Positions 1 to 64,000 of a DNA stretch of 64,000 bases are shown in pieces. The notes beneath the pieces were generated by a model. That model saw only the letters and a list, made by a program, of their open reading frames with translations. It was not told the DNA's origin and ran no database searches. The first letter of the stretch is position 1. Each line of letters begins with the position of its first letter. Origin of the DNA: Raja brachyura (taxonomy: Eukaryota); the NCBI GenBank assembly GCA_963514005.1, contig OY740796.1:36208001-36272000 (forward strand), written 5' to 3'. The position numbers and the translations under genes are program-made.

Positions 1-250
1 TCAGACTCTTGAAGGGACCACTCATATGTCAAGCAGGTATTCTCAATCTTCCAGCCTACCTCATTGTAGCTCTTGTACAGATTTGATCACTTTGTAACTA
101 TATATTCTGCACTCTGCTTATTTTCTATGTACTTGTGTGTGGTATGAATACATTTATGTGTGCAACGATTTATCTGCGCAGCACGCAAAACAATGTTTTT
201 CACAGTATCTTGGTACACATGACAACAACAAAACAATACCAATACCAAAT
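1..250 (+). mobile_element. Decayed LINE 3' tail (Rex1/Babar-like)
   Basis: Tail motif tttcacagtatcttggtacacatgacaa followed by short caatac repeats resembles the other Rex1-type tails in the window. Confidence 0.4.
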
Positions 251-599
251 TTGTTATTGAATAGAAACCAGAGCATTGGAGTAAACAGATCTTTTCATTT
301 TAACAGGTTTTGACTCACAGGGCATCAAAGTGCTTGTTCTATTACCATCTACATTTATAATTTGGATGAGGGAATTTATATTGTCATCCTGCTGATGGTA
401 CCAAATTAGGTGGTATTTGGAGAATGGAAAAAGATGGAAAAGACTGAAGGAAGTAATTAGGAAGCTGTGTGTGTGGGTGAGAACATGGTAGATTGCAATA
501 TAAAGTATAAAACGTGTGGTTACTGAAGGCTTACACACAGGTCCTGCAGGCGATTAGGTGGTCAATTAGTCCGTTTGTCTTAATATGAAATGATCTAAG

Positions 600-1190
600 T
601 AGCATAGTATAGAAGAATTAGTGAAACTTGTATAGGATGTTGATAAGACTGCGCAGGGAACATTATGTACAGCCCTGTTCTCTTTACCCAAGAATTTCTT
701 TAGCATACATGGAGTGCAGTGAGAATTCACTTGATTGCTTCCAGGAACAGTGGATTTGCTACATGAGGAGATATTGAGAAGATTGTAACTGTACTCCCCA
801 GAATTTAGAAAAATGAAAGGACAGCTGAATGATTATTACAAAATTATACAGGCTCAATGGACAGGATGTTTCCTCTGGCTGAGGAGTCTTAAACCAGGGA
901 TCATAATCTCAGAATAAATAAGCTGTGCTTCGGAATAAGAAAACATTTATTCACTCAGGTGATGGCCATTCTTAACTCTGGTAGGAAGAGGAGGCGCAAT
1001 CAAATTCAGTCAAAAGTATGACATATCACTGACGTATAATGATATATATTGACATATCACCGGATTTTAAGAGAATCATGGGATATGGAAAAAGTCCACG
1101 AAACTGGTGCTGAAGTAAATGATCAGCCAGGCTTGAAACACTGGATGGCATACCCTTGCTTAAATTCATGCTTTTACCTGCTATTTTCAA
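600..1190 (+). mobile_element. Highly decayed CR1 LINE 3' fragment
   Basis: Degenerate match to the CR1 ORF2 C-terminal region (LVRPHLEYCVQ...LEFRR) seen more intact at 19466-20347. Confidence 0.6.
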
Positions 1191-1786
1191 TTAATAACAA
1201 ACATTTTTGCATTGGGCTATGCGAATCCCAATTTCTGAGAGGCTGTTCTCAATGGCTTTTCTGAAGTGGGATATGAGCATACAAATAACAGCGTCCATTA
1301 GTGTTAAAATGAGTCAGTTGTGAAACATAATTCCAGACTATTGTTGAAATTGGCCAAATATATTATCCACATGACTCTAACAGTCAGCAGACAAGACTAT
1401 CATCTCAGTAGTATGAATTAAAATTAAACTTTGGAAGCAGGCTAGAAATTTAACATTTGGTCCTCTTGACAAAATCATTGCTTTAGATCGTGAACAGTGG
1501 GGGTCAAGCATTGATCTCTCTGATATTGCTCAAGTCACAACATGCCAAACTGAAAAGATATGGCTGGAGTGTGGTGACATTTTGCCAACAACTTAGCAGG
1601 ATAATCTTAAATATACCAGTTCTCTGCCTGTAAAGTTACTGCAAGTAAGAATTTCATGTTCCAGTTCACATCACGTGCACATGCTAAATAAGCATTCTTG
1701 AATCCTTCCTCTTGAATATAACTCCCTGCGCTATCCCAACTGTATTTTGAGATTATTTTCAATAGAGAGAACAGTACAAGTACTTT

Positions 1787-1955
1787 GTTCAAGAAGAAAC
1801 TGCAGATGCTGGAAAATCAAAGGTAGACAAAAATGCTGGAGAAATTCAGCGGGTGCGGCAGCATCTATGGAGCGAAGGAAATAGGCAACGTTTCGGCCCG
1901 AAACGTTGCCGATTTCCTTTGCTCCATAGATGCTGCCGCACCTGCTGAGTTTCTC
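1787..1955. mobile_element. Penelope-like pLTR fold-back insertion with 15-bp TSD
   Basis: Inverted arms 1836-1896 and 1898-1958; direct repeat cagtacaagtacttt at 1772-1786 and 1956-1970; same sequence family as the tail after the GIY-YIG fragment at 59750-59848. Confidence 0.8.
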
Positions 1956-3726
1956 CAGTACAAGTACTTTTACATACATTATGATAAAAGGTGGCTGTTT
2001 AAAGTAAGAGTTGTGTAAACGTTTGACAGACCAGACTACTAATAAAACACAAACATGTTTTTCTATTGGGAAGGAGTGACAGACAGTTCCATTATACGCT
2101 GCCTGCCTTAATGAAAGTTGTTCTTGAATCAAACCTGACAAATCACTTGATTAAATCAACATGTTCTGAACTTCAGCCACAGCTTATTATTCCGCTCTCA
2201 TATTTTGTACATTAATCAGAGTTCTTCACAGTGGACTCTCAGCCACAGACTGTACATTTGAGGCACGGTCACCAAGAGGCAAGATTGTGTTCATTATATG
2301 GACCACTGCAACAAGCTATGTGGTATGAATGCATTGTTTATATCCTTCTTAATATTTCTCTAAGTGTTCTGTGATTACTGCTTTTCTCAAGAGGCAAGAA
2401 CCAACATAATTCCATTAAGAAAGTCTATATTTTTGAAGTATATTTATTCATTATAATAAATGCTAGCCTCCACAGCAATTTGTTGCTTTGTCACAATAGC
2501 AGTAACTAGCATTTCCGAAAAGAGTGCATACATATAGATTGAAATCCCACATTAGGCTTTTACAAAAGTTGGGCAGTGGTAGAGATGCATGAAATGGCCA
2601 CATATCTAGAATGTTGTGTTATCTTCGCTATTTCACATCTGCCAGTGGCCAAATCCAGAGCCTGGAGTTCAGCACAATTTGTGCTTAAAGAACCTAATTC
2701 ACCCATATTTGATCATGGGATTCTCAATCATATCTCATAACAATGTTTAAATTACCTCCTAGCCTGAAGAATTTCTGCTTGAATGTTTGCTACCAACGTT
2801 GCCATTGAACTTTATTACCGAGAGTGGCACTTAACTCCGGCCTGGGGAAGAGTTGCTTTACACGATTCAGGAAGATCATTTAAATTGGATATATATATAA
2901 TGAAACGTTAGCAGGCAATCAGTGGAATATTTATGTGTTGAAGGGAGAAACAGAATTAAGACTACCATGAGGCTTGTATATAGTTCAAATAGCAGCTATG
3001 GGTATCTCATGGGTGCTCAGTGTGGGTGGTAGTGTGCAATAACACAACAAAATAGATAAGCACATAACAAAAACAGTTTTAACGGGGAAATCTGTTTTAT
3101 GGGAAAATTTAACTTTCGTAATCATAGTGATAAGGAAAAGTACCTTGCATCACAAAAATAGCAACCACCATGAGTGTTTTCAAGTTAGTATTCTGCAATG
3201 ATGGGGGGGGGGTTGTTGAGACATAATAAATGTAGTACTAAGTGTGAGCCAGTTTTAAAATGCAGTTTAAGGCTGCATGAACACAATGACCAAAATACTA
3301 TTGCCTTTAATGCAATTTAAAATAAGTTGGATCCTAATACAACAGCCCAGACTTTGCAAATGTGGTAGAGAGAGATTGACACTGACAAATTCTTTTGAAT
3401 AACACTGCCCTTTACTACTTGAATCAAAATGCATTTTGTTGTGATGATGTGGGTCTTTCAACTGAATCATACTGGAGAGGAAATTAACGTTCTGAGGCCT
3501 GGTTACACACCTTTTTCCTGCTAAGATCCTGCAAGGGATCATATCAGTCTTCAGATTGAGGGAGGAAAGAAATGGGTGACATGCCTCTAATGCATTTCGT
3601 TGTCTCTGTACTGTACACTGACAATGATAATTAAAATTGAATCTGAATCTGAATCTTAGATCAGACATTCTCCATTCTAAGGCTATGTAGTCCAACTCAC
3701 TGCTAGAACTTGTTACTGTCACTTTT

Positions 3727-3985
3727 AGTTGTGAATTTAGATTAGACACAACATGGAAACAGGCCTTTCAGCTCACTGCGTACAGGCCGACCATCAATCA
3801 CCTGTTTATACTAATCTTATGTATCCCACTTTCTCATCCATTGCTTGCAAATTACGCGCAATTTTACAGAGGCCAATTAACCAACAAAACACAAGTCGTT
3901 AGGATGTGGGAGAAAACCAGAACACCCAGGGGAAACTCAGGCGGTCTCAGGGATACTGTGCAAAGTAAACACTATCAGCACCCAA
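3727..3985 (-). mobile_element. V-SINE (HE1-like) with CR1-type tail
   Basis: Reverse complement carries the tgggtgttctggttttctcccacatcc V-domain-like block and a gggcctgtttcc-type tail, as in the 38292 copy. Confidence 0.7.
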
Positions 3986-5139
3986 TTCAACACTATTCAG
4001 ATTTAGTTTATTATTAAAGTAATTTACTTCTGATTTATTATTTCCAGCCATAATGAAATACTTATAACTGGAAAAACTCTCATTCCTGGCATTATCAATA
4101 ACATCTTACTGCTTTCCCACAGTGTCTTAGACATCTCGAGCAAAGTAAGGTAATCATGAAAGTTAACATTAAACAATCACATTATTATTCAAGACTCATT
4201 TAAAATTGGGCATGTTCATTTTTTTTTCCTGGAGCACATCAACAATTGATAGGAATTTGTCATTTGTTTTGGTGTCAAAAACATAGATCAATGTATTAAG
4301 CTGCCATATAGCCATTACAATTTATGACAAATTCATTAATAATGTTTAAATGGCAATTAAAATGCATTATTTCTGTACAGCTGACTATTGTGTTGACTCG
4401 TTATTCAGATTGCATACTGTTGGGTAAAATACTGTTTATAAAACCCAATTACAACATACAATTTATTCAATAGAGGCACAAAGCGATGCAGAACGGAAAC
4501 AAATCTTTAGACCCAATTTGTCAAAGTTGGCCAAGTTGCCTAACTGAACTAGTCTCATGGTTGCCCATATTCTTCCAAACCTTTCCATGTACCTGCTAAA
4601 GTGTCATTTAAATGTTGTAATTGTAACCACCTCTACCACTTTCTCCGGCAGCTCATTCCAAGTATGCAATACCCAGTGTGGAAAAATTGCCCCTCGGGTC
4701 CCTGTTGAATCTTTTCCCTCTCAAATGCAGAGACTTCACATTACAACTACTACTTTGTGGTCAGGAGATAGAGTGCTGAATTGTGATTAGCTGCTTTCAG
4801 GCGTGGTGAAAGCCTCAGTAAGTGAACAACCGCCCCATCCCATATAATCCAATTTGCTCATGTCAATCTAACCACTAAGTGGTACTGGCATAACCACACG
4901 TGTACTGGAAGCAGTTGACCAAACAGTCCAGAGTGGACAATGTAACACATCATCCACGTAACATTCAGAAAGCATTGAGAGCTAAAGAAGAGCTAAAGTA
5001 CGTAATGTAAATGAAACCTTACATTAAAAAATGAGTTGATTCAATTATTGCTTATGTGGAGCTGGATAAATGATTGTAAGATCTGGAGCTCGTTTGGAAG
5101 TGCTAGTTTATGATAAATGAGACTGAGCACAATGCAATT

Positions 5140-6224
5140 GTCCCCTCGAAATTGATCGCCAAACTTGATGACCTGGACATCAACCCCTCCTCTGCGATTG
5201 GTTACTGGACTTTCCAACCAATAGACCACAGTCTGTTAGGTTGGATAACCACTCCTCTTCTACCCTCACCCTGAACACTGGCGTACCCCAGGGCTGCGTG
5301 CTCTAGTCCCTCTTCACCTACAACTGCATACCTGCACATGTTACCAACACCATCATCAAGTATGCAGATGACCACGACAGTGATTGGCCTCATCAGCGAC
5401 AACGGTGAGTCGGCCTACAGGGAGGACGTTCAGCTCCTAACAGCATGGTGTGCCGACAATAACCTGGCCCTCAACTCCAAGAAGACCAAGGAGCTCATTG
5501 TGGACTTCAGGAGATCGAGAGGCTGCATGCACAACCCCATCCATATCAACGGGACGGAGGTGGAACGTGTCTCCAGCTTCAGGTTCCTGGGGGTCAACAT
5601 CTCCGATGACCTCTCCTGGACCCACAACACATCCTCGCTGATCAAGAAGGCTCACCAGCGTCTTTTCTTCCTGAGGAGACGTAAGAAGGTCCACCCGTCT
5701 CCCCAGATTCTGGTGAACTTCTACCGCTGCACCATCGAGAGCATCCTTACCAACTGCATCACAGTATGGTTTGGTAACTGCTCCGTCGCCGAAAGCTCTG
5801 CAGAGGGTGGTGAAGATCGCCCAACACATCACAGGCTCCTCACTCTCCTCCATTGAGTCTGTCCATAGTAAACGATGCCTGTGCAGGGTGCACAGCATCG
5901 CCAGGGACAGCTCACACCCCAACCATAGACTGTTTACCCTCCTCCCATCCGGGAGACGCTACAGGTCCTTCCGCTGCCGTACCAGCAGGCTCAAGAACAG
6001 CTTCTTCCCTGCGGCTGTCACACTTCTCAACGCTGCACCTCAATGACTGCCTGTCTCCACCCACCCCGGACTATCCAATCACCAGCAAATTGCACGGATA
6101 CCACTGTATACGTATATGTACTACTTGTTTATTCGTAAGTTCGCCCTTCGGATATACCAACTGCATTTCGTTGACTCTGTATTGTACACTGCACAATGAC
6201 AATTAAAGATTGAATTGAATTGAA
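5140..6224 (+). mobile_element. Rex1/Babar LINE, 5'-truncated, frameshifted RT
   Basis: [13 protein letters not shown](T), LNSKKTKELIVDFRR, FRFLGVNISDDLSW, LLPSGRRYRS motifs; tail acaattaaaga(ttgaa)n. Confidence 0.92.
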
Positions 6225-6399
6225 CAGTTCTTTTCACTTCAGCCAAACATATAGGCGGCAATTCTGATCACATTCACTTGGGTTAAGATATGTTCAGAGG
6301 TCAGTTTCTTCTGGCAAACAATGACCTAAGAGTTTCCTCTTCCTTTTTCTTCAGGGGACTCACTTCACCTAAAACATGTATTGCTTTTATTTCAGATTT

Positions 6400-6910
6400 C
6401 CAGCATCTTAGTCGGCAAGAGGCTGTTTGTACGTCAACAAAAATTGAGATTTCAATGTTCATTAAATTATGTTGTACGCTACCCATTGAATTCACCAATT
6501 TTAGGTAACATGCAACCACCTTTTTTCCTTCCCCTCCTCTCCATGCCTGTATGTCCCACCTAGACTCAAACTCATTTCTCCCCTCGCTGCCTCCTCCAAC
6601 TCCTCCCTCCGACCTATATTATTCTCTCTGGCTTCACCATTCACTCTTCTTCTAACCTTATTGCACACCTTTTGTCTTTTCATTTCTGGCCTTTGTCGTC
6701 CTGACCTGTATCCACCTATCACTTGCCAGCCTTTGTCCTGCCCATTCTCTCTTCCGGCTTTCGTCTCCCCCCACCCACCATAGTCAGTCTGAAGAAGGGT
6801 CCTGACCTAAAACATTACCTATCATGTTCTTCAGACATGCTGCCAGACCCACTTAGTTATTCCTGCCCTTTGTCTTTTTTTGTAAACCGGCATCTGTAGA
6901 TCCTTTTGTG
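6400..6910 (+). mobile_element. Decayed Penelope-like 3' fragment with pLTR
   Basis: Pyrimidine-rich tract, then cagtctgaagaagggtcctgacc at about 6785-6807; colinear with 59600-59848. Confidence 0.65.
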
Positions 6911-7159
6911 GTAATTAGAAACTAGTCAATGTATTTTTTCAGCAAATTTGAGTCCATAATTAATAGTGTGACTGGATATTATGAAAACATTCAACTGATC
7001 AAAAGGCCACCATGTAATTATGAATAGATCATATCTGACTAACCTGATCAAATATTTTGAAATGGTGACATGGGAATATCTATGGACAGGATTTATAACA
7101 ATATTGACCCGTAAAGACTATTTAAGTGCCTCATAAAAGATCAGTTAATATTGTAGCAC

Positions 7160-8885
7160 ATATGATAGGAGCAGAATTAAGCCATTTGTCCCATCAAGTC
7201 TACTCCACCATTCAATCATGGCTGATCTAGCTCTCCCTCCTACCCCATTTTCCTGCCTTCTGCCCATAACCTCTGACTCGTATTAATCAAAAATCCATAC
7301 CTCTGCCTTAAATATATCCACTGACGGCCTCTACAGCCTTCTATGGCAAAGAATTCCACAGATTCACTATCTCTGATTAAATAAATTCCTCCTCATCTCC
7401 TTCATAAAAGAATGTCCTTTAATTCTGAGGTCATGACCTCAAGTCCTAGACTCTTCCACTAGTGGAAACATCCTCTCCACATCCACTCTATCCAAGCCTT
7501 TCATTATTCTGTAAATATCAATGAGGTCCCCTCTCATTCTTCTAAACTCCAGTGAATACAGGCCCAGTGCCATCAAACGCTCACCATATGTTAACCTACT
7601 CAATCCTAGGATCATTCTTATAAACCTCCTCTGAACCCTCTCCAGAGCCAGCACATGCTTCCTCAGATATGGTGCCCAAAATTGCTCACAATATTCCAAA
7701 TGCGGCCTGACCAGCACCTTATAGTAGCAATGTTACAAAATTTGGAGATTTTAAAAATCAAGTCTGCAATTTATTCCATCAGATAAAGCATAAAAAGAAG
7801 TTTAATTTGACACCTAATTCACTTTCATATCTTCAGTATTAAGAAAGTTATGACCATGTTCATACTTGGAAATTAGCATCTTGTTCCCCATTGCCTTTCA
7901 ATTGACTTAACTCAAAAGCTGTGATCTAGAACAGTTAAAAGCCCATAACTTTCTTAAAAATTAAGAGAACTCAATGAAATTTTCAGTTATTATAGATTGA
8001 AGCATTCTGAAACAAATATGAAACAATCTTACTCAGATGACCTGAAATTAAAGCATATAATTGGTTAGTTATCTAATTGTAGCTAATTACAAAATTCAAT
8101 GAGTAGATCTAAACATCTATCCATTTCTTAAGAAAAGATAAACTTTTTTTTAATTGCCTAAGTGTCGAATTGCCGAATTGCATAAATAATATTCACATAA
8201 TAATCCACAACATAACATAATTTTAAAATCTAATTTTCATGAATTTATAGGCCAAATGGAAGGAATTTAGTGTTTAATGCCTGTAAATTAATGGCCATTT
8301 AAATCAACTAGCGAGTGGGTTTTAGTGGAATGCGGTGGATTGGAACGTTGCGGTATGCGGTGAAGTCAGTATGAAAAATACAGCCGGTTCATACATTTTT
8401 TTGTCCCCTTTTCGCAACATGAAAATGTGATTAAAGCCTTCCCAAAAAACCAAGTTTTTATGTAAAAATAAACTGTGTAGCTTCTTTTATCGCCTACCTT
8501 AGGTCCGTTCCACTGTCACCATTCAGAGCTTTAGAAGATGATTTTTAAACTACTCTAGTTAATAAATAATCTAGTGTAGTTTAAAAATACCTTTATGAAT
8601 AAAATGTCGGAGCGATTTCTCTTTAGCGACGAAATCGCCCGACATGGATCGACTTGGACTGCCTAGAAAAAAGTCGGCATTTTAAACACGCCCCCCTCTG
8701 AAAGGCGCCAAAATCGCGCACACGGGGAGCGGCAGAACTGCAGCGCTGCTAAAGGTAGGTATTGTAACATACCTACTTATAGAGCCTCAGCATTACATCC
8801 CTGTTTTTGTACACAAGCTCTCGAAATAAATACTAGCATTGCATTTGCTTTCTTTACTACCGATTCGACTTGCAGGTTAACTTTT
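7160..8885 (-). mobile_element. CR1 LINE 3' fragment interrupted at 7725-8775 by a DNA transposon
   Basis: ORF 7439-7717 LVRPHLEYCEQFWAPYLRK...LEFRRMRGDLI; CR1 sequence resumes at 8776 (cttatagagcctcagcattacatcc). Confidence 0.9.
7725..8775 (-). mobile_element. Non-autonomous TIR DNA transposon, copy 1 (1051 bp, TAG..CTA ends, 7-bp TSD)
   Basis: TIRs TAGCAATGTTACAA / TTGTAACATACCTA; TSD cttatag at 7718-7724 and 8776-8782; homologous in reverse orientation to 61300-62853. Confidence 0.9.
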
Positions 8886-10636
8886 CTTTTATCAATTCAA
8901 TCAGAAAACATATTTTATCTGGTTACAGAGTTGGCTGGATGGCTAAAGACCGAGAGGACTTGGACCAAAGAGAAACAGAGTAGATGTTTCAAGTCAGAAG
9001 AAGTGCTCAGCAGAACTGTGAAAATTTAGAGGTAAAGTACAAAGAAAGGATCAAAATGGAACGCATGTAATAGTATGGAAGGCAGGAGAGTTTAAATGAG
9101 CGATGGGTGACAGTACAAAGTGAAAGGAAGTAAAATAAGACAAGGGACCCAATGGTCAGTCTAAAGCAGGTGCTAAAGAGCATATTTATGCAGAGTAACC
9201 AGAAGGCCATTTGGAAGATTAGTGTGCCTGGTTGTAGGAGGAGGTGCTGTTACATAGGCTTACATTGTGCTTAGCTGGAACAATGTATTAGGCTGAGGGC
9301 AAAGAGGTCACAATTAGAATGAAATGGAGAAGTAAAATGACTAGAGACCGCAAGTTTATGTTACACAAGTAGTGGCCTGTGAGGATTTGTGTTGATGCTG
9401 CAGCTACTCATCGCATTTATAAATATCCTGGTCGATGGGATAAAATATCATATAGTTGAGAATGCTGTATATCATTGTGTCAGATATGCAGATAAAGGCA
9501 TTACATGACAAAAATGTTATAAGAATAATCGAATCAATTCCAATTTAGGCAAATCTTACATCATTTGAGATCTATAAACAGCGTACCTCCTAAATATAAG
9601 AAAACAGAAGCATGGAGATTAGAGACACTTTGGGGTCCAGCTACATTGATAATGAGAATCAAATGAACAGGTACAGAAAATATTCAGAGAGGTACACAGA
9701 ACACAATAAATATCTGTGCACACAAATTATGCACAATTTGGAACTTTCATTTACAGATAAGAAATGACTCACATTTCAGATCATAGGTATATAGATAAAT
9801 AGATTCATACAGATTTGTCAATGAAGAGCACCAAGGGGTATGCGGCAAAGATGGGTGTCTCTGGGTTTAGCTATCAATTGGAGTTGTTTGGTAGGACAGG
9901 CTGGTGGATGAAAATATCTTTATGATGCTATACATGGCCGGATAATCTAATTAAATTGAAAAACAATGCCTAATTTGTTTCAATTAATTAATGGTACCTA
10001 ACCCACTAGGTTACTTCATTGATTGCATTTACTGTAATACAATTTGTGTCAATAAATTGAATGATTATTTTTTGGATATCTGATCTGAATGAAAGCTATG
10101 TGTCTTTTACAAACTCAATGCTTGGTATGGGCTACGCTGGCAAGGTTGCCATTCATTATCCAATGCATGATTTGCTTAGCCAGCACACGTCAGTACAGCA
10201 GATTTTTACAACAATCTGATGGATTCATAATTACTTTTACTGATACCAGTCTTTTATTACCATTTAAAAAAATGCAATCAAACAATTAAAGCAATTTAAA
10301 AGATTTTGGTGGTCGTAAATACATTAGTTGTTATCCTCAGTGGTCATCCTCAGTGGGGCAGATTGAGCATGGAGCAATTTATGATTAGAAGCCGAGTCAA
10401 CATAGTTTCATGAAGGGAAGAATGTATTTGATAAATCTGAAGACATTTTTGAGATTGTAACCAGTGGAGTAAAGGCAAAATTAGTGAACAAAATATATTA
10501 GAACTAACCAAGGCATGTGATAACATATTTCATTTAAAAGGTTGTGATGCAAAAAAAAAATTGCCTGAAAAGTGTATCGGTTAAAGTACAGAAAATATAG
10601 AAATAAACTGGTTGTTTCCAGGTTGGCAGAAATTTA

Positions 10637-10985
10637 TTGGATTCATTAGAGGTGGTCTTGGCGGGGAGCATCTTGGACAATACAACTCACCCCCTCCGTG
10701 ACACACTGGTCAACCTGAGGAGCACCTTCAGCAACAGACTGGATCCACCAAGATGCAGCACAGAACGCCACAGAAGATCTTTTTTCTCTGTGGCTATCAA
10801 ACTGTACAATTCCTCCCCCTTCTGTCGTGGGGTAGACTGACTACCCCCCCCCCCCCCCTCTCCCTCACCCTCGCCCAATCTTTGTGCATCCCCAATCCTG
10901 GACTTTAATTTCATGTATCTTGTTGTGTTTTATGACTGTTGGGAGACCAATTGCAGTCCTGGGATAAAGTTCTATCATATCGTAT
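10637..10985 (+). mobile_element. Rex1/Babar LINE 3' end, adjacent to old CR1 debris (about 10370-10636)
   Basis: SILDNTTHPL...PRCSTERHRRSFF..AIKLYN C-terminal motif and gggataaagttctatc tail. Confidence 0.75.
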
Positions 10986-12159
10986 TCACAGGAAACACAT
11001 CTGTGCTCTCATTGAAGCACACTTTATAACAGATGAAAGGTCAGAATGTTACACATTCAAGTTTGCTGATGAGGAAAGCCGGGTAAAAAATTCAATCAAT
11101 AATTCTTGCAGGATGGACTTTCTCAAAGGCAGTGCAGAGAGAAACCAGATAATGTGATTAGGAATTGAGAAAGCCAAGAGCAACGTTTCTGTTGCAATGT
11201 TATTTACGGCCATGCTGTGGCAAAACTGTTTTTTTCTCCTCACTCGCATGATGAGCAAAGACCGAGTTGACAGATGACACGTTATTATCTTGTCTTTCAG
11301 CCGAGGTCCAAGTTTTTCCAGATTTGATACAGGTGCAGTTCAGAACAGCTCATTCCTGTTTCAGATAATCACAGGCATTTTGAGTATTCCTACATTACAA
11401 TAGGTACGCTTGCAAAGGACTGTTCTATAAAGAACTTTGGGTGGTCATGAGGTTAGGCAGGTACTATATGAATGCAAATCCATCGACATTTATTTTTCCT
11501 ATTGTACATGTACAAATAATATTATTATTGAATGTATACAGACTTGATCCAGAGGCTCTTGGTTAAAGCAAGCTCATGTGCCAAAAATGCTCACTAAATC
11601 TTCAAGGCGAAGGAGATACAAGTGCTAAATGAAGAGATCTTTGAAAATTTTGGGGGCAAAACATCATTTTTTTCAGGCCAGTCACTTGGTACACGAACAT
11701 GCTGCAGACTTCGCAGTGGTCCAGGTTCAACCATGGCCTTTCAGTGGATACATTCCTATTTCCAGGTTCCTAAGGCAGTTACAAGGAAAATCTAAAAATT
11801 AAAAAGGGCTTTTGACTACATATTGACTGGAAAGGGTATTGACTACATATTTAATCATACTAGCATCCTCTCATTATTTCACTCGTTGCTAGATTAAGTG
11901 GGCTTGACTGGGGCCTGGAGAAGAATACGCACTACTCAGTAAATAAAATGAGTCCCTGAATGATCAAAAAAATGAGCCGGAAGATATTTAATAATGTATT
12001 ATTAATGTAATATCTTCCTTTCTCTTTGAACATGGATTAGAAATAAAAGGTGGATAAAGTAATTGCAACCTGCAGGTTTGGACATGCAACTCAGGAAATG
12101 AACAACCAAATGCTGCAAAGCAGAACAGCATTTTCTAAACAACACCAGTCACTGTGTGG

Positions 12160-12435
12160 GAAAGAACTGCCAATGCTGGTTTATATCGAAGATAAGACAC
12201 AAAATGTCGGTGTAACTCAGCAGGACAGGCAGCATCTCTGGAGGGAAGGAATGGGTGATGTTTCGGGTCGAGTTACCTGTCTGCAGCGGTCCTGCTGAGT
12301 TACTCCAATGTTTCGGGTCGAGACCCTTCATCAGATCAGTCTGAAGAAGGGGTTTGATGCAAAACGTCACCCATTCCTTCTCTCCAGAGATGCTGGCTGG
12401 CCCGCAGAGTTACTCCAGCATTTTGTGTCTATCAG
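12160..12435. mobile_element. Penelope-like pLTR fragments in head-to-head arrangement
   Basis: Minus-strand copies (12160-12272, 12307-12336) abut a plus-strand copy (12337-12435); the central junction is cttcatcagatcagtctgaagaag. Confidence 0.75.
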
Positions 12436-15400
12436 CCACTGATTAATTGGTTGTCAGTTCTGCACCTTGGGAGCCTCTTTACCTCAAACTCTTTCATTCC
12501 CTCCTCTGAGTTTATAGTTTTCAGGCACTCGAGCGCTCATAATTCTCCCTCCTTTGATCGACTTGCTCATTGATCACCTTTCTAATAGCTGCATGTGGTT
12601 AGGGTAGGGATGAGACATTGCTGAATAACAAAATGCATATTCCTTTAAAAATATTTAAGCTCACTCACTTCATGCGAAGTATTGTAATCCATAACAAGGA
12701 AAAACTGTGAAACACATCATAATAAAGTACCTGATACTTCAGTACAAAAAATCTCTGGACTTGGAACAAATTGCCTCATTGTGGGAGTGAATACACATTA
12801 TTGTAATGCCATGCTGCTGAGGAATGCTTTTCACTTGTAGAGCTGAAAATTCAAATAAGACCACAGTGTGAAGTCATCCTCCTTTCATATAACTGTTATG
12901 AACGTTAACTATTTAACTAATTGTTACTATTTTTAATTTTATCGTGTTATTGTCTTCCTTAGTGGGTCATGCAAACTGCTATCCTGAATAATGCTTTTTA
13001 TAGGGTATGGTCGTGGGCACAAGGGATGAGTTTATAGAATCAAGGGGACAAAAGGGTTAACAAAAACTTCACAGGAAATAACTGAAGGAAAGGAGGAGTG
13101 ATGACATTTGATAGGCAAGGTCTTTAGAAGCCCACAGGAAATGTTTGCAGCCGTTGAGTGTGGTAAACAATGAGGTGGACTGCAATAGACCTTATGAGAA
13201 TGGTAATTCTGGCAGAATAGGCAAGACATGTGATGCGTAAATTTATTGTCGAGGAATGCAAGGTGAAGGTAGAAAGAAGAGAGAGAGAGAGAGACAATAA
13301 AGAGTATAGTTATAGACTATGCATACAAACAGAGGGACCTGGGCAATTATGTATTAACATTTTTGAATGTGGCAAGACAAGTCGATGGAGTGGTTAGTAT
13401 AGAATATGGAATCTTGGATTTTATAACTAGAGGTATAGATTATAAAAACAGGGAAGTCATGTTGTACTTTTATTAAACAGCAAGGCTTTAACCACAGGAC
13501 TGCATCCAATTCTGTTTAGAGATGTAGCATGGAAACAGGCCGTTCGACCCAATGAGTACGATCTGGGAGGGAGTCTAGCTTACTTCATTGACAAACAAAT
13601 GTCAGAGAGAGGCTTTTGCCAGGAAATATCTAGGCTGACCACTTTTCAAAGACATTTATCATGTCTTTTATTATGACAATCACAAATTGCTGAGATAAAC
13701 TCATTCAGAATAGTAAACATGTAACATTAATATAATTTCCACTGTTCTGTTGCATTGCAACTCACAGATGCTGTCAGTTTTCTTGTCTTTTTAACAGTGT
13801 CATTGAAAGGTTCATCAGAAACAACTATAACAAATGTTGAATAATGATACGAGGGGAAAGAAAACCCCTCTGGGAGATGAATGATCCTATGAAGCCTCTT
13901 CACAGTGTGCATTTTGAATTGATTCCTTACAGTGCTGAGAATTTGCCTCAGTAACTCATGAGCTGGCACAAGCTGACGCTGATCTTCAAGAATACAAGCA
14001 TCAAGTTCACAACCTTATTGGTCTTCCTGATTCAGTTTAATAGCAATCACAGTATTCACAACAAAATGCTGTAATCTCAAACTCAGAAAGACAACTGCTG
14101 GTTCAGCGAAGTGAGATTCTGTTTCCCACACCAAGTGTTCTTTGTACAAATCCACAAATTCACCGCTGACTTCTTATGATGAATTATTGAAATCTGTGCT
14201 GAATTTTACACAAGGTAGAAAATACTTTGTGCTTATTCTATGAAGATTCAGCCATCAGAGGTGGGAGACATTTCATAGATAGTGTAAACTGATTAAAAAA
14301 TATAGGCAGCATATATATTAGGAACTTATTTAGTAGGTCTTATGATCCTTCAGGTATGTACCTCTATTCAAAAATACCATGGTTAATTCAATTTTAGCCT
14401 CAGTTTCTCTCTCCTGGCTATTCCCCATTATTTGATTGCAGATAATCTTCACTCAGCCTTGAAGTGATTTAATAATTACCTTTCCAAACACATAAAATTC
14501 GACAATGTAAATTATTTTTATTTTAAATGGATGGCCACTTATTCTGAAACTGTGCACCCCACTCAGTTTTCTTCATCTCAATAAAACAAGACCAAGTCTC
14601 TTCAGAATCTTTCATACTTCAATAAGATAATTTCTCATTCTTCTAAATTCCAATACATTTAGGCCACAACCTTTCATCATAAATCAACCCCTTTACACCT
14701 AAAATCAACCCCTTCATACCTAGAATCAATCCAGCGAACCCTCTCTGAAATGTCTCCAGTGTGATTACATCCCTCTTAAATGTAACTGACCAAAACTGTA
14801 TGCAGTATTCTTGGTATGGTTCCCCCCCCCCCCCCCCCTCAATTTTATACTGCACCCCCGTACAAATTTCTACCCCGCAAGGATATGGAAGTTCCTTTGT
14901 TCAATAGTCTCTCATGTAAATAATAGTATTTTTATTTACTCTTTGTACCAAAGTAAATGGTACTTTGTACCAAAGTAAATATACTTATATTTTCCTACAT
15001 TACAATTTGACTACTACTTAACCTATCTGTATCTCTTTTCAGACTGTGTCTTCCCCATAACTTGCTTTTCCCATCTCTTTTCATATCATCAGCATATTTC
15101 AATCATAAGAGATTGTAGTACAGGAACGATATCTTTGGCCCACCAAGTCTGCACTGACCATCAACCACACGTTTCCATTAATCCTAGATTAATACATTTT
15201 TAATTCTGTTTTATTATATTAAGCCCTTCCATTTAATCAATATAGATTAACAATAGTAGAGAATCCAAATATCTGTGACACTTCACTAGTTGCTGAAAAA
15301 GATTACTTATCCAAGCTCGTTTCCTGTTGGTTGGTCGGTCACTTCTTTATAAAATGCTTTACCCAAAGTGACATGACATTATCTCAGGCAATAACCATAA

Positions 15401-16514
15401 ATATTTTATGAATGCTTTTTTAGATATCTAAATTCATTAGTTTCTATGCTACGAGTTAAGTTTCCAATAAACTTTAATAAGTGTTGTACATTATTTCTCT
15501 TTTCAACAAATTCACGACAGTTGCCATTTTGATTTTCTACATGTTTCGCTGCTTTGTTTTTAGTATAATAGACATTTTTGTCAAAAAGAATAAAAACAAA
15601 TTATTATTTTATAGCATGAAACCTTTGAAATTTGATTTATAAAATAATATTGATTTATGAGGAGACAAGGAACTGCAGTTGCTGGTTTACAACACATGAC
15701 AAATTGCTGAAGCAGGTCAGGCAGCCTCTCTGGAGAACATGAATAGGTCACGTTTTGGGTCAGGACCCTTCTTTGTGTCTTTTTAAAAATAAAATTAGGA
15801 ATATTTTGTCTGTGCAACTCTATAATTTGACTACAAATTAAATGAAAGTGACTCTGGTCTGAAGACAGATTCTAATTCAATTATCCCATTATCATGAAGC
15901 AAGAGGTTCCAACCTGCAAAAGCATAACATCTGCAGCGATATTTTTCAACTTAGTTTGGGCATTTGGAGTTATCTTGTTGCCGCAGTTTGAAAAAGGATT
16001 CCAAACCATTCAGGTTACAAGAAAAAAAAAAATCAAGATCAAGCCACAGTTTCAACCCATAATAATGGATTTGAAGATAGTTTCCCACATTAAATTCTTC
16101 ATGGGGATGAAATGAGCAAGCTCTGATATGTTCAGACAGATTAAAAACTGCACTTATCCCTTGGTCTCTGATGAAACTGCAATGGGAGATGCATTATATT
16201 TCAGGATCAATATTTTTGCTGTCAGTTTGTATGACCTTTGTTATAGAGATTTCTATCCCTTTACATTTGTTACATCTATCATAAACCAGTGAATATGTTG
16301 TTTGCATTGCCATTTTCCATTAGTCTACAAGAATTCTGAGGCCCATGAGTACATTATTCACCTGATGTTATTTTATTGAGAGACTTTCATTTCTTCAGCA
16401 TACTGAGCTTACATTTATGATTAATGGCTGACATAAATGACACCATGAGATTTTTGCAAATGCATTGAACTGTTTAAAAAAAAGCAATATTGATTAAAAT
16501 TGTAAAAATAGACA

Positions 16515-16975
16515 AATAGAAGTTGGGAGGTCATGTTCCTGTAGTACAATACATTGGTGAGGCCACATTTAGAGTATTGTGTTCAGTTTTCATCACCCTG
16601 TTATAGGATAAATGTTGTTAAGCTGGAAAGGGTACAGAGAAGATTTACGAGGATGTTGCCAGGACTCGAGGGCCTGAGCTACAGGGAGAGGTTGAGCAGG
16701 CTCAGACTTTATTCCTTGGAGCGCAGGTGGATGAGGAGTGATCTTATAGAGATGTGTAAGATCATAATAGGAATAGATAGGAAAAAACGCACAGTCTTTT
16801 ACCCAGACTAGGGGAATCAAGAACCAGAGGACATAGGTTTAAAAGGAACTTGATTAGAAAGGATGTCAAAGGTTACAAGGAGAAAGCAGGAGAATGGGGT
16901 TGAGAGGGAAAGATCGATCAGCCATGATCAAATGGCAGAATATACTTGATGGGCCTAATTCTGCTCCTATGACAT
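16515..16975 (+). mobile_element. CR1 LINE 3' fragment
   Basis: ORF 16554-16811 VRPHLEYCVQF...ERVQRRFTRMLPGL. Confidence 0.88.
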
Positions 16976-18691
16976 TAACTTATATTTCTGAATGTTGGGT
17001 AAAGACAGAATCTTAGCCCTTGTCATATTTATATCTTCCAGGCATGCTCTGTCCACAACAGCACCTGCGCCCAAGAAAATACATTAGAGAATGATTGTAA
17101 TCCATTGAACTGTGTCCCAGTAATGTAGTTACTGCTTTCAGGTCAGAAAACAAAGATCCTCCTTTGCCTAACCAGATGGACAGTACAGTGAAAGCAGAGA
17201 GTGAGAAGTATCTGCAGGATGCACATAAAGGTCGACCCATTCCTATATTTACCACTGGCCAACATCAATGTGTAAAGGAAGAAAGGCCAAAGATGGAGGC
17301 ACTGAGGAGTTGGAAAATGTATTACTATTATTATTTCTATTAGGCTGGAGTGGAATCCAGAGTCAACTAAATATATCACAATGACAAATCTTGGCGAGTT
17401 GGTTAAGCATTTTGAAGATCAGCTTACCTTTCTCATCATCAGAAGTGTTCATGCCAAATAAAAGTATTAGCGTTAGCATTTACTGTCAGCATTATCATGA
17501 CATAAGCAGCAATAAGGTTTGTACATGATTAATTTTGCAATTAAATGCTGAAGCTGGTGGTTGTGACTCATTGCCCCTCTGCAGTTTAGCCCCTCAATGT
17601 TTAGCTACCTCCTTTGCTGTGAGCGAGGAAAATCAGTAAACTTTAACATTGCAAAATTCATGAACCTCTCTCACTTTGAAGTGCTCTGATGATAATGTAC
17701 TGAACTGAGCAGAGCTGCCTGTGGCTGGTGGTTCTGAAGGAAACAGCCGGTGTTCAGACTCTCACACGCACGCACATCCTGAGTTTTACACCAATCCATC
17801 ATGAGTCAAGGATGAGCAGAATGACAGATGCCGGTGCATCTGTCACTCGCTCCACTCTGAGCAGGGATTCTTGTATCAGACAAAAAATATGGTTATTTCT
17901 GTTATTATTTTGACCCATATGGGAATACTGCAAGGAAACATGTCCTTCATCCAATGAGTCCACACCAACCATAAAGGTTTACATTAGTCATACCCTAACC
18001 CATATTATTCTCCCCACATTCCCATCAACTCCCCCCCTCCCAAATTCTACCAGTCATCCACACAACTAGAGGCAATTTACAGGTGGCCAGTTAATCCACC
18101 AACCAACATTTCACGTGGTTAATCTTTTGATGGCATTTTAAAATGTTTTAATTCAATTCAGCTTTGAACACATATTTGAAGCATTTTTTGCAGTTTTTCA
18201 AAGGACTTTGAATGTCAGACGCATTCAATAAGTGTTGCAGAGCTTTGCAGAATTTGATGGGAGAAAAGGTAACACCTGCAGCTTTGCTGCCTCATCTGTA
18301 GACAGTGGAAGATTAGATCCACATATCTGTACAAGTCAGTGTGAATATGATGCAAGCACCGATAGTTGTTCCTGAACTGAGTGGCTTGTTGGGCCATTTC
18401 AGAGGGCATTTAAAAGTCAACCATGTTGATTGATCAGAAGTAACACATGGCCACACTGGACAAGGGCAACAGATTTCTTCCCCAAAAAGTGACCATTGAA
18501 CCATATCAGGGCTCTCACTTAACTTTTTTTCCCTGTTGCCAGTTGGGCAACCTTGACACCTTTTTAGGTTGCCAAATGACAGTTTAGGTGGTCATTTAAG
18601 ATGGTTGCATGACGCATGTGATAATGTGCTTGGACGAAGTGCGTAGTTCCCAGTCGAATTGAATTATGCTCAATGAAGCATTCACATATTA

Positions 18692-18910
18692 TGTTCAAGA
18701 GGGAACTGCAGATGCTGGAAAATCGAAGTTTGACAAAATTGCTGGAGAACTCAGCAGGTGCGGCAGCATCTATGGAGCAATGGAAACAGACAATGTTTCA
18801 GACCGAAACCCATCAGTCTGAAGAAGGGGTTCGGCCCGAAACTTTGCCGATTTCCTTCGCTCCATAGATGCTTCCGCATCCGCTGAGTTTCTCCAGCACT
18901 CTTGTCTACA
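18692..18910. mobile_element. Penelope-like pLTR fold-back
   Basis: Same architecture as 1787-1955, with cagtctgaagaaggggttcggcccgaaac in the plus arm. Confidence 0.75.
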
Positions 18911-19453
18911 TTCATATTTTATTTCTGCTTCAAATAACTCACAAACTAAACATATTCACAAATCAAGACATGATATATACCACAATCACATGCAGCAAAA
19001 TTATAATACAATATCTCAACTCTTTTTACACATTGCAATTGATACAATTTCTATTAGTTCTTTCCACTTCCAAACAAAAATGTGTTTGGATTATTCAGCA
19101 AATGATCAACCTGTGTCAATAAATCCTGGAGAATGGTAACATATATACTTAACCATGCACACTACAGATTGATGCAAGCATGTTTGCTGTGAAGGACCGA
19201 AAATTACCATGGCATGACCATAGCATGGATCGTTATTGCTATTGGTAAAGAAACACTCTGGCTTCCCACATTATTTATCCGTAACAAAATGTACAGGTTG
19301 CAAGGAAATTTCTAAAGGCATTTTATGATAACAGCTGTTAAAACTGACTATACCCATCTGACAGGTTAAACATCACACTAACTGACAAGAGATGGCCAAA
19401 GGACATAACTGCAGCAAATGTTATTTTGGTAATAAGTTTAAAGGAGTCAAAAC

Positions 19454-20441
19454 AGGTGGCAGGAAGTGAGTAGTGGGGTACCGCAAGGCTCAGTGCTGGG
19501 ACCCCAGCTATTTACAATATACATTAATGATTTGGACGAGGGAATTGAATGCAACATCTCCAAATTTGCAGATGACACCAAGCTGCGGGGTATAGTTAGG
19601 TGTGAGGAGAATGCTAGGAGGCTGCAGGGTGATTTGGATAGGCTGAGTGAATGGGCAGATGCATGGCAGATGCAGTATAATGTGGATAAATGTGAGGTTA
19701 TCCACTTTGGTGGCATAAACATGAGGGTAGACTATTATTTGAATGGTGGCAGAGTAGGAAAAGGGGAGATGCAACAAGTGAAGAAAGCAAATGGTATGTT
19801 AGCATTCATAGCGAAAGGATTTGAGTATAGGAGCAGGGAGGTTCTACTGCAGTTGTACAGGGTTTTGGTGAGACCACACCTGGAACATTGCGTACAGTTT
19901 TGGTCTCCAAATCTGAGGAAAGACATTCTTGCCATAGAGGGGGTTCAGAGAAGGTTCACCAGACTGATTCCTGGGATGTCGGGACTTTCATATGAAGAAA
20001 GACTGGATAGACTTGGCTTGTACTCACTGGAATTTAGAAGATTGAGGGGGGATCTTATAGAAACTTACAAAATTCTTAAGGGATTGGACAAGCTAGATGC
20101 AAGAAGATTGTTCCCGATGTTGGGGGAGTCCAGGACAAGGGGCCACAGTCTAAGGATAAGGGGGAATTCCTTTAGGACCGAGATGAGGAAAACATTCTTT
20201 ACACAGAGAGTGGTGAGTCTCTGGGATTCTCTGCCACAGATGGTCATTGAGGCCAGTTCATTGGCTATATTCAAGAGGGAGTTGGATGTGGCTCTTGTGG
20301 CTAAAGGGATCAGGGAGTATGGAGAGAAGGCAGGTACAGGATACTGAGTTGGATGATCAACCATGATCATATTGAATGGCGGTGCAGGCTCGAAGGGCCG
20401 AATGGTCTACTCCTGCACCTATTTTTCTATCTTTCTATGTT
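19454..20441 (+). mobile_element. CR1 LINE 3' portion (RT C-terminal part, internal deletion)
   Basis: 293-aa frame: SGVPQGSVLGP, KFADDTK, LVRPHLEHCVQFWSP; the LGV segment normally found between GKGEMQ and VKKAN is missing; tail tttctat repeats. Confidence 0.95.
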
Positions 20442-21079
20442 CCAAAACGCCACATTATCGGACATTCAGATTAGATGTACGTGTTGTGAACAGCAATGAA
20501 GATACCCAGTTTGTACACACCAGATTAAAAAAAAGATTGATAAACGCTGTTTCCATCATTCTCACTTCTGAATTAACGTTAAAATTTCAACTGAAATATC
20601 TCCAAACCAAATTTGTGATGTATATGACTGACTGTAGAAGTAAAACCTGGATAAATCCAACGTATAGTTGTGAATATTGCTCATTAAATAACTACAGTAC
20701 TGATACTCCATATTAAGAGCATTGATTTGGCGTTAAAATGAATTCTGTAATGACGTGTCTACGGTAGCAGTGACAATCGAACACCGGTTTTAATGTTTCA
20801 CGTGTTCACAATTTAATTAATCCATCTTTATGGACTAAAACAAATAATAACATTGGGAATTAAACACATTTGATTGCATTCCGTTATCAAACATAGTCAG
20901 TGTTTGTTCTGAAGACATTTCCAGCACAATTGGGTCAGGGGGTGTGTGAATCGCTGCGGGTGGATAGATGGCGGGGGGGGGGGGGGTTGTTGAGAAGGCA
21001 ATCGGTGTGGAATGGATGGATTGAGGCAGGTGAATTTAATACGTGTTGGTTGGAGTATGTAAAATTGTGAGGGGAGAGC

Positions 21080-21800
21080 ACGGGGGATGTCAGTGGTGTT
21101 GCATGGGGGGGATCAGAATGGTATGGAGAGGGGGGGATCAGTACAGGATGAATGGGGGGGGGGGTCAGTGCAGGATGAATGGGCAGTACACAAAATGCTG
21201 GAGAAATTCAGCAGGTGAGGCAGCATCTATGGAGTGAAGGAAATAGGCAACTTTTCGGGTCGAGACCCTTCTTCAGACTGTTCCCCCCCATTCTTCTTGA
21301 AAGGGAGGATTAGTACAGGATGGATGGGGGGGGGGGGTCTGCACAGGATTAATGGGGGGGGGATCAGTACAGGATGAATGGGGGGGGGGTCAGTACAGTG
21401 TGGATCGGAGGGTCTGTGCAGGAAGAATTGGGGATCACTAGAGGATGAATGAGGGTATCAGTACAGGATGAATGGGGATCAGTAAAAGATGGGGAGATCA
21501 CTACAGGATGGATGGGGGGGGGGGGGAGGGAAATCGGTGCAGGGTAAATGGAGGGTGGGTCAGTACGGGATGAATGAGAGGATCAGTACAGGATGAATTT
21601 GGGTACCAGTGAAGGATAGATGGGAGGGTGGCAGGAGAATCAATGCGAGGTGGATAGGGTGATCAGCGCAGGATGAATAGATTAGGGGGGGTGGGGGGAG
21701 GGGGGTAGATGGGGAGGGGAGCACAGGGGATGTCAGTGAGGATTGAACAGAGGCGGGAATGGGGATCAGTGCGGGATGGAGAGGAGGGGTCCCAGGATAA
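21080..21800 (+). repeat. G-rich minisatellite, unit about gggggatcagtacaggatgaat
   Basis: Many degenerate units with variable G-run length; interrupted by a Penelope pLTR fragment at about 21186-21281. Confidence 0.85.
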
Positions 21801-22376
21801 TCAAATCAAATACGTTTATTTGTCATTGCACATCAACTGTACAACGAAATTTCATGTGCATCCCCTTCAATGGTAAACAATAAAAGACACAGGATAAAAA
21901 GATTTAAAAAAGAATAAAACACAACAACACAAACAACCATTTACTCTCACATTTACATTTACTACAAGATCAATGCATAAAATAAGTAACAGATAATAAA
22001 AAAATGCACATTATATTGCACATTCTAGCAGACAAATTTTTATATGCACCCCGAATTTTGTAGTGTTGCCCGTAGTGTTATCTGTTTGAGTTAAGTTCTC
22101 TAATGGCACGTGGGTAGAAACTGTTAGTTTGTCTGCAAGTGTGGGCCTTCAAAGACCCGTATCGCCTCCCAGAGGGCAGCAGAGTGAAAAGGTGGTTGGT
22201 AGGGTGGGATGAGTCTTGTGTGATGTTTGTCACCCGGCGTAAACATCGGGCCTTGTAAATGTCTTCCAGGGAGGGTAGTTGAGGTTTGTGATGCTCTGTG
22301 CTGTTTTAATAACCCTCTGTAGTGCCTTCCTTCCAGCCACAGTGCAGCTAGCAAACCACACCAGGATAAGAGTGGA
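21800..22376 (-). mobile_element. Rex1/Babar LINE 3' end
   Basis: Reverse complement encodes a HPTNHLFTLLPSGRRYGSL-type motif and a caaataaacgta(tttga)n tail; cut by the gap. Confidence 0.8.
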
Positions 22377-22709
22377 NNNNNNNNNNNNNNNNNNNNNNNN
22401 NNNNNNNNNNNNNNNNNNNNNNNNNNNNNNNNNNNNNNNNNNNNNNNNNNNNNNNNNNNNNNNNNNNNNNNNNNNNNNNNNNNNNNNNNNNNNNNNNNNN
22501 NNNNNNNNNNNNNNNNNNNNNNNNNNNNNNNNNNNNNNNNNNNNNNNNNNNNNNNNNNNNNNNNNNNNNNNNNNNNNNNNNNNNNNNNNNNNNNNNNNNN
22601 NNNNNNNNNNNNNNNNNNNNNNNNNNNNNNNNNNNNNNNNNNNNNNNNNNNNNNNNNNNNNNNNNNNNNNNNNNNNNNNNNNNNNNNNNNNNNNNNNNNN
22701 NNNNNNNNN
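22377..22709. other. Assembly gap (333 N)
   Basis: Run of n. Confidence 1.
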
Positions 22710-25041
22710 GGAGTTGGGGAGGAAGGAAGGTCAGCACTCCTCGGACAACATCGCCCCGCTGCCTTGGCTGTCCCTGTCCACCGCCAAGCAAAGATCCTAT
22801 AGCTATGCCTCCATCTTTCCCGCCGAAGGGGGAGGCGGTTGGGATCTCCTCGCCACCACCTTCCCTCCTCCGCCAGCCAACAGGAAGGTACGGGGCCGAC
22901 CGGGTGCAGGTCAAATATCCTATAGCCATAGGATCTTTGGTGCAGCTGCTTCGGTGGAAGGAGGCCTCCCCCTCCCTCCCTCCCTCGGCGTGCGAGAGGG
23001 TTTGTTTTGAAAGCGCCGTTTGCAGAGTGGCAGGCAGCGGCCGCAATCAGGGCGGGCGGGGTGCAGGAAGAGGGGGACGTGGAGCCGCTATCACGGCCGC
23101 TGCTGCCGCTATGCGGGGCCCGTCATTCACTCCGACCCTTCGTCACCCCGCTCCTAGTATCTTTGCCCCGCAATACAGCCGTCGCCGACACGAAACGTCA
23201 CATTCCTTTTCTCCAGAGATGCTGCCTGACCAGCTGAGTTCCCCCAGCCTTTTGTGTCTATCGGTATAAACCAGTATCTGCGGTGCCAAGCCGGGCAAAA
23301 TGAGTCGGTGTTTAGGTCGCCTGGCCGCACTTTAGGTAGTCAATGGCACCCGGGCAACCGTTAATTTCAAGCCCTGCAGATGGATTTTTATGACAATCAG
23401 TTGTTTCTATGGTCATCATTATTAATATTTAGTCATGCTTTGTTGCCTGAGGTATGAGATTATAATGGCACACAAAATCATAAGTGCTTCTTATTTCTGC
23501 TAAATAATATGTATGTGGTATATATGTCTTTTGATAAATAGTTCAAATTGTAATGAAATAGAATTTTAAAACAAATTTAAACTTCTACCATGCTCTCATA
23601 CATCCCAATTTTTATGATTTGGTCAATAAAATATTTTAAATATTAACTAAATCTGATCATTTCTGTCCTTGTTTGCCACCTGTAAGCTTTCTCCAATACC
23701 CGTCTTATCCGCTTGATCGCCTGAACAATACTGAATGCTTTAACGGACACCTGTTGACTAAGTAATATAGGGAATTAGAGTAGGGGAATTACAGGTCAGT
23801 AATATCAGAAAATTCTTGTGAGTATCTTTCTTTGTAGTGAAGGTGAGCAATTTAGTGCTGCAAGTAGTAATGGGTGACTTTAATTAAGCAGTGTGGTGTA
23901 AAGAAGATTCAACGATGGACAGATGGGCACAGAATTTTGCATGATGATTAATTTGAGGAATTTAAATAGAAATCAATCAATATTTAAAGATGATTTTGTT
24001 TCCTCTATGAGTCTTAAAAAATGGCAGAACATTCTATTATCCATTTTACTTTATTATAGCTAATGTATTTAATATCTGAATTAATTGACAGGAATTAATC
24101 GGCATGCATACTTTTATTCTAGGCTCCAAGTAAACACGTATTATTGCAATCATTTAATATCTGTAAAAATTATGCTATGGATATTGATAATTTGACTAAA
24201 TTGTTCGAAATGTTTATGTAGATCATGTGTAATCTGAAGCTATACTGACATCTTGGTAAGGCAAAGGATTTTAAACAGTTACTGAAAGTACACTAATTAC
24301 ATCCTTGGAGATATAAACTATCCTGCAGTTCCAATTCTGCTAGAAAACAATTAAAACTATTAAACAGTGTGAGACTGAGGCATCGGTGATAAGAAAGGGT
24401 GTTTTTGTGTGCATGTGTGTATGTATGTGTGGGTGTGTGGGAGGTAAGGAAGAGAATGTTTTCTTTGGCTGCAACCTAACATGCATGGGCTCTAAAGCAC
24501 AATATAATTAATAGGAGTGACATGCCTAAATATGGATGAAAGTAAAAAGGAACATGTCAGACCACAATGAAGAGAAAGAAATGAGGTATTAGATAACAAA
24601 ATCAACTGATTTTGATAACTGAACTTGAAATCAATCATTGGGATGGTAACAAGCTTAATAATAACAAGTGCTTGATCAATTCAGAATGTACCAAGATTTC
24701 AATTTTACTTAAATAAAGTTATTATATGTGGTCACAATTAACATTTATTTCTATGCAGGGAGCAAAATCTTACGGAGGAGCTGCGTTTGGAGATCTTTTG
24801 AATCAGTCCCTTAATTTCAATATAGGCAAAGAAGCTAATTATATGCCTTGTCTTTGTGGCTCAACAAATGCCACTGGTTACTATTAAAAAAGGTGGTAAA
24901 CTATTTAGATGGGTCCTTCGGAATTAATGGAGGAACTAAACAACTCTGAGTGTTGTTCGAGGTCTGACAGTGGCTTACAAGTTTGTAAAAAAAAACAATA
25001 GATGACCATAAGAGTCAATTACCATGTTTATTCATTGCAGA

Positions 25042-25460
25042 TAGACACAAAAAACTGGAGTTACACAGCAGGACATGCAGCATCCATGGAGAGGAGGAAT
25101 GGGTGATGTTTTGGGTCGAGACTCTTCTTCAGACTGTGAATCAGGCAAGAGGGAAACGAGATATGGAAGGGTACAAAGAACGTGCAAAGTGCGAAAAGCA
25201 CAGATCAAAGCAGATGATGATCAAGGTAATATGCAATGGTTCATTGTTGGATTAGGGAAAGGTGACAACGAGGCATACAAACCGTAAAATTAATCAGGAA
25301 GACAGTGAAACTAGTAGAACTAGGGTGGGAGAGGGAAAAAGAGGGTAAGCAAGGATTACTTGAAGTTAGAGAAATCAATTATCATACTACTGGGTTGTAA
25401 GCTGCTCAAGCAAAATATAAGATGCTGTTCCTCCAATTTGCATGTTGCCTCACTTCATTG
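25042..25460 (-). mobile_element. Penelope-like 3' fragment (end of GIY-YIG region plus pLTR)
   Basis: Reverse complement encodes KLEEQHLIFCLSSLQP and carries cagtctgaagaagagtctcgaccc. Confidence 0.75.
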
Positions 25461-26274
25461 CAGCTGGACCAACCATGTGGTCTGATTTTAAAGCTAATGA
25501 GGATTTTTTTTTAAGAACAAAGTTAACAGAAAATATCCTTGAGCTACAATCAGTTTCTTACAATCTGGCCCGCATCTGTTGGTGCACCGCAAGCAAAAGC
25601 CTTCAGCTGTTTCCCATTCCTGTGAAATATCTAGATCCCCATACAATCTCATATAGATTTGTGACACGAGCTTTGCTGCCCTGCCTTACATTATGATGCA
25701 GCAGACTATCTAGAAACATAGTGTAGGTATCACCTAATCCTATCTCTCATCTCTCTCAGGAAATGGCCTATTGATCAGAAAATAAACCTGTCAGCTCAAG
25801 GGCAGAATGACACACAAAAGATCAATAGATAGGTACAAATGCAGCTATGTTCATCTGATACGCGATAAAGTGATCAATTTGGTATTTGCACCAAGCACAC
25901 CAATTATAGTACGTCACATATCAGCATAATCAACAACGGGAAAATTTACCAAAAGGTCAATGCCCCTAAATAACGTAAGCAGGTCACTGCAGAAGTGTGT
26001 TTGGGGTAAGTATGGACAGAGGGAATGAAATGTATAGGCACTGCTGGAAAGACGTGGTATTGATATTGATGTGTGACTACTCATGCAAATGTTGCATGAC
26101 ATTTCTATAACATTAAATCAATAGGTTTCATTGTAATCATCCCTCCATCAACACAGATGTTCTCCTGGGAAGAAGTGCAGGCTGCAGCCCTATTCAACTG
26201 GGCATGAGTTCAGGAAACTTTGTCTAAATTAAGCCAAGTGATATGATTCACATTCCTGACCTGCCTGAATATAC

Positions 26275-26755
26275 TGGTCATAAGGTCATAAGTGATAGCA
26301 GTAGAATTAGGCTGTTCAGCCCATCAAGTCTATGCCACCAACAACCATGGCTGATCTATCCCTCCCTCCTAACCCCTTTCTTCTGCCTTCTCCCCAAAAC
26401 CTCTGACACGTATACAAATCACGAATCTATCTATTTCTGCCTTAAAAATATCCACTGACGGCTGCCACAGCCTTCTGTGGCAAAGAATTCCACAGATTCA
26501 CCATCCTCTGACTAAAGAAATTTCTCATCTCCTTCCTAAAAGAACATCCTTTAATTCTGAGGCTATAACCTTTAGTCCTAGACTCTCCCACTAGTGGAAA
26601 CATCTTCTCCACATCAACTCTATCCAAGCCTTTCACTATTCTGTATGTTTCAATGAGATCCCCTCTCATTCTTCTAAACTCCATCGAGTAAAGGCCCAGT
26701 GCCGACAAACGCTCAAGATTGGTTAACCTACTAATTCCTGGGATCATTATTGCAA
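26275..26755 (-). mobile_element. CR1 LINE 3' fragment
   Basis: ORF 26442-26783 EFRRMRGDLIETY...FFSQRMVNLWNSLP. Confidence 0.88.
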
Positions 26756-27677
26756 ACTGCTCGGTCACTTGGTCACTGCTCACCTTAATACTTTCTGTTG
26801 TTCAAGCTGGTTACCAAGCTCACAGAACCTGGTCTCTGCGCATCCATCTGCAATTGATCCTCGACTTCCTCATCCACAGACCAGTCTGTTTGAATTGGCA
26901 GAAATACTTCATCCTCAGTAACAATTAGTATGGGAGCACCTCAAGGTTGTGTGCTCAGCCCCCTGCTCTACTCACTCTATACTCATGACTGTGTTGCCGG
27001 ACACAGTGCAAACTCCATCTTCAAGTTCGCCGAAGACACCACCGTTGTAGGACGAATGACAGATGGTGATGAGTCAGAGTATAGAAGTGAGATTGACCGA
27101 TTGACCAAATGGTGTTAGCACAACAACCTGGCTCTCAATATCAGTAAAACCAAAGAACCGATTGTGGACTTTGGAAGAGGAAGGATGAGGGCCCATAATC
27201 TTGTTTATATCAATGGGACGATGGTGGAGAGAGGCAAAAACATCAAATTCCTGGCCATGCATATTTCCGAAGATCTTTCCTGGACCCAGCACACTGATGC
27301 AATTATAAAGAAAGCATATCAGCGCCTCTACTTCCTGAAAAGATTACAAAGATTCAGTATGTCAAAGAGGATTCTCTTGAACTTCTACAGGTGCACAGTA
27401 GAGAGCATATTGACTGGTTGCATCATGGCAACTTGAACTTGCATGAGCAGAAAAGATTGCAAAAAGTTGTAAACACTGCCCAGTCCATCAGCGGCTCTGA
27501 CCTCCCCATCATCGAAGGGATTTATCGGAGTCGCTGCCTCAAAAAGACAGCCAACATCTTCAGAGACCCACACCATCCAGGCCACACACTCATCTCACCA
27601 CTGCCATCGGGAAGAAAGTACAGGAGCCTGAAAACTGTAACGTCCCGGTTCAGGAACAGCTACTTCCCTACAGCCAT

Positions 27678-28755
27678 CACCTTCAATGAACATGTTATGC
27701 TATATTTCTCGACTTATTCATCTTATTACCGATTAAAAGTTTTTTTAAAAAGCAAAAGACTTTCAATTTAAAACGACCAGCTTCAACTGATGATGTCACA
27801 ATGGCTTGGCTAGCAGTGATCAGCTTCACTGAATATTTCATCCTATATTTGACAAGTTATTCGCGATTAGACAATAGACAACAGGTGCAGGAGTAGGCCA
27901 TTCGGCCCTTCGAGCCAGCACTGCCATTCAATGTGATCATCCACAATCAGTACCCCGTTCCTGCCTTCTCCCCATATCCCTGACTCCGCTATTTTTAAGA
28001 GCCCTATCTAGCTCTCTCTTGAAAGCATCCAGAGAACCTGCCTCCACCACCCTCTGAGGCAGAGAATCCCACAGACTCACCACTCTCTGTGAGAAAAAGT
28101 GTTTCCTCATCTCCGTTCTAAATGGCTTACTCCTTATTTTTAAACTGTGGCCCCTGGTTCTGGACTCCCCCAACATCGATGAAAGTTTTAAAAATGCCAA
28201 CTTGCACAAGATTTTTACATTCTGATTCACATTTTTCCCCTCTAGGCAGAGAGCACCTTCACTGAACATTTTATGCTTTATTTCTCGACTTATTACTGAT
28301 TAAAAGTTAAAAAAATCAAAAGACTTTGAATTTAAAATGACCAGCTTTAACTGATGATGTCACAATGGCTCGGTAACAATGATCAGCTTCAATGAAGATT
28401 TCATCCTATATTTCACATTATTCGTGATTAAAGCTTTAAAAATGCCAACTTTCGCAAGATTTTGACTGTTAAAATCATTCCTGCCAGCTTTCAACACACT
28501 TCGATACAATGTTGCGACACAGGTACACTCTTAACGTTTCACCTCACAGGAGGGGGAGGGCGAATTGTTATTGCAATACGCAGGGCAAGTGCAATTGGAT
28601 TTTTTTTTTCAAAGCCCCCTGCTGAGGGAGGCAGGGGAGTGCTGCAATCTTACATTGGGGAACGGCTTGAGTTGGAGGATCACGCCTCCCGTGGGGGCTT
28701 CGGCTAGGGAATGGGTGCATTGAGGGAGTCTCCACTTGGCCGGGTATATAAATAA

Positions 28756-28757
<2 letters not shown>
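27678..28757. repeat. Unclassified element with two tandem units of about 265 bp, the first interrupted by a CR1 3' end (about 27870-28178, minus strand)
   Basis: caccttca(a/c)tgaacat...aactgatgatgtcacaatggct...tttcatcctatattt recurs at 27678 and 28254. Confidence 0.7.

Positions 28758-28831
<74 letters not shown>
28758..28831. repeat. (CA)n microsatellite
   Basis: Perfect dinucleotide run. Confidence 0.99.
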
Positions 28832-28833
<2 letters not shown>

Positions 28834-29894
28834 AACTTTCTTTTTCTCCTTTATCATATTATTTACAGTGTACTAAGTTTATATATTCTGTTGTGCTACA
28901 AGTAAGAATTTCATTGTTCTATCTGGGACATATGAGAATAAAACACTCTATACTCTTAACATTCACACTTACAACATTTTAAAATGGTGCTCTCCTTGCT
29001 GGTCTTTGCCAATGTGCAGATTCAGGATTTTTTTTTAACAGGAGATCAAAATACTAATTTCATCATCTTTAATGAACAACACTGATATCTTCAACTCTGC
29101 AGATCCTTCCCTCATCCAGATCTTATCAGTTATCAATGAGTTGCTAATTAGTGTAGCCTTTGGAAAGTGGTTCCTCTTCAGGCATTTGTTAATGAGCAAT
29201 AAGGGAGAGCGCAAATTATCTAGCAAAGGCTGTTACTTTATTCAATTTTATTATCTCTAAATATGAGGAAAAATTAACCTTGGAGTGCAAATAACATTTT
29301 AAAAAGAATCATATCTCAAGCAAACCTTTTTGTAATCCTTACTGGTCCTCCAATTCAGTAATCAAAACGTAATCATGCAATCTCTGGATTGGTGCTAATA
29401 CAAAGGACCCAAATGTAATTCTCAACAGTACAATCATTTAATACATATCCTGTGGAATACAGATCTTTTCCTCAAAAGTCTGTTTTTCCACAATTCAAAC
29501 ATGCACCAGTTTTCCTTTAAACACTCCTAATACATGATGTAACTTGTACTGCTTGTGGCTACAATTAATTAAGGAAGGTACGCAGCAGGACAACATGTTG
29601 CCACTGTACCTTGAGGTTCTAACACGTCACATTATAGAATTATATGTCCCATGTACACACTCACATCTTAATTGATGGCTGTTCACTGGGGTTATTCACC
29701 TTGGGAAGAGGTTAAAAGCAGAGATTTCAATCAAGAATAATACAATCAGAAGTGTTATTTATATTTTTGTTTTGTGCATCATTTTTCAGCTCAAGAGAGG
29801 AAATTGTGAAGCATCATAAATAAGGAGATTTTATTTTTAACCTTATTTTTCTTCAATATGCCAATGGAACTGCTGACTGCCATTTTATTTCTTA

Positions 29895-30330
29895 AAATCA
29901 TGATGCAGCTTAAAAGGACTTAGTTAGATCACATTTGGAGTATTGTGAGCAGTCCCGGTCGCTCCATTACAGAAAGGATGTGGAAACTTTGGAAAGGGAA
30001 CAGGGGATGTTTACCAGAATGATGCCTGGATTAGGGAGTATTAGTTACAGGGACAGATTGGACATATTTGGACTATTTTCTCTGAAACACCAAAGGTTGC
30101 GGAAAGATCTGATAGCAGTATATGAAATTATGAGAAGCATAGATAGGGTAGACATTCAGAATCTTTTCTTCAGAATCTATCCAAAATACTTTGGATAGGC
30201 ATATGGCTATGCAAGGAATGAAGGGATATGGGTTATGTGCAGGCAGATTAGCGATGGTCTTGGCATTATGTTTGGCACAGACATTGTGGGATAAAGGGCC
30301 TGTTGTACTGTTCTATGTTCAATGCTCTTT
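29895..30330 (+). mobile_element. CR1 LINE 3' fragment
   Basis: ORF 29935-30198 EYCEQ...YRKDVETLER...FTRMMPGL. Confidence 0.8.
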
Positions 30331-33300
30331 GTTCTAAAAGGATAATGTAGGCTAAGGTGATTCTCTCACTGTGTATTCACGTTAAAATCAATAGAACAAT
30401 GCTTGTAAGATTTATAAACTGTGGGCAAAATAAGAATGGCAACTAAATAAAATTATTATTATGCTGCACAGAAGGTACTTGAAAATTAATTGGTTGCAAG
30501 ATCGAAATGACCAAATGCTGCCTGCTTACAAGATTGCCCCTGCCATCTCTGATCTGTCATTGTGTGAGGCATACATGAAAAAGGGCATTTTAATGGAAAG
30601 GTCAGGGTCATAATAAACTAGAGCTTAAATCTGTATGAGAAAATACAATACTTCCCTCCTCTTCAAAGACACTGGAAAAAAAAGCAATTCAAGCTGCATG
30701 TTACATCAAATCAGTGCAATAGGTTCAGTAGCTTAGTAAATAAATCATTCAAGGAAATATGGTAGACGCAAAATGCTGGAGTAACTCATCGGGCCAGGCA
30801 GCATCTCTGGAGAGAACAAATGGGTGACGTTTCGGATGTTGACGCTGAGATATTTTAAAGACTATTGTACAAATAATTGGACTCCTAGATGTTCTGACCT
30901 GTCTTCAGCCACACATAGGCAAACATTGGTTCCCAGCAGCAAAACAAGAGGTTCTTTCTACATGACATACAAGACTGAAACATAAGCAGTTTATACATGT
31001 TTTCTGAACATCAGGGTTATGTAACTGCCCTACAATTCTCACCTATTATTTTTTCAGTTTCTTCATGTCATGTTTTATTTATAGAGGTCAGAAATTCACA
31101 ACTTGCAACTTAAACTCCTTGCAAATTGACGTCAGCAACTATAAATTGCAAATCTTAAGTTTCAAAGGCTAAATATAGATCTAGATGATCAAATCCTCCA
31201 TAGAACACGACATTTCCTGTACTCCTGTGATTGTGGAATCATCATCTGTGAACTGAACATTTTTTGGCAAATAATAGAAAAAACAATATTTAATTGGCAA
31301 TCTGTGTTTATTAATTTTAGTTTGGAAGCAGAAAAAAAAAGTTTTATTCTTTGACGCATTTATTTACAAACCACTGAAAATTAACATGAGATAAAACTCA
31401 TGAAATGACATTTGGAATTTGATTATGACCATAAGACTCCTCAGTAAATCTGTTTTATTGATCAGTAAAGCACTCTTATTGCCATTTGTTCGTGTGATAG
31501 GAATGGTGTCACAGCAGGTCTTGACTGGGAGAGGGACAAAATACATGCAGCCTAGAGGGCTAGCAGAGAAAAAGAGCAGAACAAAAGATGTACTATGAAA
31601 ATGATTTGTTCAAGTTGAAATATCTGCGATGTCTACTATCTTTGGGTCACTGTACGAAAGTTGTTCTGCTTTGGTACTCCTGACACTTCTGAAAATTACC
31701 CCAGCCTGTAGTTATTTTCCTTTCCATTTTGTTTAATGGTATACACTTTCAACATGCATGTATGGCATATCCGTGGGTGCAACAAAGTAAATAAACTCCA
31801 TGTAAAAACTGCTAAAATTAACGACGCATTGCAGGATTACATGCTATGCCATATCACTTCTCTGGGCATGGTCGACTCCAAAGATGTCCATGGTAGGTTA
31901 TGCCATTTGGGTGATATGACAAATTGCACCTCATCTAAAAAGAGAGACTGATCACCTTCCCCCTCAATCATTTTGTGGTATGAATTTACTTAAAGCTTTA
32001 CATATTTATAAGGGATAGAGCAGCATAAAGGAAATAATTTTTCAGTACTCAGCATGCATCTCAATGAAGTCTGACAGGCTCACCACTGCATTGAAAAAAT
32101 ACCACCAAATTTCATGTAACAAAGAATCTAATCCTTTTTGGAAGACAACTAATTATCCATGGCAAGCAGTCCAGATTTTAGAGCCATCATCTCAGGTTAA
32201 GAGTTTAGCTACTTAGATTTACTTAGCTACTTAGATTTACATTGAATAGAAATTTCTTCATTGAGTGGGCTGTGAATGTTTGGAATTCTGTACAGCATTC
32301 AATGCCCAGACCAATAACCTTTTTAAGTAGCATAAAAGTCAGGGTGTATGGGAATAGGGCAGGAAATTGAAGTTGATCCAGAAAACCAGCATAACCTTAC
32401 TAAATGCCGAGTAGACCCAAGGAGCAATGTGGTCTACTCGTGCCCCAATTTATTTTGTTTTGATCTCTCGATGCGAATGGTCACAATCAGGGACACGACT
32501 GGTTAGTCACATCCTGAAAATCCACTAGAACAGATAATGGTGTGAGCGCAGCTGGATTACACTGGTAATCTTTTGTAAAAGATCAATGAGCAAAGCCCTA
32601 AATTGTCATTTCCTATTGACTTACATTGCCAATAAACTACTCAAATTGAAACTCGAAAACCCAGCCAACACTGTGTGTGGTTGAGATTGTTTTGGCTAAA
32701 AGGAAGCACTTGTAAGTTGTCCAGCAGCTGAGAGAAATGTGAATTTGTGAAGCTAACAATTAAAGGGCTGTTGCTTTTCACATATTTCTTGCTCAACAGC
32801 AGGTGACATTTCCAGTTCTCATTAGCAAATCCAATAGGAGGAAATTCACAGATTTCAGTTTTAGATCTTCCTTCCTCCCTATGGAAATAAAAACACTCAG
32901 TACTATCAAGTCTGAGGTAAACTCCTGTGCTACACTGATGATGCATCAGGTTGGAATCGATAAATTCATGCTTCTGCCCATGAAAACAAGAAGTGTCATC
33001 TGCTGTTTTAGCAAGAACGATGCGAAAAGAGACAGCCCTTTTAAAAAAAGTGCTGTTGGTTTCACAATCTCACATTTTTGAGAGCTCCTGAATAGCACAC
33101 AAATGCAATTACTAGCCTCGCTTGGAAATGGCAAATTGTCTTCACTTGTAACCAGTGAGAACAAGCATACATATAACACTAAAGGCATCAAAATATGCGA
33201 TACCCAACAGAACAAATGACAAATAGTTTCCATCCTTCCATTCTCCATGGAAAATGATGACTGTGTTTGAAGCCATTACAAAGATTAAAGCTACCATTAG

Positions 33301-33899
33301 AACAGCAGCCACCTTCAGCAGATAAACAAACCTAGGTACTTAACTCAACCTCCTGGATAGATTCTGGCCCAAATGTTCATTTTCATTAAAATTTCATTTG
33401 AATGTATAAAGTAATGTGAGAATTATTTGTACCATATTTACCAGTTCTGATGACATTCGAGTAATTACAGTGAGATTTTCATACTATGTGTGAGAACAGC
33501 AAGTGAATGCATTCCTTGCACTGGAAGGCATTAATCTTTCACTGGATTGTGTCCCGATGCCTCCATTAGGCAGTCAATTTCTAGAAAAAGGCAGTAGTAT
33601 GCCTAAGTTATTTTTCCCATCTAAACTGATTCTCAGCCAGTGACAGCACCCCTATCACTCTGGTAAAATATAACTGAGCAGAAGGAATTACAATTATCAA
33701 GTTCATCACAACTTCAGAAACTCTATTTGAAATATTTTCTTTGCTTAAACTATTCCCAATTTCCTGCCCTTTAATTTCCTCTGAAAAATTGGGTAGTGGA
33801 AATCATCACTTTTACTTTGGGGGAAATTTCAGCAACTATTAGATGACGTAAAGTGGGCAGAACCTTGGGACAAAATGACTACCACTTGTACTGTATCTC

Positions 33900-34700
33900 T
33901 GTTTCAGTTTATTGTCCTTTAGCTGTTTCATCAAACACCCTTTATTCTATTACAGGGTCAAAAATAGGGATAATTACTAATTGTTATGCAGTGTTCAATT
34001 CTATTAGCAATGCCTCTGAAAACTATAGTGATGTGCAGCAAAACCTTGGTAACATTCATACATGGCCTTATTAGTGGCAAGTAACATTTGCACCACACAA
34101 GTACCAGTTAGTATGCATCTCCAATGAGAGGGAGCTTGATCATTTACCCTTGACATCCAATGGCATTATCATTATCCAGTGCGCCAACGTCAACATTGAT
34201 CACAAAATTGATTGGGCTAGCCACATAAAGAACAGTTCACATATTGGTTATCCTTTAGAAATTTGACACCCACAAGCCCTTCCATGATCTACAAGGCAAA
34301 GAACATGAAAATAATGTGACAAAACTCCATTTGTTAGAAGAATTGAACTCAAAGTGGTTGATACCATTCAGGACAAGACAATATGCTTGACTGGCACCCA
34401 ACAATTACCCTGGTATTCAATGATTCCACCACCCAGATACACAGGCACAAAGTTACCCATAAAATGCATTGCAATTATTTGCCCAGTACCTTGCAATCAT
34501 ACAACCTCTACATGTAAGAAGGACAAGGCATGGGACACCACCACTTTCATGGCTATATTCAAGTCATACACCACCCAGACATGAAATAATATCACAGAAC
34601 ATGTGTTGTCATTGGATCTAAATCCTGGAACTCCATATCCAACAGTACAGTTGAACTAATTTTTACCAGAAGGACAATTAGGCATAGGTAATAAGTGCTA
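33900..34700 (+). mobile_element. Ancient LINE RT remnant (CR1/L2 group)
   Basis: Degenerate W..WQVTFAPHK and ID.KL.W..HI-like motifs at about 34060-34230. Confidence 0.45.
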
Positions 34701-36127
34701 TCCATTTCAGCAATGTCAGGCCAAATGAAATAAATAAAATTATTGATTTCTGTAATTTATACTTCAGGAGGATGCCCAAGGCAGAAAACACATGGAAATA
34801 AATCTGGGCATCAACTGAGCAAAAATCTGATGATTTTTTTGTGGGGTCATATGTATTTCCTCTCACATTGTGTCTTAATAGATGACTCTATAACCTTAAT
34901 CCAGCCTTCTCAATGTTAACTGTAGGTATTCTTCCAAGCCATCACCATATTTTTTTAGTCACAAAATAAAATAAAAATTCAAATCTTGGTAATAGATTAG
35001 CACGGCTTAACTCTGTTTAAATCCCTCCTTCAAGATAGTGCAATGTATGTACATATATTATACTATAATTAACATGCCCTCCATTTCAGAAAACCCAATA
35101 ATGGAGACAGAGATAAAGCAATCTAATTTTAGGTGAGGCAGGGTTAGATAAGCTGTCACCAGATATTGGGATAACATCAGTTAAGAATAGGCCCATTGTC
35201 CCACACAACTATTCACCCAAGGTTTTCATATCCTTTTCATTTAAAACAGCCCTGCAGAAGGAAGCATAAACTGTTTTTAAAGTAGCTGCCTCTATCTTGA
35301 AAAAATCTATTAAGCTCAACATCAATAGAATTGCTACCAGTTTGAACTTACCTTCTGCCAGGCTTGGAAAAAACAGTTGCTCCATTTGATGTGCATATTT
35401 ACTATCCTGCTGCCATTCAGGTCTCAATTGTGCCTCTTCCTCGTTACTGTTTTGGATGAAAATAGTCAAATTATTGAAGGGACTGAATTAATAACATTCC
35501 ATCAATTTGAAATCTTTCTACCCGTCAAGGTGATTGATATTGATTGGCAATCATCTACCTTCAGGGATTCCACACACCAGCCAGCACTCCCAGGTAAGTT
35601 TCAAAAGGGTTGTGTAAATGATAAAAGATTTCATTACAACCAATTGATGATTGGCTCCATTCAAACCTTGTGTGGCACTTCAATTTATCAGTCAAACTTT
35701 GGATAATTCATTACTCAAGATCGAGCCAGATAGACCTCCCACATTTGCATGAACATTTATTAAATCTAATGAATTCTAATTGCATAGAAAATTTGTGCAT
35801 AGAATGTCATTGTGCCAGAAATATTTCAGATTCAATCAAATACCAGTCAATTATTTAAACTTGCCATTGCCAGTTTCTAAAATAAAAATAAACTGAAAGG
35901 GTATACATCTTACATGACCTCTAACTGTCCCAAAATTATTTATAACCAACAAAATACATTTGAGGTGGAGCCATAGGAAATATAACAGCTACTTTGCATG
36001 CAAAGGTCATGGAAACAGGAGAGATTATTTGTTTGGGGTGAAGGATGATTTTGCTTTTCATGAAAGAAAGAAATCACAGAATTATAAAATAGTTATAACA
36101 TGAATGAATGCCATTTGGCCCATCAAT

Positions 36128-36690
36128 AACGCCACATTTGAAATATTGTGAGCAATTTTGGGCACCATACCTGAGGAAGGATAAACTGGCACTGGAGAGG
36201 GTCCAGAGGAGGTTTACAAGAATGATCCCAGGAATTAGTAGGTTAACGTATGATGAGCACTGGGCCTGTACCTGCCGGAGTTTAGAAGAATGAGGGGGGG
36301 GGGGGACCTCTTTGAAACACACAGAATAGTGAAATGCTTGGATAGAGTGGATGTGGAGATGATTTTTCCACTAATGGGAGAGTCTAGGACTAGAGGTCAT
36401 AGCTCAGAATTAAAGGACATTCATTTAGGAAGGAGATGAGGAGAAATTTCTTTAATCAGAGGGTAGTGACCTGTGGAATTCATTGCCACAGAAGGCTGTG
36501 GAGGCCAAGTCAAGAGATATTTTTAAGGCAGAGATAAATAGATTATTGATTAGTACAGGGGGTCCGAGGTTATGGGGAGAGGCAGGAGAATGGAGATAGG
36601 ATGGAAAGATCGATCAGCCATGATTGAATGGCGTAGACTTGATGGGCCGAAAGGCCTATTTCTACTCCTATACCTTATGACATGACCATG
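36128..36690 (+). mobile_element. CR1 LINE 3' fragment
   Basis: PHLKYCEQFWAPYLRKD...ERVQRRFTRMIPG; typical CR1 tail. Confidence 0.88.
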
Positions 36691-37107
36691 TAATATATTT
36701 CATCTTTTTCTTCAGCTACTTATCCAGCTGTCAATTTACTACTACAGTTGAATGCCTCCAATCATATTCCTGACATAGTTTTCCACATACTATCCTTTCA
36801 CGTTACTTTTGTTTCTTTGCCAATACAAATCTGCATCCTTTACCTGTTGACCCTACAGGCAATGGAAACTGTTTTTCTTTGAGTCATCTGCCTATTTCCT
36901 TCATTATCTACAACAACTCTAACATTTTTCTCCACAAATTCCCTTGTATCAAAGAAAACCTAGCCACTATCCACATCTCTGTCCCTGTGTATTCTCTTCT
37001 GTAAATACTCATTACATCCCTTAAGCTCAAACTGCTGGATATTTCGATGTAAATGCTCGATGATCAGACCACAAGAGCTGCAACTTTAATTCAACTTCTA
37101 TCACATA

Positions 37108-37440
37108 CAGATTTACGAGGATGTTGCTGGGACTAGAGGGTGTGAGCTATAGGGAGAGGTTGAGTAGGCTGGGTCTCTATTCCATGGAGCGCAGGAGGAT
37201 GAGGGGTGATCTGATGGAGGTGGGTGGGTGTATGGAACAAGTTGCCAGAGGAGGTTGTTGAGGCTGGGACTATCCCATCATTTCAGAAACAGTTCGACCG
37301 GTACATGGATAGGACAGGTTTGGAGGGATATGGACGAAGCGCAGACAAGTGGGACTAGTGTAGCTGGGACATTGTTGGCCGGTGTGCGCAAGGTACACCA
37401 AAGGGCCTGTTTCCACACTGAATCAATATAAGAATCTATG
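37108..37440 (+). mobile_element. CR1 3' fragment with internal deletion
   Basis: agatttacgaggatgttgc...gaggggtgatct joined directly to ggtgggtgtatggaacaagttgccagagg. Confidence 0.8.
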
Positions 37441-38291
37441 ACATTCCAAACTGCCATCATATAATCATCCAAACCTGTGCAAAAATTTGGAAACAAAACT
37501 ATACAACTCAGGCAAGCAGCTCTGTCAGAAAGTCCCAAGACTGGGTTTTTTTAACTCTTGCCTGTATTTTTGGCATATACAAGTCGTTTGCATTGAGCAC
37601 TCAGTGAAACTAAAATCAAACTTTGGATAATTCAAGTTCAAACAATATAGACCAAACACATTTTTAAGAACATTTATTAATACTAATGACTACTCATTAG
37701 CTAAAAATATTATGCATTGAATTTCTTTGTACATTTTTTAATTTATTTCATACTGTGGGAAGATGATATTGTAATTACACCAAGGAAGACGGATGAATAC
37801 TACAGGGAACAAATTCACTGTAGGATAAATTAATATAATTGATTTGTTCTAAAAATGTACTCTGTTGTATTTTTAGAAAAAAAACACTGGGTTGCAACAT
37901 CTATTTTGGGACTGAGACAGGTTTCAAAAAGTTGTGCAGTTGGACAAGCACTTTAGCTGTGTTTTCTCTTGAAACCTAAAGATATAATAATTTGTAAATG
38001 ATAAGGCTAATCAGAATAATTGAAAGTGTGTAAACTCATCAAATGCATGGAACACATGGGGTTTCCCATGAAGAGATGCTACTGATTTCCAAAAATTTTT
38101 GATTCAACCCTTGCTTACCTTGACAGTAAGAACATCTATGTCATGATACCATTCACTCCTTAGCTTTCAAGATAATTTTTCTGAAAGAGCTTATCCCATA
38201 ACTTCTGGAGCCTGTTCATGGGGCCTCAATCTCCGATGTCTGCTGTACTTCCTGACCAGAAAACCTCAATCAGTGAGAATTGGTTCTATTG

Positions 38292-38752
38292 GGGAGGCAC
38301 GGAGGCGCAGATGTAGAGTTGCTGCCAGTGCCAGAGACCTGGGTTCGATCCTGTCTGGGTGCTTATCTGTACGAAGTTTGTACCTTCTCCCTGTGTGGGT
38401 TTTCTCCGGGATCTTTGGTTTCCTCCCACACTGCAAAGATGTTCAGATATAAGGGGGGTTACACAAAAAGCTGGAGAAACTCAGCGGGTGCAGCAGCATC
38501 TAAGGAGCGAAGGAGATAGGCGACGTTTCGGGTCAAGACCCTTCTTCAGACTGGTCAGGGATCAGGGAAACGAGAGATATAAACAGTGATGTGGAGAGAT
38601 AAGGAACAAATATAATTAGTTTGGTATAATTGTAAATTGTTCCTTGTCTGTGAAGGATAGTGTTAGCGTGTTGGGATCCAAGGTCGCAGGTCGGTGTGGA
38701 ACCAGTGGGCCAAAGGGCCTGTTTTAATGCTGTGTCTCTAAATTAAACTAAA
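38292..38752 (+). mobile_element. tRNA-derived V-SINE interrupted by a Penelope pLTR fragment (about 38450-38610, minus strand)
   Basis: A-box-like ggaggcgcagatg, B-box GGTTCGATCC (about 38342), V-domain ggtttcctcccaca, CR1-like tail gggcctgttttaatgctgtgtctctaaattaaactaaa. Confidence 0.8.
38520..38553 (-). ncRNA. Minimal hammerhead-ribozyme-like motif (best-preserved copy)
   Basis: Reverse complement CAGU-CUGAAGA-A-GGGU(CUUG)ACCC-GAAAC-GUC-GC. Confidence 0.55.
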
Positions 38753-39275
38753 TTCCCTCCCACCCTGAGCCTTAAAAACTGGTGCTCCTCATGGTTTGGT
38801 GCTCAAACCCTGTACTCCCATGAGTGTGTATCCAAACACATAGCTATCTTGATCTTAAAATCGGCAATGATACAATTTTTGTTGGTTGGACCAACACGAA
38901 CAATAAGACAGATTTTTGAAAAAGATTGGGGAACTTATGGCATGATGTCAGGACAACAACCTAGCCCTTAATGTCAGCAAGATGATTGTTTACTGACTGA
39001 AGGAAGTTGCGGGGCGTGATTGTGGTGGGGGCTGGGAAGGGGGATAACTCTGAGCCACAGCTTTGTGGTTCTTAGCATCCATATCTTCAGAGAGAAGATG
39101 AAGTATCTTGAAAACCTGGATTTCTAAGAATAAGAACAGCTACTTCACCACTACTACCTTGCAACAATCAACTATTTCACATTCTCTTCTAAATGGTGCT
39201 GCAACGTACACGTAACTCAGATTTCACTGTACCTTAGTTGGTTAAGTGACAATAAACACAAACATGAATTATTCA

Positions 39276-39479
39276 TAATTCAGCCTCACTTAGTTATTCC
39301 TTTATTGCTCTTTGTATTTTTTTGTACTTGTTTACTCTGTGAGATTCGTACAAACTAATAACTTCATTAGGTGCAATGAAGTTACTAGTTTGTACGAAGT
39401 TCACAGAGTAAACAACTTACAATAAGTACAAAAAATATACCAAAGAGCAATAAAGGAATAACTAAATGAGGCTGAGTTA
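39276..39479. repeat. Near-perfect palindrome of about 200 bp (MITE-like)
   Basis: taattcagcctcacttagttattcctttattgctc...aacttcatt-aggtgc-aatgaagtt...gagcaataaaggaataactaaatgaggctgagtta. Confidence 0.85.
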
Positions 39480-41131
39480 CAGTGCCCTCCATATTGTTTG
39501 GGACAAAAACCCATCATTTATTTATTTGCCTCTGTACTCCACAATTTGTGATTTGTAATAGAAAAAAATCACATGTGGCTAAAGTGCACGTTGTCTGATT
39601 TGAATAAAGGCCATTTTTATACGTTTTGGTTTCACCTTGTAGAAATTACCGCAGTGTTTATACAGTCCCCCCATTTCAGGGCACCATAATGTTTGGGACA
39701 CATGGCTTCCCAGGCGTTTATAACTGCTTAGGTGTGTTTAATTGCCTCCTTCATGCAGGTATAAGAGTATCAGCACCAAGTCTTTCCTCCAGTCTTTCCA
39801 TCACCTTTGGAAATGTGTCTTGCTGTTTATCAGCATGAGGATCAAAGTTGTGCCAAAGTTGAGTCAAAGATGTCATTATAAGACTGAGAAACAAGAATAA
39901 AACTGTTACAGACATCAGCCAAACCTTAAGCTTATCGAAATCAACTGTTTGGAACACCATTAAGAAGAAAGAGAGCACTGGTAAGCTTACTAATGGCAAA
40001 GAGACTGGCAGGCCAAGGAAGACCTCCACAGCTGATGACAGAATTTTTTTCTCTATAATAAAGAAAAAAAACCAAACACCTGTCTGCCAGATCAGAAACA
40101 CTCTTCAGGAGTCAGGTGTGGATTTGTCAATGGCCACTGTCCGCAGAAGACTTCATGAACAGAAATACAGAGGCTACACTGCAAGATGCGAATCACTGGT
40201 AAGCCGCAAAAATAGGACGGCTGGGTTACAGTTTGCCGAGAAGTACTGCTTGGAATCAGTACAAAGAGCAACCTGAGTTCTAGAAAAAGGTCTTGTGGAC
40301 TGATGAGATGAAGATTAACTTATATCAGAGTGATGGCAAGAGCAAAGTATGGAGGAGAGAAGGAACTGCCCAAGATCCAAAGCATACCTCCTCATCTGTG
40401 AAACACGGTGGTGGGGGTGTTATGGCCTGGGCATGGATTGCTGCTGAAGGTACTGGCTCACTATCTTCATTGATGATACAACTGCTGATGGTAGTAGCAT
40501 AATGAATTCTGAAGTGTACAGACACATCCTATCTGTTCAAGTTCAAATAAATGCCTGAAAACTCATTGCTGTTCATTCTGCAGCAAGACAATGTTCTCAA
40601 AAACACTGCTAAAGCAACAAAGGAGTTTTTCAAATCTAAACAATGGATAATTCTTGAGTGGCCAAGTCAATCACCCGATCAGAACCCAACTGAGCATGCC
40701 TTTTATATGCTGAGGAGAAAACTGAAGGGGACGAGCCCCCCAAAACAAGCATAAGCTAAAGATGGCTGCAATACAGACATGGCAGAATATAATCAAAGAC
40801 ACCCATCAACTGGTGATGAACATGAATCACAGACTTCAAGCAGTCATTGCATGCAAAGAATATGCAACAAAATACTAAACATGACTGCTTTCATAACATG
40901 ACACTGCTGTGTCCCAAACAATATGGTGCCCTGAAATGGGGAGACTATGTATAAACACTGCTGTAATTTCTACAGGGTGAAACCAAAATGTATAAGCATG
41001 GCCTTTATTAAAATCTGACAATGTGCACTTGAACCACATGTGATTTTTCCTATTACAAATCTCAAATTGTGGAGCACAGAGGTAAATAAATAAATGATGG
41101 GCATTTGTCCCAAAGATTATGGAGGGCACTG
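39480..41131 (+). mobile_element. Full-length but inactivated Tc1 (DD34E, IR/DR type) transposon
   Basis: TA|CAGTGCCCTCCATA...TATGGAGGGCACTG|TA; TIRs of about 220 bp with inner direct repeats (39677-39700, 40910-40933); transposase remnants WTDEMKI, VKHGGGGVMAW, QQDN-34aa-E (WPSQSPDQNPTE) broken by frameshifts and stops. Confidence 0.96.
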
Positions 41132-42217
41132 TAGTTATACACCTCAGGTGCATATGAAAAGAAACTGATCTGTACTCCTAAGAGGGCATGGGCATGGTGG
41201 TCTTTGTTAACAAGGTTTGTTGAAGGTTCACTGCCTCATCTTACCAGTGATTCGCATCTTGCAGTGTAGCCTCTGTATTTCTGTTCATGAAGTCTTCTGC
41301 GGACAGTGGCCATTGACAAATCCACACCTGACTCCTGGAGAGTGTTTCTGATCTGTCAGACAGGTGTTTGGGTTTTTTTCAATTTGCAAGGTTCACTGCC
41401 TCATCTTCTGATCTGTCGCTCAGATTTCAAAGATAATTTTTTCGTACAGCTTCCAATTATTTAATGAGGCAAGAATTGAGGAAGCAGTTTCTTTTTTGGA
41501 TTGTTTGAGAATGGCTTTTGGCATAATTTCCATGATGGTGCATCACTCTCGCTGAAGGAAGCTGACAAGATCAACAAACCTGAAGTGTGGTCACTTAATT
41601 CAATACAGATGCCATGATTACAAACACTACAGCCATGCAATCTATGTGCCATATTTTATTGGAAGTAGACTTTGTAGTCTGTTCGTTCAAATTTTCCAAT
41701 ACACTTAAACAAAATATTAGTGGATTAAGCCACTGAAATCTACACCATCATAGCAAATCTTCTTCACAGTTGTTACCATAACAACATTTGAAAGACATTT
41801 GGACAGGTACATGGATAGGAAAGGTTTAGAAGGATATGGGCCAAAACACAGGCAGGTGGGACTGGTGTAGATGGGGCATCTTGGTCGGCATGGGCATGTT
41901 GAGCTGAAGGGCCTGTTTCCATGCTGTCTGGCTTTGACTCTCTAATCATATTTTTAGAGGAAGATGCCCATGGTGAAAAATTTGCATTACGCCATTGATC
42001 GCTTCAAAAAAAACCTGTGAAGCATATGGCTATAAATCACTGTTCCAACAAATGTTCCTATTAATGATTATTCATTAGAATTATAATAGAATCTCAGATT
42101 CTCATCATGTTTAAGCAATTTGGTGCACGTCTTTTCATCCTCAGTACGTCATCTTCAGCATAATTATTTGTCATTTTCCCATATTCACTGCATAAGGGTT
42201 AATCTAAGAACAGAGTT

Positions 42218-42445
42218 ATTTAAGAAGGAACAGATGTTGGAAAAATCAAAAGTAGACAAAAAATGCTGGAGAAACTAAGCGGGTGAGGCAGCAACTATGG
42301 AGAAAAGGAGTAGGCAACATTTCGGGTCGAGACCCTTTTTCAGACTTATGTCGGTGGGGAGGGGGGGGGTGGGGGAGGAAAGAAAGGAAGAGGCGGAGAC
42401 AGTAGGCTATGTGGGAGAGCTGGGGAGGGGAAGGAGGGAGAAAAG
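42218..42445 (-). mobile_element. Penelope-like pLTR fragment
   Basis: taagaaggaacagatgttggaaaaatc...ttcgggtcgagacccttttcagact followed by a purine-rich tract. Confidence 0.75.
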
Positions 42446-43244
42446 TGTTTGTGAATTTTATTTTGGAAGTACTACATTAACATTCATGAAGGAGCCGAAC
42501 CCGAGCAGAAGATTTTCGAGAACAGAGGGTTTACAAGCAAGGGGTTCCAAAGTAAACTGACTCATTACTGCACAAAAGTTGCAATGCTCTCATATGGGAA
42601 AAGGCTAAAAATTACCATACTTGTATGGATTAAGAGTTGTAGATATTCTTACACATGTGGAAAACAGTGTCAAAGAATCCAAACAGCCTCTCACAATGCT
42701 CTAGTTGTGAGATTTATTTCTGTGTAATGCGGGTAAGGGGTTGTGAATGTAAGTAGTGTGAATCACGGCATGATTAGGCACAGTAACTGTCAATTAGGTA
42801 GGGGTTCACATATTTCATGCTGATATTCCCTGAGATTTGATCAGACAGAGGAAGTCATGAGGAGGTAGTGATTAAGACTGTAATAAATAAGAGCTGTTGC
42901 TCATTTAACCCTCAGGCCTGCTTTGCCATGACAAGATCATTTTCCTGACCCATCCACACATAGTTGCTTCCATTAATATCCAGATTACAATCAACCTCTG
43001 CTTTGAATGCAGTGATTGAGCCTCCTCCACCAGGAAAGAGAACTTCAGAGATTCATCATTCACTGAAATACATTTATCCTCTTTTCCATTTTAAACGGCC
43101 CACCTTTTACCCTGACACTGTGATTTCAAGCTATAAATTTCTTGCCCAGGGGGAATCACTCTCTTCATATATACCCTGATGGACTCTCTCAGATTTTTGT
43201 ATGTTCACGTTTGTCACTGTGGTACAACTAGAATTACAGAACAA

Positions 43245-44200
43245 AGATACAAGAGACTGAAGATGCTGGAATCTAGAGCAAAAATCAAATTGCTGGAGGG
43301 TCAGGCAGCATCTGCGGAGGGAAATGGAGGGACAATGTTTTGAGAAATCTTTCTTCTATAGTGGATTAGAAGGCACATAGCTGGTAGAAAGAGTTGAGGG
43401 GAAGCGGTGGGGCAAGACCTGGCAAGTGTTGGGTGGATCCAAGTGAGTAGGAGTTGATTGGCAGATGGGTCGGATGGAGGGGTTAAATAAATGTGGTCCC
43501 TGAATGGAAGTGAAGGAAGAGATGCGGGGATAAGTTTAGTATTTCCTGTGCTTGAAGGGTATAGTGCCTGGGGAGGGGGATGGTAGATCAAACCTGAGAC
43601 GTGAACAGTTCCTTCCAGCAAGGGAATGGTTTACGTGCTTCTTCAATCTTGTCTACTGCATTTGGTGCTCTCGTGTGTCCTTCTCTACATTCATACGACT
43701 AAGCGTGGAATAAGTAATTGTTTGCCTAATATTTGAGCTCTGTCTGCCGGGTCAGCTGGAGCTCCCCTTTGCAAGCCACTTCAATTCCCTTTCCCCTTCT
43801 CGTACTGACCGTGCAGTCTTCAGGCTCCTCTATTGCCCAGAGTGAGCCACACATAATCAGGAGGTACAGCAACTCATATTTTACTTGGGTAACCTATAAC
43901 CCAACAGCATGATCACTGAATTTGCCAGTTTCAAGGAAGTCCCCCCCCCCCCCCCCCCACCCCTCCTTCTAATAGACTTAGCATCCTTCACACACACCAT
44001 TTAACCATTTTGTTCCACTCCCCCAGCCCTCTCATCACCCAGTTCCTTTATTCTACCAAATCCTCATTCAGTTCATCACTCACCCATAGCACTCTGGATC
44101 CCTCCTTTATTTTCCCACCCCCCCCCCCCCCCCCCTCACCCCCACGCTGTTCCAACTTCCCTTTCTTCTGAATCTATATTCCACTCCTCACCTTCCTCTT
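43245..44200. mobile_element. Old Penelope-like element: inverted pLTR (minus) joined to a GIY-YIG remnant (plus, about 43610-43935)
   Basis: aatcttgtctactgcatttggtgctctcgtgtgtccttctctacatt (LVYCIWCSR..LYI) and an EVQQLIFYLG-like motif. Confidence 0.6.
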
Positions 44201-45384
44201 TTATTTAGTTCAGGGACATTTCTTACAAAGGAAAGTAACATTTAAACAGAATGAAACTTTCCATTGTGCAATATCTATCCAAGCTTCTCCAGCATGGTAT
44301 TCAACAATGCATCAAGCAAGTAAAAAACTAACTGCAATTCCTTAAAATCCTTCTTGCCCACCTTTCAACAGTATATAGGATTTTAGCTTAATATGCACAG
44401 CTACTACCCAAGAAATTCTACTTGCTGTGCTGACAGCCAGCTAAAATCAATCTCAGATACAATTGTGATTACTCTGACTCAACTGTGTACCATTTGTCGC
44501 CGAGGAAATTAGACTCAACAGCAGATTGCTGAAGCCTCTGCCATTGTGTGTAAAACTGCCTTGTCAGGGCAGTGGGAGCACTGATAATACTTAGTTTTTA
44601 CAAATTAGTCATGTCAGATTCACATTGCAAAACTGCAGCACGTCCGCATTATATATACATCAATTATAACGTATCAATCTATTTCCAGGTTAACAATTAG
44701 GGAGGCAGTACAGATGTTGATCGATGTCAATTTGGAGCAGCCACTATGCAATGCAAAGTAAAACAATGTTGTTGAAAGTACAGGCTTATTTTTTGGAGAT
44801 GCTGCTATCTGTTACTGCTGATATAATATAAATTATAACTCAGAAAGTCCAATTAAACACACTGGACTAGCAGTCCATTGGCAGGGAAGACATGCTCTAT
44901 GGTCATTGTGCAGTGTGCCATTGATCATGTCTATGGCAGCAAAATTACGTAGCCTCCAAGGGCCAAGGCACCCGTGCTGCTCATTGTCCTGTACATGAAT
45001 TAAGTCTGTGGCTAAAGCTGAAGGGACTAAGGGGGCTTCATTCAGGGATCTGACAATGGAATTGATGGATTGAGTGGGTGGACCTGAAGGAGGAGGTAAT
45101 GGATGTAATACGCTGCCCCAGCATCATTAAAACATGATGGGCCAAGACAAGAGCATTCAATGAGGGGTTCACCTCAGAACAACATGACTTAATTTCCTCT
45201 TCAAGGAGTGTTGCACAGGGACCGATACTTTTCCTTGGATTCCTGAGAAACGGCCTGATCAAATTTCCAGATTTGTGTGATTTGACCTGGACACCATCAC
45301 AATTCCTTTTACTCCAAAAGTAACCGATCTTCTTACGTGCTGTTCTGAGAGTGCCACATATTTGTCGCAAAATATTGTTATCAT
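44200..45384 (-). other. Candidate terminal (3' UTR or alternative coding) exon of BSN; 3' boundary unknown
   Basis: Acceptor-like cccgctttttgtacattatacag|ATGAT at 45385/45384, followed by about 1.2 kb with no recognisable repeat. A downstream exon is implied by the donor after the BSN stop exon. Confidence 0.3.
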
Positions 45385-45449
45385 CTGTATAATGTACAAA
45401 AAGCGGGCTATATGTTTTGTATCTCATTTATCTTTTAGGTGTATATTTT

Positions 45450-46022
45450 AGAACATAGAACAGTACAACACAGCAACAGGCCCTACGTACACCCCACAAT
45501 GAATGTGCTGAACATAATGCCGAGCTGAACTGATTTCATCTGTCTGCAAGTTGTCCATATCCTTTAATTCCCTGCAAATGCACGTGCCTATCTAAAAGTT
45601 TCTTAAATGTCACTATTGTATCTACCTCCATTATTACACCTGGCAATGCGTTCCAGGCCCCCACCAAGTTTGTAAAAAACTTCCCCGTACATCTCCATTA
45701 TAGTTTCCTCCTCTCACCATATAGCTAAGTCCTCTAGTGTTGAACATTTCCACCCTAGGGTAAAGGTTCTGACTGTCTATCCTATCAACACGTCTCATAA
45801 TTTTATGTACCTCAATCAAGTCTCCCCTCAACCTTCGACCAGAGGAAACAATCCAAGTCTATCCAACTTCTCCCTGAAACTGAAACTCTCTAATCCAGGC
45901 AGCATTCTGGAAAACCTTCTCTGCACCCTCTCTAAAGCTTTCACATCTTTCCTGTAATATGGTGACCAGAACTGCTTGCAATACTCTAGATGCTGCCTAA
46001 CCAAATTACTATAGAGCTGCAT
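45450..46022 (-). mobile_element. CR1 LINE 3' fragment
   Basis: ORFs 45828-46022 and 45634-45831: LVRQHLEYCKQFWSP, RGDLIEV. Confidence 0.88.
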
Positions 46023-48859
46023 GTTTTTCGGACTAATGATCAGATTATATATTCAAATTGTGTCCTATCTAATACACATGCCAACATCAGCGACTACTTC
46101 CATTTATATAGAACTCACTGCATGCAGTCACATGATGTGAATAGTCAAGGATACAGTCAGTGGCTATCTCAAATAATGATTATTATGATTGTATGTTCTT
46201 ATTGGTTAAAATACTGTTGATAATGGTATTTTAACATAATTAAGGTTAATTAATCAAATCACCCTCATTTTGGCAGATACAAGTTGGTCTTGGCATCTTG
46301 TTCGGCACAAACACTGCGAGCCGAAGGGCCTATTCTGTGTTCTAGGAATCACATTCACTAAATTATAATTTATAGCACCCTTGTTCTTAAGTTTGAAATG
46401 TTTTTAATTTGTTTGAATATGTTTTTAAGTAGAATGAACAAATATTAAATAGTCTTATCAACACTTTAAAAGCTGCCAATTTCTTTGTTTATGGTCCACT
46501 GATCTACCAAAATAGGAGGCAAAAATCCATGGAAATTGCTATCTTCTGCTTTCCTCACAGAATGTAAGGTTCATTTATAGCACTGAAAGTGATTAAATCT
46601 TTCTGATGGAAAGACCTCTTTGGTCGATGTTGCTGGCAGAGAATGTATTTCAAAGTAAGTAATGAAGTTGTGACTTCTGAGAGCCCTGATAAGAGAGTTT
46701 GGACTTGTTTGATTATAATGTTATAAAAAAATAGTTAATTAAGTTGAACGGTCTAAAATTTCTGGCACAACTTCATTTTCAAAGGCTCATTATTTTGCAA
46801 TGCAGTTAATATATGTATGACATTATGCATGCCTTGTCATGCATATATTAAATGCGTGTGTAAGACACAAATGAATAATCACTGCTCACATCTACTCCTA
46901 GCTATATGAAACAGCAATATGATAAAAACTTGGAAGAGACTAATGATTTGCAGTTTACGACTTAATAACGCAAATCTTCAGACATGAGATGTACTATTTT
47001 CATTAACTATTACTATAGGTTCATATGTGATTCTGTTGCAAATTGTATTCACAAAGCATTGCAACCTTCATATTGTGATGTTAAGAAATGTTTCATTTCA
47101 TTTACTGGTGATTAGTAATGCAAATTCTTATACATACAGCATTAAGAATCAGAAGTCGCACCTGAATTTTTCTTTTGAAGTCCATAAATTTAAATCTTCC
47201 AGGTCTTTGAGTATTTAATAAATACACAATAACTTATTGATAAATACTAACAATTGTCCCCTTAGTAATTTTGCTGACCCTATGCACATAATTGCTTACT
47301 CATGAAACAGACAGTTCCATCAGAAATGGGAAAAAAAAAATTTTTTATGCAATTCCAGTTACTCACCAGTATACACAGAGTCCCATGTTCTTAAGTTTCT
47401 TATTGAATGTATTCTGATTCTTCATAGGTTTTTCCAGTATGTTACACCTTTCTCCAATCCCACACTATCTTTCCTATAACCAATAAGAAGGCACTCAAAG
47501 ATTGAACAACAATTAAAAAAATTACAATCAAATCATACAAGACTATTGATCTTTAGAGCAATAAAACAATTAACATTAAAATAATACTGTATTTTCACAG
47601 GATGTAGATAACCAGGGTGGTTCGGAGGGAGAGATAGATCAGCCATGATTGAATGGTGGAGTAGACTTGATGGGCCAAATGGCCTACTTCTGCTCCTATC
47701 ACATGAACTTATGAACCAGACATATCAAACAAAAAATCAAGCCAATAGTTTTGATCATCTAGCATGGCATTTTCTTCTTTCTTTATGTTATGTTATCTTT
47801 GAGATTAAAAATCAAGTGCATTTGTGAACTGAATTTAGACATCAGGTGAAAACTATATTCTACTACCCTTTATATGGTTTGGCACATGTTAGTACAAGTT
47901 GCTTTGATTCACAAAAGAATTGTAACTACTGTAAATCCAACAATTTATTTCCAAAAGATTTTAAGGCATTCCATGACCTAAACTATGGACCTCAAAAATG
48001 TTCTATGAACTTGTAAAGGCGAAGCCTGTAGGAGAATATTTCACCTAATATACCAAAAATACCCTTATGAGCTTAAAATGTTCAATGCAGTGTGGTAATC
48101 CAGCCTTTATTATGAGCCATTACTGCTGAAGAATAAATGCATGGACAGATATGCCAACTTAAATATTCGTCATGGATGACTGCCAAAATGGGCAAATAAT
48201 ATCACTTTCGGCAGCTGTTGGTTTCAGCTTCAACTGCAGCAGAAAAATCTAGTGAACTCTACTGAGTTTTACACTACGGGACTAAGGTTAAAGACAACTG
48301 GTAACCTTCATGTGTGCTACAGGCAACAATCATTACAACTCTGTGAAACCTATGCCTTAAGTGGGAAATATCATTGTCTGGGAAGTAATTCCCACCCCTC
48401 CAACCCCCACCTTGTTCACGTCCTCTCTGGCAAAGCGACCATAATTGTGTGAAGAGTAATTTCACTTTAAAAACAATCAGTCCATTAGAACCTTCAGCAT
48501 CTGCATTTAAGGTATTTCACATTTTCATTATAGTTACATCAAGTGAAACCAAAACAGGTGAATATCATGGGGAAGGAAATTCAGACAGTCATGGAATCAT
48601 ACAGCATGGAAACAAGCCCTTATGCCCAACTCGTACATACCAACAAAGATGCCCCATCTAAACTAGTCCCATTGGCCTGTATTTCGTCTATATCCCCCTA
48701 AACCTTTCCTATCCATGTACCTGCCGAAGTGTCTTTTAAATGCTATTATTGTATCTGTCTTAACTACATCCTCCGGCAGCTTGGTCCTAGCATTATTAAG
48801 AGTGGGAGAAATTAAAGATGCTGCTGCCCCAACGATCAAATTACCTAGGTTAAATCATG

Positions 48860-49085
48860 GCCCCCGGTAGTGGCAGTGTGTAGTTTCAGTGATTTCCCCA
48901 AGACTGCAGATTCCCCAGGGTCTTCCAGTTTCTTTCCCAAAGACGTGTTGGACTTGAGGTTAATTGACCACTGTGTCCTTTGATATTAGGTATCGGGATG
49001 GAATTGATCGGAATGCGAGAGAAAATATATAGTAAAATGAGTGATATGAGTTTCGCTGGGAATTAGCCTAGACTCATTGCGTGAA
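48860..49085 (+). mobile_element. Decayed V-SINE
   Basis: gtgtgtagtttc...ttccccagggtcttccagtttctttcccaaagacgtg...ggttaattg V-domain-like block. Confidence 0.5.
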
Positions 49086-50191
49086 AAGCTCCACTAGCTG
49101 TGAGAAATTTGTAAACGATTTTAATACAACTAAAGACATAGTGATTGCATCAAAGCACATCCAGCACGGTTGAGGAAACACATTTTCAGTACGAACTCAA
49201 GAACATTCCAGAATAAAATAGTTATCTTGATTTTATATATTTTCAAAAAAATTATATATTCATTTATGTTAGTGACTCTTTAACAACTTAATGGGTTGTA
49301 ACTAAAGATCTGCAAATCATGGCACTTGTTAGGAAGATATTGACGACCTATTCAACACATCTAACGTTAGTTTATAGCACTATGATCTTACCAGAGTAAT
49401 TATCCATAATTAACTCTCCTCCCAGCTTATCCCATGCATTCTTATACAAAAATCAAGGTTTAATTTGGAAGAATTAATACTTCATTTTGTATCAGTACAT
49501 TGCTCTTACATCCCTTCACAATTGTGAAGTCTATCATTTTGCCTCAAGAACTAAAATTATATCCAAAGCAAAGCTTGACAAGATCGCATTTTGCTGCTCA
49601 TTGATGGCTGCAGATGTGATCCCTCAGATGTGATACCTGGCAATGCACTCACTCAGATTGCTTAATTATTGGCCTGAAATGATTTGACATCTTCAGTACA
49701 GAAACTGTTTTAATTCTCAGAAAACTTTTAATCATTTTCCCATCTCGTGCAAGCCATGATTTGTGTTTTTTAATGTTTAAATTAATTTAAACATCTCCCA
49801 TAATTCAACCCACTTTCAAATATCATCTAACAGACTATGTCCTTAGTTTTAAATGAACTTGTCTGTCTTTGCCTTCATCTCATGCAATGGAATCCATAAT
49901 CCTAATTATTTCCTGAATCCAGATCACTCATGTAAATCAGATACATGAGTGGTACTGGAAGACTACTTATGTGTCATATTGTGTAGGAATCATTGCATTT
50001 AGGGAATCGTGGAGAAAGGGAAATCAAATAAATAACATGAGTCTTATACAATTATAATACGTGCTCTTGAAAATGACAGGCTGAAATTAATTTTAAACCT
50101 TACACACAAATATCTGCTTTGGAACATAACTTTCTCTGAGCCATTCGCCCACATATGAAAGACACTTTACACATACCTTAGAGCAGTGTGA

Positions 50192-50232
50192 TCACCAAAA
50201 TGATGTTAATTTACGGCCAAAAGAAGCGATGC
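50192..50232 (-). CDS. BSN: Bassoon, stop-containing exon (G-IASFGRKLTSFW*); exon continues non-coding to 50177
   Basis: Acceptor ttttccatctctgtatag|GC; phase 1 fits the previous exon; peptide matches human AVSAFGKKFSSFW*; TGA at 50192-50194; donor TAAG|gtatgt 15 nt after the stop. Confidence 0.92.
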
Positions 50233-51750
50233 CTATACAGAGATGGAAAACAAATTCTTCAGTATTCAACTCATTCAACCATAACCTGAACTGGATAATA
50301 AACAGTAGGTATAAAGTTGGATGAAATCGAACGTAATAATAATTAAACATTAAGCATTATGATTAACAATTAATAAATGAAGCAATGTACTTATGATTTG
50401 AAAAATGCTGGAATTTACAGCTGAGCCGAAACCAAAAAAAAGTCTCCAACATTTCAGCATCACAGATATATACATATTTTTATAATCAGGCATATATTCA
50501 TATATAAAGGAACTGAATTATGCAAAAGCTGCAAGTCAAATGAAATTTCAAATTCATTAATCAATAATGAAGATCCTTGCACCTCCTTGAGATTATTCAG
50601 TCTGATCTACATTATGAATGCTCTTCATTGAAATCTGGATTTTGTTGAAGCAAATGCTACAATTACCACAATAATTATCAATCAATCAAAGGCAGAGGTA
50701 GATAGATTCTTGGTTAGTACAGGTGTCAGGGATTATGGGGAGAAGGCAGGAGAATGGGGTTAGGAGAGAGAGATAGATCAGCCATGACTGAGTGACAGAG
50801 TAGACTTGATGGGCCGAATGGCCTAATTCTGCTCCATCACTTATGACCATGACCAAACAGTGCAGTGAAAAATTTGGCATAATTCCACGATTGTCATCAA
50901 TTTAAAAAATAAAGCTTCTTTAGCCCTTAAAGCCCAAGTTGATCATAATTTGTTTCTGGAATTCTTTTGTAAGGAAGTGACAACATTGCATTCAGACAGG
51001 GTCAACATAATATTCATAATTTTCTGAGAATGAAAGGAACATAATGTCTAAATAATGTATGTGAGATATATTTCAGGATGTAACCAGCGGGATAGATAAA
51101 ATGGAATTAGTGAAAGTAATGTTTACACATTTTCAAAGCAAAATCAATAACGGTAAGAATTGGGAGTCAAGAGTTGCCTTCTGAGGGATCCACTCAGGGA
51201 AGAGCAGTATAGACACAAATAATGGATAGATCTACTGGATTTTTATTTCACTGACTTCAGCTATCAAAAAAAATTAAGGCTATATATTTATTCACTGGTG
51301 TAACTAGGTAAGATAAAGCAGGTGGTTCCCTCTCATTGATGTTAGGAGCTCACACAATGAACTGCATGTTTTCTAACACAGGTGTGATCAGGAGGCGGAG
51401 CCACTATAATTTTACCCTGCAAGTAATTACTCAGCCTGCCGTGCCGGGCAATGGGTCTTAATGCCAAAAACAAAACTATATGAATCCTCAGTATTAAGAC
51501 TCTTAACTTACTAAACAATGTAATGTTAAAGGTATATGTATAAATAGCCAAGCCAATAAAGAAATGCCTTGCTGAGTTCTTAGTATAAGATAAGTTATTG
51601 TACATTATACATATAGCTTGAAAGAAGGGAAAATTATGAATACAGGTGTGATATTACTTGGGACTTGTGGAAAGTAATTGGATATGTTGATATGTGACAT
51701 GGGTGAACTACTGGAGTGTCTGACCCATTCTTACACACATGAGTTTTTAC

Positions 51751-51849
51751 CTTCAGTCAGCTTCCCAGCCTGCTCAGCAGCTCCTCCTGGCAACATCTTG
51801 GTAACAAAAGCTCCAATATCACCCTCTTTTTCTTCACCTGCTTTTGAAC
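51751..51849 (-). CDS. BSN: Bassoon, penultimate coding exon (G-SKAGEEKEGDIGAFVTKMLPGGAAEQAGKLTE-G)
   Basis: Acceptor ttttttctttggcaccag|GT, donor GAAG|gtaaaa; 99 nt, phase 1 to phase 1. LPGGAAEQAGKLTE matches the remembered human Bassoon C-terminus (SKILPGGAAEQAGKLTE). Confidence 0.93.
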
Positions 51850-52009
51850 CTGGTGCCAAAGAAAAAAGATTATGCAATGTTAATCTTTGGATATAAAATT
51901 CTGAAATTATAGAAAAGTATAAAGGTGACGCAATCATCATAGAAGTTAAAGGTAAATTCTACAAAGTGTTTTAAAATGGCACAAGGGACATTCTAATATC
52001 GATAAATAT

Positions 52010-52934
52010 CGACTGCACCTCCACAGACACCTCTGTTAAGCTTCTCAAGTTTGCGAACGACACAACCCTGATTGGACTGATCCAGGATGGGGAGGAATCT
52101 GCCTACAGACAGGAAGTGTCACAGCTGCCGTCCTGGTGCCGTAGCAACAACCTAGAGCTCAATGCTCTTAACACAGTGGAATTGATTGTCGACTTTAGTA
52201 GAGCTCCCCCTCCCCACACCCCACTCACCATCAACAACACCACAGTCACATCTGTGGAGTCTTTTAAGTTCCTGGGAACCATCATCTCCAAGGACCTTAA
52301 GTGGGGCGTACCATCGACTCCACAGTCAAAAAGGCACAATAGAGGATGTACTCCCTACGGCAGCTGAGGAAGCACAATCTGCCACAGGCAATGATGGTCC
52401 AATTCTACATGGCAAACGTAGAGTCTATTCTCACCTTCTCCATCATGGTCTGGTTTGGCTTAGCCACCAAGCTCGACACCTGGAGGCTGCAGCGAATTGT
52501 CCGATCAGCAGAGAAGGTTATTTGCTGCAACCTTCCCTCCATTGATGGACTGTACACTGCATGGGCCATGAAGCGAGCGGGCAAGATCATCTCTGACCCC
52601 TCTCATCCTGGCCACAAACTCTTTGAATCACTTCCCTCTGGAAGGCGACTCCGGATTGCCAAAGCTGCCACAGCCAGACATAAAAACAATTTTTATCTAC
52701 GAATAGTTGCTCTACTCAACTGCCAAAAATCTGTAGCCTCCCTTTGATCTGGCATATTGTTGGTCCACATGCTTGATCTATGGTGTTTTATTATTAATGT
52801 TTTATTATTATTAATGTTTAGTGTTTTCTGAGTCATTCGTAACTGTCAGTGTATGTCATGTTGTTACTTGTGGGCGGAGCACCAAGGCAAATTCCATTGT
52901 ATGTGAATACTTGGCGAATAAACTTACTTACTTG
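52010..52934 (+). mobile_element. Rex1/Babar LINE in a BSN intron (antisense to the gene)
   Basis: KFANDTT, WCRSNNLELN, FKFLGTIISKDLKW, LPSGRRLR; tail aataaa(ctta)n. Confidence 0.92.
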
Positions 52935-53386
52935 CGATTGTCAAATGCCATGGTTTTTTCTAATATCTACGACAAAAAAGTGTTAAGATTTAGCTATTGT
53001 TAATGTAATCCATTTGCACTGAGGATGCTTCATAGAGTCATACAGGACAGAAACAGGTTATTCGGCTCAACTCGTCCATGCCGACCAAGATGCTCAATCA
53101 AAGCTAGTCCCACCTGCCCGCATTTGGTCCGTATCCCTCTAATCTTTTCCTTTCCATGTACCTGTCCAAGTGTCTGAAGGAGATTGGTGAGCAAGTGGCT
53201 ATGGAACCAATAAAGTGAATAACATTGGATTGTGATCTCTGGGATCTCCTGGACTAACAGAATTGGAACAGGAATAAAGAATATATGAACACTCTATACG
53301 CTGCAGTCACTTAAAGTGAGATAGCTAAAATGCCTTAATGTATAACAAATACCAATACCAAAAATCACCAATGCTGGGGTTAGGTG

Positions 53387-53740
53387 TTAGCTAACATTGG
53401 AGAATTCAAAACTCATATTGGTATGCTGTAAGCTACCCAAACGGAATACAAGGTGCTGTTTCTGCAGTTTAGGGTAGGCCTCACTCTGGAGGAGGCCCTG
53501 GACATAAATGCAGATATGGATCTGGGAGGAGGAGGTAAAATGGTTAGCAACTGGGAGATCCGGCAGGCCTTGGTTGACCGAGCACAAATATTCAACAAAA
53601 TTTGTCACCTAGTCTAAAGTTGGTCTCGCCAAAGTAAAGGAGTCCACATTGGGAGTACTGCATACAATAGATTAGGTTAGGAAATGTGCACGTGCAGCTC
53701 TGCCTCACCAGGATGGGCTCTGGGGTCCCTAGATGGAGAT
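53387..53740 (-). mobile_element. Penelope-like GIY-YIG endonuclease remnant
   Basis: NLIYCMQYSQCGLLYFGETNFRLGD...PDLPVANHF...KLQKQHLVFRLGSLQ. Confidence 0.8.
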
Positions 53741-55586
53741 GAAACATAGAAACATAGAAAATAGGTGCAGGAGTAGGCCATTCGGCCCTTTGAGCCTGCA
53801 CCGCCATTCAATATGATCATGGCTGATCATCCAACTCAGTATCCTGTACCTGTCTTCTCTCCATACTCCCTGATCCCTTTATCCACGAGGGCCACATCTA
53901 ACTCCCTCTTAAATATAGCCAATGGCCTCAACGACCTTCTGTGGCAGAGAATTTCACAGATTCACCATTCTCTGTGTGAAAAATGATTGTCTCAGCTCGG
54001 TCCTAACAGACTTCCCCCTTATCCTAAAACTGTGACCCCTTGTTCTGGACTTCCCCAACATCAGGAACCATCTTCCTGCATCTAGCCTGTCCAACCCCTT
54101 AAGAATTTTGTACGTCTCTATAAGATCCCCCCTCAATCTTCTAAATTCCAGTGAGTACAAACCGAGTCTATCCAGTCTTTCTTCATATGGAAGTCCTTCC
54201 ATCCCAGGAATCAGTCTGGTGAACCTCCTCTGTACTCCCTCTATAGCAAGAATGTCTTTGCTCAGATTAGGAGACCAAAACTGTACGCAATACTCCAGGT
54301 GTGGCCTCACTAAGACCCTGCACAAGTGCAGTAGAACCTCCCTGCTCTTGTACTCAAATCCTTTTGCTATGAATGCCAACATACCATTTGCTTTCTTCAC
54401 TGCCTGCTGCACCTGCATGCCTACTTTCTCCCTTATCCACACTACTAGTTATATCCTCGAAAAATTCTATAAGATTCGTCAGACATGATTTACCTTTCAT
54501 AAATCCATGCTGACTTTGTCCAATGTTTTCACCACTTTCCAAATGTGCTGCTATCCCATCTTTAATAACTGACTCTAGCAGTTTCCCCACTACCGATGTT
54601 AGACTAACTGGTCTGTAATTCCCCGTTTTCTTTCTCCCTCCCTCTTTAAAAAAGTGGGGTTACATTAGCTACCCTCCAATCCTCAGGAACTACTCCAGAA
54701 TCGAAGGAATTTTGAAAAATTATCACTAATGCATCCACTATTTCTGTGGCTACCTCCTTGAGTACTCTGGGATGCAGACTATCTGGCCCTGGGGATTTAT
54801 CAGCCTTCAATCCGTTCAATTTACCCAACACCACCTCCCGGCTAACCTGGATTTCACTCAGTTCCTCCATCTTATTTGACCCCCGTTCCGCTATTTCCGG
54901 CAGATTATTTATGTCTTCCTTAGTGAAGACAGAACCAAAGTAGTTATTCAATTGGTCTTGTTCCCCATGATCAATTCACCTGTTTCTGATTGCAAGGGAC
55001 CAACATTTGTTTTAACTAGTCTCTTTCTCTTCACATATCTATAAAAACTTTTGCAGTCAGTTTTTATGTTCCCTGCCAGTTTCCTTTCATAATCTATTTT
55101 CCCTTTCCTAATTAAGCCCTTTGTCCTCCTCTGCTGGATTCTGAATTTCTCCCAGTCCTCCGGTAGGCTGCTTTTTCTGGCAAATTTGTATACCTCATCT
55201 TTTGTTTTTATACTATCCCTGATTTCCCTTGTTATTCATGGATGCACCACCTTCCCCGATTTATTCTTTTGCCAAACTGGTATGAACAATTTTTGTACTT
55301 CATCCATGCAGTCTTTAAATACCTTCCATTGCACATCCACTGTCAACCCTTTAAGAATCACCTGCCAGTCTATCTTGGCCAATTCACATCTCATACCTTC
55401 AAAGTTACCTTTGTTCAAGTTCAGAACCCTTGTTTCTGACTTAATTTTGTCACTCTCCATCCTAATGAAGAATTCAACCATATTATGGTCATTCTTGCCC
55501 AAGGGGCCACGCACAACAAGACTGCTAACTAACCCTTCCTCATTACTCAATACCCAGTCTAGAATAGCCTGCTCTCTCGTTGGTTC
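53741..55586 (-). mobile_element. CR1 LINE with part of the APE domain and linker, RT core deleted near 54428
   Basis: PLGKNDHNMVEF (APE end), KSPGPDSLHPRVLKE, QHGFMKGKSCLTNL, then a direct jump to VGMQVQQAVKKAN; tail (aaacatag)n. Confidence 0.93.
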
Positions 55587-55609
55587 ATGTGCGGACAGGT
55601 CAAATAGAC

Positions 55610-56465
55610 ATGTGCGGACAGGACGTCAAAGGACAAAGCTAAGAAGCCGAGACCAAGATGCCGAACGTACATTACGCTGAAAAGCCAAGATACTGAATGG
55701 ACATTATGCCGAAAGGACACGAAGCCGAAAGGATACAAAGCCAAACGGACACGATGCCGAATGGACAAGACGCCGAATGGACATGACGTCATAAAGCAAT
55801 GACATCGAAACGGGCATGGCGCCGAACGGACATGACGTCTCCTGGGACAGGATTGGTCCGACACCTTGTCGTTTATCGACAAAGGTTAGCGATTGGTCCA
55901 GATCCCTGCTTCCATCACATCACTGGCCGGGGGGGGGGGGACGGGAGGGTGGGGGGGAGCTTGAACTTGCGTTAGTAAAATGGTGGCAGTGACTCCAAGC
56001 TGTTGCAATTGCCACAGAGGCAGTGGTGTGATGGACGCGGGGGTCTGGACCAATCGCTGACCTTTATCAATAACTGACAAGGTGTCAGACCAATCCCGTC
56101 CCCGGATGTGTACAAGGTACAACAATTTAACTATTTTGAAATGTAACAATGTACAACAATTATTGCAGCAAAGATAGATGTTTTAAAAGTGTTTCATACC
56201 TATTTATCATTTCGGCTTCATGTCCGTTCGGTGTCATACATTTTCTACCATGTCTGTTCGACGTAATTTCCTATCAGCGTCGTGTCCTTTCGGTGCCATG
56301 TCCGTTTGGCTTCGTGCCCTTTCGGCGCCAAGTTCGTTTGGCTTCGTGTCCTTTTGGTGTCGTGTCCGTTCGGCATCTCGGCTTTTCGACGTGATGTCCG
56401 TTTGGCATCTTGGCTTCGGCTTCTTGGCTTCAACTTCTCGTCTTTCAGCGTCCCGTCCAGGTACC
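55610..56465. mobile_element. Mutator/Foldback-like MITE with tandem-repeat TIRs and 9-bp TSD
   Basis: Left arm of about 16-bp units (gccgaa.ggacacga.) mirrored by right-arm units (tcgtgtcc.ttcggc); flanks caaatagac 55601-55609 / caaatcgac 56466-56474. Confidence 0.75.
55840..56106. mobile_element. Second small MITE (TIRs of about 88 bp) nested inside the fold-back element
   Basis: gggacaggattggtccgacaccttgtc...ccatcacatcactg (55841-55928) is the reverse complement of 56019-56105. Confidence 0.7.
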
Positions 56466-56789
56466 CAAATCGACTGCTTTGTAATCAGTCTATCACCATC
56501 GTAACTTCAACCACACTCTGACATAGATATTTCCTTTCTCCTATCCACCCGTCAACCTCTGTCCAATTAAAACTCATTTGTTTCCTCATCTTTCCAGTTC
56601 CAAAAAAAAGATTATCTGACTGAAGCATTAATTCAGATTCTGCCTGACCTGCACATTTTTGTATTTTCATTACACTGCCCATTTTCTCCATTAGGAATCT
56701 AAAATGTTGATTCTTTCCTGACCATTGACAACTTTTTTCTGTCCAGAAATTAGGTGATTTAACTACGGTCCTGGTGTCAGTGTACATAC

Positions 56790-56865
56790 CTGGTACATTA
56801 GTAGCTCTTTGCGGTGCAGCGGCTTGTTTTACTGTGGGCTTTGCAGTCGTTTGATCCATTTTTGC
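56790..56865 (-). CDS. BSN: Bassoon, third-last coding exon (AKMDQTTAKPTVKQAAAPQRATNVP-G)
   Basis: Acceptor tcatttaacag|GCA, donor CCAG|gtatgt; 76 nt (phase 0 to phase 1), splicing in frame to the next exon. Position and A/P/Q/K composition correspond to the human Bassoon segment before G|VKAG. Confidence 0.75.
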
Positions 56866-57409
56866 CTGTTAAATGAAGCAAGAATTAATGAGCATTAGAA
56901 ATTAGTATCTGAAAAATGAACGGTCACTTATATTGCGACTTACACAAACTGAGGGTACCGCAAACCTATTTGCAACTAATGCATTACCTTTCTAAATCAT
57001 AGACATAATGTTAAAATATAGCAATAAGATAGCCAATTTACATACAGCAAGATCTCCCAAACAAGGTAATGGCCAGTTAACCTGTATTAAAGAAACTGGT
57101 TGAAGGTTAAATGTTAGTCATGAGACAAGAGGAAATCTCCTGCTTTTTTGTTGGATTCATTCAAGGTATTGTTTAAATTCACAAATTAAATTTGTATTGC
57201 TAAATACACTGTTGAAAGGGTCAGATGGTTTACATTATTTCTAAAAGGCAACACTTCAGATACTGCAGCACATCCTGAGCTTTGCACTGGAGGATCAGTT
57301 TGGATTTTAAAGTCAGACTTGAATCCAAGATCCATTGCGACCTCCATCATTCAAGCCACCCATGAAAATCTCATCAGTCTGTAAGTAATAAAGCTTGTTT
57401 AAATGTACT

Positions 57410-57850
57410 ATAATCATAAGGTCATAAGCAGAATTAGGCCATCCAGTCTACTCTGCCATTCAATCATGGCTGATCTATCTCTCCCGTCTAACCCCATACT
57501 CCTGCCTTCTCCCCATAACCCGATACCCATACTAATCAAGAATTTATCTATCTCTGCCGTAAATATATCCATTGACTTGTCCTTCATAGCCTTCTGTGGC
57601 AAAGAAGTCCACAGATTCACCACCCTCGGACTAAAGAAATTCCTGCTCATCTCCTTCCTAAAGGAATGTCTAATTCTGAGGTTATGACCTCTGGTCCTAG
57701 ACTAGTGGAAACATCCTCTCCACGTCCATTCTATCCGAGCCTTTCACTATTCTGTACGTTTCAATGAGGTTCATTGAGGTACATTCTTGTAAACCCTCTC
57801 TGGACCCTGTCCAGAGCCAGCACATCCTTCCTCATATATGGTGCCCGAAA
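57410..57850 (-). mobile_element. CR1 3' fragment
   Basis: RNFFSPRVVNLWTSLP motif; CR1 tail. Confidence 0.85.
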
Positions 57851-58999
57851 TGTCTGTGATTCTGCAGTAAAGAAGTTAAGCAAAACATCAATTAACCTTT
57901 TACTCAGACTCCGTTCCCTTTTCCGAACAATTTTGGGTAAAATAACAAATTTTCCTCACCCTGTAGATTGGATAAGCAGCACCTTTCTTTTGCCTGAGAG
58001 AGCAAGGGTACACCAACACAGTTGCGATAAATTGTATGGGATTCTGTGTTGTCATTCTCAAATGTAGAAGGAACTACGGTAATTAAAATTCACAGTGAGA
58101 TTTTGTCTGGTGTTGCATGGAATCTCTTCACCATTTTTCACTCTGCAACCTTAGCTGCTCATGAAAAAAAAGGACGGAGCTCCAAACAGCCCTCGCATAC
58201 GATTTCTTATTGTGAAATGAGGGAACAAATCATGAGGTGAACTGATGACAAGATGAAACAATTTACACTAATTACTACACACAGGTTTCTATCTGGAGTG
58301 TACTTCTGCAGCTATGACTGGATAGAGTTGACAGCATAACTGTGGCTACCTTTAGTGCACCAACATCAACATCTTCTCGAGCAGCACCATGGCACTAATT
58401 ACATTCAGGTTTACACTGATGGACAGGGTGCAGCATTTATATGCCTGACACCACATTACTTAAACCCATTATTTCACTCTCTGTCACAAAAGATTACTAT
58501 GTGGACAGAGGAAACGAGTTAAGAATATTCTCAAAGCTTCAATGGAAAACGGAAACATTCCCACCAACTTGTGGGACTCATTGGAGTTTAGAATGGAGAA
58601 GAAACACTTGGGATTAACAACTTTGGGCTTTTATTATAGGTCGAGCACACAGTTGTCTTGTACAATTGGTAAAAAAGTACACAACCTCCAAAATTACTCA
58701 CAGATCTAGCCTGCCGTGGGACCTCCTGTCCCAACTGTTTTAGAGCCCACAGGTCCCTCATTGGCATCATCAGCCACGGCAGAACCCACAGAACGAGAGT
58801 GGGAGTCATTCCATGGGACTGCCTAAAGAGGCAGCTATGTTTCAGATCAATTTAATTGAACTTAAATGTGCGATGCCTACAGAAATAATCTGTGATAATT
58901 TTATTATCTCTATTATTCAGAAGGCTCAGAAGAGGATTGATTGATTTCCCATCAAATGTTTTGATGTAAGATGGTTGATTGGAAATTGTGTAAAGTCAC

Positions 59000-59290
59000 A
59001 GAAGGGTGATTTAAGGTGATGGGTGAGGGGGGGGGGGGGGAAGACTTAATAGAAACCTGAAGGGCAGCATTTGTTTTCACACAAAGAGTGCTGGGTTTAG
59101 GAACAAGCTGCCAGAGAAGGTTTTTGAGGCAGGTACTATTACAATGTTTAAAAGACATTTGGACAGGAATATGGATCAGATGGGTTTTGAAGGATATGAG
59201 CCAAATGCAGGCAGGTGCGACTAGTGGGGCATATTGGTCAGCATGGGCAAGTTGGGCTAACGGCCTGTGTCCACGCTGTCTGACAGTTAA
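59000..59290 (+). mobile_element. CR1 3' end
   Basis: ttttcacacaaagagtg...ggaacaagctgccagag...ggcctgtgtccacgctgt tail. Confidence 0.75.
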
Positions 59291-59369
59291 AGGGTAAATG
59301 GGTTTCAATATTCTATTCCATTTTTACACCCAGAATTACAGAGATCCTTTGAATAGATAGATGAGATCC

Positions 59370-59848
59370 TTAATCTATTGCATCCGCAGCTCTAGATGTT
59401 AGCTGATCTACATCAGTGAGACCAAGCGTAGGCTTGGCGATCGTTTCGCCGAACACCTCAGCTCGGTCCGCATTAACCAACCTGACCTCCCGGTGGCTCA
59501 GCACTTCAACTCCCCCACCCATTCCGTATCCGACCTCTCTGTCCTGGGCCTCCTCCATGGCCAGAGTGAGCAACACCGGAAATTGGAGAAACAGCACCTC
59601 ATATTCCGCTTGGGCAGTCTGCATCCCGGTGGTAAACATTGCATTCTCGCAATTTCGTCAGCCCTTGCTGTCTCCTCCCCTTCCTAGCTCTCCCTTGGCC
59701 ATTGGGCTCCTCCTTTTTCCTTTCTTCTCCCTGCCCCCCCACCCTCCATCAGTCTGAAGAAGGGTTTTGGCCCGAAACGTTGCCCATTTCCTTTGCTCCA
59801 TAGATGCTGCTGCACCCGCTGAGTTTCTCCAGCACTTTTGTCTACCTC
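59370..59848 (+). mobile_element. Penelope-like element 3' end: GIY-YIG endonuclease C-terminus plus pLTR
   Basis: IYCIRSSRC*LIYISETKRRLGDRFAEH...PVAQHFNSPTHS...RKLEKQHLIFRLGSLHPGG, followed by a pyrimidine tract and cagtctgaagaagggttttggcccgaaacgtt. Confidence 0.88.
59754..59782 (+). ncRNA. Minimal hammerhead-ribozyme-like motif of the Penelope pLTR
   Basis: CUGAAGA-A-GGGU(UUUG)GCCC-GAAAC-GUU: catalytic-core order and stem II present; stem I is weak. Confidence 0.5.
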
Positions 59849-61299
59849 CAGTATTTAATGATAATCTGGTAGACCTGGTGAAGAATTAAACTCAAAATGT
59901 TAAACCATCTTGTCTTTTTCACATACTGACAACCTGCTTGACAGCTTATCATTCATCCTTTAGATTCTACATATCAGAATTATTTTTCCTGGAAATTCAG
60001 GTGCTCTAGAATAATACACTTTTTTTTTTTCATGGATGCAGTCAGCCCAATAATCACTCAACTATGTGCATTTATTAATTTTATTTTTCAATTCATCGAG
60101 CAGTGAAATTATTCTTTGACCTTGCAGAACAAATGTAGGATCATGTAAAGGCTGAGGTTTTATTAAAAGCCACTGATTTAGTGATTCAGAAAACTCTTTG
60201 TGTGTCAATGCCTTGGGGTGAATTAGTCAGAGAACAGCCTTATGTTGTGTCATCTATTCAGTTATCCATGCTGTAATATAAAATGCACCTTTATCTTACA
60301 AAGAAAGAGTGAGGAAAATGACTGTACAGTACCGTGTCAACAATTCAAATGCAAATATCAGGTGCCGCATTTGTCTGTAACCCTTTAGTTGGCTAAACGG
60401 TTTTCTTTTGCACTTTGCTTTCACAAAAGTGACATCTTCATTTAGTTTTGAGTGCAAAGCTGTTGGGACTACACAAATTTCACAATGTATTTAGTTCACA
60501 GGAGAGCAATAAAATAGCGTACACATGTTGCATACTTTTGTAATGCAATACGTGTCTCACATATACAGGTGCTCTGAAACAAATATTCAATAATTGAGTT
60601 ATCTGTGAGGTCTATGTTCAGAGTGGATGCATAGTTTATTCATGAGGAACTTTAATATTTAAAATATTGATAGGAACGCTGATGACATAACCTGGATCTT
60701 GCAAAGATCTAGACTCAGCTAGGAGGTAGAGATACCAGTCTTTTTCGGATAATGTTTACTTGTCTCTTACAAAATCTGCAAATGTGCAGTTGCACCTGAA
60801 ACTGGGGGGAAATTTATCTGTGATGTAGATGAAGAATTAGGATTACCAGGTCAATTAAGTAAGTTTTAAGGAATATCTTAAAAGATAAATGTAAGGAAGA
60901 GGCACAGAGGATCTTATGGGAAAGAATGCCATGTTTGCATCAGACACAATTATCAATCGTGAATGATTAAAATTGAGGTTGGTAATAATCAACTTTGGAT
61001 AGCTGCAGAGATTTCAGGGGCAGCAGCATGACAGCAATTTAGATTACAAGAATAAGGGAGAAGCAAGACAAGGATGGATCTAAAAACAAAAGTCAAAACA
61101 GTTAATAATTTAGACACCGTTCAAAAATATGCCAATACATATACTCAACACTGCTGTGATGGATCAACGTAGTAAGTTAGAATAAGGACAACATGAATTT
61201 GTTCAGCTTAAGTTTATGAAGGATAAAAGATGGGAGTCAAGGTGAGAATACATTGGGACGGTCATATTTAGAGATGTAATCCCAAACAGTGGCTATATT

Positions 61300-62853
61300 T
61301 AGCGATGTTACAAAACTTACCTTCAGCGGCGCTGCAGTTCTGCCACTGGCCGTGTGCACGACTTTGGCGCCTTTGAGGGGGGGGGGGGGGGGGGGCGGGA
61401 TTAAAATCCAGTTTTCTACCGCCTGTCCGAGGCGGATTTCCTCGGGCTGCTAGCTGATGCAGAAAAATTGTTCCGACTTCCATTCCCAATTTTTTTTTTT
61501 TAATCACAAGACAATTTCTTAATTATATTAAAATAAAAAGCGACTTCTAACGCCGTCAATGCCTACAACGTGACGGATCTCAAGTACGGGATAAAACACG
61601 GTGTAAGTCGTCTATTTTACATATAAACCTGTTTCTTGGGATGACTTTAATCAATCTTCTATAAGCGAAAATGTGATTTGGGCTCCATATGAACCAGCAG
61701 TATTTTTCCTGCCGATATGGGGTTCAAATTCACCGCAAATGCAACGTTCCAATCGAATGCGTTCCAGAAGCAAGATGATTAAAATGCCCATTTTTTTTGG
61801 AGATAAGCCATCTAAATTGTCTATATTTTGCCTTATTCTCTCTCCCCATGATCATTATTTTTAAACTAAATATTAACAACAGTTTGTGTCACATGTATTG
61901 TGCAAAAAACAATAATTTGATTATATTTTGGGTGGATGTTTCTAGATTAATTTATGGGAATTAAACATTAAATTCCTTCCATCTGGGATATAAATTCATG
62001 ACAGTGAGATTTAAAAATCATGTTATATTGTGAAATCTTGTGTGAATGGGATTAGTTTGTTATTTGGATACTTAGGCTATTAAATAAAATTATCTTTTTC
62101 TTGAGAAATGGAATCTACAGGACATTGTTAATGGGAAAGTAGTGGGCAGAAAGGCATGTCATGTGTGGTTTGAAGAGCAAAAACGTGTAGTTTACAATAC
62201 CAAAATTGAAAAGTTGAGGAAAAACAAGGTGTACAGAGTTGCTTATTGGTTACAATCTGAGGAGTATGATGATGCTACTGATTATGATATGCCAATGTAC
62301 CAGCTAGCAACTGATCTTCTTCATAAAGACTTGGTCTATTGCTAGAAATTGTAATTTATTTACCTATCTGTTAAGGATTTGCATCATATAATACAATAAT
62401 ATTAAAGTTCTGATCTTGAGAATATCGCATTTTTGAATTTTCAAGGCAGTCTGGGTGTTTATTACTATTTCTGTCACAACGGTAAATTTTGTGATTAACT
62501 ACAATTAGGTAATTAACTAATTATATGCTTTAATTTCAGGTCATCCAAGTAAGATGTTTTATATTTGTTTCAGAATGCTTCAATCTATAATAACTGAAAG
62601 ATTCATTCAGTTCTCTTGATTTTTAAGAAAGTCATGGGCTTTTGACTGTCCTCGATAACAGCTTTTGTGTTCAGTCAATGGAAAAGCAATTTCTAGAAGA
62701 TGCTAATTTCCGACTATGTAAATGGCCATAACTTTTTTAATACTGAAGTTATATAGATGTGGATTAGGTGTGAAATTAAACTTTTTATGCTTTATCTGAT
62801 GGCATAAATTGCAGACTTGATTTTTTAAAGCTCAAAATTTTGTAACACTGCTA
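61300..62853 (+). mobile_element. TIR DNA transposon, copy 2 (1554 bp, TAG..CTA ends, 7-bp TSD) in a BSN intron
   Basis: TIRs TAGCGATGTTACAAAA / TTTTGTAACACTGCTA; TSD ctatatt at 61293-61299 and 62854-62860; homologous to 7725-8775. Confidence 0.92.
62121..62345 (+). pseudogene. Coding remnant inside the transposon; Spin/Ssty (Spindlin Tudor)-like C-terminal domain
   Basis: Open frame DIVNGKVVGRKACHVWFEEQKRVVYNTKIEKLRKNKVYRVAYWLQSEEYDDATDYDMPMYQLATDLLHKDLVYC*; similarity judged by eye only. Confidence 0.5.
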
Positions 62854-64000
62854 CTATATTCCAACCACAGGAAGGCACAAACACGTTTTAAATGAATAAA
62901 TAAATTAATTATTAATACTATAGCAATAAATATTTTTGAAATTAGCTTATTTGAGGTTAGGGGTAAGATTAGTTGTTGTAAAGGTAAATTCAGAATAGCA
63001 AATTCTATTGTGTAGGTTGCTCAAAAGATTTCCAACATGAAATGAAAACTTAGGTATTCAAGTATTCACAACATTCACAAAATGAGGAGCTGGGGGGAAA
63101 AAGAGCAACATCTTTTATCAGAGAGCTAAATTACTTGGAAAAGAGAGGAAGACATAAGCTTGATTCAATACCTTATTTGTTTGAATGGATAGTATTATGT
63201 GACTGGTCATACATTGGGATTCTGGTGAACAAATGTAAATCCCACACAGACCTACTCAGTCGTGGCAAACATGCATTGGTAGCACCAAATTTCTTAAGAA
63301 TTATGAAAAATGGTAAACAATTATTCTTTTTACTAAATAACTTATGATGGGGAAAAGTCAGATAATTTAACCCTGGATTAACCATCCCACACCATAAGGT
63401 CATGAATGTAAGTTCACAGCATATTGCAACATGGATCAAACACAGCACAATCTGCGAAGAAGTTTGCACAGTCTTTGAATATCATGTAATAGCATCACTT
63501 TCTTTACACCTCCTAGTCTCCAATAGCTTGCTTCATTAAATACAATTCTGATTAGCAACAATAGTTTATATATCCCATTGACACTGAATCCCAAGACGTT
63601 GAAGCATCCTGCTGAGATTGCATTTAACATGGAAAATGATACATATGTTGGAGGCATCGTGGAGTAGAGTATCTTGTGCATTCAGACGTGGGGAATGGAG
63701 CTTTCATAATTATCATCTGAACCACCTTTTCTCCTGAAGGTGTTAAAAATAGCTGCTCCACGTGGAAAACCTTGCAGTGTGATACTTTCATTCATATGTA
63801 CAATAGTCTGAGGTGACTGAATTCTGACTTAGTAATCAATGCTCTGACATGCCTCAGCATAATTATTTGCAAATATAATGGGTGACCTTTTTCTTGGTGC
63901 ACAAAAAAGTACCAACCTTTTTTACATTTTAGGCAGATAGCCATAACATTTTCATGCCAAGTACAACCATCAAATAACTTATGCTATATACTTTGCACAG

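What the first reader, a model, noticed from the sequence alone, without database searches (positions are those of the whole stretch)
61300..62853. DNA transposon carrying a Spindlin/Tudor-like histone-reader remnant
Seen: this TIR element contains a segment of about 350 bp (about 62113-62450) that is absent from its sister copy at 7725-8775. The segment holds a stop-free frame ending VVGRKACHVWFEE-x5-Y-x12-YRVAY-x11-YDMPMYQLATDLLHKDLVYC*. Knowledge (from memory): the second Spin/Ssty repeat of SPIN1 reads MIGKAVEHMFETE..EWRG..FYITY..VLYMYQLLDDYKEGDLRIM and binds H3K4me3 through an aromatic cage. Inference: the opening GK/GR-x-x-x-H-x-aromatic motif, the closing MYQL-x-x-D-x-x-x-x-DL motif and aromatic residues at roughly cage-equivalent positions all line up. 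This could be the C-terminus of the transposase or accessory protein of an autonomous parent that reads methyl-histone marks, for target choice or silencing evasion. It would also bear on a possible transposon link to vertebrate Spindlins.
Basis: partly seen in the sequence, partly recalled or inferred. Interest (0 to 1): 0.8.

Follow-up and report, generated by a model that had tools for sequence, protein, structure and literature searches.

The report
Transposase ending in Spindlin-like histone reader
This is a gutted copy of a cut-and-paste jumping gene that keeps only the tail of its enzyme gene; in intact copies elsewhere in the genome that tail encodes a small domain predicted to fold like Spindlin, a reader of methylated histones, so the enzyme likely uses chromatin marks to choose where it lands.

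Summary
The element is real: 61300-62853, 16-bp TIRs, 7-bp target duplication. The extra segment is not an insertion. It is the last 74 codons plus 3' flank of the parent transposase gene, left by an internal deletion. The parent is in this genome: 4.26-kb elements with a 978-aa ORF (4 of 11 fetched are unbroken) whose predicted fold matches the hAT transposase Hermes (Z 17). The terminal domain is Spin/Ssty-like. A 50-sequence profile ranks 17 Spindlin chains first in the PDB, and the model (pLDDT 96) fits Spindlin1 repeat 2 (Z 8.7, rmsd 1.8 A). Three cage aromatics are kept in 49 of 50 relatives, as are the two acids that grip H3 A1/R2 in Spindlin1 (49 of 50 each). 64 of 67 long-enough relatives, some from molluscs and a crinoid, end in it. 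The remnant itself has no start codon and decays neutrally (13 of 28 copies broken). Histone binding is untested; a weak flank test saw no CpG-island preference. A link to the origin of vertebrate Spindlins stays open. I found no Tudor-bearing DNA transposase in the papers searched; this scan noted the same fusion before in sponge and sea-urchin DNA.

The parts
61300..62853 (+). Non-autonomous deletion derivative (1554 bp) of a 4.26-kb hAT-type DNA transposon
   Evidence: TIRs and 7-bp duplication; 3' 741 bp are 89% identical to positions 3520-4262 of the autonomous element in L053, the 5' half matches only in patches at 69-86%
61293..61299 (.). Target-site duplication, left copy (CTATATT)
62854..62860 (.). 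Target-site duplication, right copy (CTATATT)
61300..61315 (+). Left terminal inverted repeat
62838..62853 (-). Right terminal inverted repeat
62105..62115 (+). Deletion junction: about position 638 of the parent joined to position 3520, removing the start codon and about 900 codons; a short GAT-like microhomology lies at the join
62121..62345 (+). Last 74 codons and stop of the transposase gene: Spin/Ssty-like Tudor domain (residues 905-978 of the parent protein P0154); no in-frame ATG before codon 57, so likely untranslated here
62346..62484 (+). 3' flank of the transposase gene, also absent from the sister copy
7725..8775 (-). Sister derivative: parent positions 1-666 joined to 3893-4262, no coding sequence left; 7-bp duplication CTTATAG

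Best explanation
The element is a non-autonomous deletion copy of a hAT-type DNA transposon and carries, as a likely untranslated and neutrally decaying remnant, the C-terminal domain of the parent transposase; that domain is predicted to fold like Spindlin1 repeat 2 and in the intact enzyme likely binds a methylated histone tail, which would tether the transposition complex to marked nucleosomes. Shown: the parent (4.26 kb, 978-aa ORF, 7-bp duplications), the D429/D506/E784 triad with C-x2-H and W670, the deletion, and neutral decay of the remnant. Predicted by models: a Hermes-like core, a 58-residue helical stalk (825-882) and the Tudor barrel at its end. Inferred: the transposase binds the TIRs and cuts as Hermes does; W920, Y929, Y946 and probably F/Y959 (W16, Y25, Y42, Y55 of the remnant) form a methyl-lysine cage; D969 and D974 (D65, D70) hold the H3 N-terminus as D184 and D189 do in Spindlin1, which points to methylated H3K4; several subunits would add avidity; short copies such as this one are moved in trans and the coding tail rides along because it lies next to the right end. 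My odds: domain related to Spin/Ssty 0.95; binds a methylated lysine or arginine 0.7; H3K4me2/3 is the mark 0.45; this steers insertion 0.4.
For: Parent found: 125 matches to the catalytic region; 11 fetched elements all have exact 7-bp duplications, 4 have an unbroken ORF that ends in the domain. Full-length model: Hermes first in Foldseek (E 1.4e-6) and VIA (Z 17.0, rmsd 4.2, 345 aligned; next Z 10.2). Catalytic residues: D 38 of 39, D 44 of 44, C 44 of 44, H 45 of 45, E 44 of 46 ungapped rows of 52. Domain profile against the PDB: the first 17 of 22 hits are Spindlins (E 1.8e-4 to 5e-3), the next has E 0.38. Host Spindlin repeats 1 and 2 score 11.5-17.2 bits and none of 500 shuffles each reaches that. 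HHalign 90%, E 1.6e-6. Domain model pLDDT 96; the first 24 rows of the VIA second look are Spindlins, on repeat 2, best Z 8.7, rmsd 1.8, 64 aligned. Cage positions aromatic in 50, 49, 50 and 42 of 50; acids in 49 and 49 of 50; all six in 41 of 50. Spindlin1 residue roles from PMC3967050 (passages), numbering checked on PDB 7e9m. 64 of 67 relatives that run 110 aa or more past the catalytic Glu carry the domain, at 28-64% identity against 30-63% for the insertion domain.
Against: No binding data. Pfam Spin-Ssty is not reached by the peptide and only weakly by 2 of 50 members (best E 0.09); PTM/DIR17-type Tudor matches 6 of 50 (best E 2.5e-6). No Foldseek hit for the domain reaches E 0.001. In the wide VIA search RDM15 Tudor (Z 7.5, an H3K4me1 reader) ties with Spindlin-4 (Z 7.1), both in the range that the tool calls common, and the SH3-like barrel of Tn7 TnsB reaches Z 7.1. 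The sequence profile scores repeat 1 above repeat 2. The fourth cage residue depends on register: HHalign puts a variable position (P58) against Y177; my Y55 = Y177 rests on strand pattern, since no residue-level superposition was available. E142 has no conserved counterpart. Flanks show no CpG-island excess: 11 of 20 short copies and 7 of 11 autonomous copies against 12 of 20 controls; CpG o/e 0.46 and 0.49 against 0.49, p 0.52 and 0.79. Six truncated or degenerate domains were left out of the 50-row alignment, which raises the conservation counts.
Confidence: 0.6

Rival explanations
1. The barrel is a Spin/Ssty-fold module used for DNA binding or for assembling the transposase oligomer, like the SH3-type barrels of Tn7 TnsB and of retroviral integrases, not a methyl reader.
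For: TnsB 1-57 aligns at Z 7.1, rmsd 2.0. The loop between strands 2 and 3 is lysine/arginine-rich in most members. No flank preference seen. The integrase comparison is recalled, not from a call.
Against: The most conserved residues are the cage-equivalent aromatics and two acids, not the basic loop; the sequence profile finds only Spindlins below E 0.3.
Confidence: 0.17
2. The domain reads methyl marks, but to find or protect donor copies: it occupies H3K4me3/K9me3 chromatin on young copies and competes with host Spindlin1, which recruits the silencing machinery.
For: Spindlin1 marks young LINE1 copies that carry H3K4me3 and H3K9me3 and recruits SPOCD1 in mouse (PMC11499256, abstract). The host has two three-repeat Spindlin genes. 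Would fit the lack of a target bias.
Against: The domain is nearly universal in relatives, some from molluscs, a crinoid and a nemertean, where that pathway is not known to me; a single repeat lacks the second pocket.
Confidence: 0.13
3. The short copies keep the domain because they express it as a stand-alone reader or decoy protein.
For: The deletion falls 8 bp before the domain; thousands of candidate copies; protein-ranked copies look constrained (omega-like 0.33); the uncorrected count on DNA-ranked copies gave pN/pS 0.71, p 0.045.
Against: No start codon; in the longer derivative the retained ATG is out of frame with the domain. Among copies picked by non-coding DNA 12 of 28 have frameshifts and 13 of 28 are broken; omega-like 0.81 (p 0.31) and 0.98 (p 0.93) after correcting for the mutation spectrum. 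The 0.33 is selection by the search itself. The coding-free sister type transposes without it.
Confidence: 0.03
4. The domain binds a methylated non-histone partner (for example methyl-arginine on PIWI or Sm proteins) as many Tudor domains do.
For: Four-aromatic cages also bind methyl-arginine (established knowledge, recalled); the sequence profile scores Spindlin repeat 1, the R8me2a pocket, highest.
Against: The fold match and the two acids follow repeat 2; SMN and TDRD3 Tudors score only Z about 5.
Confidence: 0.07

Closest known systems
Hermes and the hAT superfamily (PDB 8edg, 6dwz, 2bw3, 4d1q)
   Same: RNase H-like core split by a large helical insertion, D-D-E triad, C-x2-H, conserved Trp, short TIRs starting TAG
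   Different: 7-bp, not 8-bp, duplications (32 of 47 exact at 7, 0 at 8); no C-x2-C pair, so no BED finger; no Pfam hAT match; N-terminal helical domain, long coiled coil, C-terminal stalk and Tudor barrel; 10% identity
Repbase hAT families with 7-bp duplications (the label hATw is recalled; PMC4455052 and PMC12905397 passages show only that 7-bp hAT entries and the label hAT-hATw exist)
   Same: hAT fold with 7-bp duplication; marine invertebrate relatives
   Different: No Repbase sequence could be compared here; I saw no mention of a Tudor domain for them
Spindlin1 Spin/Ssty repeat 2 (Pfam PF02513; PDB 4mzg, 4h75, 7e9m)
   Same: Fold (Z 8.7, rmsd 1.8, 64 aligned), G-x-x-x-x-H-x-aromatic start, three cage aromatics, D184/D189 equivalents
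   Different: One repeat, not three; fused to a transposase; about 9 extra residues after strand 3; 17-19% identity; below the Pfam cut-off; E142 not kept
Arabidopsis RDM15 Tudor (PDB 7de9) and the PTM/DIR17-like Tudor family (PF21743)
   Same: Single C-terminal Tudor with Trp-Tyr-Tyr cage, Z 7.5 (PMC8184781 passages); 6 of 50 members match PF21743
   Different: RDM15 has Asp643/Asp645 right after the third aromatic, which select monomethyl-lysine; here that Tyr is followed by a conserved Trp and a longer loop
Transposons with chromatin readers: chromodomain Gypsy elements, Gypsy-10_Ec32 of Ectocarpus with a C-terminal Tudor, hAT-Chromo fusions in Ephydatia
   Same: Reader domain at the end of the integrating enzyme (PMC12477816 passage; bioRxiv 10.1101/2021.11.30.470311 passages)
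   Different: Those are retrotransposons or local fusions; here a Spin/Ssty-type Tudor is a fixed part of a lineage of cut-and-paste transposases across animal phyla

Membership tests
hAT superfamily | RNase H-like DDE core with helical insertion, Hermes-like fold | tested here: met
   (Z 17.0, rmsd 4.2, 345 aligned)
hAT superfamily | D-D-E triad, C-x2-H motif and conserved Trp | tested here: met
hAT superfamily | Short TIRs | tested here: met
hAT superfamily | Canonical 8-bp target duplication | tested here: not met
   7 bp in 32 of 47 end pairs, 8 bp in none; 7-bp hAT families exist in Repbase (PMC4455052), so this excludes the canonical Ac/Buster type, not the superfamily
hAT superfamily | N-terminal BED zinc finger (common, not universal) | tested here: not met
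   no C-x2-C pair in P0154; no Pfam match
hAT superfamily | Excision with hairpins on flanking DNA | not testable with these tools
   needs biochemistry
hATw subgroup (label recalled) | Sequence grouping with Repbase hATw transposases | not testable with these tools
   no Repbase library here; only the 7-bp duplication agrees, from recall
Spin/Ssty repeat (PF02513) | Score above the Pfam cut-off | tested here: not met
   (best E 0.09 in 2 of 50)
Spin/Ssty repeat (PF02513) | Profile-level similarity to Spindlin repeats | tested here: met
Spin/Ssty repeat (PF02513) | Tudor-like barrel superposing on a Spindlin repeat | tested here: met
   (predicted model)
Spindlin1 repeat-2 type H3K4me3 reader | Aromatics at F141, W151, Y170 | tested here: met
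   W16, Y25, Y42; all three aromatic in 49 of 50
Spindlin1 repeat-2 type H3K4me3 reader | Aromatic at Y177 | tested here: inconclusive
   Y55 (aromatic in 42 of 50) by strand pattern, P58 by HHalign
Spindlin1 repeat-2 type H3K4me3 reader | Acids D184 and D189 that bind H3 R2 and A1 | tested here: met
   D65 and D70, 49 of 50 each
Spindlin1 repeat-2 type H3K4me3 reader | Binding to H3K4me3 peptide | not testable with these tools
   needs ITC or peptide array
Spindlin proteins (SPIN1-4, Ssty) | Three tandem repeats in a stand-alone protein | tested here: not met
   one domain in each of 68 of 150 listed relatives, none with two

The most novel reading that the evidence does not exclude
An animal-wide lineage of hAT transposases reads methylated H3K4 with the same pocket as Spindlin1 repeat 2, and the vertebrate Spindlin genes arose by capture and triplication of this transposase domain, so that a host factor now used to silence young transposons descends from a transposon's own targeting module.
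Probability: 0.1. Interest if true: 0.92.

Novelty: new variant of a known kind. Interest (0 to 1): 0.62.

Why it matters
Built-in histone readers are known for Gypsy integrases, and a 2025 paper called a Gypsy element the first transposon reported with a Tudor domain (PMC12477816). A cut-and-paste transposase lineage with a fixed Spindlin-type reader would be a direct, testable case of chromatin-guided target choice in DNA transposons. This genome supplies young, unbroken copies (1.9% mean pairwise distance) from a vertebrate, a ready substrate for binding and insertion-mapping tests and a possible natural model for steering transposon vectors. It also offers a non-host relative of the Spin/Ssty repeat, whose origin I did not find addressed in the papers searched. 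The window copy itself is an ordinary dead MITE-like derivative.

Tried and rejected
Single-sequence searches with the peptide were blank: Pfam, PDB, ESM Atlas (best 0.85, phage hypotheticals). Full-length transposases have no Pfam or PDB sequence match beyond coiled coils. Word-index searches with the domain profile found 8 and 2 proteins, none with a name or Pfam domain that points to another architecture; long proteins crowded the search, so this is no evidence that the domain occurs only on these transposases. PF21743 in the genome rang nowhere, controls included. No RNA holder is listed for the element; contigs of three runs guessed to be RNA and one other run gave no GT..AG joint, so the acceptor-like site before the ATG is unproven. 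Selection on the remnant: rejected. Insertion of a host Spindlin fragment: rejected, as the segment is collinear with the parent ORF and 16-19% identical to Spindlin. CpG-island flank test: negative and weak (20 copies, old insertions, islands by this rule are often repeats). The shuffle control failed technically and was rerun. The tree is the quick one, of the last 520 residues of 25 proteins; it groups this genome's protein with an unnamed protein and a chiton protein (SH-aLRT 99) but I ran no test of horizontal transfer. No tree of the 60-70 residue domain against Spindlins was attempted: too short and too divergent. No complex prediction was sent: methylated peptides cannot be modelled there.

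Full report
Observation. The element runs from 61300 to 62853, with 16-bp TIRs (14 of 16 complementary) and the exact 7-bp duplication CTATATT. The sister at 7725-8775 lies on the minus strand with its own 7-bp duplication. The frame 62088-62345 reads as quoted. The window is G000:C16:36208001-36272000 in a 2.7-Gb genome.

A family, not a single insertion. The peptide has 2637 first-look candidates; the 150 scored all match at 88-100% identity. A search of the large protein collection gave two unnamed relatives, one of 486 aa that ends in the same domain. Its catalytic part finds 125 matches in the genome. I fetched 11 of them, chosen among the top 14 for long open frames. All 11 have the family's TIRs and exact 7-bp duplications; nine are 4249-4301 bp long; four (L053, L055, L056, L057) carry an unbroken ORF that ends in the domain. 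The protein of L053 is 978 aa from its first ATG (P0154). These copies differ by 1.9% on average, the short ones by 6.6%. Over all loci, 49 end pairs were listed; two had no left flank and are dropped; of 47, 32 have an exact 7-bp duplication, 40 at most one mismatch, none an exact 8-bp one; a few rows pair ends of nested copies. The target leans to C-W-W-W-W-W-G.

How the window copy arose. Three deletion derivatives recur. The sister type joins parent positions 1-666 to 3893-4262 and keeps no coding DNA. A longer type joins 1-860 to 3456-4262; it keeps the ATG, but out of frame with the domain. The window type joins about 638 to 3520, 8 bp before the domain, and has no in-frame ATG until codon 57. 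So the 'extra segment' is retained parent sequence. The 5' half of the window type matches L053 only in patches (69-86%) while the 3' half is 89% identical, so its parent was a sister subfamily or a recombinant; I did not find that parent. In one public run the summed contig depth is about 800,000-1,400,000 at the ends, 70,000-84,000 over the domain and about 900 over the core; this is a poor measure but suggests that coding-free copies dominate.

The remnant is neutral. Copies ranked by protein score look constrained (omega-like 0.33), which the ranking itself produces. I therefore took 30 loci by the non-coding 3' flank. 28 hold the domain; 12 of 28 have frameshifting indels, 5 have stops, 13 have either. 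The uncorrected pN/pS is 0.71 (p 0.045); with the observed mutation spectrum it is 0.81 for private changes (p 0.31) and 0.98 for all (p 0.93). Autonomous copies show the pattern expected of an active DNA transposon: private changes neutral (1.15, p 0.47), all changes constrained (0.66, p 0.0004); the domain alone gives 0.46 on 21 changes (p 0.09).

The transposase. AlphaFold on a 52-row alignment gives mean pLDDT 82.8: an N-terminal helical domain (18-108), a disordered linker, a coiled coil (198-341), the catalytic core (420-822), a 58-residue helix (825-882) and the terminal barrel. Foldseek ranks Hermes first (E 1.4e-6), then the P element enzyme (1.6e-4); VIA gives Hermes Z 17.0, rmsd 4.2, 345 aligned, against 10.2 for the next. 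D429, D506, C531, H534, W670 and E784 are nearly invariant. There is no BED finger motif and no Pfam match. It is a hAT by fold and motifs, of a 7-bp type; Repbase holds hAT families so annotated (PMC4455052, passages). The name hATw for them is my recall; PMC12905397 (passages) shows only that the label exists. 1384 representatives match at E 0.001. Named ones come from a crinoid, a nemertean, and the molluscs Aplysia, Nucella, Patella and Liolophura; the chiton protein is 53% identical over the full length and 64% in the domain. The Atlas's nearest clusters are unannotated, mostly molluscan.

The domain. Of the 150 listed relatives 68 carry it, once each, 58 within 5 residues of the C-terminus; of 67 that run at least 110 aa past the catalytic Glu, 64 carry it. 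I aligned 49 of the 62 domains found with the window peptide; six were dropped as truncated or degenerate and seven for practical reasons. The profile ranks 17 Spindlin sequences first among 177,635 PDB sequences (E 1.8e-4 to 5.2e-3, helped by their repeated domains); the next hit has E 0.38. Host repeats 1 and 2 score 11.5-17.2 bits, above all of 500 shuffles each; repeat 3 does not score. HHalign gives 90%, E 1.6e-6. Member by member, Pfam gives PTM/DIR17 Tudor for 6 of 50 and Spin-Ssty weakly for 2 of 50. The model has pLDDT 96. Foldseek puts Spindlin1 first but at E 0.03; the wide VIA search ties RDM15 (Z 7.5) with Spindlin-4 (Z 7.1); the second look puts 24 Spindlin entries first, on repeat 2, best Z 8.7, rmsd 1.8, 64 aligned, then RDM15 7.5 and Tn7 TnsB 7.1. 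Sequence and fold agree, so I take the domain as a relative of the Spin/Ssty repeat, though below the Pfam cut-off.

Pocket. In Spindlin1 the H3K4me3 cage is F141, W151, Y170, Y177; D184 binds H3 R2 (about 90-fold loss when mutated), D189 and E142 bind the A1 amine (PMC3967050, passages; numbering checked). The matching positions here are W16, Y25 and Y42 (aromatic in 50, 49, 50 of 50), D65 and D70 (acidic in 49 of 50 each). Spindlin repeats 1 and 3 lack that D-x4-D spacing, so it is not needed for the fold. Y177 is uncertain: the strand 53-58 followed by helix 59-67 suggests Y55 (aromatic in 42 of 50; Phe in P0154), HHalign suggests P58. E142 is not kept. RDM15 has the same three aromatics plus two Asp that select monomethyl-lysine (PMC8184781, passages); those are not placed alike here. 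Inference: a methyl-lysine pocket, most likely for H3K4me2/3.

Use. A reader at the end of a long helix suits tethering to nucleosomes, as chromodomains do for some Gypsy integrases (bioRxiv 10.1101/2021.11.30.470311, passages). My one test was negative: masked flanks of 20 short copies and 11 autonomous copies have no more CpG-island-like windows or CpG than 20 control stretches about 1 Mb away. The test is weak. Competition with host Spindlin1, which marks young LINE1 copies for silencing in mouse (PMC11499256, abstract), is a rival, as is a DNA-binding or structural role.

Known or new. Nine paper searches (listings read, eight papers opened for passages or abstract) showed no DNA transposase with a Tudor or Spin/Ssty domain. 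PMC12477816 (passage) calls a Gypsy element the first reported transposon with a Tudor domain. PMC5753468 (passages) had nothing on it. Repbase Reports, subscription papers and the supplements of the bioRxiv survey (its table of 823 fusions) were not visible and may mention it. After I had fixed my reading, the scan's notes showed four earlier reports of the same fusion in other genomes, named there as sponge and sea urchin; they are not independent support. New here: a likely vertebrate host, young unbroken copies, the derivative series and the neutrality test.

Verdict. Interest 0.62.

Noticed in passing
L053:3180-3212 (G000:C8, autonomous copy): A pyrimidine-rich tract ending in ACAG lies directly before the ATG, which suggests an intron in the 5' untranslated region; no spliced joint was seen in the contigs laid.
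   Followed up: partly
window 39470-41380: Tc1/mariner-like remnant with long inverted ends (39478-39664 and 40948-41133) and a 141-bp internal piece repeated inverted just outside it (40063-40203 and 41240-41380, 98%); the Tc1 label is from recall.
   Followed up: no
window 55636-56430: Element with long inverted arms built of 16-bp tandem units, probably another non-autonomous DNA transposon.
   Followed up: no
window 22377-23270: A run of N (22377-22709) followed by a GC-rich stretch open in several frames, possibly a promoter or first exon.
   Followed up: no
L046-L051 (G000:C3:66.37 Mb and C32:32.81 Mb): Two host Spindlin genes with three repeats each; both keep the repeat-2 cage and acids.
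   Followed up: partly
L052 (G000:C9:36435292-36435411): Weak Spin-Ssty match (29.5 bits) with an internal stop; does not score with the transposase-domain profile.
   Followed up: partly
L063 (G000:C8:22748000-22757500): An autonomous copy lengthened to 5091 bp by an insertion near the domain, with retrovirus-like open frames in its flank (the retroviral label is from recall).
   Followed up: no
L059, L078, L098, L007: Copies of the family lie next to or inside one another, and 1 of 20 control stretches held a copy, so the family is dense in this genome.
   Followed up: no
P0154 residues 18-108: Confidently modelled N-terminal helical domain with no Pfam match, in the place of the BED finger; a candidate end-binding domain, not searched on its own.
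   Followed up: no
L053:4700-6146: Near-identical sequence is held by runs of ten coded organisms (A-J) in 12 studies, so the family is shared with related species; four runs were laid.
   Followed up: partly
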